58,511 nucleotides of DNA, taken from the sequence record DRR723986_9330; one strand, 5' to 3'. The notes beneath the pieces are model-generated. The model worked only from the letters and a program-made list of their open reading frames with translations, was not told where the DNA came from and ran no database searches. A program made the translations under genes and the position numbers. This document shows, one piece after another, positions 1-58,511 of the stretch (its first letter is position 1; each line of letters opens with the position of its first letter).

Positions 1-54
1 TAGCTCGTCGGGCTCATAACCCGAAGGTCATAGGTTCGAGTCCTGTCCCCGCTA
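1..54 (+). tRNA. tRNA-Met(CAT), initiator type, 5' end outside the window
   Basis: Anticodon arm TCGGG-CTCATAA-CCCGA with CAT at 15-17 and the three G-C pairs typical of fMet tRNA. T-arm GGTTCGAGTCC, acceptor 3' strand CCCCGCTA. CCA not fully encoded. Confidence 0.95.
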
Positions 55-55
55 C

Positions 56-91
56 AAAAAAAACCTCAAGTCAGTGACTTGAGGTTTTTTT
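56..91. terminator. Intrinsic (probably bidirectional) terminator after tRNA
   Basis: A8-CCTCAAGTCA-G-TGACTTGAGG-T7 perfect inverted repeat flanked by A and T tracts. Confidence 0.85.
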
Positions 92-200
92 GTTTTGAAA
101 AAATCGTGTCAAGCTCGCTTGAGTAAGATTTTGAGAAACAAAAAAAACTGAGTGCAACGAAGGGTTTTCTTAGGGCCAATGGCAATCAGATAACTATCCA

Positions 201-671
201 TTAAAGCCCTGTCATATCAGATTTTTGCCAAGCATTCCCAGGTGCAAACCACCAAATAGAATTATCACTCAATAAGGCCACATAACGTGTTCCATCATCT
301 TTTGAATAGGCTTCAAATCCTTTCACTTTATAACCAGAAGGTAATCCGTCAACAGAAGATTCTTTCCATGGATTCCCTGGTGCAAACCACCAAATACTGT
401 TGTCTTCTAAAACAACAACATATCGAGTAGAGCCGTCAGTATACGAATATGCATCTATAAATTTCACCTGATAACCTGATGGTAATCCTTCATTCGAAGA
501 TGCTTTCCACCCATTGCCAGGAGCAAACCAATGAATACTATTGTCTGATTTTACAGCAACATACCTGGTTGCCATATCGTCCCCTTTTAAATAAGCGGCG
601 ATTAATTTAATTTCTTGTCCAAAACTGAATCCGCCAATAAGTAGGCAGAGGATGAGCATTAATTTTTTCAT
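201..671 (-). CDS. Secreted protein made of three ~47-aa beta-propeller-blade-like repeats
   Basis: Signal peptide MKKLMLILCLLIGGFSFG; three copies of TRYVxxxxDNSI(W/H)WFAPGNxW...GL. Confidence 0.8.
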   Translation of the reverse strand: MKKLMLILCLLIGGFSFGQEIKLIAAYLKGDDMATRYVAVKSDNSIHWFAPGNGWKASSNEGLPSGYQVKFIDAYSYTDGSTRYVVVLEDNSIWWFAPGNPWKESSVDGLPSGYKVKGFEAYSKDDGTRYVALLSDNSIWWFAPGNAWQKSDMTGL

Positions 672-721
672 TTAAAAAGATCTTTTTTAAATATAAGAAT
701 GTTCCGCTAAGAATCAAGGAC

Positions 722-1204
722 TTAATATTCAGTTTTATCCAACTTTGTTGACCAGTCTTGAAAGACCTGAAGCGCCTCATTTCTCATCATGGGGATAAAC
801 TTAATGCTGCGATTTTCTATCCCATTGCCTATTTCATCATAAATGAATTGATCGTCAAAGTCAATATCAGCGGCGTCTTGCTGATTACAAGCGTAATAAA
901 CTTTACTTGGTCGCGCCCAATAAATGGCACCTAAACACATAGGGCAAGGTTCGCAAGAGGTGTAAATTTCACAATCATCTAATTGAAAGGTTCCTAATTT
1001 TTCACATGCTTTTCTGATGGCCACAACCTCAGCATGAGCAGTGGGGTCGTTTGTTGAAGTCACTTCATTATGCCCTGCAGCGACAATTTCGCCATTCTTT
1101 ACAACCACAGCTCCAAATGGGCCTCCTGCATTAGAATTCATACCCTTGCTTGCCATGTCAATAGCGGCTTGCATAAACTGTTTGTCATTATTCGTTGTGC
1201 TCAT
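722..1204 (-). CDS. Nucleoside deaminase, guanine deaminase-like (cytidine deaminase fold)
   Basis: GGPFGAVVV, DPTAHAE and SCEPCPMC zinc motifs, AIYWAR. Confidence 0.9.
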   Translation of the reverse strand: MSTTNNDKQFMQAAIDMASKGMNSNAGGPFGAVVVKNGEIVAAGHNEVTSTNDPTAHAEVVAIRKACEKLGTFQLDDCEIYTSCEPCPMCLGAIYWARPSKVYYACNQQDAADIDFDDQFIYDEIGNGIENRSIKFIPMMRNEALQVFQDWSTKLDKTEY

Positions 1205-1305
1205 CTTTAATTATTTAAAATCGAAGTTAAGGATTCTGCTTTTTATTAAACGCTTCAAATAGAAATCATTCGATAAGATTTGAAGGTATCACAGTCTAAT
1301 TTTAC

Positions 1306-1313
1306 TAGCTTTG
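1306..1313 (+). promoter_or_regulatory. Bacteroidota primary-sigma -7 element for era
   Basis: TAGCTTTG matches TAnnTTTG; TTTG at 1279-1282 is a possible -33 element; ATG follows after 7 nt. Confidence 0.6.
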
Positions 1314-1320
1314 CAAAATA

Positions 1321-2196
1321 ATGGCACACAAGTCGGGATTTGTAAATATTATCGGTAGTCCAAATGTTGGAAAATCAACCTTGATGAATCAAATGATGGG
1401 AGAGAAATTTTCTATCATTACTTCTAAGGCGCAAACAACTAGGCACAGGATTTTAGGAATCGTAAATGATGATGATTATCAAATCGTTTTTTCAGATACT
1501 CCAGGAGTTTTAGATCCACACTATGCTTTGCATAAAAACATGATGAGTTTTGTGAATGCTGCCATGAAAGACGGGGATGTAATTTTATTCGTGACAGATA
1601 TTTACGAGACTAAAATGAATCACCAAGCCACTTTCGAACGACTGAAAAAGACTTCAATTCCAGTTATCTTATTGGTAAATAAAATTGATCAGGCTGATCA
1701 GGCTAGAATGGAAGAACGCATTGAATATTGGGCGAAGGAAATGCCAAATGCTGAGATTTTACCCATTTCTGCTTTAGAAGGCTTTAATTTAGAGCCAATC
1801 AAGAAAAGAATTCTTGAACTCATTCCTGAGAGTCCGCCTTACTATGGTAAAGACGAGATCTCGGATAGACCAATGCGATTTTTTGTGAGTGAAATGATTC
1901 GTGAGAAGATTTTTATGCATTACAAAAAAGAAATTCCATATGCATGTCAGGTAGAAGTAGAGGAATATATTGAGGATGACAAGATCATTAAGATCAGAGC
2001 AATCATTTATGTGGAGCGAAATACTCAAAAGGGAATTGTAATCGGTCATCAAGGGAATAAATTGAAACATGTTGGAATAGATGCCCGCAAGGATATTCAA
2101 AAATTCGTTGAAAAACATGTCCATTTAGAACTCTTCGTAAAGGTTGATAAAGACTGGCGAGGGGATGATAAAAAATTACAAAAACACGGATATTAA
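1321..2196 (+). CDS. era: GTPase Era
   Basis: HKSGFVNIIGSPNVGKST, QTTR, DTPG, NKID, C-terminal KH domain with VIGHQG. Confidence 0.97.
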   Translation: MAHKSGFVNIIGSPNVGKSTLMNQMMGEKFSIITSKAQTTRHRILGIVNDDDYQIVFSDTPGVLDPHYALHKNMMSFVNAAMKDGDVILFVTDIYETKMNHQATFERLKKTSIPVILLVNKIDQADQARMEERIEYWAKEMPNAEILPISALEGFNLEPIKKRILELIPESPPYYGKDEISDRPMRFFVSEMIREKIFMHYKKEIPYACQVEVEEYIEDDKIIKIRAIIYVERNTQKGIVIGHQGNKLKHVGIDARKDIQKFVEKHVHLELFVKVDKDWRGDDKKLQKHGY

Positions 2197-2239
2197 ATCT
2201 AATTTGATAAGGTCATTTTAGGATTTAAAAAACAATAAT

Positions 2240-3547
2240 ATGTCAAACATAGTTGCAATAGTAGGGAGACCGAATGTAGGTAAATCAACCTTGTTCAATA
2301 GGCTTACAAAGTCAAGGTCGGCAATTGTAGAGGAGCAAAGTGGTGTAACACGAGATAGAATTTATGGACTTTCTGAATGGAATGGTGTTGAATTCTCAGT
2401 GATCGATACAGGTGGATATGTTCAAGGATCTGAAGATATCTTTGAAGAAGAAATTCGCAAGCAAGTTGAAATTGCAATTGAAGAAGCCAATGTTATTTTG
2501 TTCGTGGTAGATGTGATGGTAGGGGTGACGGATTTGGATGAAGAAGTTGCGAAACTGTTGAGACGTACCAAAAAACCCATTTACATTTGCGCTAATAAGG
2601 TGGACAATACGAATCGTCAATTAGATTCAGCTGAATTTTATCAATTTGGTTTAGGAGAATTATTCAATATTTCTGCGGTTAACGGATCTGGAACTGGTGA
2701 GTTGTTAGATGTGATGATCAAAGAATTCACTCCAGAAGGTGCACCAGAAGATGATTCTGCAGTTCCAAAAATTGCCGTTGTTGGTAAACCCAATGTGGGT
2801 AAATCATCTTTCATCAATGCCATTACTGGCGAAGAAAGAAATATCGTTACGCCAATATCTGGTACTACGAGAGATTCAATAGATACGCGTTATCAGTTAT
2901 TTGGATTTGACTTCAAATTGATTGATACAGCTGGAATTCGTAAAAAAGCTAAAGTTCACGAAGACTTGGAGTTTTACTCTGTTATCCGTTCGATAAGATC
3001 AATTGAAAATTCAGATGTCTGTATTTTTATGGTGGATGCTGAAGAAGGCATTCAGAAGCAAGACCTGCACATTTATTATGTAATTGAGAAGAATAAAAAA
3101 GGAGTAGTGGTATTGATCAATAAATGGGATTTGATTGAGAAAGACACTATGAAAGCCAAAGAGTATGAAGATAAAATTAGAGCTCAATTAGCGCCGTTTA
3201 ATGATGTGCCCATCATTTTTACTTCTACTCTTACAAAGCAACGTTTGCATAAGGGCTTAGAAAAAGCCATGGAAGTGTATGAAAACAGAGTTCAAAAGAT
3301 TCCGACTTCTAAGTTGAATGATTTTGTGCAAGACGTGATCGAAAGAAATCCGCCACCGGCATATAAAGGCAAGTACATCAAAATTAAGTTCGTTACCATG
3401 TTGCCAACGCACTCGCCGTCATTTGCTTTTTTCTGTAATTTACCGCAATACATCAGAGATCCTTATAAACGATTTTTAGAGAATAAAATCAGAGAAGAAT
3501 TCAATTTTGAAGGCGTTCCAATTAGAATATTTTTCAGAAAGAAGTAA
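2240..3547 (+). CDS. der: Ribosome biogenesis GTPase Der (EngA)
   Basis: Two G domains ([26 protein letters not shown]), C-terminal FEGVPIRI. Confidence 0.97.
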
Positions 3548-3556
3548 CTTAGAGTT

Positions 3557-4564
3557 GTGACATTCGAAGAGGTTCAAAAACAGTTTAAAGAAAGAAATTT
3601 CAAATCCATTTATTTATTTCATGGAACAGAACCTTATTACATTGATGCCTTAGTTCATCAAGCAACAAATACCATTCTAGAAGAGTCTGAGCGAGATTTT
3701 AACCAAACCGTTTTGTATGCCAAAGACACGCCTCCTATAAATGTAATTGATGCCGCTACACGTTTACCCATGATGAGCGAATACAATGTGGTGGTATTAA
3801 AAGAGGCTCAAGAATATAAAAAAGCTGCTCAGTGGGAAAAGTTTGAACAGTATTTTGACTCTCCTTCTAGCTCAACCATTCTCATCATTGCGCATAAGTA
3901 TAAAAAGTTCGACAAACGATCGAGGATCTACAAGATTCTTGCTAAAAAAGCAGTGATTTTTGAATCAGAAGGCGTTAAAGATTACAAGTTGCCTGCCTGG
4001 ATTAACAGTTACGTTCGCAAAAAAGGCTATAACATGACCGATAAGTCAGTTGCCTTACTTGCTGAGTTCGTGGGGAACGATTTAGAGCGTATTGTAAATG
4101 AATTAGAAAAACTATTTATTGTTGTTGAACAAGGTCAGCAAATCAATGAAAAACACATTGAAAAACATATAGGAATTTCAAAAGATTATAATGTGTTTGA
4201 ATTGGTGAATGCCGTACTTGAAAAAGACATTGTACGCGCCAATCGCATTGTTAAATATTTTGGTGAGAACCCAAAAGCAACGCATATCACAGTTGTGCTC
4301 GGCTCCTTGTACGGCTTGTACCAACGACTATTTAAAACGCATTTTGCCAAAACGAATGATCCGGGTGCATTGGCCAGAATCCTAAAAATTCATCCCTATC
4401 CGGCGAAAGAGTTGTTGTTGCATAAAAGAAAACATCCTGCAAAGGTCATTTCAAGAAATTTCTCCATTTTAAGAGAGTACGATATGCTTGCAAAGGGTGT
4501 CGGTACAGGTGGAACGCCAGAAGCTGAACTGATGAGAGAGCTTATCTATAAGTTGCTGCATTAA
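3557..4564 (+). CDS. holA: DNA polymerase III subunit delta
   Basis: YLFHGTEPYYID, RDFNQTVLY, LPMMSEYNVV, NELEKL, ISKDYNVFEL; GTG start. Confidence 0.92.
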   Translation: MTFEEVQKQFKERNFKSIYLFHGTEPYYIDALVHQATNTILEESERDFNQTVLYAKDTPPINVIDAATRLPMMSEYNVVVLKEAQEYKKAAQWEKFEQYFDSPSSSTILIIAHKYKKFDKRSRIYKILAKKAVIFESEGVKDYKLPAWINSYVRKKGYNMTDKSVALLAEFVGNDLERIVNELEKLFIVVEQGQQINEKHIEKHIGISKDYNVFELVNAVLEKDIVRANRIVKYFGENPKATHITVVLGSLYGLYQRLFKTHFAKTNDPGALARILKIHPYPAKELLLHKRKHPAKVISRNFSILREYDMLAKGVGTGGTPEAELMRELIYKLLH

Positions 4565-4566
4565 TC

Positions 4567-4962
4567 ATGAGCTGGACAATACTAATAGCCAATGTTCTCG
4601 TTTTTATTGCATTTATTGCTCACACAATCTGGGGTGATAAAGATTTGAGATTGCTCGAGCCAAGTGACGAAAATGAGAATCGTTCAAAGCTTCAAGAAAA
4701 ATGGATGCAAACTAGAGCCGGATGGCATTGGGTGTCTTTTGATTTGCTTTTTGTTTCAGTAGCCCTATTTCTTGTAAATTTTACAGATTGGGTGGCTCAT
4801 GAAAAATTTTTAATTCAACTTATCATGCTGTATCTTTTTGGTTGGGGTTTAGCATGGTTAATAGCTTTGATAATTTCTAAAAACTTACCAAATCGCTTGT
4901 TTAAGCTGGGGCAATGGATTTTAGTTTGGATTATTGGATTCATTCTGTATTTATCACTTTAA
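4567..4962 (+). CDS. Small hypothetical integral membrane protein (about 4 TM helices)
   Basis: Four hydrophobic segments; starts 2 nt after the holA stop. Confidence 0.7.
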   Translation: MSWTILIANVLVFIAFIAHTIWGDKDLRLLEPSDENENRSKLQEKWMQTRAGWHWVSFDLLFVSVALFLVNFTDWVAHEKFLIQLIMLYLFGWGLAWLIALIISKNLPNRLFKLGQWILVWIIGFILYLSL

Positions 4963-5061
4963 AGATCGACACCTCAGTTCTAATTGTTTACCGCTTATTT
5001 ATGAAAACGCACATTTAAATAAGCAGTGCAGCTAATGCTACGGTTATCGCTCTATTTATTC

Positions 5062-5069
5062 TATCTTTG
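5062..5069 (+). promoter_or_regulatory. -7 promoter element for the TonB-dependent receptor
   Basis: TATCTTTG ends 18 nt before ATG 5088. Confidence 0.6.
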
Positions 5070-5087
5070 GGACAAATTTTGACAAAT

Positions 5088-7418
5088 ATGCTTCGTAATT
5101 TTTCACTTGTTGTACTGCTAACCATCATGACATCAGTTGTTTTTGCTCAAAACGGAACTGTTAGAGGGTCTGTTAAAAGTAATGAAGATGGTAACGGCGT
5201 TCCGTTCGCTAAAGTACTGATCATGGGAACTGATAAATTCGCCAATACAGATGTTGACGGTTTGTTTTCCATACCAGGAGTGCCGCCAGGTGAGTATACC
5301 ATTAGAATCACGGCTTCACAGTTTACCGAGTATTCTGAAAAAATTGTTGTGAAGGCTGGTGGAATTACTGAAGTCAACACTGAATTAGAAAAAGGGAAAA
5401 CCTTAGGTCCTGTCGTGATTGATTTTAAGGATAAAGACAAAAAAATTGATCCGGGAACATCTGTTCACAAAATTGATAAAAAAGACATTTTAAGAGTACC
5501 TGTTACAGGTGGTGTCTCTGACATTGCTGGATATTTCCAAACCGTTCCTGGTGTAGTATCTACCGGAGACCAAGGAGGACAAGTTTACGTAAGAGGTGGT
5601 ACACCTATCCAAAATAAAATTTTGTTAGATGGGATGACCATTTACAATCCCTTTCACTCAATTGGGTTTTTCTCAGTATTTGAAACAGATTTGATTAAAT
5701 CTGCCGATATCTATACCGGTGGATTCAATGCCAAGTTTGGTGGTAGAATATCTTCTGTAATGGACATCACTTACAGAGATGGTAACACGAAACGATTTTC
5801 AGGAGCTGTTGGAATCTCTCCTTTTACTTCTAACTTATTGCTAGAAGGACCGATTTCTAAAAAGGACAATATCTCATTTGTATTGTCAGGTAAAGCTTCA
5901 TTGTTAGAGCAAACATCTAAAACATTGTATCCTTACATCAATCAAGATGAGAATGGCGTGACACAAGGATTACCATTTAATTTTTGGGATTTATACGGTA
6001 AGGTGAGTGTTGCCGGAGTTGGAGCCAATAAGTTTTCTGTTTTTGGATTTTCATTCAATGATCAAGTACAGTATCAAGCCGTTTCTGATTTAAACTGGCA
6101 AAGTTTTGGTGGTGGTGCAAACTTTATCATGGTGCCATCTAGTTCAGAGTTATTCATGAAAGGTAGATTGAACTTTTCAAAGTATGACATTGCTTTGCAA
6201 GAAGAAGGTTTAGAAGATCGTACTTCAGGTATTTTTGGTGGTGAGCTGGCATTTGATTTTACGTATTACTTGCCTAATAAAACGAAGTTAGATTATGGAT
6301 TTGGATTCAACTACTTCAGAACTGAGTTCAACACCTTTAATGAGGCAAATAAACCAATCTCGTTAGATAACAATACCATTGAAGCAGGGGCTTATATTAG
6401 CTATCGAGCAGTAAGTAAAAACAAGAAATTAATTTTAGAACCAAGTTTCAGAGTGCAAGCCTATTCGTCAGTTGGTCAAGTGACAGCTGAACCTAGATTG
6501 AGCGCGAAGTATAACATCAATGAGGTGTTCAGGTTTAAAATGGCTGGAGGGTATTACACACAAAACTTTACTTCAACAACTTCAGATCAAGACGTTGTGA
6601 ACTTATTTTACGGATTCATCACGGCTCCAGATAACTTACCTTCTAAATTCACAAAGAATGATGGAACAGAAATTGACATTGTGAATGGTTTGCAGAAGGC
6701 ATGGCATGGTGTAGGTGGATTTGAGGTTGATTTATCAAAAACATTGAAATTAAACATTGAAGGATATTACAAGTATTTCAATCAGATGACGAACGTTAAT
6801 AGAAATAAGATTTTTGATGATGTTGCAGAAAACAATCAGGTTGCAGATGAGTTCAAAAAGGATTTCATTGTTGAGAACGGAATTGCTTGGGGTGGTGACA
6901 TTGTATTGACTTATACTACTAAGAAATTGTATTTATGGGGAGCTTATTCACTAGGTAAAGTAACAAGATGGGATGGTTTTGTAGAGTACGCGCCAGTATT
7001 TGACAGAAGACATAACATCAACTTTATTGCGACTTATACATTTGGTAAGAACGATAGCTGGGAAGCAACTGGACGTTGGAACTTAGGAACAGGATTACCA
7101 TTCAAACAAACTACAGGAGTATTTGAAGCGCCAGACATTAATGCTGTTGATGGCGATTACGTAACAGGAAATGGTGAAGATTTAACCTTCGTTTATGAAG
7201 ATATCAATACAGGACGTTTGCCTACTTATCACCGTTTAGATATCAATGTGAAGAAGACAGTTTCTTTCGAGAAAAAAGAATTCATGAAATTAGAATTGAT
7301 TGCTGGTGTTACCAATGTGTACAGTAGAAATAACATCTTCTATGTGAACAGAGTAACGAACGAAAAGGTATTTCAATTACCAGTGATGCCATCTTTGGCC
7401 GTGAACTTCAAATTCTAA
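5088..7418 (+). CDS. TonB-dependent receptor with N-terminal carboxypeptidase-regulatory-like domain
   Basis: Signal peptide, GTVRGSV..TDVDGLFSI, plug VYVRGG..LLDG, GGFNAKFGGRISSV, RLPTYHRLD, terminal Phe. Start moved to ATG 5088 because the TTG at 5067 lies inside the -7 element. Confidence 0.9.
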   Translation: MLRNFSLVVLLTIMTSVVFAQNGTVRGSVKSNEDGNGVPFAKVLIMGTDKFANTDVDGLFSIPGVPPGEYTIRITASQFTEYSEKIVVKAGGITEVNTELEKGKTLGPVVIDFKDKDKKIDPGTSVHKIDKKDILRVPVTGGVSDIAGYFQTVPGVVSTGDQGGQVYVRGGTPIQNKILLDGMTIYNPFHSIGFFSVFETDLIKSADIYTGGFNAKFGGRISSVMDITYRDGNTKRFSGAVGISPFTSNLLLEGPISKKDNISFVLSGKASLLEQTSKTLYPYINQDENGVTQGLPFNFWDLYGKVSVAGVGANKFSVFGFSFNDQVQYQAVSDLNWQSFGGGANFIMVPSSSELFMKGRLNFSKYDIALQEEGLEDRTSGIFGGELAFDFTYYLPNKTKLDYGFGFNYFRTEFNTFNEANKPISLDNNTIEAGAYISYRAVSKNKKLILEPSFRVQAYSSVGQVTAEPRLSAKYNINEVFRFKMAGGYYTQNFTSTTSDQDVVNLFYGFITAPDNLPSKFTKNDGTEIDIVNGLQKAWHGVGGFEVDLSKTLKLNIEGYYKYFNQMTNVNRNKIFDDVAENNQVADEFKKDFIVENGIAWGGDIVLTYTTKKLYLWGAYSLGKVTRWDGFVEYAPVFDRRHNINFIATYTFGKNDSWEATGRWNLGTGLPFKQTTGVFEAPDINAVDGDYVTGNGEDLTFVYEDINTGRLPTYHRLDINVKKTVSFEKKEFMKLELIAGVTNVYSRNNIFYVNRVTNEKVFQLPVMPSLAVNFKF

Positions 7419-7555
7419 GTTTACCATAAACTTTATCCTTAAGTTGTTATAGTTTAGTAGGTTAGAAATTTATTTTCTAATTCAAGTGGGATTATTATCT
7501 AATAATGCTTCAAGCTTTGTATATTTGTTACACTATTTAAAACCATTCTAAATAA

Positions 7556-8230
7556 GTGATTTCAGTAATTCTGGCAGATAGCAATGAATTGATCCGAATA
7601 GGACTTCGAACAGTTTTTAAGGACACTGAATTCCAAATTATTGGTGAGGCCAATAATGCAGACGAATTGCTCAGTCAAATCAAATCGTTTCAGCCCAATG
7701 TGGTTTTGATTGATTACACATCAGAAGGTTTTAACATAGATGTTGTTCCCGCGGCGAAAGCCATTTCAGAAGACGTTAAATTTGTTGGGATTACGCCGCT
7801 ACAAACAGCACAAACTCTAGTGCATGCCATTAAAAGTGGAGTTACTTCTTATATCAAAAAAGATTGCAGTTTAGAAGAGATTAAGAATGCGGTAATTGAA
7901 TCATCTAGAAACAACAATTTCTTTTGCGGAACCATTTTAGAAACCATCCGATCAGAGGGCATCAATGTAGATGCAATAGATGAGGTAGATTTTACCTGTG
8001 ATCCGGTGATGTTATCTGAGCGTGAGCAAGAAATCATTACCATGATTGCTGAAGGGATGACCAATGCAACCATCTCAGAAAAGCTCTTTTTAAGCAAACA
8101 TACCGTCAACACACACCGCAAAAATATCATGGCCAAACTAGGTGTCAAAAACACAGCCGGTATTGTGATGTATGCAGTGAAAGAAAAGTATACTTCACCG
8201 AATAAGTATTTGTTTTCGGCTGAGAGTTAA
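7556..8230 (+). CDS. NarL/LuxR-family response regulator (no adjacent kinase)
   Basis: Receiver domain (VILAD, VVLID, YIKK) plus LuxR HTH LSEREQEII..G.TN..ISEKLFLSKHTVNTHRKNIMAKLG. Confidence 0.92.
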   Translation: MISVILADSNELIRIGLRTVFKDTEFQIIGEANNADELLSQIKSFQPNVVLIDYTSEGFNIDVVPAAKAISEDVKFVGITPLQTAQTLVHAIKSGVTSYIKKDCSLEEIKNAVIESSRNNNFFCGTILETIRSEGINVDAIDEVDFTCDPVMLSEREQEIITMIAEGMTNATISEKLFLSKHTVNTHRKNIMAKLGVKNTAGIVMYAVKEKYTSPNKYLFSAES

Positions 8231-8338
8231 ATTCAAAACAGTTTTGTTGGCGCCGCAGCACATTTATCGACCGGAATGCAATGAAGGTTGGGCTGCTGCA
8301 GAGCTAGAGAATCAATTTTTATAAACTGAGTAATTTTT

Positions 8339-9676
8339 TCATTTGGTAAACTCATGAATTATAGTGGTTTTTTTCACCATATCATCACAAATTAACAATT
8401 GAGAATTTTCATAATTGATTATAGTGATAACTGATTGCTCTGGTTGTTTTAAAGCTAATTCAAAAGCATTCAATTTATGACCATCATGATATTCTCCAAA
8501 TGACTCTTCGAATCTAGAGAAAGGATATGAAAAGATTTTTTGACCTGACCTCTTATGTTCTGCCAATAATGCATTTACCGAATACTTATCTACTTTCGAA
8601 ATATTCAACTCGTTGTCAAATGAAACATTGTAATATCGATAACCATCTGAAACGACTACTACAATTGAATTGTTAATTGGGTCAGAAATAGCATCAACGT
8701 ATCTTAAAGAAAGTCCTTTCTTTTTTTTAGGATCAACCAATTTCCAAAACTCGCTAACTATATCAGTTACTTTCCCTTGACAGCTTATTTTTAAGTCAGA
8801 AAGGGGATTTATTATACTGAAGCCGCGATTGTTTTCCATTTTCCATTCATGTGCTGTTATCGTATATTTCTCAGCATCATACTTAATAGGAAGATTAAAC
8901 ATTTTATTGCTCAATTTGTGATCATAAGGGCTGGTTGAGTTTTTATCATAAACAATGTTAGCATCATTTGGATCTATCGCGATAGTTTTGACAGTGATCT
9001 CCTGCCCTTCTATTTTTTTATCTGTTTCTTCTCCTTTTTTACCTAAATAATAGCGTGTTTGAAAACAATAACCTTCGTCTTCCAATCCTTTGTACACCCA
9101 ATAATAATTATACTTTGAATCTATCGGAGTTCCGGGTAAATAAACGTTTTTCCCCAGTTTATTTAAGTTTTTATCAAAAAATAAAACCTCTGAACTTAAT
9201 TTGGCTTTAGAGACTGGCGAGTTTACTCCATGAGTTGTTGTTACTGCAATCATTAACACTTCCTCATCTAAGTGAATGCCCATAACGCCCTTTAAAAGAG
9301 CGAATTCCGTAAAGTCAATTTCTTTTATCTCACCATTTAAAGAGGCTTTAACAAGCATTGGGTTGCTGACCGTAAGCCCATACCGTAAAAAATAAACAGC
9401 ATCTTTATCACTTACAATCGCCAAATCAGGTCCATTCATATGCGCACCTTCAATATCACTCAATTGCTTTTCCCAAACTTGCTTAAAATCTGAATCATAT
9501 AAGGTAACTTTATTTATTTCAATTCGAAGCAAATAGTCATCACCAATAGGCTCGTATCTGATCCCTGGACGAATGGATTGTTTTTCTTCAATCGTATTAT
9601 TTAAAGAATAAGTCTCTTGAGAAATGCTCGAATTTATAGCTAATAAAGAAATAAAGAGTATGGTTATTTTTTTCAT
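8339..9676 (-). CDS. Secreted hypothetical protein
   Basis: 445-aa ORF with signal peptide; beta-rich, no recognised motif. Confidence 0.7.
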   Translation of the reverse strand: MKKITILFISLLAINSSISQETYSLNNTIEEKQSIRPGIRYEPIGDDYLLRIEINKVTLYDSDFKQVWEKQLSDIEGAHMNGPDLAIVSDKDAVYFLRYGLTVSNPMLVKASLNGEIKEIDFTEFALLKGVMGIHLDEEVLMIAVTTTHGVNSPVSKAKLSSEVLFFDKNLNKLGKNVYLPGTPIDSKYNYYWVYKGLEDEGYCFQTRYYLGKKGEETDKKIEGQEITVKTIAIDPNDANIVYDKNSTSPYDHKLSNKMFNLPIKYDAEKYTITAHEWKMENNRGFSIINPLSDLKISCQGKVTDIVSEFWKLVDPKKKKGLSLRYVDAISDPINNSIVVVVSDGYRYYNVSFDNELNISKVDKYSVNALLAEHKRSGQKIFSYPFSRFEESFGEYHDGHKLNAFELALKQPEQSVITIINYENSQLLICDDMVKKTTIIHEFTK

Positions 9677-9788
9677 TTGGGTTAGATTGTTCTGATGGGA
9701 TAGTAAAAGTAGGTATTATTATTTTATGTGGCCATAACCGCCTATTTATCTAATTGAATGAAATGAAGATTGAACTGCTCCGACCAAC

Positions 9789-10211
9789 CTAATACCCCTC
9801 CGTAAACTCCTCTACATAAGATTCGTCCGGATGCATGGTCACCATGAGGATTTTATAACCCTCATCTCGTTTAACTAAAACAAGTCGCTCATGCACCAAT
9901 TCGCCGTCAACTTCAAAAGTATAACTGAGTTTGACCGTGGTGATGCCGTTGTTATATTTCTTGCTAAATCCTGTTGTTTTTTTACGGTTTTCATGATCAC
10001 CTTGTCTAACAACTCCTCCAAGAAAGGCTCTGAATTCATCTAAATTTTCTTCAGAAGATCCTTCATGATCTACCAAATTCTCTACGATATAATCTACCTT
10101 ACCTTCGTCTAATTTTTTGTGAAATTCATCTGCTACTTTTTCGGCAGCTTCGGTTGAACATGATCCTAATAAAAAGATAAATCCAATAAGGATTAAAATG
10201 GGCTTTTTCAT
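9789..10211 (-). CDS. Hypothetical lipoprotein (paralog A)
   Basis: Lipobox LGSC; 140 aa; paralogous to the neighbouring gene. Confidence 0.85.
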   Translation of the reverse strand: MKKPILILIGFIFLLGSCSTEAAEKVADEFHKKLDEGKVDYIVENLVDHEGSSEENLDEFRAFLGGVVRQGDHENRKKTTGFSKKYNNGITTVKLSYTFEVDGELVHERLVLVKRDEGYKILMVTMHPDESYVEEFTEGY

Positions 10212-10263
10212 ACATTTTGATTTTATATAAATGTATTGAATTATCTGGTGATTCCTAAATGAA

Positions 10264-10686
10264 TCAATATTGCTCAGTAAAATCTTCTACATAAGATTCA
10301 TCTGGATGCATGGCCACCATGAGTATTTTATATCCTTCTTCTCGCTCAACAAGTACAATGCGTTCATGAATTAACTCACCATCAACCTCAAAGGTGTACT
10401 TGTATTTCACAGTGGATATGCCATTTGAAATTTTCTTTTCAAAGCCCATTTTCTTTTTTCTATTTTTTTGCTCTCCCATGTCTACAATTCCTTGCAAAAA
10501 AGATTTAAACTCCACTTTATCCTGAGGGGTGGTATCCACATCATCAAATAGCACATTAACAATGTCATCTATTTCTCCGGCATCCAATTTTTTATGAAAT
10601 TCATCTGCTATATGTTCAGAATTTCCAGTAGAACAACTTGTTAAAATAAGACTCAATCCAATTAAGGAAATAAAAAAAGATTTCAT
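10264..10686 (-). CDS. Hypothetical lipoprotein (paralog B)
   Basis: Start MKSFFISLIG at 10686 gives 140 aa like paralog A; lipobox LTSC; shared ADEFHKKLD, YTFEVDGEL.HER, MHPDESYVE. Confidence 0.85.
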   Translation of the reverse strand: MKSFFISLIGLSLILTSCSTGNSEHIADEFHKKLDAGEIDDIVNVLFDDVDTTPQDKVEFKSFLQGIVDMGEQKNRKKKMGFEKKISNGISTVKYKYTFEVDGELIHERIVLVEREEGYKILMVAMHPDESYVEDFTEQY

Positions 10687-10757
10687 TAGGTTAATTTTAA
10701 TTACGTACTTTAAGTTAATACCTTTCAGGGCACAGATTGAAATTAATAAAAACAATT

Positions 10758-10783
10758 TGAACCTTTTGAAAAGAAGGGTGTAA
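10758..10783 (+). promoter_or_regulatory. Putative ECF sigma promoter (TGAACC-N15-TGTA) of the ECF operon
   Basis: TGAACCTTTTGAAAAGAAGGGTGTAA upstream of 10803; 22/26 identical to 27048-27073. Confidence 0.7.
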
Positions 10784-10802
10784 TCAATAGCAAAGATAGC
10801 GT

Positions 10803-11789
10803 ATGCTAAGAATAGGAATTTACATATTGTGCATGTTGAGTTGGTCGGTAATCGCCCAAGAACTGCCTGATAATGCAGCAGATGCATTAAAGGAGTACGT
10901 GAACATGCGTGAAGGATATAAACACAGTTCAACTAAGGAATTTAGCCGAACTGAGCAATTCACCATGGACGATTGGTGCTATGCCATGCAAAAGAAATTT
11001 CCTGATGCATTTGAAACAGATTATGCCTGGTATTTAAATGGCTTTTATTATTCAGATAGCGAAGAGCACATTTTAGCGGCTTATAAAAAAGCCCCAAAAG
11101 ATGAACGTGTATTGAAGTCTCTATTTGGGCATTACCTTACAAAACGTGAAACAGGAAAAGCAAAAGGTTTGGTAAGTGAAATTGCCGGCTTCTATTCTAA
11201 AAACACACTAGCTTATTATAAAGATGCGGCGCCACAAAACGGGGCGATCATAGCAAGTTCACTGACAGATGCCATTCCGTTTTATATCCTACAATTTAGA
11301 GGGGAAATTAAAGAATCTGTGAAGATCATCTGCATGGAATTTTTAATCAATAAAACTTATGCAGCTCCATTTAAGTCAAGCCTTAAAACGGGTGATTTGG
11401 AGTTTTTTGGCAATGAAAAGGCTTATTTAAGAAAAGCCATGAATCTTGGAGGGGCTTACTTATCAACTACCGTTTCACAAGCCTATTTATCGGGCAATGA
11501 AGAAAACTGTTATTTGGTAGGATTAAGCTATCAATTTAAGCCAGCAGATCAGCTGCAAAGCCTTGAAACATTTTGGAAAAAAGTGGCAGGACGGAATTTG
11601 GCAAGTTTGAGTTTAACTTCCTCAGAAAAGGAATTGTATACCAACTATTTGCCACCATTATTGACATTGTACAAATTGAAAAAATTAAAAGGAGAGAAGG
11701 ACGCAACACTGCGAAACGCAATTGTTGTTTTGGGAGAGAAAGTTGGACAAACTAAAACTGTAAATGGAATACTAGCAGAATACGATTAA
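10803..11789 (+). CDS. Exported helical hypothetical protein, first gene of the ECF operon
   Basis: Signal peptide ending VIA-Q; 6 nt gap to the sigma gene. Confidence 0.75.
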   Translation: MLRIGIYILCMLSWSVIAQELPDNAADALKEYVNMREGYKHSSTKEFSRTEQFTMDDWCYAMQKKFPDAFETDYAWYLNGFYYSDSEEHILAAYKKAPKDERVLKSLFGHYLTKRETGKAKGLVSEIAGFYSKNTLAYYKDAAPQNGAIIASSLTDAIPFYILQFRGEIKESVKIICMEFLINKTYAAPFKSSLKTGDLEFFGNEKAYLRKAMNLGGAYLSTTVSQAYLSGNEENCYLVGLSYQFKPADQLQSLETFWKKVAGRNLASLSLTSSEKELYTNYLPPLLTLYKLKKLKGEKDATLRNAIVVLGEKVGQTKTVNGILAEYD

Positions 11790-11795
11790 CACCCC

Positions 11796-12383
11796 ATGCG
11801 GCTTTTAAAGAAAGATTATTCAAAATACACGGATGAAGATCTAATGCGCTCATTTACTGAGGGTAATAAGGTAGCCTTTGAGCATATTTATGCCAGATAT
11901 GAGAGTTTTATGGTCAACTTTTTTTACCGAAAACTGTGGAGTGATAGAATAAAAGCAGAAGATTTTGCACATGATTTGTTTACCAAAATCATTGATAAAC
12001 CAGAGTCATTTGACTTGAGTAGAAACTTTAAAACATGGCTTTTCTCAGTTGCCAATAACATGTGCAAGAATGAGTATAAAAAGCAAGAAGTGAGAAAGAA
12101 TACAGGATATGATGTTCCTGAAGGGGTAGAAGCAACGGACAACACCATAATGCCAGACAAGGCAGTTGACCAAAATAATTTTAGCGAACAATTGAAAGTA
12201 GAACTAAATAAATTAAACGAAAAACACCGAGAGGTCTTTGAATTAAGACATTTTGAAGGACTCTCACTAAATGAAATAGCGGAAACACTAGAAATCAATG
12301 CGGGCACGGTAAAGTCAAGATTGCATCATGCAACCAAAACTTTAGCAGAGAAATTGACGGTTTTCAGAAAAACAATGATATGA
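11796..12383 (+). CDS. ECF RNA polymerase sigma factor
   Basis: AFEHIYARY, AEDFAHDLF, FKTWLFSVANN (region 2); REVFELRHFEGLSLNEIAETL..GTVKSRL (region 4). Confidence 0.95.
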   Translation: MRLLKKDYSKYTDEDLMRSFTEGNKVAFEHIYARYESFMVNFFYRKLWSDRIKAEDFAHDLFTKIIDKPESFDLSRNFKTWLFSVANNMCKNEYKKQEVRKNTGYDVPEGVEATDNTIMPDKAVDQNNFSEQLKVELNKLNEKHREVFELRHFEGLSLNEIAETLEINAGTVKSRLHHATKTLAEKLTVFRKTMI

Positions 12384-13504
12384 TAAAAGAAGCAGAAAAT
12401 ATCATCCTTACCAAGCAGTATTACGAGCTGTCGGCTGATGAACTCGCTACCGTAAGCGAACTGGTTGCAAACGCAGAAGAGTTTGAAGACATGAAATGGT
12501 TTTTGGCCAGTACGCAACAAGCCTTGGTTTCTGAAAAAATTGAAGCAAGTCCTGACTTGAAGAAAAAAATAATGGCCCACTTAAACCAACCTGCTGAAAA
12601 AAGAAGGTTTTGGCTAAATGGAGTCATTCCGTTCTTATTACCGGAGGATAAAAAGTTTTATCAAAAACCAGCATTTCAAATGTCAATTGCGGCTGTATTG
12701 ATTATTGGATTTATCATGATTAACAATAACTCCTTTAAAGATTCAACAGTAGCATTGAATGATGGTAAAATGATTGAAGATAAAGTGGGTGGAGAAAAAT
12801 CAGGTGAATTGATTCCTGAAGAAGTAGAAGAGGTTAGCTCAACGCTTGTTTTAGAAGAACCAGAGTCGGTAGAAGATTTAGGAGGTGCTGAATTGGCCAA
12901 TACACGAGTGGTTGAAGATGCAGTGGTTTACGAAGTTGTAGAAGAAGAGGAGATTGATGAAATTGGACATGATGGTTACTACTCTGGTCCATTATCAGAT
13001 GATGATTTAAAGAAAATTGAGCAATCAAAAGATAAGGACCTGAACAACTTAAGTACGAACGGAAACAACTTTGGAAATAATACCGGTAAAGTTGAAAAAA
13101 CAGTGGCGCCTGCAATAGTAGATATGGATGATGAAACGGTGGTGACTACGAATAACAATACGCAGAATGTACCTGGACAAAGTGGAGGAGCTAAAGATCA
13201 AAGTGATTTTAAAGGCAAGAAAAAAGCAGATAAAAAAGAAGGGAAAGATCGTAGGTTAAAGAAAACAAATGCAGATGCCTCCTCATCTAACTCTGAGGTT
13301 GCCAACAAACCTGATGTTGAGCAAAATATTGCAGGTGGTTACTATGACAAAAACAGAGACGATTCAAAGTTGAAATCAGAATCGGATGATGCAGACGTTA
13401 TTCTAGAAGATGACAAAGAAAAAGAATACAAAGAAATTCGTCCTTTTTCTGCCCATGTAAATGAAACCAAAGAGTTGAAAAAGCTCTTTACAGTTTACAA
13501 GTAA
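12380..13504 (+). CDS. Putative anti-sigma factor (single TM, long acidic low-complexity C-terminus)
   Basis: ATGA overlap with the sigma gene; TM segment MSIAAVLIIGFIMI near residue 100. Confidence 0.65.
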   Translation: MIKEAENIILTKQYYELSADELATVSELVANAEEFEDMKWFLASTQQALVSEKIEASPDLKKKIMAHLNQPAEKRRFWLNGVIPFLLPEDKKFYQKPAFQMSIAAVLIIGFIMINNNSFKDSTVALNDGKMIEDKVGGEKSGELIPEEVEEVSSTLVLEEPESVEDLGGAELANTRVVEDAVVYEVVEEEEIDEIGHDGYYSGPLSDDDLKKIEQSKDKDLNNLSTNGNNFGNNTGKVEKTVAPAIVDMDDETVVTTNNNTQNVPGQSGGAKDQSDFKGKKKADKKEGKDRRLKKTNADASSSNSEVANKPDVEQNIAGGYYDKNRDDSKLKSESDDADVILEDDKEKEYKEIRPFSAHVNETKELKKLFTVYK

Positions 13505-13956
13505 TGAAGGCTGTATTCATTCTCATGGCATTGTGTTTTACGCGATCGTTGTCTGCTCAGATTGAAGTAAAAAACGCTGCTACGTTCAAATCGTATTTAG
13601 AATATGGGGCAACCGATTCGGTGCCGGCGGTTTATTTTACTGTTACCGTAACCAACAACACTGATAAAGCCATTCCAGACATTGATGTGAGTAATAGAGG
13701 ATTGCATTTAAATTTTTTTGTGAATGGTGATAATCACAATCCCATCTCTATGTATAACGGGTTAGAATCCACTCAAGAAGATCACCTTATTCATCCAGGT
13801 GAAAGTGATACTTATCAATGGATGTGGTTATTTAAAGATGAATGGAAGTTGGAGGAGTCTTATGGGCAAACTCCGATTGTGCACTGGACTTATCAAAATA
13901 TTGAATCCAACAAAATTCAAATTGATATCAAACGACAAGAAGAAATTAAGCGATAA
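13504..13956 (+). CDS. Secreted hypothetical protein, probably Ig-like beta sandwich
   Basis: TAATG coupling to upstream gene; signal peptide; FTVTVTNNTD..IHPGES. Confidence 0.7.
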   Translation: MKAVFILMALCFTRSLSAQIEVKNAATFKSYLEYGATDSVPAVYFTVTVTNNTDKAIPDIDVSNRGLHLNFFVNGDNHNPISMYNGLESTQEDHLIHPGESDTYQWMWLFKDEWKLEESYGQTPIVHWTYQNIESNKIQIDIKRQEEIKR

Positions 13957-15634
13957 CTCGGAGTCGTTTTTTTAATTCTTCAATTCGTGCTTCTTTGCCT
14001 GGCTGCCTTAGATTGAGTGCAGAAGTAGTATAATACTGATGTTTATTTTCAAGATAGTCAATTTGCATTTCAATTTTTTCTCGTTCCGTTAATTCGGCGT
14101 GAAAGCTATCGTTTTCTTTAAAAAGTCGTCCGGCAATCACATGGTAATCTGCTCTCCCCAAGTAATCGTGATCTGCATCACACATAATTTGTTCCATTAG
14201 GTTGGTCGGTTCAATATCTACACTAGTTGAGAGAATCATTTTACAGACGATATCGATATATTCCTCATTATAGCCGAATTCTGTACCATATTTTTCAAAT
14301 AATTTGGCGCCAATATTCTCGTTGTCATCATATTTTACCAGATAACCACTATCGTGAAATAAGGCAGCCGTTCTGCACAGCATAGTCTCTTCATCATTCA
14401 GATTTTCGAGCTGTGCATATTTGATAATCGCTTCTTCAACATTTAAAGTGTGCTCATACGAATGGTAAATCAGATTATCATCTAATTCAGCCTTGAGTTT
14501 GTTTAATATGAATAAGCGCATGCCATCAAAATCAGCTTTGGGCAGGCCAACTTTCACTCTTAAATCTTGGTTAGGATTGATGCCTCTGCCGTAAAAAGAG
14601 TGCTCGAGTTTGATGCGATTTAAAAAGTGCATGCCCACCTTACCTCTATTTTTAACCGCTATTTCGCCCCTGCTTTCACAATCAAAATAGGTTTTTATCT
14701 GCTCGTAAAAGTCATGAGAAATATTAATGGTGTTGTTTTCTGCGTTTTGCTCACATCTGGCCGCCACATTCACTGTATCACCCCAAACATCAAAACTGAA
14801 CTTATGCTGACCAACTACGCCGGCTACCAAAGGTCCGGAATGAATACCGATTCGAATCTCCCAAAAATCCCTGTTCATGGCTTTTGAAGTTTCCATTTCA
14901 GTATGCATAAAGTGTTGAATTTCTACAGCCGCTAGAGCTGTTCTAATGGCATGATGTGGTGCTTTTTCAGTTACCCCACCAACAGCCATATAGGCGTCAC
15001 CAATGGTTTTAATTTTCTCTAGTTTGTACCGTTTGATGATTTCATCAAATTTGGTGAAGTAATAATCTAATTTTTTAATCAGCAGATCCGGATTCATATC
15101 TCGTGTAATTTGCGAGAACTTCACAAAATCTGTGAACAAGACCGTGGCATTTGAAAATTTCTTTGGAGATGACTTACCGTGAACACTGAACTCTTTCAAT
15201 GTTTGGCTGGGTAAGATATTCTCTAATAGTTTTGAAACACGCTTTTGTTTCTGGCTTAAATATTTGTATACCCCGATTTTAGTTTGCACCAATTTGGGGT
15301 GAAATGGTTTTTGTAAAAAATCAACCGCACCTTTCTTTGAGTGATCAATTGCGTCATACAATCTTTCGTTAGACGAGGAGGTAACAATGATATTGATGTT
15401 TAGTATTTGATCTCGTGAGTTGATCCACCTGATAATCTCCCGTTGATCAATGTTTTCATTATCTAAATCCAATAATACAATTGATATCTCTTTGGATTGG
15501 AGTAACTCTAAGGCTTCTTTGTTGTTTTCTGCGGTGAATATGTTGTTGCCTGGTTTTCTAAGAATTGCGAGTAGATCCAATAAATCATTCGGATTCGCTT
15601 CAATCAACAAGATGTTGCATATTTTATCCAGCAT
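13946..15634 (-). CDS. Receiver domain - class III adenylate/guanylate cyclase - HD domain fusion
   Basis: REC (IVLLDLD, FLQKPF); cyclase VLFTDFVKFS, KIKTIGDAYM, IRIGIHSG, FDVWGDTVNVAAR; HD YHSYEH..FHDSG..CDAD. Confidence 0.92.
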   Translation of the reverse strand: MLDKICNILLIEANPNDLLDLLAILRKPGNNIFTAENNKEALELLQSKEISIVLLDLDNENIDQREIIRWINSRDQILNINIIVTSSSNERLYDAIDHSKKGAVDFLQKPFHPKLVQTKIGVYKYLSQKQKRVSKLLENILPSQTLKEFSVHGKSSPKKFSNATVLFTDFVKFSQITRDMNPDLLIKKLDYYFTKFDEIIKRYKLEKIKTIGDAYMAVGGVTEKAPHHAIRTALAAVEIQHFMHTEMETSKAMNRDFWEIRIGIHSGPLVAGVVGQHKFSFDVWGDTVNVAARCEQNAENNTINISHDFYEQIKTYFDCESRGEIAVKNRGKVGMHFLNRIKLEHSFYGRGINPNQDLRVKVGLPKADFDGMRLFILNKLKAELDDNLIYHSYEHTLNVEEAIIKYAQLENLNDEETMLCRTAALFHDSGYLVKYDDNENIGAKLFEKYGTEFGYNEEYIDIVCKMILSTSVDIEPTNLMEQIMCDADHDYLGRADYHVIAGRLFKENDSFHAELTEREKIEMQIDYLENKHQYYTTSALNLRQPGKEARIEELKKRLRVIA

Positions 15635-15697
15635 GTAGCAAAGGCTTAGTGAATCAAATATACGAAAACCCTCATGTTACTGGGAGAAAGGCGAAAT

Positions 15698-16432
15698 TTA
15701 AATTTCCCACAAGTCATCTTTAGCAACCCATCCTTTATTCCCATTGATTTCAATTTGTTGCCATTCACCATCTTTACTGATGAGTTTAATTTTAGCCCCA
15801 GCTCCTAAACTGAAAGATGTTTTAGCGTCCTCAATTGGTGACATTTTCACATCTGCTGTTTTCGAAATAATTACGCCTTCTGTTCGGTTGTTTAATCGTG
15901 CCTTCTGCATCCCCGCAAAAATGACCGAACTGAACATGATGACTGCACAAATGGATGCCGATAAAAGAATGATGTTTTTACGTGAGCCCGCTTTTGAGCG
16001 CAGGAACAATATCACTAAAAAGGCCAAAACGAATGAACTTATTATGCTCAAATACGACCAAAAGTTGATGTTTTCTGAATACAATAATCCATCAATCCAA
16101 TGACCTAGGCCTTGTCGCGAGATATCTATTTTATCTATTGTTTGAGCGTTTACAAATTCTAAATTGAACAGTGCATCCTCATGGTCAGGGTCAAGTTTTA
16201 ATGCTGATTCATAGGCCCAAATAGCTCTACCTATATCCTTGTTGCGGTAATGAGCGTTGCCTAAATTATAGTACAAATCGGCACTGTGTTTTTCATCTGC
16301 AATGATAGCAGAATAGGCATCTATCGCCTCAGTATAATTGCCCTCTTCATACAAGTTATTAGCGTTTTCAAATGACCCCTGTCCGTAAGAAACAGTGGAG
16401 ATTAAAAAGATATGGATGATGAGCGCTTTCAT
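15698..16432 (-). CDS. batE: BatE-like TPR/SH3 protein
   Basis: TPRs (LYYNLGNAHY, YESALKLDP), two TM segments, C-terminal SH3b-like ..KGWV; last gene of the bat operon. Confidence 0.8.
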   Translation of the reverse strand: MKALIIHIFLISTVSYGQGSFENANNLYEEGNYTEAIDAYSAIIADEKHSADLYYNLGNAHYRNKDIGRAIWAYESALKLDPDHEDALFNLEFVNAQTIDKIDISRQGLGHWIDGLLYSENINFWSYLSIISSFVLAFLVILFLRSKAGSRKNIILLSASICAVIMFSSVIFAGMQKARLNNRTEGVIISKTADVKMSPIEDAKTSFSLGAGAKIKLISKDGEWQQIEINGNKGWVAKDDLWEI

Positions 16433-18147
16433 TAGATCTTTCCGTTAATAGATTTGAAAAATGATTCGGTTTCAGCAATTAATTGATCCACATTCTCTGA
16501 AGACATTGGGGCAAATTGGGCCATTTCTATCTTATCCCAAATTGTCGCAAACTGATCACAAAGACTTTGGTCAATTGCTTTACTATTGAGGAGACTTAAA
16601 ATGTTTGATTTTGAAAGGCCTGAACGTCCCACTTTAAGATGAGTCATCAAATAATCATCTAGAGTAGCTTTTAATTGTTTGATGTTTTCTTTAGGATCTG
16701 CTGATTTTCCTTGTTTTTTAATTTGCTTAATGTCTTTAACTGCAGTTTTTCGAACTGTTTTTTGCGCTTGTTGGTTCAATTCTTCATCTGTTTGTTTCGA
16801 TTTTTTTCTTCTAATAATAAAGAAGATAAAGGCAAAGCCTAACGGAGCTAACATTAGCAAGTAGTAAAACAATCCACCAAAAAACTGCTCTCCTAATTGA
16901 AAGAAATCAACGTCTTTTTTATGGATAAACCGAATGTCATCCTCTGTAAACTCAGTTTGAGCTTCGGGCCCATGAACTGCTACATCATTACCTTTAGTCA
17001 CATCTATTGTAAAGGCTTCAGTGGTCACTGCCTTAATTTTTTGTTCCGCTAAACTGTAATAAGCAAACGAATAGGGTAGGATAGAGTACTGACCTTCTTT
17101 TGTTGGTGTAATCACAAAGGTGTACTCCGCATTTCCTTCAATTCCTTTTTCAGTTGCTTGAAAATTCTCTGTGTATTCAGGGTCAGAAACCAGAAAGCTT
17201 TCTGGAAACAGGAATGATGGATCTTGAAAATGATGAAAGTTGCCGCTACCTGAAACTTTTACTTTTAGCTCTATGGCTCTATTCGCTTGTGTTTTGGTTT
17301 TACTGATGGTATGCGTCAACTCAAAATCACCTACCATGCCGTAAAAATTCTCAGGCTTTTCACCCGGAATTGGATTGACTTTAATCTCTTCGGCGTTAGA
17401 GTAATCTTCAAAATAAGAAGAATTAAAAAAGTCATATTGGTCAACGGCGCGCCCAAAATATGGGTCAATTTTAAGTTTTCCTGGGTTGTTGGCAATGGCC
17501 ACTTCTTTTCTCAAATGAATGACATAATATTTTTTACCCTTCACTGTTTCGGTACCCATTGGGAAAGCAAAATTCGCTGCCATTTCATTGAACAGGTTTT
17601 GACGCCATGCTCCTCCAATACCGCCAGAGGTAATTGTAGTAATATCTTGCGGGCGTTTAGCTGAGTATAAATAGAAGTTGATGAGAAAAGGCTCGCCTTG
17701 CATTACGGAACTCTTATTACATACTATTTTGTAATAGAAGTCTGCCGTTCCTTCATTGGCTTCAAATACCGTTCCTGCATCCAGCACTTCAACAGAAATT
17801 TCATCCGATCGTGCATCTTTGTTTTTACATTTTACCTTGGCTCTACCTATCTTGAATTTACCTTTCTTTTTAGCTCTTAAAATGAATTCTAAAGTGCTAG
17901 AACATGTACTTTTGGTTACACCGTTGATACTTGTCGTAGAATTAAATTTACCCGGAGCCCTTTGTAAGATGTCAAAATCAGATAAGTCTGGTGCAATAAT
18001 ATCGCAATCACAATCAGTTGTGATTTTATAAGAAAAGTTGTCGTTGTCGGTAACGGTAGACGCAGAAATTGCGGCGTCAACATAAGCTTGCTGCGCAAAT
18101 CCACTGGCTAAAATGGCAAATTGTGATATGATTAATAGCTGTTTCAA
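16432..18147 (-). CDS. batD: BatD family protein
   Basis: Ig-like modules, GMVGDFEL, KVSGSGN, C-terminal TM and AQFAP; probable TTG start at 18147 immediately after batC. Confidence 0.8.
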   Translation of the reverse strand: MKQLLIISQFAILASGFAQQAYVDAAISASTVTDNDNFSYKITTDCDCDIIAPDLSDFDILQRAPGKFNSTTSINGVTKSTCSSTLEFILRAKKKGKFKIGRAKVKCKNKDARSDEISVEVLDAGTVFEANEGTADFYYKIVCNKSSVMQGEPFLINFYLYSAKRPQDITTITSGGIGGAWRQNLFNEMAANFAFPMGTETVKGKKYYVIHLRKEVAIANNPGKLKIDPYFGRAVDQYDFFNSSYFEDYSNAEEIKVNPIPGEKPENFYGMVGDFELTHTISKTKTQANRAIELKVKVSGSGNFHHFQDPSFLFPESFLVSDPEYTENFQATEKGIEGNAEYTFVITPTKEGQYSILPYSFAYYSLAEQKIKAVTTEAFTIDVTKGNDVAVHGPEAQTEFTEDDIRFIHKKDVDFFQLGEQFFGGLFYYLLMLAPLGFAFIFFIIRRKKSKQTDEELNQQAQKTVRKTAVKDIKQIKKQGKSADPKENIKQLKATLDDYLMTHLKVGRSGLSKSNILSLLNSKAIDQSLCDQFATIWDKIEMAQFAPMSSENVDQLIAETESFFKSINGKI

Positions 18148-18148
18148 A

Positions 18149-18961
18149 TTACCAGTCTTTCTTTTTAGGTGAGCCGTATCCAACCCGCTTGTTCTTGTCT
18201 AATCGCTCTTGTAATTCTTTTTCTCTCTTGTAATAAGTATCTAATATGCGTTGGATATCATCTTTAGACATTTTGTTTCCAAATTGTTGACCCTGTCCTT
18301 CTTTCTCATCTTGATTCTCCTCTTTGTTACCTTCTGAGTTTTGTTCAGATTGTTCATCATTTTCCTCTTCATCATTTTGTTGCTCTTCTTGATCTCCATT
18401 TTGATTCTCTTCTTCGTCCGAGTTGTTCTCGTCATTTTGGGAATCTTGGCTGTCATTTTGATTCTCACTGTCGCTTCCTTCACCGTTTGAGTTGTCATTG
18501 TTCTGTTCAGAGTTTTGCTCTTGCTCGTCTTGTTCTCTTTTTAAACTCAAGGCATAGGCTAAATTATATCGTGTTTCTTCATCTGAAGGATTCAATCTCA
18601 ATCCATTTTTATAAGCTTCAATTGCACCTTCCAAATTTTGACTCATCATGTGTGCGTTACCCATATTGTGGTAAACTTTCGATTTATCAAAAGATGTTGG
18701 TCCTAGATTCACAATTTTCTCATAAGATTCAATGGCTTTAGGATAATCTCCTAATCTATACAAAGCATTTGCTAAATTATAATTGGCTTTAAAATTCAAT
18801 GGAGAATAACTGACAGCATCTTCATAATAACTCAAGGCATCTTCATATTGGCCCTCATTGAATTCTATGTTGCCATAGTACATCAAGCGTTTCACATCAT
18901 CCTGTGCATGCAAAATACTGCTAATACAAACACTCCATATGATAAGTAAACTATACTTCAT
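18149..18961 (-). CDS. batC: BatC TPR protein with Q/E/N/D-rich linker
   Basis: TPRs (YNLANALY, HNMGNA, TRYNLAYA), acidic low-complexity tract, terminal KKDW; start MKYSLLII at 18961. Confidence 0.85.
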   Translation of the reverse strand: MKYSLLIIWSVCISSILHAQDDVKRLMYYGNIEFNEGQYEDALSYYEDAVSYSPLNFKANYNLANALYRLGDYPKAIESYEKIVNLGPTSFDKSKVYHNMGNAHMMSQNLEGAIEAYKNGLRLNPSDEETRYNLAYALSLKREQDEQEQNSEQNNDNSNGEGSDSENQNDSQDSQNDENNSDEEENQNGDQEEQQNDEEENDEQSEQNSEGNKEENQDEKEGQGQQFGNKMSKDDIQRILDTYYKREKELQERLDKNKRVGYGSPKKKDW

Positions 18962-20105
18962 AAGCTTGTAATTTATGAACGACACCTGATCGTTTTTCAG
19001 TGAATAAAAATTCGGCAATCAGGAGTAACAATCCTATGCCTAAAAACCAATGATACTGGTCATCATAATCAGTATACATAGAAGTCTCCATTTCTGTTTT
19101 TTCAATTTGTCTGATCGATTCCATCAATCCTTCCATGTTCACGAATGATCCTTCAGCTCTTGTATAGGAACCACCACCTGCTTGCGCTATATTCATCAAC
19201 ATTTCTTCATTGATTTTTGTGTAAACCGTGTTACCGCGGTCGTCTTTTTTCAATCCAACGATTCTTCCGTCTTTGTATTCCGGAATCGGGGTTTCATTCG
19301 TTGTACCCATTCCAACTGTATTGACCATGATGTTGTTTTCCAAGGCCGCACTGGCCATTTCTTCTGCACTTCCTTCATGATCTTCACCGTCTGACATAAT
19401 GATGATCGCCTTGTTCACTCCATTATTCATGTCAAAATTCTTGATGGATTCATCAATGGCTAAAGAAATGTTAGTTCCCTGGTTGGTCATCATTTCTGGT
19501 CGAATTGATTGCATAAACATTCTTACAGCTCGGTAATCTCCTGTTACAGGTACCTGTAAATGGGCATCTCCTGCAAAGACTAAAATCCCTACTTTATCTC
19601 CATGTAATTTATGCAGCATTCTGTCAATTGACATTTTGGCTATAGATAATCGATCTCTTTCAGGATCTAAATCGAGCGCACGCATTGAATTGGAGATATC
19701 CAGAGCAATCATGATTTCAATTCCTTCTGCAACTGCCGTAGATTTTCCTTTTCCGTATTGTGGATTTGCCAATGCTAAGATTAAAAATGCCAAACCGTTG
19801 CGGTAGAAAAAGAATTTCGCAAAGGTTTTTAAGGTGGATAATGGTGAAGTGAGATAGGGGAGTAGACGTGTTTCTGCCAAGGTATTTAAGGATTTATTCT
19901 TCCATCTCAATACCACAAAAAAGCCCAAAACTGTTATAGGAACTAAACATAAACCCCAAAGCATGAATTCATTTTCGTAGCGAAATGCCTCAACGTCTTG
20001 CAAATAAAAATACAAACTAAAGAAGGCCGTCCAGAAAATGGCTTCCCAGATGATAACTGCAATTGCGAGTTCTTTTATTTGATATTTATGTTCAGATTTT
20101 GCCAT
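18951..20105 (-). CDS. batB: BatB vWA domain protein
   Basis: ALANPQYG, MIDAS DISNS, FAGDA, QGTNI, SDGEDHE. Confidence 0.88.
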   Translation of the reverse strand: MAKSEHKYQIKELAIAVIIWEAIFWTAFFSLYFYLQDVEAFRYENEFMLWGLCLVPITVLGFFVVLRWKNKSLNTLAETRLLPYLTSPLSTLKTFAKFFFYRNGLAFLILALANPQYGKGKSTAVAEGIEIMIALDISNSMRALDLDPERDRLSIAKMSIDRMLHKLHGDKVGILVFAGDAHLQVPVTGDYRAVRMFMQSIRPEMMTNQGTNISLAIDESIKNFDMNNGVNKAIIIMSDGEDHEGSAEEMASAALENNIMVNTVGMGTTNETPIPEYKDGRIVGLKKDDRGNTVYTKINEEMLMNIAQAGGGSYTRAEGSFVNMEGLMESIRQIEKTEMETSMYTDYDDQYHWFLGIGLLLLIAEFLFTEKRSGVVHKLQAYEV

Positions 20106-21127
20106 TAAGGAATGCTCTTCAATAAAGTGTTTTGTAAAATTTTATGACCAAGAATTAAAATGATACCCATCAACAAAAAGCCATAGTACTTTTCTGGAGG
20201 ACTGATTTTAAAGTCAAGGACTTTTACTTTTGATTTTTCCAGTTCATCTATTTCGTTGTAGATGTTTTTTAATTCTGTTTTATTTTTAGCACGATAGTAT
20301 TTACCACTGGTCATATTGGCAATTTCCGTCAATAATTTTTCATCAATTTCAACAGGGATGTTAGAAGACATTCCTCCAAATAAAGGCATTGGCGCAGTTC
20401 CGTCTTGACCAATTCCAATAGTATAAATAGTGACACCCATTTCTTTAGCTACCTGTGCTGCTTTGATCGGCATGATATCTCCACTGTTGTTTTGCCCATC
20501 TGTCATGAGGATAATCACCTTGCTTTTTGCATCACTTTCAATCAAGCGATTCACAGCTGTGATTAAACCAACACCAATGGCCGTTCCGCCTACTACTTGG
20601 CCCGGTTGCACTTTATCCAGTAAAGAAATTAACAAGTCGTGATCAGTTGATAGAGGCGCTTGTGTATAGGCTTCCGCTTCATAAACTACCAGACCAATTC
20701 TGTCAGTTGGTCGGTCTTCAATGAATTGTGTAGCCACTTCTTTCGCGGCCTCAAGTCTATTAGGTTTCAAATCTTCAGCAAGCATACTTCCTGAAACGTC
20801 CATAGATATTACGATATCAATTCCTTCAATGTTTTTCTTGTTGAACTCATCTATATCTTGAGGAGCGTGAGGTCGCGCAAGAGCCAAGATCACAAAACTT
20901 ATCCCGAATAAAAACAGGAATAAATTCAAGTACCTAAACAATGCAGTCCAGTTAAATTTTTGTTCCCCAAAATTGGCTGTTGAAGGCAAATTAATTTCTT
21001 TAAAGCCTTTAGATTCTCTATACAAGAACCATATCACAACACATGGAATTAGTAAAAACAGCCAGAATGCTTCTTTTCTCACATATTCAAATGCAAATGG
21101 CGTTATGTCTGTCCACCAATTACCCAT
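20105..21127 (-). CDS. batA: BatA vWA domain protein
   Basis: ALARP, GIDIVISMDVSGSM, PNRLEAAK, GTAIG, TDGQNNSG; likely start ATG 21127. Confidence 0.9.
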   Translation of the reverse strand: MGNWWTDITPFAFEYVRKEAFWLFLLIPCVVIWFLYRESKGFKEINLPSTANFGEQKFNWTALFRYLNLFLFLFGISFVILALARPHAPQDIDEFNKKNIEGIDIVISMDVSGSMLAEDLKPNRLEAAKEVATQFIEDRPTDRIGLVVYEAEAYTQAPLSTDHDLLISLLDKVQPGQVVGGTAIGVGLITAVNRLIESDAKSKVIILMTDGQNNSGDIMPIKAAQVAKEMGVTIYTIGIGQDGTAPMPLFGGMSSNIPVEIDEKLLTEIANMTSGKYYRAKNKTELKNIYNEIDELEKSKVKVLDFKISPPEKYYGFLLMGIILILGHKILQNTLLKSIP

Positions 21128-22079
21128 TTTGATTGTCCTGATTTGAGTTAGCAATTTCCTCGAGCTTTGTTTTTTCTACAAACTCAATAGACTTGTACAG
21201 TGAATCTTTTCCTTGCTCTTCGCCTGCTTTCATCTTTGCGAATTTGATCATATCCGCTTGGCTCAATAATTTTCTTAAATGCAGTTTATCTGCTTCTGAA
21301 ATGTCTGCATACTTTAAATCTTGAATGATTTCTCTGGTAGTATGCTCAACCGCTTTTATACCGAATCGTTGCTCTAAATACAATCTCACGGTATATGTCA
21401 GGTCAGAATAGTAGTCTTTTTGTTCTAAAGATTTCCAAGCTTCTTTAGTTTCTAACTCTTTCAACGAAGCTAATGCTGTGATGTGTGCAGGAGTTGGTGG
21501 AACATAAGGAACATGTTCTTCTTGTTCTCGATTTTTAATCAATTTGACTAAAAAGAATATGGCCACTAGTCCACCTGCGCCGGCCAACCAAGGCCAATAA
21601 GCCGCGAACCAATCTTCGAGTTTTTCAGAAAAAGTATAATCAACTGCATAGTTTTCTTTGATATCAACAATGCCTTTACTGGTGTCTATTTCAACGGTTT
21701 CTACTAGCAAAGTTTTAGGATAGGTGTAGTAAACCGAATCTCCTAATTCAATTCCAATTGCAGGAATAATGTGGTATCCTGGCTCAAAGCAAGTAATATT
21801 AAAATCTTGTTTTCTTTGATAAATTCGATTGACAGAATCTACCAATTCTTCGTAGTCAACAGTTCGGTCTGTGATTTCAATATGCTCAGTAAATTCATCA
21901 TTGAATTGTGGCCATCCAATTAAAATCTCACCTTGGTCGTTGGTGTATTCAATTTTTATAGTCATGGGAATTTGTTCCCCGATTCGCATTTTATCGAATC
22001 CAAGTTCAAGCGCTGCTTGTTGGCTAAAAGAAACAAAGCAAAAGCTACAAATAAATGATATGGTAACTAGTACTCTCAT
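21120..22079 (-). CDS. Bat-operon membrane-anchored protein between DUF58 and batA
   Basis: Signal peptide, Ig-like N-terminal domain, TM, YYSDLT..R.YLE.RF...A.E.TT.E, ADMIKFAK. Confidence 0.8.
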   Translation of the reverse strand: MRVLVTISFICSFCFVSFSQQAALELGFDKMRIGEQIPMTIKIEYTNDQGEILIGWPQFNDEFTEHIEITDRTVDYEELVDSVNRIYQRKQDFNITCFEPGYHIIPAIGIELGDSVYYTYPKTLLVETVEIDTSKGIVDIKENYAVDYTFSEKLEDWFAAYWPWLAGAGGLVAIFFLVKLIKNREQEEHVPYVPPTPAHITALASLKELETKEAWKSLEQKDYYSDLTYTVRLYLEQRFGIKAVEHTTREIIQDLKYADISEADKLHLRKLLSQADMIKFAKMKAGEEQGKDSLYKSIEFVEKTKLEEIANSNQDNQNG

Positions 22080-22939
22080 CTATTTTTAAACAGATTCATT
22101 AGTGGTTTGATATAACCTTCATCCGTAAATATTTCTGCATAGTCCGTTTTGGTGCGTCTGAATAATTCGCGGATTTCATTTTCTTTTTTTTCTGCTGCGG
22201 CCTGATATTTTTCTCGGATGAATTTGAATGATGTATTGATCCATTTGGCTTCACCGGTTTCTAAATCCTTAAACTGAGCCACTCCTATATTCGGAATTTG
22301 AAATTCGGCCTTGTCTTTTACCTTTAAGGCAACAACATCATGTTTTCTGGATGCTATTTTAAAGGCATTAGAGAAATCATCTGCAACGAAATCACTCAGC
22401 ACAAAAGCGATACTTTTCTTTTTCACCATTTTGGTAAAGTATTTGAGTGCGCCTCCAATGTCAGTTCCGGTATGTTTTGGCTCAAAATTGATGAGCTCAC
22501 GAATGATTCTTAAAATATGTGATTTTCCTTTTTTCGGAGGAATGAACATTTCAATTTGGTCTGAAAAAAGTACTAAACCAATTCTGTCATTATTAGATAC
22601 AGCTGAAAAGGCGAGCACGGCGCAAAGCTCCGTAATGGTTTCTCGTTTGATTTGATTTTTAGTTCCAAACATCTCAGATGCCGAAATATCCACCAAAAGC
22701 ATCACCGTTAATTCACGCTCTTCTTCAAACACTTTTACAAATGGCTCATTGAATCTAGCGGTAACATTCCAATCAATAGTTCTGATTTCATCCCCGACCG
22801 CATATTCTCTAACTTCTGAAAAAGCCATCCCACGACCTTTAAAGGCAGAGTGATACTCACCAGAGAAAATCTGATTTGAAAGACCTTTGGTTTTAATTTC
22901 GATCTTTCGAACTTTCTTTATGAGCTCTTTGGTGTCCAT
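22076..22939 (-). CDS. DUF58 domain protein (MoxR-associated vWA-like)
   Basis: GEYHSAFKGRGMAFSEVREY..GDEIRTIDWNVTAR, EEERE, SDF. Confidence 0.93.
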   Translation of the reverse strand: MDTKELIKKVRKIEIKTKGLSNQIFSGEYHSAFKGRGMAFSEVREYAVGDEIRTIDWNVTARFNEPFVKVFEEERELTVMLLVDISASEMFGTKNQIKRETITELCAVLAFSAVSNNDRIGLVLFSDQIEMFIPPKKGKSHILRIIRELINFEPKHTGTDIGGALKYFTKMVKKKSIAFVLSDFVADDFSNAFKIASRKHDVVALKVKDKAEFQIPNIGVAQFKDLETGEAKWINTSFKFIREKYQAAAEKKENEIRELFRRTKTDYAEIFTDEGYIKPLMNLFKNR

Positions 22940-23763
22940 TATTCGATAATCTTCCAGTTTTTTAGGTATGAGCCTTTTTCGTTTTGGACAAGTATTCCCT
23001 CAACTACAATGTCTTTTAGTTCTTCTTCCATAGTCCAAGGTTCATGACCGTCTAATATGTAAGCCTCAGAATCTGCAAGTCCCCACGCTATTGCTGCCTC
23101 ACCAGTACTGATGTTTATAGTAGTACCTTTGAAAATTGAAGGGTCAGGTTTTTCAAAAGTGCAGTTTTTCAGAATTAATGAAAAGTGTTCTTTCTTCCAT
23201 TGATCTTCATATGATTCTTTTGAAATTAAACCGGTGATATTATAGAAAGCCTTTTCAATAATTTCACCATGTCGTGGTTCAATAATTAGCCCTAAATCAT
23301 TTTTGGCGGTGTCTTTAATCATGTTTCCAAATTCCGCTTGAATAGTAACTCTTGAACCCTCTTTATAAAACGGCCTGGAATACATATCCCACATCTGCGT
23401 TTGTGCTCCTAGCATTCCGTATCCAGCGAAATCATACACTTGAATTTGATTGTTATAAAAGTATAGTCCTCCCCAATTGTAGCGCAAGGTGAATGAATTC
23501 TTATCTTCAAATGGATGCAAGAAGACAGAGTCATTTTTTATCAGAACCATGGAAGTATCAAATTGATGCCCTTCATTATTTGTAAAATAAGTATTGAATA
23601 AAGTGTCATTTATTTGGTGAATTCTAACCTGTCCGAAATCACTGATGTAGAGGTCTCCAGGTAATATATTCTTATCTTGAATCTCATGCTGTGTGTTTTG
23701 AGATTGACAAGAAAAACTTGTATTGACCAGAATTATTAGCGATATGTAAAAGAGTCCTTTCAC
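22939..23763 (-). CDS. Hypothetical lipoprotein lying between moxR and DUF58
   Basis: Lipobox-like SFSC; overlaps the moxR stop and the DUF58 start by 1 nt each. Confidence 0.7.
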   Translation of the reverse strand: MKGLFYISLIILVNTSFSCQSQNTQHEIQDKNILPGDLYISDFGQVRIHQINDTLFNTYFTNNEGHQFDTSMVLIKNDSVFLHPFEDKNSFTLRYNWGGLYFYNNQIQVYDFAGYGMLGAQTQMWDMYSRPFYKEGSRVTIQAEFGNMIKDTAKNDLGLIIEPRHGEIIEKAFYNITGLISKESYEDQWKKEHFSLILKNCTFEKPDPSIFKGTTINISTGEAAIAWGLADSEAYILDGHEPWTMEEELKDIVVEGILVQNEKGSYLKNWKIIE

Positions 23764-24800
23764 TAAGGTACTTCAACAAAATCCATGATTTTATTCACTA
23801 GGTCCGCTTGCGTTATATCCTCAGCTTCGGCTTCATAAGTCAGTCCAATTCTGTGTCTTAAAACATCAGGACAAACAGCTCTCACATCTTCAGGAATTAC
23901 AAATCCTCTTCGGTTGATAAAGGCATATGCTTTTGCGGCTAGAGCCATATTGATGGATGCTCTTGGTGAAGCGCCAAATCCAATTAACGGCGCTAAATCA
24001 CTTAATCCATAATCAGCAGGTTTACGCGTTGCATAAACTAAATCAACAATGTATTGTTCTATTTTTTCATCCAGATAAACCTCTTTAACAAGCTCTTTGG
24101 CTTTAAGAATTTCATCAACACTAACCACGGTGTTGGGTTTAGGAAATCCGGCAGAAGAAATATTATGACGAACAATTAATTTTTCTTCTTCTTTTGATGG
24201 GTAATCTAAAAACACTTTTAGCATAAATCTATCAACCTGAGCTTCAGGTAACGGATAGGTTCCTTCTTGTTCAACCGGATTCTGAGTAGCTAACACTAAA
24301 AATGGTTGAGGTAAAGGGTAAGTTGTTTCTCCCAAAGTTACTTGTCGCTCTTGCATGGCTTCAAGTAGAGCAGATTGCACTTTTGCAGGCGCTCTGTTAA
24401 TCTCGTCTGCAAGAATAAAGTTGGCGAAAATCGGTCCTTGCTTCACCGAAAAATCTTCTTTTTTCTGATTGTAAATCATGGTTCCAACAACATCCGCAGG
24501 TAACAAGTCAGGTGTAAATTGAATACGATTGAAATCACCACCAATGGTGTCAGATAAAGTTTTAATCGCTAATGTTTTTGCCAATCCAGGGACACCTTCT
24601 AGTAGCACGTGGCCATTTGCTAATAAGCCAATCATTAATCGATCAATCATGTATTGTTGACCAATGATTACTTTACTAATTTCAGCGTTCATTTTGTCGA
24701 GAAACGCTGAGCCAGCTTGGATTTTTGCATTCAAAGCTTCAATGCTCGGTGCCGATTGGTTGGTCTGATTTTCTGTGTTTTGAGTTGAAATTTCGTCCAT
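23763..24800 (-). CDS. moxR: MoxR family AAA+ ATPase
   Basis: LLEGVPGLAKT, RIQFTPDLLPAD, LADEINRAPAKVQSALLEAMQE, ATQNPVEQEGTYPLPEAQVDRF. Confidence 0.96.
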   Translation of the reverse strand: MDEISTQNTENQTNQSAPSIEALNAKIQAGSAFLDKMNAEISKVIIGQQYMIDRLMIGLLANGHVLLEGVPGLAKTLAIKTLSDTIGGDFNRIQFTPDLLPADVVGTMIYNQKKEDFSVKQGPIFANFILADEINRAPAKVQSALLEAMQERQVTLGETTYPLPQPFLVLATQNPVEQEGTYPLPEAQVDRFMLKVFLDYPSKEEEKLIVRHNISSAGFPKPNTVVSVDEILKAKELVKEVYLDEKIEQYIVDLVYATRKPADYGLSDLAPLIGFGASPRASINMALAAKAYAFINRRGFVIPEDVRAVCPDVLRHRIGLTYEAEAEDITQADLVNKIMDFVEVP

Positions 24801-24966
24801 CTAATTCTTTGTTTTGCCTGCTAAATCACAGGTCAGGTGTGGTTAACTAACAAATTTAACTAGAGTGTACGCGATTAATTGAATGCCGGCTGTTAAAAAA
24901 TGTTAAGCTATCTTAACACTTGAAAAACCTAGCGTTTTGGAATTTTTATTATTGAAAAAAAAGGGT

Positions 24967-25782
24967 CTATTTCGGAGCGTTTTCGGCTGCTTTTCTCACA
25001 GATCCAAATTCCAATAAAAGAGCTTTTGAGGCCTCATAGTCCAAGCCCGTTTCTTTCATGACCATTTTTGTTCCTCTATCTACCAATTTGTTATTGGATA
25101 ATTGCATGTCAACCATACGATTTCCCTTCACTTTTCCCAACCCGATCATTATCGAAGTGGATATCATGTTTAGGATAAGTTTTTGAGCTGTCCCAGATTT
25201 CATTCTAGTGCTTCCGGTAACAAATTCAGGACCAACAATTGGGGTAATCGGGTGTTTAGCATGAACTGCCAAATCACTCTCCGGATTACAAGTGATGCAT
25301 GCGGTTAGGATGTCATTTTTATTTGCGTGTTGAATGGCGCCTATTACATAAGGTGTACTACCTGATGCGGCAATTCCTACCACACAATCCAAATCTGTAA
25401 TATTGTGTTCTTGCAGATCTTTCCAACCTTGTTCAGTATCGTCTTCAGCAAATTCAACTGCTTTTCGCATAGCTGAGTCTCCTCCAGCCATAATGCCAAC
25501 CACAATTCCGTGATCTACACCAAAAGTAGGAGGGCATTCAGATGCATCAACAACTCCTAGTCGACCAGATGTTCCTGCACCGATATAAAACAATCTTCCA
25601 CCCATTTCCATTCTGTCCAATGCTTTCTCAACAAAAGCTTCAATTTGCGGAATGCATTTTTCAACTGCCGCCGCAACTTTATGATCCTCTCGGTTAATGT
25701 TGGTTAACAGTTCGTTTACCGACATCTCTTCGAGATTATCGTATTCTGATGAACTTTCGGTTATTTTTTTTGAATATGTCAT
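24967..25782 (-). CDS. murQ: N-acetylmuramic acid 6-phosphate etherase
   Basis: GAGTSGRLG, DASECPPTF, AVEFAED, GPEFVTGSTRMKSGTAQK. Confidence 0.95.
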   Translation of the reverse strand: MTYSKKITESSSEYDNLEEMSVNELLTNINREDHKVAAAVEKCIPQIEAFVEKALDRMEMGGRLFYIGAGTSGRLGVVDASECPPTFGVDHGIVVGIMAGGDSAMRKAVEFAEDDTEQGWKDLQEHNITDLDCVVGIAASGSTPYVIGAIQHANKNDILTACITCNPESDLAVHAKHPITPIVGPEFVTGSTRMKSGTAQKLILNMISTSIMIGLGKVKGNRMVDMQLSNNKLVDRGTKMVMKETGLDYEASKALLLEFGSVRKAAENAPK

Positions 25783-25783
25783 G

Positions 25784-26917
25784 TTAGCTTTTACTCATTA
25801 ATTCGGCCAATTCTTTTCCAACTAGGCTGCCAATTGCAACTCCCATTCCTCCTAATCGAATTCCACAAAAAATATGGTTATCTACTTCTTTGATGATTGG
25901 GAATTTGGCCTGCCCAACACCCATTGTTCCCGCCCATTGGTGTTCAATATTGACGGTTTGATCAGGAATTATTTGTTCGTGAAGGACAGTTTTTAATTTG
26001 TTAATTATTAGCTCCGTATTTTTTAGTTCTTCTGTTTCTTCTTCTTTGAAAGCAAGATTTCTTCCGCCTCCAAATAGAATTCGATTGCCAATATTTCTGA
26101 AATAGTAAAATCCTTCATCAAAGTGAAAAATTCCTTTCAATTTAAGATTTGGTATTTCTTCAGTAACTATAACCTGGGCTCTGGCCGGAACAACATCTTC
26201 AGATGGAAAAAAGCGTTTTGAAAATCCATTCGTACAAATCGCTAACTTTTTAAATCCGATTCGGCCAAAGTTGGTTTCAAGATCGGTTGTGTTAATTTCT
26301 TTGACCTCAATTCCGCTCAACAACTGAACATCCATTTCTTGCGCTTTTTTTACAAGAGATTTCATCATCATTCCCGTGTTGATTTGGCCTTCAGCTTTAT
26401 GCGAAATAGCCTTTGAAAATCCAGCAAAGCCATAATTATCAATGATCTCATTCGCCTCTTGAAATACATGTGAAATTCCAGTAATGTTTTTCAGTTGTTC
26501 GTTTAATTTGTCAAGATTTGAAATACAATTTTCAAACTTGTTATTGTGCTGAGGTAAAAAAAGTTCATGAGAACCCAGTTCTAGGTAATCGATATTTTTT
26601 TCGCCGAGCAGACTTTTTAAATTATTAAGGCCTTGCCATCTTTTTTGAACCGTTTCAAAAACTTGTTCTGCAGAATTTTTTGTTAAATCATCCATCAATT
26701 CTGAAGGACTGCCAATGCATGAGAAACCGGCATTTTTTGTGCTTGCTCCGGTCGGTAAAAATCCACGTTCAAGAACTGTTACCTTTTTATGTTTTTCGCG
26801 TTGTTTAAGATAGATGGCGGTAGAGAGTCCGACAATTCCAGAACCAACAATTAAATAATCGGTATGGTTTATGAAGGTCTCTTTTTCCCAAAAGCTTAAA
26901 TTTTGAAATGTGATCAT
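25784..26917 (-). CDS. FAD-dependent oxidoreductase (DAO family)
   Basis: SFWE, IVGSGIVG, GASTKNAGF, GGMGVAIG; likely start ATG 26917. Confidence 0.88.
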   Translation of the reverse strand: MITFQNLSFWEKETFINHTDYLIVGSGIVGLSTAIYLKQREKHKKVTVLERGFLPTGASTKNAGFSCIGSPSELMDDLTKNSAEQVFETVQKRWQGLNNLKSLLGEKNIDYLELGSHELFLPQHNNKFENCISNLDKLNEQLKNITGISHVFQEANEIIDNYGFAGFSKAISHKAEGQINTGMMMKSLVKKAQEMDVQLLSGIEVKEINTTDLETNFGRIGFKKLAICTNGFSKRFFPSEDVVPARAQVIVTEEIPNLKLKGIFHFDEGFYYFRNIGNRILFGGGRNLAFKEEETEELKNTELIINKLKTVLHEQIIPDQTVNIEHQWAGTMGVGQAKFPIIKEVDNHIFCGIRLGGMGVAIGSLVGKELAELMSKS

Positions 26918-27047
26918 ACGCGAATTATGCCCCAATTGTCAGTTTTTTTTGGGATATTTGTAGATTAGGTTCAAATGATAAAATTAAGTGATTAGGTGCC
27001 GCAGGCATTGAAGTCTGCAAGTATTTTGCAAACACTTAAATGTTAAA

Positions 27048-27073
27048 TGAACCTTTTGACAAAAAAGGTGTAT
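27048..27073 (+). promoter_or_regulatory. Putative ECF promoter (TGAACC-N15-TGTA) of the giant repeat protein
   Basis: TGAACCTTTTGACAAAAAAGGTGTAT, 22/26 identical to 10758-10783. Confidence 0.7.
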
Positions 27074-27079
27074 AAATAA

Positions 27080-30000
27080 ATGATGAGGTTACTAACCTTG
27101 GCCATATTGTTGATTTTTAGCGGACTTGCACTGGCGCAAGATCCGGTTATTTCTTTGGATGTATCCACCAAGGATGATGATTCAGGAAAGAAATTACCAG
27201 GGTCAACAGTGGAAGTTTATAAAGACGGAAGTTTATTTGTCACGAAGCAATCTGCTTCTAACGGGCGTGTTCCACCAATAGACTTGCCTTTGGGATCAAT
27301 GTATAAAATCATTATTAAAAAGGAAGGTTACGTAGCGAAAGTTGCGACTCTGGATGGTCGATTCGATTATCCTGAAGACTTGCCGCCTTTTGTTCCTTTC
27401 CCTATTCAAACTTCTCTCTTTAGACAAGTAGAAGGAGTTGATTTTAAATGGTTGGAAACCACTCCTATGATTAAGTTTGAGTTAGATCAATACGGTAATC
27501 AAACATGGGACAAGGCCTACACCAATGGGATGCTGAAAAAAATCGAAGATCTTAAAAAAGAGATGGCAGAGAAAGCTGAGGAGGACGCGAAAAAACAAGC
27601 CGATTTTGATGCTTACGTTAAAACCGCAGACGCAGCGCTCAGTAAACAAGATTACGAAAAAGCAATTGAGAATTACGATAAGGCACTAGAGATTTTTAGT
27701 GATAAAACAGACGTTAAAAAGAAAAGAGATGATGCTCAAAAAGCTTGGGATGAGTTAAAAGCGAACGAAGAAACAGAGAAAAAATTCCAAGAAAAAATGG
27801 CAGCGGCAAAAGATAAATATTCGGCCAAATCCTATAAAGAGGCCTTAGATCTTTATAAAGAAGCTTCTGGAATTAAGCCTTCTGAGGCACTACCAAAAAC
27901 GAGAATTGCGGAAATAGAGAAAATTCTAGCAGACGAAAAAGCAAATGAAGACAAGTTCAACAAGTTCGTTGCGGATGGTGATAAGGCCATGACAACAGAG
28001 TCTTTTGATGATGCCATTTCTAATTATGAATCTGCTTTGGCCGTAAAGGATGATGCAGGAGTAAAGGCTAAACTTGAGGATGCTAAAAAGAAGAAACAAG
28101 AGAAAGCGGATGCAGAAGCAGCTGATAAAGAGAAAGAAGAAAAATACAATAAATTAATCGCTGATGCAGATAAAGGTTTTGCTGCCAAGTCATACGAGGA
28201 GGCAAAGGCTAAGTATCAAGAAGCACTTGATTTAAAACCAGGTGAATCCCATCCTTCAGCCAGATTATCAGAGATTGATGAAATTCTTAAAAAACTTAAG
28301 GCTGATGAAGATGCAGCCAAGAAACTAGAAGAAGATTATAAAAAGTTAATTGAAGAAGGAGATGCATCATTTAGCTCGGAAAACTGGCAAACCGCCATTG
28401 ATAAATATGAGGAAGCTCTAAAATTAAAGGCAGGAGAAAGTCATCCTACTAGTCAAATTGCGGCAGCTAAAAAGAAATTGGAAGAAGATGCAGCTAATAA
28501 AGCTAAGGATGAAGAGTACAATAAGCTAATGGCAGATGCCAGCTCATTGAAAGATTCTAAAAAATACGAAGAGGCAATTGCAAAATACAAAGAAGCCTTA
28601 AAGGTTAAGCCTAAAGAAACTGAACCAGGAACTAAAATTGCTGAGATCGAAAAGATCCTGAATGAATTGGCCGGGGAAAAAGAAAAAGAAGAAAAGTATC
28701 AAAAACACATGGCAGATGGTAATTCGGCACAAAGTTCGGATAATCTAGAAAAAGCATTGGCTGACTATAAATCTGCACTTGGAGTAAAAGAAGGTGATGC
28801 AGAAGCTCAAAAGAAAATTGATGAAGTCAACAAATTGATTAAAGAAAAAGCAGATGCAGAAGCGAATGAGAAAAAGTTCAATGATTTAGTTGCTGCGGGT
28901 GATAAAGACTTTGCTGCGAAGTCTTATACAGATGCTAAGGTTAATTACCAAAAAGCATTGGACATTAAAGAGGACCAATCTATAAAGGATAAAATTGCTC
29001 AAATAGATGAATTGATTGCTAAGAATCAAGATGCTGCTGAGCAACAAGCGAAATATGACGCAGCTATTAAAAAAGCTGATGAGGCGTATAATGGAAAGAA
29101 TTGGGAAGAAGCATTAAAGAATTACGAAGAAGCTTATGCAGTTAAAGACGAGTCGTATGCTAAAGAAAGAATAGCGGCAGTAAAGGAAAAAATAGCTGCA
29201 GAGGCAGATGCAGAAGCACAGGCCAAACAATTCTCAGATTTGGTGGCAGATGGAGATCAATTATCAGCAGACAAAAAATACAACGAGGCAATAAAGAAGT
29301 ATTCAGAAGCGATAAAAATCAAGCCCGACCCGGCGGTTTCTAAGAAAATAGTAGATCTCGAAGAACTTATTAAGAAAGAGGGAGAGAATAATGCAGTTTT
29401 AGCACAGTATCAAGCAAAAATCAAGGAAGCTGATGCCGCGTTTAATTCAAATAGTTGGGAATCTGCTAAAACTTTGTATGCTGATGCGATTGATATAAAA
29501 TCAGACGAAGAATATCCAAAAAATCAATTGGCAGAGATTGAAAGAAAAATGAAAGAAGAGTCTGAAAACGAAGTAGAGAAACAATATCAAAAAATCCTGA
29601 CGGTAGCTCAAAAGAAGATGGATGAAGAGGATTATGATAAGGCAATTGAATTGTATACAAGAGCAAAAGATATGAAGCCTTCAGACCCATTACCTCAGCA
29701 GAAAATTGATGAAATTGAGGCGATCAAAAAACAAAAAGCTGATGAACTTGCGAACAAAGAGGCATTTGAACAGAAGTATAAAGACTTAATTGCTGCAGCG
29801 GATGGAGATTTTGCGAGCCAATCATATGATGATGCCATAGCTAAGTACAAAGAAGCCCTCACCATGAAGCCGGCGGAATCGTATCCTCAAACAAAACTTG
29901 ACGAAATCAATAATATATTAAATTCTCAAAGTGCTGAAGCCGAACTAGAGGCCAAGTATAAAGCAGCTCTTAAAAAAGCAGATGATCTGTATGCATCCGA

Positions 30001-32269
30001 TAATTTTATTGAGGCAAAAACGGCATATCAAGATGCGTTGGATATTAAATCTTCTGAACAGTACCCGAAAGATCAAATTGCGAAATGTGATGAAAGCCTT
30101 AAAAATCAAGCCAATGATGAAATAGAAAAGCAGTATCAAAAAATTCTAACAGTAGCTCAAAAGAAAATGGACGAAGAGGACTTTGATAAAGCCATTGAAT
30201 TGTTTACGAGAGCAAAGGATATGAAGCCGTCTGATCCTTTACCACAACAAAGAATAGATGAAATCAATCAATTGCTAGCCGATAGAGCATCTGAAGCAGA
30301 TAAGAAAAAGAAATATGATGCCTTAATTCAAGAAGCAGATAACTTATTTGAAAGTAAGAAATGGAAGCCGGCATTGGAAAAGTACTTGAGTGCTCTTGAT
30401 ATAATTTCAACAGAACAGTATCCGAAAGATCAAGTAGCGAAGTGTAGAGAAGGGATGAAAAAGGGACCTGGCGGAAATGCGCAGTATGACAAATTGATTA
30501 AGAAAGCGGATGAATATTTTGATGCAGCTAATTATCCTAAAGCTAAAAACCTTTACGAAAGAGCGCTCACGATTAAACCATCAGATCCTTACCCTAAGCA
30601 AAGATTAAAAGAGATTAACGATATTCTTAATCCTCCAAAGAATCATATTGCAAGTTCAGATGGTTTAAAAGACTACGGGCCACCAGTGAATGAAAGACCA
30701 GTGGATATTGAAGCCATGTTAATTGAAGCAGAAGAGCAATCTAGATACTATGAGTATCAAAAAATATTTGATAAACGACAAGAAGCTGAAGATGCCAAAG
30801 ATGAATGGGCACATGCAGGAAGAGAAGAAAATTTTGTTGCCAATGATCATGTTGAAGTCTTGCAAATAAACTCTGAAGATTTGGCCGTAACTGGAGACGA
30901 AGGCAGATCGCAAGTGGTATTGGATACAGAAGAATTGCAAGTTGAATTGGCCGAACGAAAGTATGAAAACTCAGGTGATCAAAATAATGATATTCAATTT
31001 CAAAACAAAAAAGCGGAGGCCATGAGTATTGAAATTGAAGAAAGTAACTTTGATAATGACGTCCCAAGAGAAGAGTATTTGCTTGATGTAGAGCGAATCA
31101 AAATAGAGAATAGAAACGCAATTTCAACGGATTCAGAAACTCAAGAGAATGTTAACCAGAACGATAAATTTAACATTGAGGTATTAGAAGAAACCCATGT
31201 AACTCAAGACCCAGGAACTGACGTGAAAAGACAAAATTTCTTAGTTGATGTTGAAGATCAACAAGTCAGTAATATTAATTATCGTAACGAGAATATCTGG
31301 GATCAAGAGGATGAGGTAATGAATACAAAAGTAGAGACTGAATTGATGACTGATGATATCATTGCGAATAAATTGGGGGATGATATTCCGAGAGAAGATA
31401 ACATTGTCTTGGCGGAGGAAATACACCTCTCTTATGTTGAACGTGATAAAGCGAATGGCGAATCTCAATATGATGAGAACATGGGGTCTACTAAGTATGC
31501 TGAAAACATGTCAATCACAATTGAGCAAGAAAATTTTGATAATGACAAACCAAGAGAAGATTCAGAAGTTTTTGTTGAAGAACAGACTGTTGGATTGATA
31601 GAAGTTAATACTGTTCAAACGACTAATCAAACTGACGATATAATGGATAAAAATGCTGAGATAGAGGATATAGAAATTGATATTGAAGAGCATAATGATG
31701 AGATGAATAAAGATCGTCAAGGATTTGAAAAGAAATTGCAAGAAGTTGAAAACGAGATTACTGATTACAATGGCAATCTTGCTGATGAAAATAAAGAAAA
31801 TAGTTTCGATACGAAGAATTACACCGAAACTATGGATGATAAGAAAACGGAGTTAGATACCAAGGCAAATAATGATGCTGATAAAAATGCAGATGCTAAT
31901 CTTGACGCTATTGAAGATCACATTGAACACGTAAACGATAAGGCCGAGATTAACAATGAAAGTCTCGAAAATGGAGAAGACTATATAGAAACGTTGAAAG
32001 ACATTAAGCTAAATGAAATTACTCCTGAAATGGAGAACGAACTGGGACAAAAATTCCCAGAGGGGGTAACGGAAGAGAGCTTTTCAGTTAACGATTCTAA
32101 TGGTTTGTTGAAAGCCTATATTGTAAGAAGAGTAGTTGTTAGGAATGGCGCAGGAAAAGTTTACGAGAAAACCCAAACAAGATACGGACACACTTCATAT
32201 ACGCGAAATGGTGAACCAATCAGCGAGTATCAATGGAGTGATGAAACAAGTGGTCTCAATAGAAATTAA
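27080..32269 (+). CDS. Giant exported helical-repeat protein: N-terminal beta domain, 17 TPR-like units, 54-aa acidic repeats, small C-terminal domain
   Basis: Signal peptide; repeated KY..LI..AD..F....Y..A...Y..AL.IKP.E.YP..KI.EI; D/E/N-rich periodic region; C-terminal KFPEGVTEE..RRVVV..YTRNG. Confidence 0.85.
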   Translation: MMRLLTLAILLIFSGLALAQDPVISLDVSTKDDDSGKKLPGSTVEVYKDGSLFVTKQSASNGRVPPIDLPLGSMYKIIIKKEGYVAKVATLDGRFDYPEDLPPFVPFPIQTSLFRQVEGVDFKWLETTPMIKFELDQYGNQTWDKAYTNGMLKKIEDLKKEMAEKAEEDAKKQADFDAYVKTADAALSKQDYEKAIENYDKALEIFSDKTDVKKKRDDAQKAWDELKANEETEKKFQEKMAAAKDKYSAKSYKEALDLYKEASGIKPSEALPKTRIAEIEKILADEKANEDKFNKFVADGDKAMTTESFDDAISNYESALAVKDDAGVKAKLEDAKKKKQEKADAEAADKEKEEKYNKLIADADKGFAAKSYEEAKAKYQEALDLKPGESHPSARLSEIDEILKKLKADEDAAKKLEEDYKKLIEEGDASFSSENWQTAIDKYEEALKLKAGESHPTSQIAAAKKKLEEDAANKAKDEEYNKLMADASSLKDSKKYEEAIAKYKEALKVKPKETEPGTKIAEIEKILNELAGEKEKEEKYQKHMADGNSAQSSDNLEKALADYKSALGVKEGDAEAQKKIDEVNKLIKEKADAEANEKKFNDLVAAGDKDFAAKSYTDAKVNYQKALDIKEDQSIKDKIAQIDELIAKNQDAAEQQAKYDAAIKKADEAYNGKNWEEALKNYEEAYAVKDESYAKERIAAVKEKIAAEADAEAQAKQFSDLVADGDQLSADKKYNEAIKKYSEAIKIKPDPAVSKKIVDLEELIKKEGENNAVLAQYQAKIKEADAAFNSNSWESAKTLYADAIDIKSDEEYPKNQLAEIERKMKEESENEVEKQYQKILTVAQKKMDEEDYDKAIELYTRAKDMKPSDPLPQQKIDEIEAIKKQKADELANKEAFEQKYKDLIAAADGDFASQSYDDAIAKYKEALTMKPAESYPQTKLDEINNILNSQSAEAELEAKYKAALKKADDLYASDNFIEAKTAYQDALDIKSSEQYPKDQIAKCDESLKNQANDEIEKQYQKILTVAQKKMDEEDFDKAIELFTRAKDMKPSDPLPQQRIDEINQLLADRASEADKKKKYDALIQEADNLFESKKWKPALEKYLSALDIISTEQYPKDQVAKCREGMKKGPGGNAQYDKLIKKADEYFDAANYPKAKNLYERALTIKPSDPYPKQRLKEINDILNPPKNHIASSDGLKDYGPPVNERPVDIEAMLIEAEEQSRYYEYQKIFDKRQEAEDAKDEWAHAGREENFVANDHVEVLQINSEDLAVTGDEGRSQVVLDTEELQVELAERKYENSGDQNNDIQFQNKKAEAMSIEIEESNFDNDVPREEYLLDVERIKIENRNAISTDSETQENVNQNDKFNIEVLEETHVTQDPGTDVKRQNFLVDVEDQQVSNINYRNENIWDQEDEVMNTKVETELMTDDIIANKLGDDIPREDNIVLAEEIHLSYVERDKANGESQYDENMGSTKYAENMSITIEQENFDNDKPREDSEVFVEEQTVGLIEVNTVQTTNQTDDIMDKNAEIEDIEIDIEEHNDEMNKDRQGFEKKLQEVENEITDYNGNLADENKENSFDTKNYTETMDDKKTELDTKANNDADKNADANLDAIEDHIEHVNDKAEINNESLENGEDYIETLKDIKLNEITPEMENELGQKFPEGVTEESFSVNDSNGLLKAYIVRRVVVRNGAGKVYEKTQTRYGHTSYTRNGEPISEYQWSDETSGLNRN

Positions 32270-32274
32270 TCTGA

Positions 32275-33354
32275 ATGAAACATTTTCTTTGGTTAATCAG
32301 CTTGGCCTTGCTCTTAGGCTGTAACCAACCAACACCTGAAAACACAGAAGAACTAGAGGTTCAGGAAAAATCAATCGAGTTTTTTGGAAACACACAGGGT
32401 ACGACATACTCTGTAATTGTAAATGATAATATCTCCTTAACTTCGAATGAAATTGATAGCTTATTAATCGATTTCGATATCGCCTTATCTGGATATATTC
32501 CGAATTCAACCATTACTCATTTAAATGAAGCTGGCCCTGGACTATTTGAGTATTCTGATACCGCAGACTATTTTAATAGATGTTATCAATTATCGCAGGA
32601 AATTTATCATGCAACAAATGGTGCTTTTGATCCTACTGTGTTCCCTTTGGTTAAAGGGTGGGGGTTTTTAAAAAATGTAGGTCAAGAGGTTCCAGATTCT
32701 ACAAGGGTCGACTCTCTCAGGGCATTGACTGGATTTAATAATGGCTATCATTTTAACTTTGTGTTGACTGATGATTCGTTGCCAGCCAATAAAATTGTAA
32801 AGAACACGCCTGCAGCCAAGCTTGATTTTAATGCCATAGCGCAAGGACTTGCGGTTGATGTTTTGGCAGAATTTATAGAGTCTAAAGGTGGTAAAAATTA
32901 CTTTGTTGAAATTGGTGGAGAAATTAGAGTGAATGGTAAAAATGCCGAGGGTGAATTTTGGAGAATTGGAATTGACAAACCCATTGAAGATTCAAATGCA
33001 GAAGACCGCGTTATCTATGAAATTGTACAAGTAGAGAATAAAAGTATTGCTACATCCGGCTCTTACCGCAAGTTCTATGAGCAAAATGGCGTGAAGTACT
33101 CGCACACCCTCAACCCAAAAACCGGATACCCCGTTCAACATTCATTGCTTAGTGCTACCGTAATTGCAGACGATTGTGCAACTGCAGACGCCATGGCCAC
33201 AGCTCTAATGGTTATGGGCCCTGATAAAGGCATTCAATTCGTCAATGATCATCCTGAATTAAAAATTGAAGCCTATTTGATTTTTAATAACGATAAAGAT
33301 CGTCTCGAAACCTATTATACTAAAGGGTTTAAAGAATTGATTTACGAAGATTAA
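32275..33354 (+). CDS. apbE: FAD:protein FMN transferase (ApbE), lipoprotein
   Basis: Lipobox LLGC; GTTY, GAFDPTV, DFNAIAQG, EIGGE, ATSG, SHTLNPKTG, ADAMATA. Confidence 0.93.
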   Translation: MKHFLWLISLALLLGCNQPTPENTEELEVQEKSIEFFGNTQGTTYSVIVNDNISLTSNEIDSLLIDFDIALSGYIPNSTITHLNEAGPGLFEYSDTADYFNRCYQLSQEIYHATNGAFDPTVFPLVKGWGFLKNVGQEVPDSTRVDSLRALTGFNNGYHFNFVLTDDSLPANKIVKNTPAAKLDFNAIAQGLAVDVLAEFIESKGGKNYFVEIGGEIRVNGKNAEGEFWRIGIDKPIEDSNAEDRVIYEIVQVENKSIATSGSYRKFYEQNGVKYSHTLNPKTGYPVQHSLLSATVIADDCATADAMATALMVMGPDKGIQFVNDHPELKIEAYLIFNNDKDRLETYYTKGFKELIYED

Positions 33355-33869
33355 ATAAGTGGTAAATAACGTTCTTGCAATACGTTAAAATGATGGATAG
33401 GATGTCCAATTAAAACAAATCCCATTGCCAACACTGATATTTCTTGCCCATTTGCAGTCCCTGTTCTCATCAACTCTTCATCAGAGAAATTAGAAAATAA
33501 CGAAACGCTTGAGGCCCTGACAATTCTATAATCATCCATTAATTTTTCTAAAGGAATTTGATTTGACCTGGCCGTTAATGCATAATCATCTTCATTGTAA
33601 CCGGGTAACTCGGTGCTATCCAATCTGGCAAATCTCAATGATCGACTCTGGAAAATCCGCTCTGTATCAATCAAATGCTCTAGCATTTGATTGGCGCTCC
33701 ATTTACCCTGTGCATAGGTTTTAAGCCCCAAGCTTTTAATGATTCCAAAACTATTGTCAAACAATTCAATTCCACCTTTAGGTAACTGATCCATTAAATC
33801 AGAATCATCTGCCAGATTGATGTATTTTTTATAGTATTCTGGTACAATTTGAATGTCAGATTTTTTCAT
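33351..33869 (-). CDS. DinB family protein
   Basis: YA.GKWS..Q.LEHLIDTERIF..R.LRFAR, GH..HH. Confidence 0.88.
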   Translation of the reverse strand: MKKSDIQIVPEYYKKYINLADDSDLMDQLPKGGIELFDNSFGIIKSLGLKTYAQGKWSANQMLEHLIDTERIFQSRSLRFARLDSTELPGYNEDDYALTARSNQIPLEKLMDDYRIVRASSVSLFSNFSDEELMRTGTANGQEISVLAMGFVLIGHPIHHFNVLQERYLPLI

Positions 33870-34374
33870 AATCTATTTTGGTTAGAAGATATTTGTAGTC
33901 CCAACAATTGTCAGTTTCATTCCAAACTTTATCGGTTCTGTTCATGAACTTGTCCAACAATTTTACCGAAGCGGTATTCGATACATCTGCCTCAGCCCAA
34001 ACCGATTCAAGGTTTAAATGTTCAAAAGCATATTGAAGGAGTCCGGCGGTTAATTCAGACCCAAATTTTTGATTCCAGAACTTTTCTCTCAAACGATATC
34101 CAATTTCGTTTCCCTTTTCGTTTTGAATTAAAGCACAAGTCCCAATCATTTCATCTTGAAAATAAACACCCCAAACTGAGAATCCATTTCCTGGTTCGGT
34201 GTATAATCCAATAAGTCTTTTTAAATCGGCCTCACACTCATCAGTAGACATAGCTGGTGAGCCAACATATTGCATCACGTTTTGGTTAGATTGAAGATCA
34301 ATAAAATCGTTTAGGTCTTTTAAAACTAAGAATCGAATCTTCAACCTTTCGGTTACAAATATATCAGGGCTCAT
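33856..34374 (-). CDS. GNAT N-acetyltransferase (RimJ/RimL type)
   Basis: TERLKIR, EIGYRL...FW..KFGSE, N.AS.KLL; start ATG 34374. Confidence 0.85.
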   Translation of the reverse strand: MSPDIFVTERLKIRFLVLKDLNDFIDLQSNQNVMQYVGSPAMSTDECEADLKRLIGLYTEPGNGFSVWGVYFQDEMIGTCALIQNEKGNEIGYRLREKFWNQKFGSELTAGLLQYAFEHLNLESVWAEADVSNTASVKLLDKFMNRTDKVWNETDNCWDYKYLLTKIDYEKI

Positions 34375-35005
34375 AAGGTTCGCATTCTTTTGCCGGAATT
34401 GTATTATAGAAATCTTCACGCATATAGAACCGATTATTGAATTCCATAATTGGTCCAAAATCTGGATTTTCTGTAATTGTTAAATAAATAGCGTCTAATG
34501 CCATATCTGTACCCCATGTTCCATTGGCAGATTCAAGTGATCGCGTGGTTAGGCGCAATTCTTTATCCGCAGGGGACACAAAGACATCTTCAACCAAATA
34601 AGGGAATAGATCTTGAGAATTATGTTCGAAAACGGGTTCGAAATTATTGTAATATTCAGTTAGTGTTTCAGAGCCGCTAATTAGGAAGTTAATAGACCCA
34701 TTATAATCGTAATCGCAAGTTTGTTGAAATCCATCTTCTATCTTTTCGCAATGAACAAATCGAAAACTCTCGCCAAGATAATTATGTACACCTATTCGTC
34801 CCAAAACCTCAATCATTTCTTCCCTGCTCTCTAACATTCCTGAAGTATTGAAAACTCCTTCAAACAGGACTTCTGAAGTTGCTTCGTTAGTTTCAGTAAC
34901 TTGTTCCGTTGAGTCTACTTCCAATTCAGGATTATCAATTTCTTCAGAACCGGACCCACAAGAAAACAGGCTAAAAGCGGTTATTAAAACAACTATTTTA
35001 TTCAA
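34364..35005 (-). CDS. Hypothetical lipoprotein
   Basis: Lipobox LFSC followed by an acidic linker; probable TTG start at 35005. Confidence 0.7.
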   Translation of the reverse strand: MNKIVVLITAFSLFSCGSGSEEIDNPELEVDSTEQVTETNEATSEVLFEGVFNTSGMLESREEMIEVLGRIGVHNYLGESFRFVHCEKIEDGFQQTCDYDYNGSINFLISGSETLTEYYNNFEPVFEHNSQDLFPYLVEDVFVSPADKELRLTTRSLESANGTWGTDMALDAIYLTITENPDFGPIMEFNNRFYMREDFYNTIPAKECEPYEP

Positions 35006-36158
35006 CTGGTAATACGCGGTCATGTGGTACAATGTGTTTATCTTTAATAGAAGCGGTTTGCTGCCAACCTGTTAGTTGAACAATTTTTCGAAATATATCT
35101 GTGTTTTGATAGATGCCACCAAAAACTGACGCTTGTGGCCCATAAGCTAATACAGGTATTAGTGTTGCCGTGTGAGCGGCATAAGAAAGGTCTTTTGCTC
35201 CTTCGTAAAATTTGGGCTCAATTTCATTGTGTACCCATTTATTGTCTTTTACAGCTGGGGCAAGTGCAAATCCTCCAGTTTCATGATCAGCGGTCACAAT
35301 TACTAAGGTTTCACCGTTTAACTCAGCGAAATCCAATGCAGCTCCAACAGCTTTATCAAAGTCCCGCACTTCCTCTATTATTCCTTGTGCGTTGGCGGCA
35401 TGTCCTTCCCAATCAATTTGCGATCCTTCAACCATTAGAAAAAAGCCATTCGCCGACTGAGATAAATACTTTAAACCAAGATTCGTGGCGTCAACCAAAA
35501 AGTCATCTCTTCCATCAAGTTTTGACGGTAAACCATCTTCAGCTAATAAAAAACCATACTTAGTAGTGATTTTAACTTTCATTGCTGGGTCTAAAAAGGT
35601 TGTGTCCATGACGAAGCCCTTTTTGATAAGCTCTCTATAATAATCAAATCCATCTGATCGTTTATTGAAAAATTTTAAGCCTCCAGCAGCAAAAAAATCC
35701 ACTCCAGATCTTGGTAATACCCTTGCAATTTCATCTTGCATAGAACGTGATGGCGCGTGTGAATAAAAACAAGCAGGAGTTGCATGAGTGATACTAGATG
35801 TCGCAATCAACCCAGATTTTACTCCAAAAGCTTCAATAATTTCAATTAAGGTGGGAATGTTTGCACCAGCCGTATCGATACTAATGGCACCATTGTATGA
35901 TTTTCTACCCGTTGCAAATGCAGTAGCACCGGCTGCAGAATCAGTGATTTTTTGTTTTGCTGAAGAGGTGTTGATTAATCCAACTACAGGGAAACGACTA
36001 AAATTTGGACGTTTTTCAGGATTATCAAAATAATAAGCCGTGGACATTTGACTTAGGCCCATGCCATCTCCAATTAATAGAATAACGTTTTTTACTTTTT
36101 TTTCTTGGCTGAATCCTAAAAATGGAACCAACAGTAGCGCTAATGCAATTTTCTTCAT
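34998..36158 (-). CDS. Alkaline phosphatase (PhoA family)
   Basis: LLIGDGMG, TDSAAGATA (Ser nucleophile), HATPA, EGSQIDWEGH, TADHETGG. Confidence 0.93.
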   Translation of the reverse strand: MKKIALALLLVPFLGFSQEKKVKNVILLIGDGMGLSQMSTAYYFDNPEKRPNFSRFPVVGLINTSSAKQKITDSAAGATAFATGRKSYNGAISIDTAGANIPTLIEIIEAFGVKSGLIATSSITHATPACFYSHAPSRSMQDEIARVLPRSGVDFFAAGGLKFFNKRSDGFDYYRELIKKGFVMDTTFLDPAMKVKITTKYGFLLAEDGLPSKLDGRDDFLVDATNLGLKYLSQSANGFFLMVEGSQIDWEGHAANAQGIIEEVRDFDKAVGAALDFAELNGETLVIVTADHETGGFALAPAVKDNKWVHNEIEPKFYEGAKDLSYAAHTATLIPVLAYGPQASVFGGIYQNTDIFRKIVQLTGWQQTASIKDKHIVPHDRVLPVE

Positions 36159-36210
36159 GATCTGATTTGTAAACTTGACCTAAAGATAAGGATTTAATCT
36201 GTTCAAATCA

Positions 36211-36972
36211 TCAGCATCCGTAGCTATACCACATCTTGAAATAATGATTACTCACTGTGCCGTCTGCAGCTGTTTTTACTATTTTAAACATGGCAAAATC
36301 TACCCAATAAACGCAAAATTTATTATCGATAAAAAAGGAGGCATTTGATCCGCCAATTTCTCCGTCTATATGTCTTGTGGTGTCTGTAAAATCATGATTT
36401 TGTTTGAGTCTTTGCTCAAAAAAAGCTTCTCCAGTATGAACCCAAGGTAGTCGGTATATTCCTGCTGAATCTCTGACCTTATAATATTCTGAACGGATAT
36501 TCATTATTATACGTTCTTTCTCCCATTTTTCCCAATCAAAATTCGGTTGATCATGAATGCGATAATCATATTGCTCTTCTATTCGTTGCTGAACCGACAT
36601 ATAAAGTTCGAATCGATCAGTGGGGTCTTGACCTTCAATCCACATATTTCTTCCTTCAAGATAGTAACCTACGTCCTCAGATATTGTTAAGGTGTCTTTT
36701 TCTTCCATTCTCCACATTTCACCAGCTATTTTAAAGGTGAAATTAGAGAAGCGAAGTTTGGTAAGTCCAGGTTCTTGATAATCGAAACGGTGTTGCTCCC
36801 AATCGTAACTCCAGAAAGGGATTTCATAGGGATGATGATTGACAGAGTCTATGTACTGAGCTCTCGGCATTAACGGAGATTCGTCAGCTTTTAATTGTAA
36901 ACCGCTATTGTTGTTCTGAGCTTTATGACAGCTCAATAAAAAGAAAAAGAGTAGAATGGGAAGATGTTTCAT
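36211..36972 (-). CDS. Hypothetical lipoprotein
   Basis: Lipobox LLSC; ends YSYGC. Confidence 0.72.
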   Translation of the reverse strand: MKHLPILLFFFLLSCHKAQNNNSGLQLKADESPLMPRAQYIDSVNHHPYEIPFWSYDWEQHRFDYQEPGLTKLRFSNFTFKIAGEMWRMEEKDTLTISEDVGYYLEGRNMWIEGQDPTDRFELYMSVQQRIEEQYDYRIHDQPNFDWEKWEKERIIMNIRSEYYKVRDSAGIYRLPWVHTGEAFFEQRLKQNHDFTDTTRHIDGEIGGSNASFFIDNKFCVYWVDFAMFKIVKTAADGTVSNHYFKMWYSYGC

Positions 36973-37056
36973 AACCTAAATGTAGTCCATGATTCCATCT
37001 TCTAAAACAGTCAATTATTATTTGACTTGAGCTAAGGATTAACCGTGCTTATAAAT

Positions 37057-37827
37057 TTATTCCTGCCTAAAGTGATCTTGTGGATTTTTGAAAGAATACC
37101 AAAGTGTTCCTGTGCCATAATTTCCGCATTCGTCCATTGGTTTAAATCTTACTTCATAGCTCAGTCCTGAAGAATAAGTGAAAGGTCCTGAACACATGCC
37201 ATGACCAAGAATGATCATCCCATTTTTATCGTAAGGAACGAGGTAGCTATTGATTTTCCCTGATTTTACATTTTTAACTTCAGCAAAAATTAGGATTTCT
37301 GATTGATCAGAAATGCTTGTTTCAAAGATGGAGTAATTTGCAGGTCCACAACCAAACATAATCATGGTGTTTTCTTTATGCTTTACTTCTTGATCCCAAG
37401 TTGGAACTTTTTGGTCAGCTTTTTTAGAGACCTTCCAGCTTATTTTTTCATATTTCTTTGAAACTGAGTTGTACCTCGTTAAAACCTCAGTGCTTGAATT
37501 GCCTTTTTCATCCTCTATTTTTAATTCATAAATTTCCCCTAGAGTTAGAGGGTTTTCCGGCTTCAAAAGAACTTTATATAAATCCATCATTCCTTGATAA
37601 CGGTTCAGTATATTCAGTTTGATTTTTTCCGTTTTCGACACCAAATAGGCAGTGTAATTGGAGTCCAAATCTTTGACCATTTCTTGGCTGAAATAATATC
37701 CTTCAATGGTGAAGATTGAATTTTCGTAAATCTCCTCTTGTTCAGGAAAAACAGATATTCCTGAAGCGCCACAGTCCGCTTTGGCCTGAATTGAGGTAAA
37801 AAGAAGAAAGCAATACAGATATTTCAT
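37057..37827 (-). CDS. Secreted hypothetical protein with several Cys
   Basis: Signal peptide ending AKA-DC; FGCGPA, GHGMCSG. Confidence 0.75.
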   Translation of the reverse strand: MKYLYCFLLFTSIQAKADCGASGISVFPEQEEIYENSIFTIEGYYFSQEMVKDLDSNYTAYLVSKTEKIKLNILNRYQGMMDLYKVLLKPENPLTLGEIYELKIEDEKGNSSTEVLTRYNSVSKKYEKISWKVSKKADQKVPTWDQEVKHKENTMIMFGCGPANYSIFETSISDQSEILIFAEVKNVKSGKINSYLVPYDKNGMIILGHGMCSGPFTYSSGLSYEVRFKPMDECGNYGTGTLWYSFKNPQDHFRQE

Positions 37828-37845
37828 GAGTGATTTTTTATTCTG

Positions 37846-37870
37846 TACAATTAATCACCCTTTGGGTTCA
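37846..37870 (-). promoter_or_regulatory. Third putative ECF promoter (TGAACC-N15-TGTA)
   Basis: Minus strand TGAACC-CAAAGGGTGATTAAT-TGTA, ending 18 nt before ATG 37827; its TGA is the stop codon of the upstream yfiT-like gene. Confidence 0.55.
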
Positions 37871-38407
37871 ATCAAATTTGCCTTTAAACTTTAAGGCTTG
37901 TTGGATATGTGCAAGATGATGTGCTGAATGCCAAGAATAGTTGCCTATGGTATAGGCCAAGTTGAATTGTTTCCCGTGCTCAGGATGAATATAGGTTCTT
38001 TGCAGGTCTTCTGGGCTTAAACTTCTCAGTAATTTACCCAATTTGGCATGTAATCCGGTTAATAAGAGAATTGAATCAGTTAAATCGTTATCCGTGCCAT
38101 CAACCAATTCAGCCCACAAATGTTCTGTATAAGGTTTAATGGTCGGATTATCTTCTGTTAAGGCCAATTTGAATCGGCAGATGCTGTTGAGGTGGCTATC
38201 TGCGCAGTGATGGACAACCTGTTTTATCGACCAACCTCCTGGACGATAGATCCAATTTTTTTCTTCTGTAGATAAATTAGAGCATATGGCTTTCACATTA
38301 GACGGAAAGTCTTCAATCACCTTTATCCATTCATTAATTTTTGACTGATCGATATCGTGAGGAGGATTATATTTCCCAATTGGGAATTTTAATGCTTCTA
38401 ATTCCAT
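37868..38407 (-). CDS. YfiT/BstA-family metal-dependent thiol transferase (DinB superfamily)
   Basis: LKFPIG, YRPGGWSIKQVVHHCADSH, LALTEDNPTIKPY, YSWHSAHHLAHI. Confidence 0.9.
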   Translation of the reverse strand: MELEALKFPIGKYNPPHDIDQSKINEWIKVIEDFPSNVKAICSNLSTEEKNWIYRPGGWSIKQVVHHCADSHLNSICRFKLALTEDNPTIKPYTEHLWAELVDGTDNDLTDSILLLTGLHAKLGKLLRSLSPEDLQRTYIHPEHGKQFNLAYTIGNYSWHSAHHLAHIQQALKFKGKFD

Positions 38408-38408
38408 C

Positions 38409-40325
38409 TTATTTTTTCTTTTTCATCTTCGTTTTAGATACGAGGATATATCCAAGGTTGAGATTCAAATTGAAATAGTTTTTCACCAAAAAATTGTCGA
38501 CTTTGTTCAGGGAGAATTCACCAGATAGTCCGAATAAAAACCTGTTTAATTCTAGTTCTGCGCCTGCATTAATGGTTACATAGGCTGAAGTTCTTCCGAC
38601 ATCATAATCTCTAAGTTCGTGCTTTCCTGCGCCGTTATATCTTGCCAACAATTGCTGTGGAGTTAATATAGTATTGATGGGCTCTGCGAACTCTGAATAG
38701 AATGATTGATCAATGTTGTTGATTTTGTCGGGAGAATAGGTTCCGTGAAATTGATAATCTCTCACCGTTTTGTAAATGTCATTTCCAGATCCATTTATTC
38801 CAAATTCTTGCCCAGTTTCAGATCCTGACAACAAACTAAAGGAATTGATTCCTCCACCAGCGTACAATCTAAAGTCAACCGAAGGTTTTCTTACAAGGGT
38901 GTAATATATATTACCCCCAAAGTAGAGTGGGGCAGCAGCTGTTCTAAATACTGCATAATTAATATGAGTTCTAGATGAATCAAACTCGGTGTCATTATAA
39001 ATTGTTTCGGCTGAGAATTCCTGAACCTTAATGTCCATAGTGACTTTGCTAAAAGCAGTAACAATCTCAAAATCTAAGCGTTCAACAATATTGAATCTAA
39101 ATCCAAACTCGAACTTTGGTATCCAACTTACTCGATCGATTTCCCCAAAACTTAGGACTTCCCAGCTACTATTTAAATCGCCGCTCCCTGGGTCAGGACT
39201 GTCTTTGATGGTAAGAAATGAAAATTCACTATTGTTTGACATACGGCTCATGATTGGTGACTTTACATTGATGCCTAGACTCCATTTACGATTTTTATTA
39301 ATACTCGTAGCCAATGACTGGAATTCTTCACCATAAATTTCTTCAGTATTATTCACTGTTTTAAAATCATGTGAAAAAAGATCTACACCTACTGAGATGT
39401 TCCAAGTTCTAAACCCAGCACCTGCGCTACGGTAATCAAAAATCTGGCTTTGATCTCTGAAGTTAGTACTTAGGTTGAACGAGTATTCAGCTGTTGCCGC
39501 TATGTGATAACGATAAATATCGAATCCAAAACCGATTCCAATACCCATGGTATTGTTTGAAAAACTTGGTGTTTCTTCGCTGATGGTGCTGAAATCTCTT
39601 CTTGTCAAGACTTGTCCAAAGTAGTTGTCTTGAATGTCAAAATGTTTTCGTCTGAATGAATTGATCGTTGTTCTGTAATGTAATCCGAGGCAAACGAAAG
39701 GATGAACCCGTTTGTGCTTTAAAAACTTTCTACCAAACCAAAAATTGATGGATCTGAATTTCAACTCTTCAATGAGTTCTGCATCTGCTTGGCTATAGGC
39801 GTCATTTTGAACTTGATTATCAAACCAAGTAATGTAGGCCGTGGTATCATTATAACTAGATCCTGGTTCTCCATTTACTTGTTGGCCGTTAAATGTGCCA
39901 CCGTAATTCGATTGATAATCTTCAAAACTTCCATATTGGTCAAAGTAGTAATCTGCATCTCTGAAAATCCCTCCTCTATAAGACATGGTATGCTTACCTC
40001 CACTAATTTTCAAATCAAAAAAGAAATTATTTTTCGTAGTATACCTCATGTATACAGGGATCTCAAAATTATTGAGCATTTTCACCTCATTGAATCGAAC
40101 ATATACAGGGTCGTTGTTCTCATCATAAAAACCGAAGTTGAATTTGGGTAATTCAAAAGATCCCAGTTCAAGACTTTCATGTCCTGGTTGTGAGATTTCT
40201 CCATCCTGATCTAGCCGATTTGACAGTTTGTTGCTGTTCATTCTAAATTCTATCCCAAAATCTATTTCTTGAGCAAAACTAAATTGTCCAGCAAGGATGA
40301 AAATGAAAAGAGTGGTCCACTTCAT
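38409..40325 (-). CDS. Putative outer-membrane beta-barrel protein, apparently two tandem barrel modules
   Basis: Signal peptide from ATG 40325; amphipathic strands; two barrel-end-like segments WNISVGVDLF and LNLNLGYIL. Confidence 0.6.
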   Translation of the reverse strand: MKWTTLFIFILAGQFSFAQEIDFGIEFRMNSNKLSNRLDQDGEISQPGHESLELGSFELPKFNFGFYDENNDPVYVRFNEVKMLNNFEIPVYMRYTTKNNFFFDLKISGGKHTMSYRGGIFRDADYYFDQYGSFEDYQSNYGGTFNGQQVNGEPGSSYNDTTAYITWFDNQVQNDAYSQADAELIEELKFRSINFWFGRKFLKHKRVHPFVCLGLHYRTTINSFRRKHFDIQDNYFGQVLTRRDFSTISEETPSFSNNTMGIGIGFGFDIYRYHIAATAEYSFNLSTNFRDQSQIFDYRSAGAGFRTWNISVGVDLFSHDFKTVNNTEEIYGEEFQSLATSINKNRKWSLGINVKSPIMSRMSNNSEFSFLTIKDSPDPGSGDLNSSWEVLSFGEIDRVSWIPKFEFGFRFNIVERLDFEIVTAFSKVTMDIKVQEFSAETIYNDTEFDSSRTHINYAVFRTAAAPLYFGGNIYYTLVRKPSVDFRLYAGGGINSFSLLSGSETGQEFGINGSGNDIYKTVRDYQFHGTYSPDKINNIDQSFYSEFAEPINTILTPQQLLARYNGAGKHELRDYDVGRTSAYVTINAGAELELNRFLFGLSGEFSLNKVDNFLVKNYFNLNLNLGYILVSKTKMKKKK

Positions 40326-40326
40326 A

Positions 40327-43287
40327 TTATTGAATTCTAAAATCATTATTCAGGTTTTCAACTCTTGATGTTGGAGTTTGTCTTCCTTTAGTGATTCGGT
40401 TAACATTTACAATTAAATATTGATGCAATTCTGAGATCATGATGCGCTTGTCCTGATTCAAATCAGCTTCGCCGGTTTTTAAGCCTCTCAGCAGCGAGTA
40501 GGTAAACACGCCGTTGCTCCATTCTTCTCCTTCCATAGCAAATTCACCACCTCCAGCACTTGAAATTACAATTGATCCATTACTTTCTCTGATATCGGCA
40601 AATGCCATTTTAGATAATTCGAAAGAGTTAACATCATTTACATTTTTTACTGTATTTCCCACGGCTCTGAAAACTAAGTCGGCATCAGAAGTAGTTGTTG
40701 CTGTGGTGTCTACTACAACTTCTGTTTTATCAATTTCTCCAGAATGACAAGCGTCAATGAACATGAGTTTTTTAAGGCACTTTGTGTTATCTAATAAATC
40801 GTCAAAAAAGTCAATTGGTATTCCTTTGTTTTCAGGATGATTAAAATCCATGTCGTGGCTTGCGATATAATAATTTAAGTCTGCATCCAGCACCCCATGG
40901 CCCGCAATAAATAACAATATCACATCATTTTCATTGACATTTTTCACGAAGGATTTTAGTTCTTTTACATTATTTTTTGTGACCTGTTCATTCACCATCT
41001 TCTTCACAAAAACCTGATCAAATTCATCCGATTTAGAAAAATATTTGACGATATCATTGGCATCTTTTTCAGCAAAATTGAGGTCAAATGCTGATTGCTG
41101 ATATTTCGAACATCCTAACGAAATGATATGTAGATTGGAGGCGACATTTTCTTGATTGGAAACTACTTTAAAACTCTTTTTAAATGAAGAGATACCTAAA
41201 TCATTTGTAACATAGGCCTGAATTAAATTTTTTCCCGGGTTAATTTTGATGAGTTGATCGTGTTCAAAATAATTGGAATCAATTGGCATTCCTTCACGCG
41301 TGAAAATAGGAACACCGTTAACGAGAATATGAAGCGATTTTAATTCAACTTTTTCGTCAGTTGCTTTAATGCTAATGTTGACGTCCCCGTAATTAGTGCT
41401 GGTACCAGTTTTGTTTTCAACTTCTATAGAAGGTAGGTCTGTTGTGATCTTTAATTCAGATTCGTTCAGCCCAAGTTTTGCAAGACGTTTCTTGTAGGCT
41501 TTCTGATAATTTAAAACGGTCTCTTCAGTAATAAAAGGGAGTTGGTTAAATACTAAATCAGGACGATTGTATACCAAATCGAATTGATCAAACGAAAAAA
41601 GTTGACTGCCAATTGCAAATCCAATATTGTCCAGAGCTCCCTTTGAAGCATAATAGTAGTTGTCGGGTCTTAAATAAACAAAGTCATTGGCACCAAAAGC
41701 ACCGAAAGTTGATAATAACTTCCCGTTTTCGAGACTCCATAATTTTATCATCCCATCCCAACTAGAAGTGGCGACAAAACCGTATTTCTCATTAATGGCA
41801 ATTGAAGTGACATGATCCGTATGGTCAAGCACTATACTGAACTCTTCTTCACTTTTTTTATTTTTTATACTCAATTTTGAGTCGGTTGCTTTAACGAAGA
41901 AATGCTCCGAGTTTTCAGATAAATGGCCGTTGTTCAAAAAGTATGTTTTGGGTAAAATATGATCTTGTCTTAAAGATTTTTCATATTTCCCTACCTTGCC
42001 GGATTGATCCCCCACTTCATTTAATACTACAGTATTTAGCTGAGTATTCCAATTCAATTCTATTGGTTTTACATAATCAAATGCTCCCGCATAAGTAATT
42101 GATTGACGTAATAAGTAAAGTTCAAATTCCGCATTATTTTCATTTACCTTTTTTATCGAGGTCAGCAAGTATTCCCAGCCATTTTGAATTTGATGTTGGC
42201 CTAATTTTGCTCTGTTTGATACTGAGGTGTTAGTAATGAGGTTCGTTCTTCTGATAAACCCATTAGAAAATCCGATCACTATTTCATCTTGGTCTGCTGA
42301 AAAGGTGATATCGTTTATTCTGTATATACTGGCCTGAAAACTCTGAATGAGTTCATGTCTTTTTAAATCCCATTCTATGATTCGTTTATCACTTCCACCA
42401 GTCATCATTCGGTCTCCGTCCTTATTCACTACAATTGATTTAACTGCGCCTAAATGTGCTTTCAAAGTGATGACTTTTGAATAACTGTGCCTGTTATAAA
42501 CTACCACTTCGCCTTTATCTGTTCCGCCAATTAAATATGTACTACTTAAACTTACAGAATTGAAACTGTTCCATTCGCTTTTATTACTTACCCCTTCAGT
42601 TTTATTTTGGTCGATATTGTACCTTATGATTCCGCCATTCGTTGTACTGACAAAAATATTTTCTTCTTTTTCATCAAATATGATGGATGTAGCAGAAGCC
42701 TTGAAGTGTCCTATGATGGCCTGAGTTTTAAGATTTACGACTTGTGTATTTTCGTCATGAATTCCACCTATAGCGATTTTACCTCCATTATTGGTGAAGG
42801 CTATAGAAGTAAATCGTTTGTTACTAAACACTGCAAGTTTATTCAGGTTTTTGGATTCAATTTGATAGGTACTTAAGTGCTGACTGCCCAAAGCTAATAC
42901 GCTTCCGCTCTCATTCATAGCCATGCAACTGATGGGGAAATTAAATTTTTGTTGGTCTATTATAGCACCAGAGGCGATATCCCAAATTATCAATGAACTG
43001 TCCAGAGAAGTAGAATATAGAATTTCCTTTTCTGGATGAAATGCGATTCCAGTTATTGGTTCTGAATGTCCATTTAAACTGATGTATTGTTTACTTGATT
43101 CTAAATGCCATAAGGCGATATTGTTATCCGCTGAACCACTTGCCAAGAGCGTTTCGTCTTGATTATAAGTCAAAAAGTTAATCTCAGCCGAATGCCCAGT
43201 TTGAACTGAAAGTCTTACATCTTGGCCAGTAGACACTGTAGAGATGAACAAAAGTAGAATCCAACAATTTTGAAATAGGGTTTTCAA
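40327..43287 (-). CDS. Exported WD40-repeat protein with C-terminal caspase (peptidase C14) domain
   Basis: Signal peptide; WD40 repeats (GH..I..L..LASGSADNNIALW; H...V.S....SSWDGMIKLW); Ig-like linker; catalytic dyad FIAGHG and FIDACHSG; NGVFTY, QTP. Confidence 0.9.
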   Translation of the reverse strand: MKTLFQNCWILLLFISTVSTGQDVRLSVQTGHSAEINFLTYNQDETLLASGSADNNIALWHLESSKQYISLNGHSEPITGIAFHPEKEILYSTSLDSSLIIWDIASGAIIDQQKFNFPISCMAMNESGSVLALGSQHLSTYQIESKNLNKLAVFSNKRFTSIAFTNNGGKIAIGGIHDENTQVVNLKTQAIIGHFKASATSIIFDEKEENIFVSTTNGGIIRYNIDQNKTEGVSNKSEWNSFNSVSLSSTYLIGGTDKGEVVVYNRHSYSKVITLKAHLGAVKSIVVNKDGDRMMTGGSDKRIIEWDLKRHELIQSFQASIYRINDITFSADQDEIVIGFSNGFIRRTNLITNTSVSNRAKLGQHQIQNGWEYLLTSIKKVNENNAEFELYLLRQSITYAGAFDYVKPIELNWNTQLNTVVLNEVGDQSGKVGKYEKSLRQDHILPKTYFLNNGHLSENSEHFFVKATDSKLSIKNKKSEEEFSIVLDHTDHVTSIAINEKYGFVATSSWDGMIKLWSLENGKLLSTFGAFGANDFVYLRPDNYYYASKGALDNIGFAIGSQLFSFDQFDLVYNRPDLVFNQLPFITEETVLNYQKAYKKRLAKLGLNESELKITTDLPSIEVENKTGTSTNYGDVNISIKATDEKVELKSLHILVNGVPIFTREGMPIDSNYFEHDQLIKINPGKNLIQAYVTNDLGISSFKKSFKVVSNQENVASNLHIISLGCSKYQQSAFDLNFAEKDANDIVKYFSKSDEFDQVFVKKMVNEQVTKNNVKELKSFVKNVNENDVILLFIAGHGVLDADLNYYIASHDMDFNHPENKGIPIDFFDDLLDNTKCLKKLMFIDACHSGEIDKTEVVVDTTATTTSDADLVFRAVGNTVKNVNDVNSFELSKMAFADIRESNGSIVISSAGGGEFAMEGEEWSNGVFTYSLLRGLKTGEADLNQDKRIMISELHQYLIVNVNRITKGRQTPTSRVENLNNDFRIQ

Positions 43288-43654
43288 GGGCTAGTTTTTA
43301 TCGAAGATAATTATTCTATTCTATTTGGTGTTGTCTAAATCGATTTACTTGACTTTTGAAACAGATGCGATTACGAAAAAAGCCAGCAAGATTAGGTTTG
43401 AAATATATGTTTAGTTGAAATATTATTTTTTTTTGGATTAATTTTTACAATTCATGGAGTTGATATTGTCAATAAAATCAATGCTAATATTGTTTTTAAA
43501 TGTTTTCATACGTAAAATAAACGTAAACAAACGGATAAACAACGATTAAAAAAATCAACTCTCCATTACTTTGCCCTGTCGAAACGATCGGCGAACAAAT
43601 AATTTACAAACTGGCGAGCCATTAAAAAAGAAGGTGAGCACAAAAACACACATT

Positions 43655-44005
43655 ATGAACAATTTAAGAAACAAAGTACAATTGATCGGAAACTTAGGTC
43701 TTGCACCTGAAATCGTTTCATTCGAGAACGGAAACAAATTGGCGAAAATAAGATTAGCTACCAATGAGTTTTATAAAAACGCGAAAGGCGAAAAAGTAAA
43801 AGAGACACAGTGGCATTCATTAATTGCATGGGGCAAACAAGCAGATATATTTGAAAAGTACATTAAAAAGGGGCAAGAAATTGCGGTTGAAGGCAAGTTG
43901 GTGACACGTTCGTACGAGACAAAAGAAGGCGAGAAAAGATACAGAACAGAAATTCAGGTTTCTGAATTGTTAATGCTTGGCGCTAAAGAAGAAGTTGAGG
44001 GGTAG
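43655..44005 (+). CDS. ssb: Single-stranded DNA-binding protein, short form (copy 1)
   Basis: NKVQLIGNLG, LATNE, TQWH..AWG, KGQEIAVEGKL..RSY, TEI; ATG 43655; no acidic DDLPF tail. Confidence 0.92.
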   Translation: MNNLRNKVQLIGNLGLAPEIVSFENGNKLAKIRLATNEFYKNAKGEKVKETQWHSLIAWGKQADIFEKYIKKGQEIAVEGKLVTRSYETKEGEKRYRTEIQVSELLMLGAKEEVEG

Positions 44006-44022
44006 GATGTTCATTCCGGAAA

Positions 44023-44053
44023 TCGATTTTCGTTCTCCGATTTTCGATTTTCG
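44023..44053 (+). repeat. Left arm: tandem CGATTTT heptamers
   Basis: T-CGATTTT-CGTTCTC-CGATTTT-CGATTTT-CG. Confidence 0.9.
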
Positions 44054-44070
44054 GAATTTATTTTGAAGTT

Positions 44071-44433
44071 ATGAACGACTATAAAACACTTGATGTGTGG
44101 TCTCAAGGTATGAAAGTTTCAAGAATGATTTATAAAAACACGCGATTGTTTCCTAAAGAAGAACGGTTTGGTTTGACCAATCAAATTAGGAGGGCAAGCA
44201 TTTCGGTAGTGTCTAACATTGCTGAGGGTTGTGGAAGAAGACATAAAAATGACCGACTGCAATTCTTTTATATCTCAAGAGGTTCGCTATATGAGTTGGA
44301 ATGTCAACTATATATCGCAAAAGACTTGGGATACATTGGAGAATCTGCCTTCGAACTTACGAAACTCAATATTCAGAAGGCCAAAATGATCCTAAACGGA
44401 TTTATAAAACACAATAGAAATTTAAATTATTAA
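44071..44433 (+). CDS. Four helix bundle protein (23S rRNA IVS-protein family, Avd-like)
   Basis: L.VW, FPKEERFGLTNQIRRASISVVSNIAEG, F..ISRGSLYELECQL. Confidence 0.93.
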   Translation: MNDYKTLDVWSQGMKVSRMIYKNTRLFPKEERFGLTNQIRRASISVVSNIAEGCGRRHKNDRLQFFYISRGSLYELECQLYIAKDLGYIGESAFELTKLNIQKAKMILNGFIKHNRNLNY

Positions 44434-44444
44434 TACAACTTAAT

Positions 44445-44475
44445 CGAAAATCGAAAATCGAATAACGAAAATCGA
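44445..44475 (+). repeat. Right arm: tandem AAAATCG heptamers, reverse complement of the left arm
   Basis: CG-AAAATCG-AAAATCG-AATAACG-AAAATCG-A; pairs with 44023-44053 at 29 of 31 positions. Confidence 0.9.
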
Positions 44476-44491
44476 AACAAAAACAAACATT

Positions 44492-44941
44492 ATGAACAAA
44501 TTACAAAACACAATCAATTTAATCGGTAGAGCAGGAATCACACCAGTAATTAGAACTTTTGAAAATGGCGTAAAACTGGCTAAGTTTTCATTAGCAACCA
44601 ACGAAATCGTAACTGAAGTAAACGGTAAAAAGAATGAAACGCAGTGGCATAACATTGTAGCATGGGGTAAAAAGGCCGAGCTGATCGAAAAGTTTGTAAA
44701 GAAGGGGCAACTAATGGCGGTAGACGGTAAACTGGTTAACAGGTCGTTTATGGCGAATGATGGCTCAAGACGAAAAATGACGGAAATTCAAGTCAACGAA
44801 ATACTATTAATCAATGCCAATAAAAAAGGAGATACTCCAACTCCGTCTCCGGCTCAAATCAAGGAGATGAAAAAAGGCCAAATCAAACAATTAAACGCTA
44901 AAAATAGCGAGCTGAATAAGCAGCAGAAAAAGGCGAGTTAA
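44492..44941 (+). CDS. ssb: Single-stranded DNA-binding protein (copy 2) with basic C-terminal tail
   Basis: LIGRAG, FSLATNE, TQWHNIVAWG, KGQLMAVDGKL; tail rich in K/Q. Confidence 0.88.
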   Translation: MNKLQNTINLIGRAGITPVIRTFENGVKLAKFSLATNEIVTEVNGKKNETQWHNIVAWGKKAELIEKFVKKGQLMAVDGKLVNRSFMANDGSRRKMTEIQVNEILLINANKKGDTPTPSPAQIKEMKKGQIKQLNAKNSELNKQQKKAS

Positions 44942-44966
44942 GATAGAACAAGTAAAGCGGTTCTGG

Positions 44967-45023
44967 AAGCCGGTGCAAATAAGTAATTTGGTAGAAGATC
45001 ACTTATTTCACCGGCTTTTTTTT
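44967..45023 (+). terminator. Intrinsic terminator after ssb copy 2
   Basis: AAGCCGGTG(C)AAATAAGT ... ACTTATTTCACCGGCTT running into a T tract. Confidence 0.8.
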
Positions 45024-45038
45024 GATATGACAACCTAC

Positions 45039-45074
45039 AAAAAAGGGTGCCACGATCGTTATCGCGGCACCCTT
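45039..45074 (-). terminator. Intrinsic terminator of the DUF4397/T9SS gene
   Basis: Minus strand AAGGGTGCCGCGAT-AACG-ATCGTGGCACCC-T6. Confidence 0.8.
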
Positions 45075-45106
45075 CATGTTAACCTACTCTATGAAAAAAT
45101 CGATTA

Positions 45107-46783
45107 CTACTTTACTGTATGCTTTAGTTGATTAACATTATTATCAAATGAAACTGTAATAATATACGTTCCACTTTCTAAGTCACTAGTTGAAATTACT
45201 TGTCCATTGTTTATCGTTCTTCTTTCTAAAATCTTTCCAGATAAATCTGTTACGGTCATTTCTGATCCATCTTCAATTCCATTTATTTGAAAGTTTCCTT
45301 CAGAAGGATTAGGAAATACAGCCAATTCTGAGTTGTATTCTTTTACACTCGCAAATGCTGTTGGTAACTCAACCATTGCTCCGCCTCCTGGAACTGCTGC
45401 CCACAATCCGAAAGAAGCTCCGTTAGCATTCATTGAAGGATCTACAAATCCACTTGCGACTACTACAATGGCAGAATTGGTTAAAGATAGCCCAGCTAGT
45501 GGTGCTGAATAAGAGAAAAGAATGCTTGAGCCTCCTTGATCCCTCACTTCAATGATATAATCATTGTTAATTAGTTCTAAATAGCCAGCAAAATCTCCAT
45601 AAGAAGCATCATCAACAAGATTACCCGCTGAGGCCTCATTAATATCTACGGTCGGAGCGTCTGTTGACCCATGAAAAACAAGGACGTCAGTGTTTCCAGT
45701 TACGTTAGAGGTTTCTTGTCCCATGTCAAAAACATCTAGAGAGAAGGCTGGTGCAGGCGTGTATCCTGCCGGACTCAAAATACCATTAGCGATTGCTACA
45801 TAAGTTTCGCCTGTTTCTAAAGTTACAGGGACAGTCGCAACACTTTGAGCTACACTTGTACTAGTGCCAGGTGCAATATCAATTGTATTTTCAACTTCGG
45901 CATCAATATCGATATAGCTAGACGCCGTTCTAAAATTAAAATCATCAATCAATAAGTCACCATTTAAATATACATCAACAGTTGCAGCCAAAGCATCTGC
46001 AGAGTTGTGAATTACTTGTATTCTTGCCTCTGATTTTGGAAGTTCTACTAAGTCTCCTCCAGCAGGAAGAGCAACCCATAGTCCAAATTCTTCCCCATTA
46101 CTATTATTTGAAGGATCAAGAAATCCGCTAGCTACAACAACTACTGCTTCGTCATCAAGACTTAAAGTTGATAAAGGAGCTTCATAACTTCTAACTACTG
46201 TCATACCTGAAGCGTCTGTTACGTTCAAAACGTAATCGTCTGTTGGTAAATTCAAGTATCCCGCGAAATCACCATAACTGGCATCATTTACCAAAGGTGT
46301 CATTGAGCCTGGAGTAGCTACATCTACCATTGGTGCGTCTGTTGACCCGTGAAAAACAAGAACGTCTGTATTTCCAGTTGTAGTCGCTGCTTCTTGACCC
46401 AAAGCAAATACATCTACTGAAACTGGTGGGGCCGGAGAGTAACCAGATGAACTCAGGATTCCGTTGGCGATTGCAACATATGTTTCTCCATCAACAACTG
46501 TTAAAGGAAAAAAGGCCAGGGATTGAGATGACATTGTTGAATTCGAAGGCGCAATACCTATTTGAACTGTTCCGGGAGCAACATCCACAAATGGAGAGGC
46601 CGTTCTGAATTCGAAATCGTCAAGTAACAGTGTAGTTCCCGCCCAAACATCAACAGTTTGTGTAGCTGCGTCAGGAGAATTATGAATGATTTGCACTCTT
46701 GCTTGTGCGTTTGCTGCACCCGATACAGCTAAAATGGCTGCCGTAAGTGCTAGATTTTTAAAAGTGTAATTGTTAAATTTCAT
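45107..46783 (-). CDS. Tandem DUF4397-like domain protein with T9SS type A C-terminal sorting domain
   Basis: Two ~225-aa repeats (AR.Q.IHNS.DA...VDV; VLVFHGSTDAP.VD); CTD VFPNPS..DLSGK..LESGTYII. Confidence 0.88.
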   Translation of the reverse strand: MKFNNYTFKNLALTAAILAVSGAANAQARVQIIHNSPDAATQTVDVWAGTTLLLDDFEFRTASPFVDVAPGTVQIGIAPSNSTMSSQSLAFFPLTVVDGETYVAIANGILSSSGYSPAPPVSVDVFALGQEAATTTGNTDVLVFHGSTDAPMVDVATPGSMTPLVNDASYGDFAGYLNLPTDDYVLNVTDASGMTVVRSYEAPLSTLSLDDEAVVVVASGFLDPSNNSNGEEFGLWVALPAGGDLVELPKSEARIQVIHNSADALAATVDVYLNGDLLIDDFNFRTASSYIDIDAEVENTIDIAPGTSTSVAQSVATVPVTLETGETYVAIANGILSPAGYTPAPAFSLDVFDMGQETSNVTGNTDVLVFHGSTDAPTVDINEASAGNLVDDASYGDFAGYLELINNDYIIEVRDQGGSSILFSYSAPLAGLSLTNSAIVVVASGFVDPSMNANGASFGLWAAVPGGGAMVELPTAFASVKEYNSELAVFPNPSEGNFQINGIEDGSEMTVTDLSGKILERRTINNGQVISTSDLESGTYIITVSFDNNVNQLKHTVK

Positions 46784-46911
46784 TGTCTTTAAATTAAGTG
46801 TTCAAACATATAACCAACACTTAACCATATTGTTTAATGTTTTTTAAAAAAGATTAAACAATAAATTTTAAAAACCTAGAAATCAAATAGTTAAATATTT
46901 AAAAAATTTAA

Positions 46912-48090
46912 TTACAATCCTACGACTTCTTCTTGTTTTAAGAATAACCAATGAAAATAATCGAACAACTGGATGTCCGTGAAGTAGAAATTTAAAATTT
47001 GTTCGTAACTGTAGCCTTGATTTGCCATGCCCATGGCACCCTCTTGACAAAGTCCAACCCCGTGACCAAATCCTTTGCCATGTAAAACAACATTGCTCCC
47101 TTCCTCATGGCTTGAAAACCATGTGGATTTTAACTTGAACTTAATTCTCAAATCTCTTAATGGAATTCCGAGTTGGGGAGCAACATAAAATGCTTTCCTT
47201 GTATCTTGAGTGAAAGAATAGATCGATCGTCCAAACAACGAATCTTTATCAGGATAACCAAAATGATTCACCAAATAACTCTTCCAACTTGATTTTGAAA
47301 TGGTTTTGGTCCAAGTGGCTTGACGCGACTTTACACAAAAGGTATCCACGATACTTCTGCAATACGGTACCGCAACATTCCAAACAAAATCAGATTCACT
47401 AGTTTGACCTCCGCAATTCGCAAAAAAGAAACCATCTGCCAACTTCAGCTGCGCGTCCAACATAATAATACCCTTCGTTTCTGCCACAGCGTCTTGTATC
47501 GTTGGGGTGTATCTTAGCATGTTGTGATATGCCTGACAATGCACCCTATCGCAAACGGAGAATCCATCTTTTCTATGTTTTTTAAGATGATCTAGCACAT
47601 AGGTTCTACTTAATATCGCCTGCACTTTATAGTATTCTTTATGCTTGCCGCCGCCCCCTTCGCTTTCTATAACACCTGCTAAATAGTTAGATATTTCAAC
47701 CTCGTTTATCACCGTGATTTCAGTATTACCTGAAGGAATGATGATCAAATCGTTTTTGTATTTTCTAATTTTTTTGCTGTAAGGAACTACTGGTTGAACT
47801 TTAAAATTCGCATCTTGACTGCTGGCCTTTACGAAAACTGTGTCGAATTGACCGAAGACTTTCCCGGCTTTCTCAACTTTAATTTTCTGACCAGACCGAC
47901 TGACATTGATGGATTGATCTTTCCAAATAGTCGTCAACTCTACACTATCTCCAAAAACTTGATAATTACCCTTGTCATGAGAAATCTTAACCTTGGACAA
48001 ATCGTATGCACGCAATATCCCAACATTCAATACTTGACCAAATCCAGTTGAGCAGATAAATATGAGCGATATGAAGAGTAACAACCTCAT
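46912..48090 (-). CDS. SpoIID/LytB domain protein (lytic transglycosylase-like)
   Basis: YLAGVIESE, KVQAILSRTY, CDRVHCQAY, CGGQT, GFGHGVGLCQEGA, ILNFYF. Confidence 0.92.
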   Translation of the reverse strand: MRLLLFISLIFICSTGFGQVLNVGILRAYDLSKVKISHDKGNYQVFGDSVELTTIWKDQSINVSRSGQKIKVEKAGKVFGQFDTVFVKASSQDANFKVQPVVPYSKKIRKYKNDLIIIPSGNTEITVINEVEISNYLAGVIESEGGGGKHKEYYKVQAILSRTYVLDHLKKHRKDGFSVCDRVHCQAYHNMLRYTPTIQDAVAETKGIIMLDAQLKLADGFFFANCGGQTSESDFVWNVAVPYCRSIVDTFCVKSRQATWTKTISKSSWKSYLVNHFGYPDKDSLFGRSIYSFTQDTRKAFYVAPQLGIPLRDLRIKFKLKSTWFSSHEEGSNVVLHGKGFGHGVGLCQEGAMGMANQGYSYEQILNFYFTDIQLFDYFHWLFLKQEEVVGL

Positions 48091-48091
48091 T

Positions 48092-49204
48092 TTAGTTTTT
48101 AAGCAATAATGATGCTACCTTTTTGGATGCTCCGCCATCTCCCAAAATTTCTTTCATCTCTGAATAAGCAAGCAACATTTTATTTCTTTCATCACTTTCT
48201 TGAATTATTTTATCCATTTCGTCTTGCAAATTTTCAACGGTCAAATCATTTTGAATCAATTCAGTGACAACTTCTTTATCGGCAATTAAATTCACGAGTG
48301 AGATATAATCTACTTTTACCAAGCGTTTGGCGATTTGATACGAGAGTGCATTCCCTTTATAGCAAACCACTTGTGGAACTTCAAATAATCCTGCCTCTAA
48401 GGTTGCTGTTCCTGATGTGACCATAGCAGCATAAGAATTATTCAAGAGATCATAAGTTCTGTTTGAAATCCAATGCATTTCTTGTTCACCGGCAATTTGT
48501 TTATAAAACTCCTCAGGTAAATTCGGAGCGCCGGCTACAATAAGTTGAAAATCAGAATACTTTTTAGCTGCCGCTAGCATAATAGGCAGTTTTACCTTTA
48601 TTTCTTGTCTTCGACTCCCTGGTAACAAGGCGATAATTTTTCGATTGTCTAGGTTGAACTCTGTTTTGAAGTCATCAACTGAAACTGCTTTTTCTTGGAA
48701 GTTTTTTATGGCATCTAATAAAGGGTGACCTACATAATGCACATCCATTTGATAGCGCTTGTAGAACTCTTTTTCAAAAGGTAGAATACAGTACAATTCA
48801 TCTACAGTTGCTTTTAATTTCCATCCTCTTTTTTCTTTCCAGGCCCAAACAGATGGAGATATGTAATAATGAACAGTAATTCCGTGTTGCTTGGCAAATT
48901 TTGCCATACGCATATTGAATCCTGGATAATCCACTAAAAACAGTACATCCGGTTTGTATTCTAAAATATCCTTTTTGCAAGCTTTGATATTTTTAAGTAT
49001 GGTTCCAAGATTTTTCACCACCTCTAAAAAACCCATGAATGCAAGGTCTTTGATGTGTTTGACAGGTTTTCCTTGAACTTCTGCCATTAAATCCCCTCCC
49101 CAATACCTGAATTCGGTTTTTGGGTCAATTTTTAACGCGGCTTTCATGACATTACTGGCATGTAAATCACCTGATGCTTCTCCAACTACAATATAGACTT
49201 TCAA
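48092..49204 (-). CDS. lpxB: Lipid-A-disaccharide synthase
   Basis: GEASGDLH, VDYPGFN, YYISPSVWAW, LPFE, VGHPL, LLPGSR, SGTATLE. Confidence 0.96.
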   Translation of the reverse strand: MKVYIVVGEASGDLHASNVMKAALKIDPKTEFRYWGGDLMAEVQGKPVKHIKDLAFMGFLEVVKNLGTILKNIKACKKDILEYKPDVLFLVDYPGFNMRMAKFAKQHGITVHYYISPSVWAWKEKRGWKLKATVDELYCILPFEKEFYKRYQMDVHYVGHPLLDAIKNFQEKAVSVDDFKTEFNLDNRKIIALLPGSRRQEIKVKLPIMLAAAKKYSDFQLIVAGAPNLPEEFYKQIAGEQEMHWISNRTYDLLNNSYAAMVTSGTATLEAGLFEVPQVVCYKGNALSYQIAKRLVKVDYISLVNLIADKEVVTELIQNDLTVENLQDEMDKIIQESDERNKMLLAYSEMKEILGDGGASKKVASLLLKN

Positions 49205-49345
49205 AATGGCACAGTTTAATCTTCAAAAATACACGGATTTATGCTGTAAAACAGGAGGAGAATATGATACAAATTAACACTGCTTTGTGAACACTTGAAG
49301 GCCCAACAATGCATTATTCGGTGCTTTTGAGACTAAATTTGTTCT

Positions 49346-50242
49346 GTGAAGTCTTTTGTGCTGGTCATATTATCGCTATTATTTATCCAAACTGGTTTTA
49401 GTCAGGATAAAAAAATAGATCAATTAGAAGTGCTCTATGATCAAGGATATTATTCCAAAGTACTTAGAAAATCAAAGAAGTTAATGGCCAATCCGAATTA
49501 TGATTATTCTGGTTTGCCGGTGTATTACAAATCCTTGAGTTTATTCAGACTCTGCGATAATCCTCAATATCATAAGCGACACAAAAATGCAATTAAAGAA
49601 GCCGTAGAGAGTTATGATGCCTTTGCAGATCACAGCAATTATGAAGTGTATATACATGCACACTATTATGAAATATCGAGTTTAAAGACCTTCTTAGAAA
49701 AATTTGATGATAGATTGCGAGAGCTTGGATATGAAGATGACGCCAAAAGGGTGTCGAGCTTTTCATTCAAATATTTAAAATCCATAAAAGCTAAACCAGA
49801 TATTCACGAAAATTTAAAAGATGATAACGAGGTAGTTGATAATACAAATACATCAGTTTCATCAAATCGCGAAAAAATGGTGGTATATGCCAAGTCGTTA
49901 ATTGGGATAAAATATGTTTGGGCAGGTTCAACTGAATCAGGTTTTGATTGTTCTGGTTTTACCAGTTATGTGAGTAAAAAGTTTGGAATTAACATTGCGA
50001 GAACGGCATCAGGGCAATTAGAAGAGTCTAAAAAAGTAAAACTCTCCAATGCTCAAAAAGCCGATTTAGTGTTTTTTGGTTCAGGTGCTAAAATCACACA
50101 TGTTGGAATGGTGGTATCTAACAAAGGCGAAGAATTAACCATGGTTCATGCCTCAACCAGTAAAGGTGTGATTGTCACCAATGTAATGCAATCGTCATAC
50201 TGGAAGCCTAAACTCAAAGCTGCAGGCACCTATCTTGATTAG
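49346..50242 (+). CDS. NlpC/P60 (C40) peptidase with N-terminal helical domain
   Basis: Y.WAG..GFDCSGF, HVGMV, VHAS (Cys-His-His); signal peptide; GTG start. Confidence 0.9.
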   Translation: MKSFVLVILSLLFIQTGFSQDKKIDQLEVLYDQGYYSKVLRKSKKLMANPNYDYSGLPVYYKSLSLFRLCDNPQYHKRHKNAIKEAVESYDAFADHSNYEVYIHAHYYEISSLKTFLEKFDDRLRELGYEDDAKRVSSFSFKYLKSIKAKPDIHENLKDDNEVVDNTNTSVSSNREKMVVYAKSLIGIKYVWAGSTESGFDCSGFTSYVSKKFGINIARTASGQLEESKKVKLSNAQKADLVFFGSGAKITHVGMVVSNKGEELTMVHASTSKGVIVTNVMQSSYWKPKLKAAGTYLD

Positions 50243-50314
50243 CAGTTTATTATCCGCCAATCCTAAATTATTATCTGGCACTTACTTTTTAGAATACCTA
50301 GTATACCTTTGGGT

Positions 50315-50449
50315 ATGGCCAAAAATCTATTAGTAATTGCTTGTTTCTTCATAATACTTTTGATTCTTTTTGGCTGTAAAAAGCAATCAAATCAGACTGA
50401 AGTTGTCCCTATGCAACGGACGTCTGATTTGGCTTTTGAATATGAATAA
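50315..50449 (+). CDS. Small putative lipoprotein, 44 aa (not in the ORF track)
   Basis: MAKNLLVIACFFIILLILFGCKKQSNQTEVVPMQRTSDLAFEYE*; lipobox LFGC; TACCTTTG -7 element at 50304-50311. Confidence 0.6.
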   Translation: MAKNLLVIACFFIILLILFGCKKQSNQTEVVPMQRTSDLAFEYE

Positions 50450-50460
50450 AACTACAAACC

Positions 50461-51030
50461 ATGAAAAAAATCACCCTATTATTTACTTTTCTAGCTTTCG
50501 GTTTTATCAACTTTTCGCAAGATTTTGAGTCAACGGATGCGTATAAAGTCACTGCAACACGAAGTCTAGTAACAGAGGCACTGTTGAGTCTTGATTCAGA
50601 AAACAGGCCGGCAATTGATTGCTATGTATATCGCTCAGAAAGTCCTGAAAAAGTAGTGATTAAAATAACCCCTTCAGAGTATGAGCTTTTTGACTCGGTT
50701 CAAGTACAGGTCTTAAAAAAACCTGGATTAGAAAATGTGAGAGAAGTCTTGCGCATAGAAGTAGAGTACTCTGCTTGTTGCTTTTGGGGCGAGATATCTT
50801 ATTACATGATTACAGATTCTGGTGAAATGATCAAGTTACCAGATCTGCATCAATCCTACTGCGATTGGCCTGCTGTGATTGACGAATATTATTTCCCCAT
50901 TCAACATGATGGTGAAAACAATAACATCCAGAATAATTCAATTTCAATTAATTCTGAAGGAGATGTTGACAATATTAAAACAAACCAATTACTTTTATGG
51001 GACGGAAAACAAATCTCAGTTCCTGAATGA
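50461..51030 (+). CDS. Secreted hypothetical protein
   Basis: Signal peptide; YSACC, YCD motifs; ATGA overlap with rluF. Confidence 0.72.
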
Positions 51031-51752
51031 GTGACGGAAAAAGAATCAACAAGTATTTGAGTGAAATTGGCTATTGTTCTCGAAGAGAGGGGGATCGGTT
51101 GATTGAACAAAAACGGGTGAAAATTAACGGAAAAGTTCCAGAGCTTGGAACAAAAATCCAACCCGGAGATACGGTTCATGTAGATGGAAATTTAGTGTCC
51201 GACCCGGAAGAAGATTTTGTTTATTTAGCTTTTAATAAACCCGTAGGCATTGTCTGTACAACGGATACAAGAGTTGAAAAAGACAATATCATTGACTTTA
51301 TTGGCTATCCAAAGCGAATTTTCCCAATTGGAAGATTAGACAAACCTTCAGAAGGATTGATTTTACTCACGAGTGATGGTGATATCGTTAACAAGATTTT
51401 AAGAGCAAGAAACAATCACGAGAAAGAGTACATAGTAAAAGTCAATAAACCCATGACTAAAGATTTTATTTTTAAAATGGGTAACGGACTTCCGATATTA
51501 GATACGGTGACAAGAAAATGCCATGTCGAACAGCTCAATAAATTTGAATTTAAAATTATCCTCACTCAAGGGTTAAACAGGCAAATTAGACGCATGTGCG
51601 AATATTTACACTATGATGTGGTGAAGTTGAAGCGCATTCGCATCATGAATATTCAGCTTGATCTGCCTGTAGGCGAGTATCGCGAATTGACGTCAAGAGA
51701 AATGAGCGACTTGAATGCCTTAATTGCGGATTCTAAAAAAACAAATGGCTGA
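51027..51752 (+). CDS. rluF: 23S rRNA pseudouridine synthase, RluF type
   Basis: S4 domain [42 protein letters not shown]. Confidence 0.88.
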
Positions 51753-52284
51753 AGGGATAATTAAAGAAGTTACCCTTAAGTTTGGTGGGGTTTATAAGGA
51801 TAAACCTGAAGAATCATTTAATACTTGGTTTTCAAGTGGATTCGTTGATAAAGATTTAGGTATTATTTCTTTCACTGATTTTACAATGTATCTTCCAGAT
51901 GAGCGAGTTTCTCAATCTAATTTTTTTGCAGAGGGTTCGATTCCTGTGGTCTATATGAAGTTTAATGAAATTTTTGATTTTAATGTGTCCATTTTCCCAA
52001 GATCATGGTTTCAAAAGCTATTTAGATTCAATCAATCTAAAGCAAAACTGTCATATAATTTTATTGTAGCAGCACCAGATAAACTTCATGAAGCGCTCAA
52101 CTCTAATAAGGAACTTCATGCTATTCTGTCCGATCGGCAATTATTTATCTCAACCAAGGAGATTTCTGATGAGAACTATTTAATTCTACAGCCAAATGAA
52201 ACTGTATCTTCAGAAGATCAACTTTCAGAATTGATAGTGTTGATGAAAGAATTAGGTCAGATAATTGCTGGATATCTTTCTTAG
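51745..52284 (+). CDS. Hypothetical protein
   Basis: ATG 51745 overlapping the rluF end; no recognised motif. Confidence 0.55.
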
Positions 52285-52314
52285 CAATAAAGATAATTTC
52301 AGTATCTTTTATTC

Positions 52315-52878
52315 GTGAAAAAACATCTCTTTACTCTTTTGTTATTTTGTTCGGGTTTTGCGTTCTCGCAAACTGAACATGTTGTTAGGTTAGACAGTAG
52401 CCTAAGTAGTCAGGGTACCATTTACTATTTAGTTGTTGGCAATAAAATTGACGGTAAAAAAATGGGGGTGTGGGAATTGTATCAATACACCGCCTGGGAT
52501 ACAACAAAATTCTTGGCAGCATCCGAAACCTATGAGGATAATAGGTTAACCGTAATGAAAGAGTTCAGACTTGATGGTTATACCGAACAACGCTTCGATA
52601 AGAAAGGATGGGTGATTGAAGAGTCTAATTACCGATACGGGAATTTAACCTGGCAAAAAGAATACAAAACGAGAAAAAAAGCTATTTCCAGAACCTTCTA
52701 TCCGAACGGTCAAATTTCTGGTGAGGGACCCGAAGTTTTAGTGAAGATCATTACCGGTTGTGATGCCGGATTAATGAACTTTCAGCGCGAAGGAGAGTGG
52801 ATATATTACGACACAACCGGTGAAGAAATAGATCGCCAGAACTATACCATTAACAAGGATGTATATAAAAAGGTTTAA
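52315..52878 (+). CDS. Secreted protein with MORN-variant-like repeats
   Basis: Signal peptide; GKKMGVWELY, FYPNGQISGEG, REGEWIYYDTTG. Confidence 0.7.
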   Translation: MKKHLFTLLLFCSGFAFSQTEHVVRLDSSLSSQGTIYYLVVGNKIDGKKMGVWELYQYTAWDTTKFLAASETYEDNRLTVMKEFRLDGYTEQRFDKKGWVIEESNYRYGNLTWQKEYKTRKKAISRTFYPNGQISGEGPEVLVKIITGCDAGLMNFQREGEWIYYDTTGEEIDRQNYTINKDVYKKV

Positions 52879-54014
52879 TTGATTGTTTGAATGTCTACCC
52901 TTCTCTTGGTCCAGTCCTCTTGAGTGTTGTCGTTTATTTCTCCTTTAAATTCGGTTTGAATTTGGTCGGATAAAACCCCTTTCTTCATCAATGCCTTTTT
53001 CACTGAGAATACTCTTCGTTGAGATAATTTGAGATTGTAATCGGCGTCTCCTTTAGGATCTGTGTAACCTACAAGTAAAATTTGCTCGTGCGGATGTTTC
53101 AGAAGATAATTAGCTAATTCATCCAAATCAACTCTTGATTTCGTATCCGATTCATCATAATCAAAATACAAGCACTTGAATTGGGGAGTAGCTACTTTCT
53201 CGGGCTCAACCGTTGATATTTGTACTTCATTTCCGGTCAGATAAGGCGGTAGAAATGGAGGTTGTTCAGGTGTAAACGGCGCAAAATTATCAAGAGCAAA
53301 GCCAAAAACATTTCTGAACTTGTTTTCAGGACTGACCTGTTGGTTAGGCCTTATTTCAATCAGTTTAAACTTGATCTCCGATTCAATTTTGAAAGGAACT
53401 ACGCCTCCATCCTCACCAATTTCACCTTTGCCAAAAGCAGGACCGGTTGTTCTGATTTCAATGGGTGCAGCGTTGATCGGTCGGTTTGGGAAATCTGACT
53501 CAGATTCATAATAGTATATTTCATAGGCTTCTATTGCGTCATCCGCTCCATCTAAATCCAAAATATCTGCACTACAACCTTGGGTAGGAATTGAAAAATG
53601 AACGAAAACCGAAGGTAAACTGTCACCTCTCAAAATAGTACTTACAAAATGACAGCCCACCCGCTCTCTATTATTAATTTCATTATTCAATACAAATGGA
53701 TTATAGTTGATCTGATTCATTCTGGTTTGTGGAATCACTTTTTCATGACAATTTTTATTGTTTTTTATCCCTTGAAATCCTCCGGTTAATCCTTGACTTC
53801 CCTTAACCGTGAGTCCTATTTTTTGCAAGGTTAAATGAGCAGTATCACTCAAATTGTGGCCAATGAAAAATCGCAATTCGCAGGGATGATTGGGTAGAGA
53901 AATGAAATGAATCGCTTCTCCAGGTTCTTTATCAGTGACTGATTCAAAATCTATCACTTGACTGTGCAAAGCATTAGCAAACGCCAATAAACAAAACAAA
54001 GCAATTATCCTCAT
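52875..54014 (-). CDS. OmpA-like C-terminal domain protein with unknown N-terminal beta domain
   Basis: YFDYDES, VGYTD..G...YNLKLSQRR..SV, RRVDI; Pro-rich linker; signal peptide. Confidence 0.85.
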   Translation of the reverse strand: MRIIALFCLLAFANALHSQVIDFESVTDKEPGEAIHFISLPNHPCELRFFIGHNLSDTAHLTLQKIGLTVKGSQGLTGGFQGIKNNKNCHEKVIPQTRMNQINYNPFVLNNEINNRERVGCHFVSTILRGDSLPSVFVHFSIPTQGCSADILDLDGADDAIEAYEIYYYESESDFPNRPINAAPIEIRTTGPAFGKGEIGEDGGVVPFKIESEIKFKLIEIRPNQQVSPENKFRNVFGFALDNFAPFTPEQPPFLPPYLTGNEVQISTVEPEKVATPQFKCLYFDYDESDTKSRVDLDELANYLLKHPHEQILLVGYTDPKGDADYNLKLSQRRVFSVKKALMKKGVLSDQIQTEFKGEINDNTQEDWTKRRVDIQTIN

Positions 54015-54018
54015 GTTC

Positions 54019-54522
54019 TCAAGTTAGTGATTTTTCGAAACAGTCAAAATGCTCAGTACGATAAGGAAAGTAGATTTCCCCAACTTTTGTATATCCTCTG
54101 TTTTTATAGAATTTCAATGTTCTAGCGTTACCTGAGTAAGCGTCTAATCTGATGGATTGATATTGGTTAGAAATGGCAAAATCCAATGCAAAATCCATTA
54201 GTTTTTTACCAATTCCCTTTCCTTGAGCCGTTGGTGAAACAGCAAACCTGTGCACTACCAAAATGGGTAATGTATTGAACTTCCAAGGAAGGTCGGTATA
54301 TTCTGGAGATTGATTTTCATCTATAGCTACTATCCCCAATACCTGGTTTTGATCAAGGTAACAATAAAGTGATTGGTTCTCAATGTCTGTTATCACATTT
54401 GATTTTAGAGGGTAGTTTTCGTTCCACTGCATAATGCCTTGCGAGCGCATATGTTCTCCGCAATCTTGTAATAATTTGAATATCTCATCAACCTGATCTG
54501 GTTTTGAAAGTTGAATATCCAT
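54019..54522 (-). CDS. GNAT N-acetyltransferase
   Basis: QWNENYP, VHRFAVSPTAQGKGIG, IRLDAY..N...LKFY..RGY. Confidence 0.9.
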   Translation of the reverse strand: MDIQLSKPDQVDEIFKLLQDCGEHMRSQGIMQWNENYPLKSNVITDIENQSLYCYLDQNQVLGIVAIDENQSPEYTDLPWKFNTLPILVVHRFAVSPTAQGKGIGKKLMDFALDFAISNQYQSIRLDAYSGNARTLKFYKNRGYTKVGEIYFPYRTEHFDCFEKSLT

Positions 54523-54743
54523 TTAACAAATATGAAGATTTTATTCAAATCGGTTAATTTGAAATTTTTAAGATGAGCACGGTAACCAGCTGTCAGTATA
54601 TTGAAAAATAAGAGCTCCAGGGAATTGTTAAGGTATTTTAACTAATGTAAACAGTGTTAAAATTGTTAAAGAAAGTTTAAAGAGAAGTTTGGTATATCGT
54701 CTTGGTATATCTTTGACTCAACCTAATTTAACGCCCAATCACT

Positions 54744-57119
54744 ATGCGAATTCTTCTTTTATTCACGCTGCTTTCATCAAGTCTTTTGCATGCGCAAAAC
54801 ATTACTGTAAAAGGAACCATACCTTCAGAAAAAATTGGAGACCTCATTGGACAAATAACCATTTTTTCGGTTTCAGATTCAACCTTAAAGAAAGGATCTT
54901 ACATTGATTCAAGTCATTTTGAATTGAAATTCAATGGTCAACTCAATACAGCATATTATGCCAAAATTAAATTGGCGGGATATGTTGATACCATTATAAA
55001 TTTTGAAACAACTTCCAATGAAGTGAATCTTGGAATCATTCAATTAGAGGCAGATTTAAATTTAGATGCTGTTGAGGTGGTTTATCGTGAGCCTGCTTTT
55101 GAAAGAACAATGGATGGCATTCAGATAAATGTTTCAGGTACCACTTTAGAGCAATTGACCAATTTATTTGAGATTTTAAAAGCTTCACCAAAATTAACCT
55201 CTCCAGATGATGAACGAATTGAGATAATAGGAAAAGGCGTTCCTTTAATACTAATTGATCGACAGCCCATTTTATCAAATGATGAATTGAAAGCAATTCC
55301 CGCGACAATGGTTGAGAAAATTGAGATCATTACCAATCCATCAGCTAAATATAAGGCTCAAGGTAGAGGGAGCGGTGTGATTGAGGTGTTTACCAAAGAT
55401 TTTAGACTAGAAGGATATAATGTAACTATAAGTGGTTCCGGTGGTGTAAATACGCAGTTGAAACCGGCTGGCGATCTGAGTTTGGGGCTTAGCTTAAAAA
55501 AGAAGAAGTTTTCTTTAAATGCAAATGTTGGAAGTCACTATAGAGAAAGGTATTCTTATGGTCAAGGTGAATTCAATTCAACTGATGATTCAAAAAGAAC
55601 AGAAATCAATGGATGGGATGCTGAGAGTTCAAATATTGATCCCTTCGTTAATATTAAAGGAGCTTACAGAATCAATGATCGTCATAAGATAACAATGGGT
55701 ATTAGAGGGCACTCTAACCGTTATATTGGTGAACGAACAGACTCATCTCAGTATCTGCAAAATAACATTTTGGCTCTTACAAATAACAAATCGTCCTCTA
55801 CTGTTTATACATGGGTGAATGGGAGCAGTTTTTTAAATTATTTGTGGGAAACAGATACGAATAACAGTGCCTTTGAAATCAATGTAAATTATAATATCAA
55901 AGTTGATGAATCATCTGGTATTTCAAGAAATCAATATACCGAAGAAAGCACAGGTGATATTACGGATTTTAATATCAAAAATGACTCTAAAAACAGGCCG
56001 AATATAATTGATTTCAGAACATCTTATGAGCACGTATTTGATACAACAGGATGGAAAATGAGTGGAGGAGGGTCTTATGGTCTCGTGTTTAATGGAAAAG
56101 AGTTCAATCAGTTCAATGAAATGGAAAACGAATGGATTTTAGATCCCTTATTTACCAATTCTTATGATTACACAGAACAAAATTCAAGTGCCTTTGTAGA
56201 AGTTTCAAAGGAATGGGATATCATTGGGTTTAGGGCAGGTGTAAGTGGGGAATACACTAGTTTGGATGGATACAGTAATTCTTTAGAAAAGCAGTTCATT
56301 GATTCTTCATATGCCTTACTTTTTCCTTCGGCCAGCCTTATGATTGAACCAAATGAGAAAGTCGGCATTACATTTAGTTATAATACCGGTATTGATAGAC
56401 CTAGGTTTTCAAATTATGATCCATTTGTAATTCAAGAAGACAGCTTAATGGTAACTTACGGTAACCCTTATTTAAGGCCTGAGATTAGGCAGACATTCGG
56501 ATTTAATATTGACTTGTTTTACAAGTACAATTTGAGCGTCAATTATTCTTTTGCCAAAAACCCTCAAAGTAATCTTTCTTTTATCGATCAATCTACCTTT
56601 TTAGTCAATTCAACACCATGGAACGCAGAAAGTAATCAAGGATTAAATGTCAGTTTAAGTGTGCCGTTAAAGACAAAGTGGATGAGCGCATGGAATTCTG
56701 TATGGGTAGACTATAATAAGTATTCGTTCACACCAATTTTTGGACGAAGTGATTTTTATAACCTTACCTATGGTTTTTGGTCCTATTCTAACTTCTTTTT
56801 GCCTAAAAATTTCACACTTACCAATCGATTTTATGTCGGTAAATGGGGGAATGGAGAACGCAAAGCTCAAGTGAGGGTGCATTGGGGCATCAGATTGACC
56901 AAAAAAATGTTGGACAACAAATTTCAGATATATGTAGAGGCTGAAGAAATAACTCCTTTTGTTAATCGATTCGAAGATTTTGCTGGAAATTATACTGGTT
57001 CATCTAGTAACCGTTGGACATTCTCTAGTTTCAGATTAGGTCTTTATTATAAATTCGGTCGTCTAAAACAGGATGCCCAAATAGAGGAAAGTAAGTCAGG
57101 TAATTCCGACAGGATTTAA
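54744..57119 (+). CDS. TonB-dependent-receptor-like outer membrane beta-barrel protein
   Basis: Signal peptide, LDAVEV, IEIITNPSAKY.A.G..GVI, FPSASL, GNPYLRPE; TATCTTTG -7 element at 54708-54715. Confidence 0.85.
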   Translation: MRILLLFTLLSSSLLHAQNITVKGTIPSEKIGDLIGQITIFSVSDSTLKKGSYIDSSHFELKFNGQLNTAYYAKIKLAGYVDTIINFETTSNEVNLGIIQLEADLNLDAVEVVYREPAFERTMDGIQINVSGTTLEQLTNLFEILKASPKLTSPDDERIEIIGKGVPLILIDRQPILSNDELKAIPATMVEKIEIITNPSAKYKAQGRGSGVIEVFTKDFRLEGYNVTISGSGGVNTQLKPAGDLSLGLSLKKKKFSLNANVGSHYRERYSYGQGEFNSTDDSKRTEINGWDAESSNIDPFVNIKGAYRINDRHKITMGIRGHSNRYIGERTDSSQYLQNNILALTNNKSSSTVYTWVNGSSFLNYLWETDTNNSAFEINVNYNIKVDESSGISRNQYTEESTGDITDFNIKNDSKNRPNIIDFRTSYEHVFDTTGWKMSGGGSYGLVFNGKEFNQFNEMENEWILDPLFTNSYDYTEQNSSAFVEVSKEWDIIGFRAGVSGEYTSLDGYSNSLEKQFIDSSYALLFPSASLMIEPNEKVGITFSYNTGIDRPRFSNYDPFVIQEDSLMVTYGNPYLRPEIRQTFGFNIDLFYKYNLSVNYSFAKNPQSNLSFIDQSTFLVNSTPWNAESNQGLNVSLSVPLKTKWMSAWNSVWVDYNKYSFTPIFGRSDFYNLTYGFWSYSNFFLPKNFTLTNRFYVGKWGNGERKAQVRVHWGIRLTKKMLDNKFQIYVEAEEITPFVNRFEDFAGNYTGSSSNRWTFSSFRLGLYYKFGRLKQDAQIEESKSGNSDRI

Positions 57120-57475
57120 CCATTTTTTGGCTTTCTCAAAAATTTATCAATTACTATTAAAGCGGCAATTGAGAATATCGTAGCCAAAACAATATTCATA
57201 TGCGGCGCAATTTTAGAATAATCGATTTTTGGCAATGAAATTGTAAACTCTTCTGTTTGATAGGCAATAATGAATGCTGTAATTATCAATCCTCCAAATA
57301 GAATAAACATCAACCAGCCAACCAAGCCAACAAGCGGTTTATCGGTAACAGACTTTTTGATTTCAAGATGTTCAACCTTGCTCATCACCTGATGTGTAAA
57401 ATTAGACGACATCTTTGATTGCTCTGATTTATTGATATAATCAAATAGATTTTTGTCTTCAATTTCTTTATTCAT
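57116..57475 (-). CDS. Putative small membrane anti-sigma factor (2 TM)
   Basis: S.NFT..VM..V N-terminal motif, two TM segments, overlaps the ECF gene end. Confidence 0.65.
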   Translation of the reverse strand: MNKEIEDKNLFDYINKSEQSKMSSNFTHQVMSKVEHLEIKKSVTDKPLVGLVGWLMFILFGGLIITAFIIAYQTEEFTISLPKIDYSKIAPHMNIVLATIFSIAALIVIDKFLRKPKNG

Positions 57476-58037
57476 AGCGTATTGAATTTAGTTCTTCTTT
57501 TGGCAGTTGATTCAAAATGCCATATAATTTTTTCCGGGCTCGGTGAATTTTCACTTTGACGTTTGATATGGATAAACGTGCAATTTTTGAAACTTCATCA
57601 ATGGTCAACTCTTCTAAATAGTAGAGCGTAATTAAACCTCGGTCTTCAGGTTTCAACTGTTCTAATGCCTTGTTAATCATCTCAGACTTTTGTTTGCTCT
57701 CTAAATTATCTAAACTGTTTTCGTCTGCTTCAATGTTATTGGCGTCCTTAAGATCGTTACGGACAAGACCTTTTTTTCTGATAGCATTAATTGCAGTGAA
57801 ATAGGCAATTTGATAAAGCCAAGTTGAGAATTTAGATTTGCCTTTAAACTTTGCTAATCCTTGGTAAGCTTTCACAAAAGTGTCTTGTGCAACTTCTTCT
57901 GCTAATTCAGCATCTGAGGTTATTTTAATGCATATAGAATACACCATATCCTTATATCCCTCAACAAGAGGAGTAAAGGACGCAGTGTTTCCAGATTTAA
58001 CTTCTGAAATGTAAGTATGTACTTGGCTTTCTTCCAC
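57468..58037 (-). CDS. ECF RNA polymerase sigma factor
   Basis: AEEVAQDTFVKAY, SKFSTWLYQIAY, LYYLEEL...EV, NVKVKIHRARKKL. Confidence 0.95.
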   Translation of the reverse strand: MEESQVHTYISEVKSGNTASFTPLVEGYKDMVYSICIKITSDAELAEEVAQDTFVKAYQGLAKFKGKSKFSTWLYQIAYFTAINAIRKKGLVRNDLKDANNIEADENSLDNLESKQKSEMINKALEQLKPEDRGLITLYYLEELTIDEVSKIARLSISNVKVKIHRARKKLYGILNQLPKEELNSIRYE

Positions 58038-58391
58038 CTAGTCAACTGAATTGTTGTCTCTGTTTCTCAACCAAGTTTGTTCTAAAATGTAAGTCAAGGC
58101 CAATCCTATTCCACCGAATAAAAAGGCAAATACGAGTTGGCAAATTTCTGGTTCCATTCCCAATGAAGGATAAGATAATCTTCCCAATAAGATTCCAATC
58201 GGAACAAAAACAAAGAGTAATGCAGCTCTTAATTTATTGTGTGATTTTTCCTTTTGATTTTCTTCATTCGGGTTCATTCCCGCCTCAATCATTCCAATTT
58301 TTTCTCGGTGAGAAGTGATGATCGCGAAGTAAACGATTCCAAATACCATTGCGAACAATGAAATTGGGATTAATAGTGTTAAACTTTCCAT
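58038..58391 (-). CDS. Small 3-TM membrane protein (DUF6249-like), first gene of the ECF operon
   Basis: HREK..MIE.G motif after the first TM; FLFGGIGL. Confidence 0.7.
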   Translation of the reverse strand: MESLTLLIPISLFAMVFGIVYFAIITSHREKIGMIEAGMNPNEENQKEKSHNKLRAALLFVFVPIGILLGRLSYPSLGMEPEICQLVFAFLFGGIGLALTYILEQTWLRNRDNNSVD

Positions 58392-58415
58392 ATCTAATTT
58401 TAATTGTTTCTTAAT

Positions 58416-58443
58416 TAGTCACAATAGTAGTAGATGTGGTTAC
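58416..58443 (-). promoter_or_regulatory. Putative autoregulatory ECF promoter GTAACC-N16-TGACTA
   Basis: Minus strand GTAACC-ACATCTACTACTATTG-TGACTA, ending 24 nt before ATG 58391. Confidence 0.65.
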
Positions 58444-58452
58444 AAAAAAGGC

Positions 58453-58488
58453 AAAAAAAGAACGCATTACTTTATGCAATGCGTTCTT
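58453..58488 (-). terminator. Intrinsic terminator of a minus-strand gene beyond the window
   Basis: A7-GAACGCATT...AATGCGTTCTT inverted repeat; T tract on the minus strand. Confidence 0.7.
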
Positions 58489-58511
58489 AAGTATTGATTT
58501 CATTGAGATCT

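Follow-up and report, generated by a model that had tools for sequence, protein, structure and literature searches.

A four-helix-bundle gene between inverted heptamer arrays in an ssb1-ssb2 gene pair: an intervening-sequence-type cassette outside rRNA

The ORF-bearing intervening sequences (IVSs) of 23S rRNA, which carry an S23p ORF, are inserted at helix 25 or 45 of the 23S molecule and are known from Leptospira and from Coxiella burnetii, where the element lies at helix 45. In REP/REPIN systems, a single-copy RAYT gene is located between inverted copies of a genome-specific dispersed repeat, and RAYT is an enzyme of the Y1 (IS200/IS605-like) transposase family. Further heptameric repeats of bacteria include the STRR arrays of Calothrix.

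The 23S IVS of Coxiella consists of a 28-bp stem of terminal inverted repeats that encloses the S23p ORF; tandem GACAGAT heptamers, variable in number among strains, lie in the 5' part of the stem, RNase III cuts at the first repeat, and the ORF is reported to be decaying and probably untranslated (accessible part of PMC4990558). Heptamer arrays have also been reported for Xanthomonas (GGGAATC) and Nostoc (GGGGA(C/T)T), where they are intergenic, copy-variable and genome-specific (Rehm et al. 2015, accessible part of PMC4692102). Most of the Xanthomonas heptamer arrays are transcribed, and they frequently occur as convergent pairs (70-75 pairs); the units of both genera are read in that paper as G-quadruplex motifs. 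The same text cites Mrazek 2007 for an excess of heptamers among long simple sequence repeats (SSRs), and its accessible part never mentions '23S', 'S23' or 'xcc0516'. Homology between the PF05635 family and Avd, the accessory protein of diversity-generating retroelements (DGRs), is stated in the accessible part of a DGR paper (PMC10053308). The full-text literature searched, which largely leaves out subscription journals, held no description of a class of four-helix-bundle genes lying between inverted heptamer arrays.

We analyzed a 58,511-nt (58.5-kb) stretch of DNA from sequence record DRR723986_9330, referred to below as the window. A gene for a four-helix-bundle (4HB) protein and two inverted arrays of a 7-nt unit (the arms) together form a cassette inside an ssb1-ssb2 gene pair, and both neighbors are single-strand DNA-binding proteins of PF00436 (Table 1). 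The ssb1 protein shows 84-90% amino acid identity in congeners. The left arm starts 17 nt past the ssb1 stop codon (44003-44005), and the right arm stops 16 nt ahead of the ssb2 ATG (44492).

Table 1. Features of the ssb1-4HB-ssb2 region in the window
Feature	Coordinates	Strand	Remarks
Upstream spacer of ssb1	43288..43654	+	Intergenic region between divergent genes; presumed to hold the promoter of ssb1-4HB-ssb2
ssb1, single-strand DNA-binding protein, 116 aa	43655..44005	+	ATG at 43655; PF00436, 2e-31
Left (5') arm	44023..44053	+	CGATTTT / CGTTCTC / CGATTTT / CGATTTT; period 7, 4.4 copies (TRF)
Four-helix-bundle (4HB) gene, 120 aa	44071..44433	+	PF05635 / TIGR02436; substitution pattern indicative of purifying selection
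Right (3') arm	44442..44477	+	AAAATCG x2 / AATAACG / AAAATCG; period 7, 5.1 copies (TRF); complementary core 44445-44475
ssb2, second SSB paralogue, 149 aa	44492..44941	+	PF00436, 8.6e-25
Two hairpins	44967..45074	.	44967-45017, then T run; 45043-45074, 14-bp stem; convergent spacer between ssb2 and 45107-46783(-)

The 5' neighbor of the spacer upstream of ssb1 is a gene on the minus strand (40327-43287), and this spacer contained just generic sigma-70-like matches, the count of which was not above that of shuffled sequences. No terminator-like site was detected by a terminator scan on the plus strand between ssb1 and ssb2. The two hairpins downstream of ssb2 are likely to mark the end of the transcription unit; they were unreported by a simple terminator scan (loop 3-8 nt), and the arm gap of the first is 27 nt. 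As the first-pass annotation had stated, no transposase or reverse transcriptase (RT) is found nearby: ORF scans of the window (46 ORFs against NCBIfam and 8 against Pfam) revealed none. A DGR template/variable repeat (TR/VR) pair was not found in the window, and a target-site duplication or direct repeat was not seen around the arms. The window is devoid of rRNA, a search with Rfam at the gathering threshold yielding a tRNA fragment at 1-54 alone, and the cassette matches no Rfam family either in the window or in 10 related loci, where one sub-threshold miRNA match appeared. An insertion of phage or island type was rejected from the housekeeping gene context. The cassette also differs from elements of the IS or MITE type, since its sole ORF is the 4HB gene and its ends are variable arrays rather than fixed terminal inverted repeats.

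The complementary parts of the arms (44023-44053 and 44445-44475) are 31 nt each, are reverse complements at 29/31 positions (94%) and lie 391 nt apart, a distance because of which a terminator role of the arms was rejected. These two are the only arrays of the arm unit within the window. For a test against chance, the 150-nt upstream flank was locally aligned with the reverse-complemented downstream flank of equal length. The alignment score was 52, compared with 17.95 ± 2.51 in 500 shuffles (maximum 28; z = 13.6), and none of 373 control positions with identical geometry in the rest of the window reached this score (maximum 28). The arm pair is real and far beyond chance. RNA folding of 43990-44500 paired the arms in the MFE structure and in the centroid structure alike, the stem consisting of 12 and 16 bp separated by an internal loop of 3 nt; the fold had a z of -3.13 (1 of 100 shuffles was equally stable), and in the MFE structure the arm pairing is carried on into the ssb2 ATG. 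The arm sequences, their complementarity and their spacing from the two ssb genes are as the first-pass annotation had described them, and the fold that it had proposed likewise yielded the pairing.

The 4HB ORF matched PF05635 (1.9e-35, 121.7 bits with a cut-off of 33.8, positions 1-106 of 106) and TIGR02436 (1.7e-34, 118.3 bits with a curated cut-off of 24), and the family assignment made at first pass is therefore upheld, as both profiles score above their curated cut-offs. The protein also matches the structure of XCC0516 (PDB 2gsc, 9.3e-23). Matches to the Avd family were below threshold, with 24.7 bits for bAvd PF22296 (curated cut-off 40) and 24.3 bits for the Avd model NF033474 (cut-off 80); a DGR remnant was rejected based on these sub-threshold matches and the lack of an RT. 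No nuclease, transposase or polymerase domain was found in the protein, which showed PF05635 plus the sub-threshold bAvd match only. Between the window and the nearest genome, G001, dN is 0.007 and dS is 0.10; between the window and the congener G006, pN is 0.18 and pS is 0.86. Non-synonymous change is about 2.5 times faster than in ssb1. These substitution values indicate that the ORF is under purifying selection. The 4HB protein is probably an Avd-like, nucleic-acid-binding partner of the heptamer repeats and not a transposase. As a matter of annotation, PF05635 genes ought not to be labeled 'ribosomal protein S23' or phage element.

Genome-wide statements were drawn from G001 (EngA 100% identical to that of the window) and other relatives. 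G001 has the window's cassette with a 4HB ORF that is 98% identical, and orthologous 4HB genes are present at the same site in G006 and G007 (73% and 68% amino acid identity). The arm unit is CGATTTT/AAAATCG in the window and G001; in G006 and G007 it is CGTGTTT in the left arm and AAACACG in the right one. The spacer of G002 contains an array of the CGTGTTT/AAACACG unit, of which the right arm alone is visible, as a right array of >200 nt that runs to the contig end. Folding of the G001 and G006 orthologues likewise brought the two arms together. G007 combines a degenerate left arm with a perfect right one, and its MFE fold leaves the arms unused. Compared with the window, G001 has a right arm that is four heptamers longer (+28 nt) and two substitutions in its left arm. 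This length change is one-sided and occurred within one species, so slippage affects each arm separately, and the register match of the window is not conserved. The argument that a degenerate heptamer lying in the same register in both arms excludes slippage was consequently abandoned, given the G001 and G002 arms and the CGTT-type variants found in solo arrays elsewhere in G001. Because CGTT-type units occur in such solo arrays, finding them in both arms says little in favor of compensatory change.

An empty ssb1-ssb2 site, which the first-pass annotation had proposed to look for, is present in G003 and in two other genera (G013 and G016), with stop-to-start spacers of 94-121 nt that are too diverged to define nucleotide-exact insertion boundaries. 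Three further congeners contain 4HB genes without arms at the site. Those of G005 and G008 are 28-35% identical to the window type and 46% identical to each other, and that of G004 shows 28-33% identity. The armless genes may be replacements or fast-diverged descendants; among 301 genomes of the order, the only relative of the G008 armless type was G001's own gene, at 35% identity. G003 and G005 each have an additional armed 4HB gene downstream of ssb2. The EngA tree, built without G005 as EngA was not found there, is (G008,((G004,G003),((window,G001),(G006,(G007,G002))))), and the carriers of the window cassette type form one clade on it (support 96/94). On the simplest reading of these sequences, a single insertion took place in the ancestor of the clade and was followed by vertical descent. 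The window cassette type is single-copy, and outside the clade no relative above 54% identity was present among the best 80 of 593 loci, so recent movement of the cassette, which the first-pass annotation had taken to be possibly mobile or self-excising, is not seen in this comparison. The searched genomes of the genus have 5-12 PF05635 matches each, and the 4HB paralogues within one genome differ in arm unit.

The arm unit belongs to a repeat family dispersed in the genome. A 16-mer of two CGATTTT units gave 133 matches in G001 at up to two mismatches, compared with 5 for the reversed control. The 20 array regions fetched from G001 are intergenic gaps beside ordinary genes (queF, smpB, recX, ABC transporter), and most of the arrays in them are solo rather than paired. 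Searches with the arm units of several lineages are compared in Table 2. The unit is dispersed and genome-specific in 5/6 lineages and is private to the cassette in Halomonadaceae. In 400-kb samples of G003 and G006, period 7 dominates, with 3 and 5 arrays (8 in total) compared with 1 array for periods 5, 6, 8 and 9 together. The window arms thus share the properties of heptameric SSRs and STRR-like repeats, being tandem 7-nt arrays that are intergenic, copy-variable and, as judged from G001, dispersed. They are hypervariable microsatellites from a genome-wide heptamer family and change their unit in step with that family. Heptamer arrays of this kind break short-read assemblies, and contigs end at them.

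Table 2. Matches of arm units in cognate and other genomes (at most one mismatch)
Unit	Cognate genomes	Other genomes
CGATTTT x2	G001 93 (control 4)	G003, G005, G006, G007: 7, 1, 5, 5
CGTGTTT x2	G006 95, G007 34	G001, G003, G005: 1, 0, 0
CGTGAAT-CGTAAAT	Four Pyrinomonadaceae 404, 537, 75, 130 (control 0), mostly close inverted pairs	Non-cognate genome 0
GGCTCTT x2	Two Acidobacteria 75, 52	Eight other genomes 0-3
GACACAA x2	One Chitinophaga MAG 108	Nine other genomes 0-3
GGCAATA-GGCAATG	One Phycisphaerales MAG 131	Nine other genomes 0-7
GTGAGTT x2 (Halomonadaceae)	G042 9, of which 8 at the 4HB locus; G043 101, almost all from a single array next to the 4HB locus	Three genomes including Halomonas G044: 2, 1, 0
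CCAAACA x2 (second G001 paralogue)	G001 8 (control 5), not dispersed	G003, G005, G006, G007: 5, 5, 8, 6

As to covariation of the arms in homologous loci, which had been put forward as a check on the pairing, both arms switch their unit together, with CGATTTT in one group of orthologues and CGTGTTT in the other, but since the change of unit is common to the arrays of the whole genome, it cannot be credited to this stem alone. Most CGATTTT arrays in G001 are solo, and the concerted change may therefore come from genome-wide homogenization of the arrays and not from selection on the stem.

The generality of the arrangement was evaluated with the best 80 of 593 confirmed loci, 79 of which were scored (one had no stop inside the stretch). 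According to the record titles, these 80 loci span about nine phylum-level groups: Bacteroidota, Pseudomonadota, Acidobacteriota, Verrucomicrobiota, Planctomycetota, Cyanobacteria, Patescibacteria, Desulfobacterota and Chlorobi/Ignavibacteria. The inverted-flank score was at least 30 in 45/79 4HB loci, compared with 5/130 neighboring ORFs used as controls at the same loci and with 4/79 when the 4HB flanks were compared in direct orientation; 53/79 4HB loci had z > 4 against shuffles. The arms are almost exclusively period-7 arrays. In 250 kb of loci, 63 arrays of period 7 were detected, 42 of them within 100 nt of a 4HB gene, and the numbers for other periods were 0 for 4, 5, 6, 10 and 11, 5 for period 8 and 2 for period 9. 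Named isolates with an armed locus include Vreelandella, Halomonas, Pedobacter, Flavobacterium antarcticum, Echinicola and Hymenobacter. Arm units are lineage-specific among the armed loci, and the median distance of the arms is 24 nt ahead of the start codon and 8 nt past the stop. The neighbors are co-oriented in 64/76 loci where both are available, with the 4HB gene in sense in 58 and antisense in 6, and the median gaps between the 4HB gene and its neighbors are 64 and 52 nt. The 5' arm, read on the coding strand, contains more G than C in 37 loci, more C than G in 4 and equal numbers in 4; the CpG-type arm unit of the window is an exception to this polarity. The packaging of a 4HB gene in inverted heptamer arms is general across about nine phyla.

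The explanation that we favor, although with a confidence that is about evenly divided, is that of an IVS-type cassette residing in an operon spacer, which is co-transcribed with ssb1 and ssb2, has arms able to form an RNase III-type duplex and encodes a functional protein that probably binds the repeats. In this process, a conserved PF05635 4HB gene would have entered the ssb1-ssb2 spacer in sense orientation in the clade ancestor. Presumably having no promoter or terminator of its own, the cassette would be transcribed together with both genes; the arrays in the transcript would then pair into a duplex of about 28-31 bp, which would loop out the 4HB reading frame and may serve as a substrate of the host RNase III. 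By analogy with the 23S rRNA element, for which such processing has been demonstrated by experiment, cutting by RNase III would release the 4HB mRNA from the messages of ssb1 and ssb2. The RNase III gene was detected above cut-off in G001, G003, G006 and G007, and the sense-in-operon bias (58:6) fits a dependence on host transcription. The mismatches in the arms of 45 armed loci showed no G·U strand bias (49 sense and 56 antisense transitions, p = 0.56, with 127 transversions) and thus carry no mark of selection on the pairing at the RNA level. Together with the independent slippage of the arms and the variant unit in solo arrays, this speaks against a strict RNA-stem reading. The armless 4HB genes of three congeners and the MFE fold of G007, in which the arms are not used, also count against the favored explanation. 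Contigs from 22 sequencing runs, one of them RNA, contained no joints across the cassette among those compared, and the RNA run matched the repeat at 44439-44477 alone, a repeat that also occurs at other loci.

The dispersal of the arm unit is also what would be expected from a partnership at the DNA level similar to that of REP and RAYT, in which the 4HB protein recognizes its own heptamer in single- or double-stranded DNA. The flanking arrays would then be home sites and the dispersed arrays products or targets, and the inversion would matter for DNA through a hairpin or cruciform, recombination or templated copying. We regard this, the main rival explanation, as possible but rather unlikely. 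It agrees with the genome-specific families in G001 (93 matches for a control of 4) and further lineages, the differing units of paralogues in one genome, the lack of an RNA-strand signature in the arm mismatches and the fixed polarity of the 5' arm (37 to 4). However, the protein lacks any domain of a nuclease, transposase or polymerase, in Halomonadaceae the unit is confined to the cassette (8/9 matches for G042, almost all of the 101 for G043), that of the second G001 paralogue is not dispersed (8 versus 5 in the control), and the strong sense bias points to a need for host transcription. Causation could also run in reverse, with the arms copying the prevailing repeat of the genome. An extension of the idea, in which PF05635 proteins are trans-acting partners of heptamer arrays, each recognizing its own 7-nt unit and encoded between two inverted home arrays, and dispersed arrays and gene-less hairpins depend on the protein for their spread or upkeep, is offered tentatively and strikes us as doubtful. 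If true, the dependants would include STRR-type repeats, the GGGAATC arrays of Xanthomonas and ORF-less rRNA IVSs, and the relation would be REP/RAYT-like with a non-enzymatic, Avd-like protein that possibly recruits a host polymerase or nuclease. The RNA-stem reading and the DNA-level reading can both hold together.

Two further explanations have little support. The stem could be a host regulatory structure that tunes the ssb operon, for instance through processing that fixes the ssb1:ssb2 ratio or by covering the ssb2 initiation region, with the 4HB gene as incidental cargo. The closeness of the right arm to the ssb2 ATG, the MFE pairing that extends over this codon and the retention of the cassette in one clade are compatible with such a role, but relatives manage with an empty spacer or armless 4HB genes at the site, arm length differs widely among close relatives, and in about nine phyla 4HB genes come in this packaging next to unrelated neighbors, which makes this explanation improbable. 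Least credible is coincidence, meaning that slippage in AT-rich spacers produced two ordinary microsatellites on either side of a small gene with no functional link. Although the arrays do slip and the unit is found at many other intergenic sites near housekeeping genes, the 58.5 kb contain no other arrays of the unit than these two, which are inverted and flank the same 363-nt gene. Coincidence is further contradicted by the frequency of inverted flanks in relatives and in control genes (45/79 versus 5/130), by the excess of inverted over direct orientation (45 versus 4) and by the clustering of period-7 arrays at 4HB genes (42/63 within 100 nt), and we consider it very improbable.

In summary, the locus is an ORF-bearing IVS design outside rRNA that is tied to heptamer SSR families; a design of rRNA IVSs, a 4HB gene with heptamer arms, is found here as a resident of an ordinary operon. 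Three puzzles meet at this point: the purpose of the ORF in rRNA IVSs, the origin of IVSs and the over-representation of 7-nt repeats in bacterial genomes. The locus contributes a within-genus series at one site (empty, the same cassette with two heptamers, and armless genes), a genome-wide unit that tracks the arm unit among congeners, and a negative G·U test together with a register match shown not to be conserved. With the cross-phylum counts, the within-genus series makes tests of cognate binding and of transcript ends in an rnc mutant concrete and cheap.

Among known systems, the 23S rRNA IVS is a close analogue of the cassette. The first-pass annotation had proposed an IVS-type unit outside rRNA, and the placement inside the ssb1-ssb2 pair agrees with this, as the build is the same as that of the Coxiella IVS in the accessible part of its description. 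Both have a PF05635 ORF in the loop of a long inverted-repeat stem, both belong to a size class of about 430-450 nt, and the heptamers in the stem are copy-variable in both, the window and G001 differing by 4 units. The host of the window cassette, unlike that of the 23S elements, is an operon spacer between ssb genes, and its ORF is under purifying selection, whereas that of Coxiella is reported to be decaying. The likeness to REP/RAYT is one of layout only, a flanked single-copy gene accompanied by a dispersed, genome-specific repeat. A RAYT is a Y1 transposase, whereas the 4HB protein has no catalytic domain, and the repeats are tandem heptamer arrays rather than fixed palindromes, with a unit that is private to the cassette in some lineages. 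The protein is a relative of Avd in its four-helix-bundle fold and matches bAvd PF22296 and NF033474 weakly, but the scores are under the cut-offs and the window contains neither an RT nor a TR/VR pair, which places the protein outside the DGR accessory family. With the heptameric SSRs, the window-type arrays have in common that they are intergenic, tandem, copy-variable and genome-specific. The window unit is AT-rich, so no G-quadruplex is possible, unlike with the Xanthomonas and Nostoc units, and the link to a gene family is an addition to the picture of heptameric SSRs.

The polarity of the arms, the inverted tandem-heptamer arrays flanking the four-helix-bundle gene, is fixed relative to that gene. 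Among the armed loci of the related set L037–L116 (inverted-flank score of at least 30), the coding strand of the 5' arm contained more G than C at 37 loci, more C than G at 4, and equal numbers at 4. Summed over the 5' arms of these loci, the coding strand carried 510 G against 184 C, and A and T were equal at 465 each. Among the exceptions to the G-over-C rule is the CpG-type unit of the window itself.

In the Halomonadaceae genome G043 (Vreelandella sedimenti record, locus L088), a single near-perfect GTGAGTT array of ~650 bp and some 90 units (contig C12, 25635–26285) adjoins the four-helix-bundle gene, and this heptamer is nearly missing from the rest of the genome. In the control set of neighbouring ORFs, two ordinary ORFs directly 3' of the four-helix-bundle gene carry strong inverted arrays on both sides (L108:1941–2804, score 86; L075:1929–2684, score 49), and therefore arrays can bracket other genes that adjoin the cassette (gene plus arms).

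Contigs assembled from the short reads of public runs stop inside the heptamer arrays, at window positions 44049–44053 and 44436–44462, and the contig of the congener G002 (L014) likewise terminates within such an array. The heptamer repeats thus break assemblies, and copy numbers taken from draft genomes are lower bounds.

The tandem ssb1-ssb2 pair is kept across the family, including cassette-free genera. The two proteins share ~50% identity, and their genes have a common start context, ACATTATGAACAA (window 43650–43667 for ssb1 and 44487–44504 for ssb2). On the upstream side of ssb1 and divergent from it lies the WD40/Peptidase_C14 gene; this and other genes of the window are listed in the table. 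The TPR/VWA run suggests a Bat (aerotolerance) operon, based on sub-threshold model matches.

Other genes in the window
Feature	Position	Strand	Remarks
WD40/caspase protein, 986 aa	40327–43287	-	N-terminal WD40 beta-propellers and C-terminal caspase (Peptidase_C14) domain
TPR and VWA-domain gene run	18149–21154	-	BatA/BatB/BatC-type model matches, sub-threshold
Additional BatC-type TPR match	15701–16432		Sub-threshold
tRNA gene, 3' part	1–54		Remainder beyond window edge

Across the whole 10-contig assembly of the congener G006, CGTGTTT arrays were strongly strand-biased (14 forward versus 81 reverse), and within each of contigs C2 and C6 nearly all lay on a single strand; the direction in which the DNA is replicated or transcribed is a possible explanation of this bias. 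In 20 regions (L117–L136) of G001, the genome nearest to the window, roughly half the solo CGATTTT arrays were located in spacers between convergent genes. Such a position, at gene 3' ends or terminators, is a point of likeness to REP elements.
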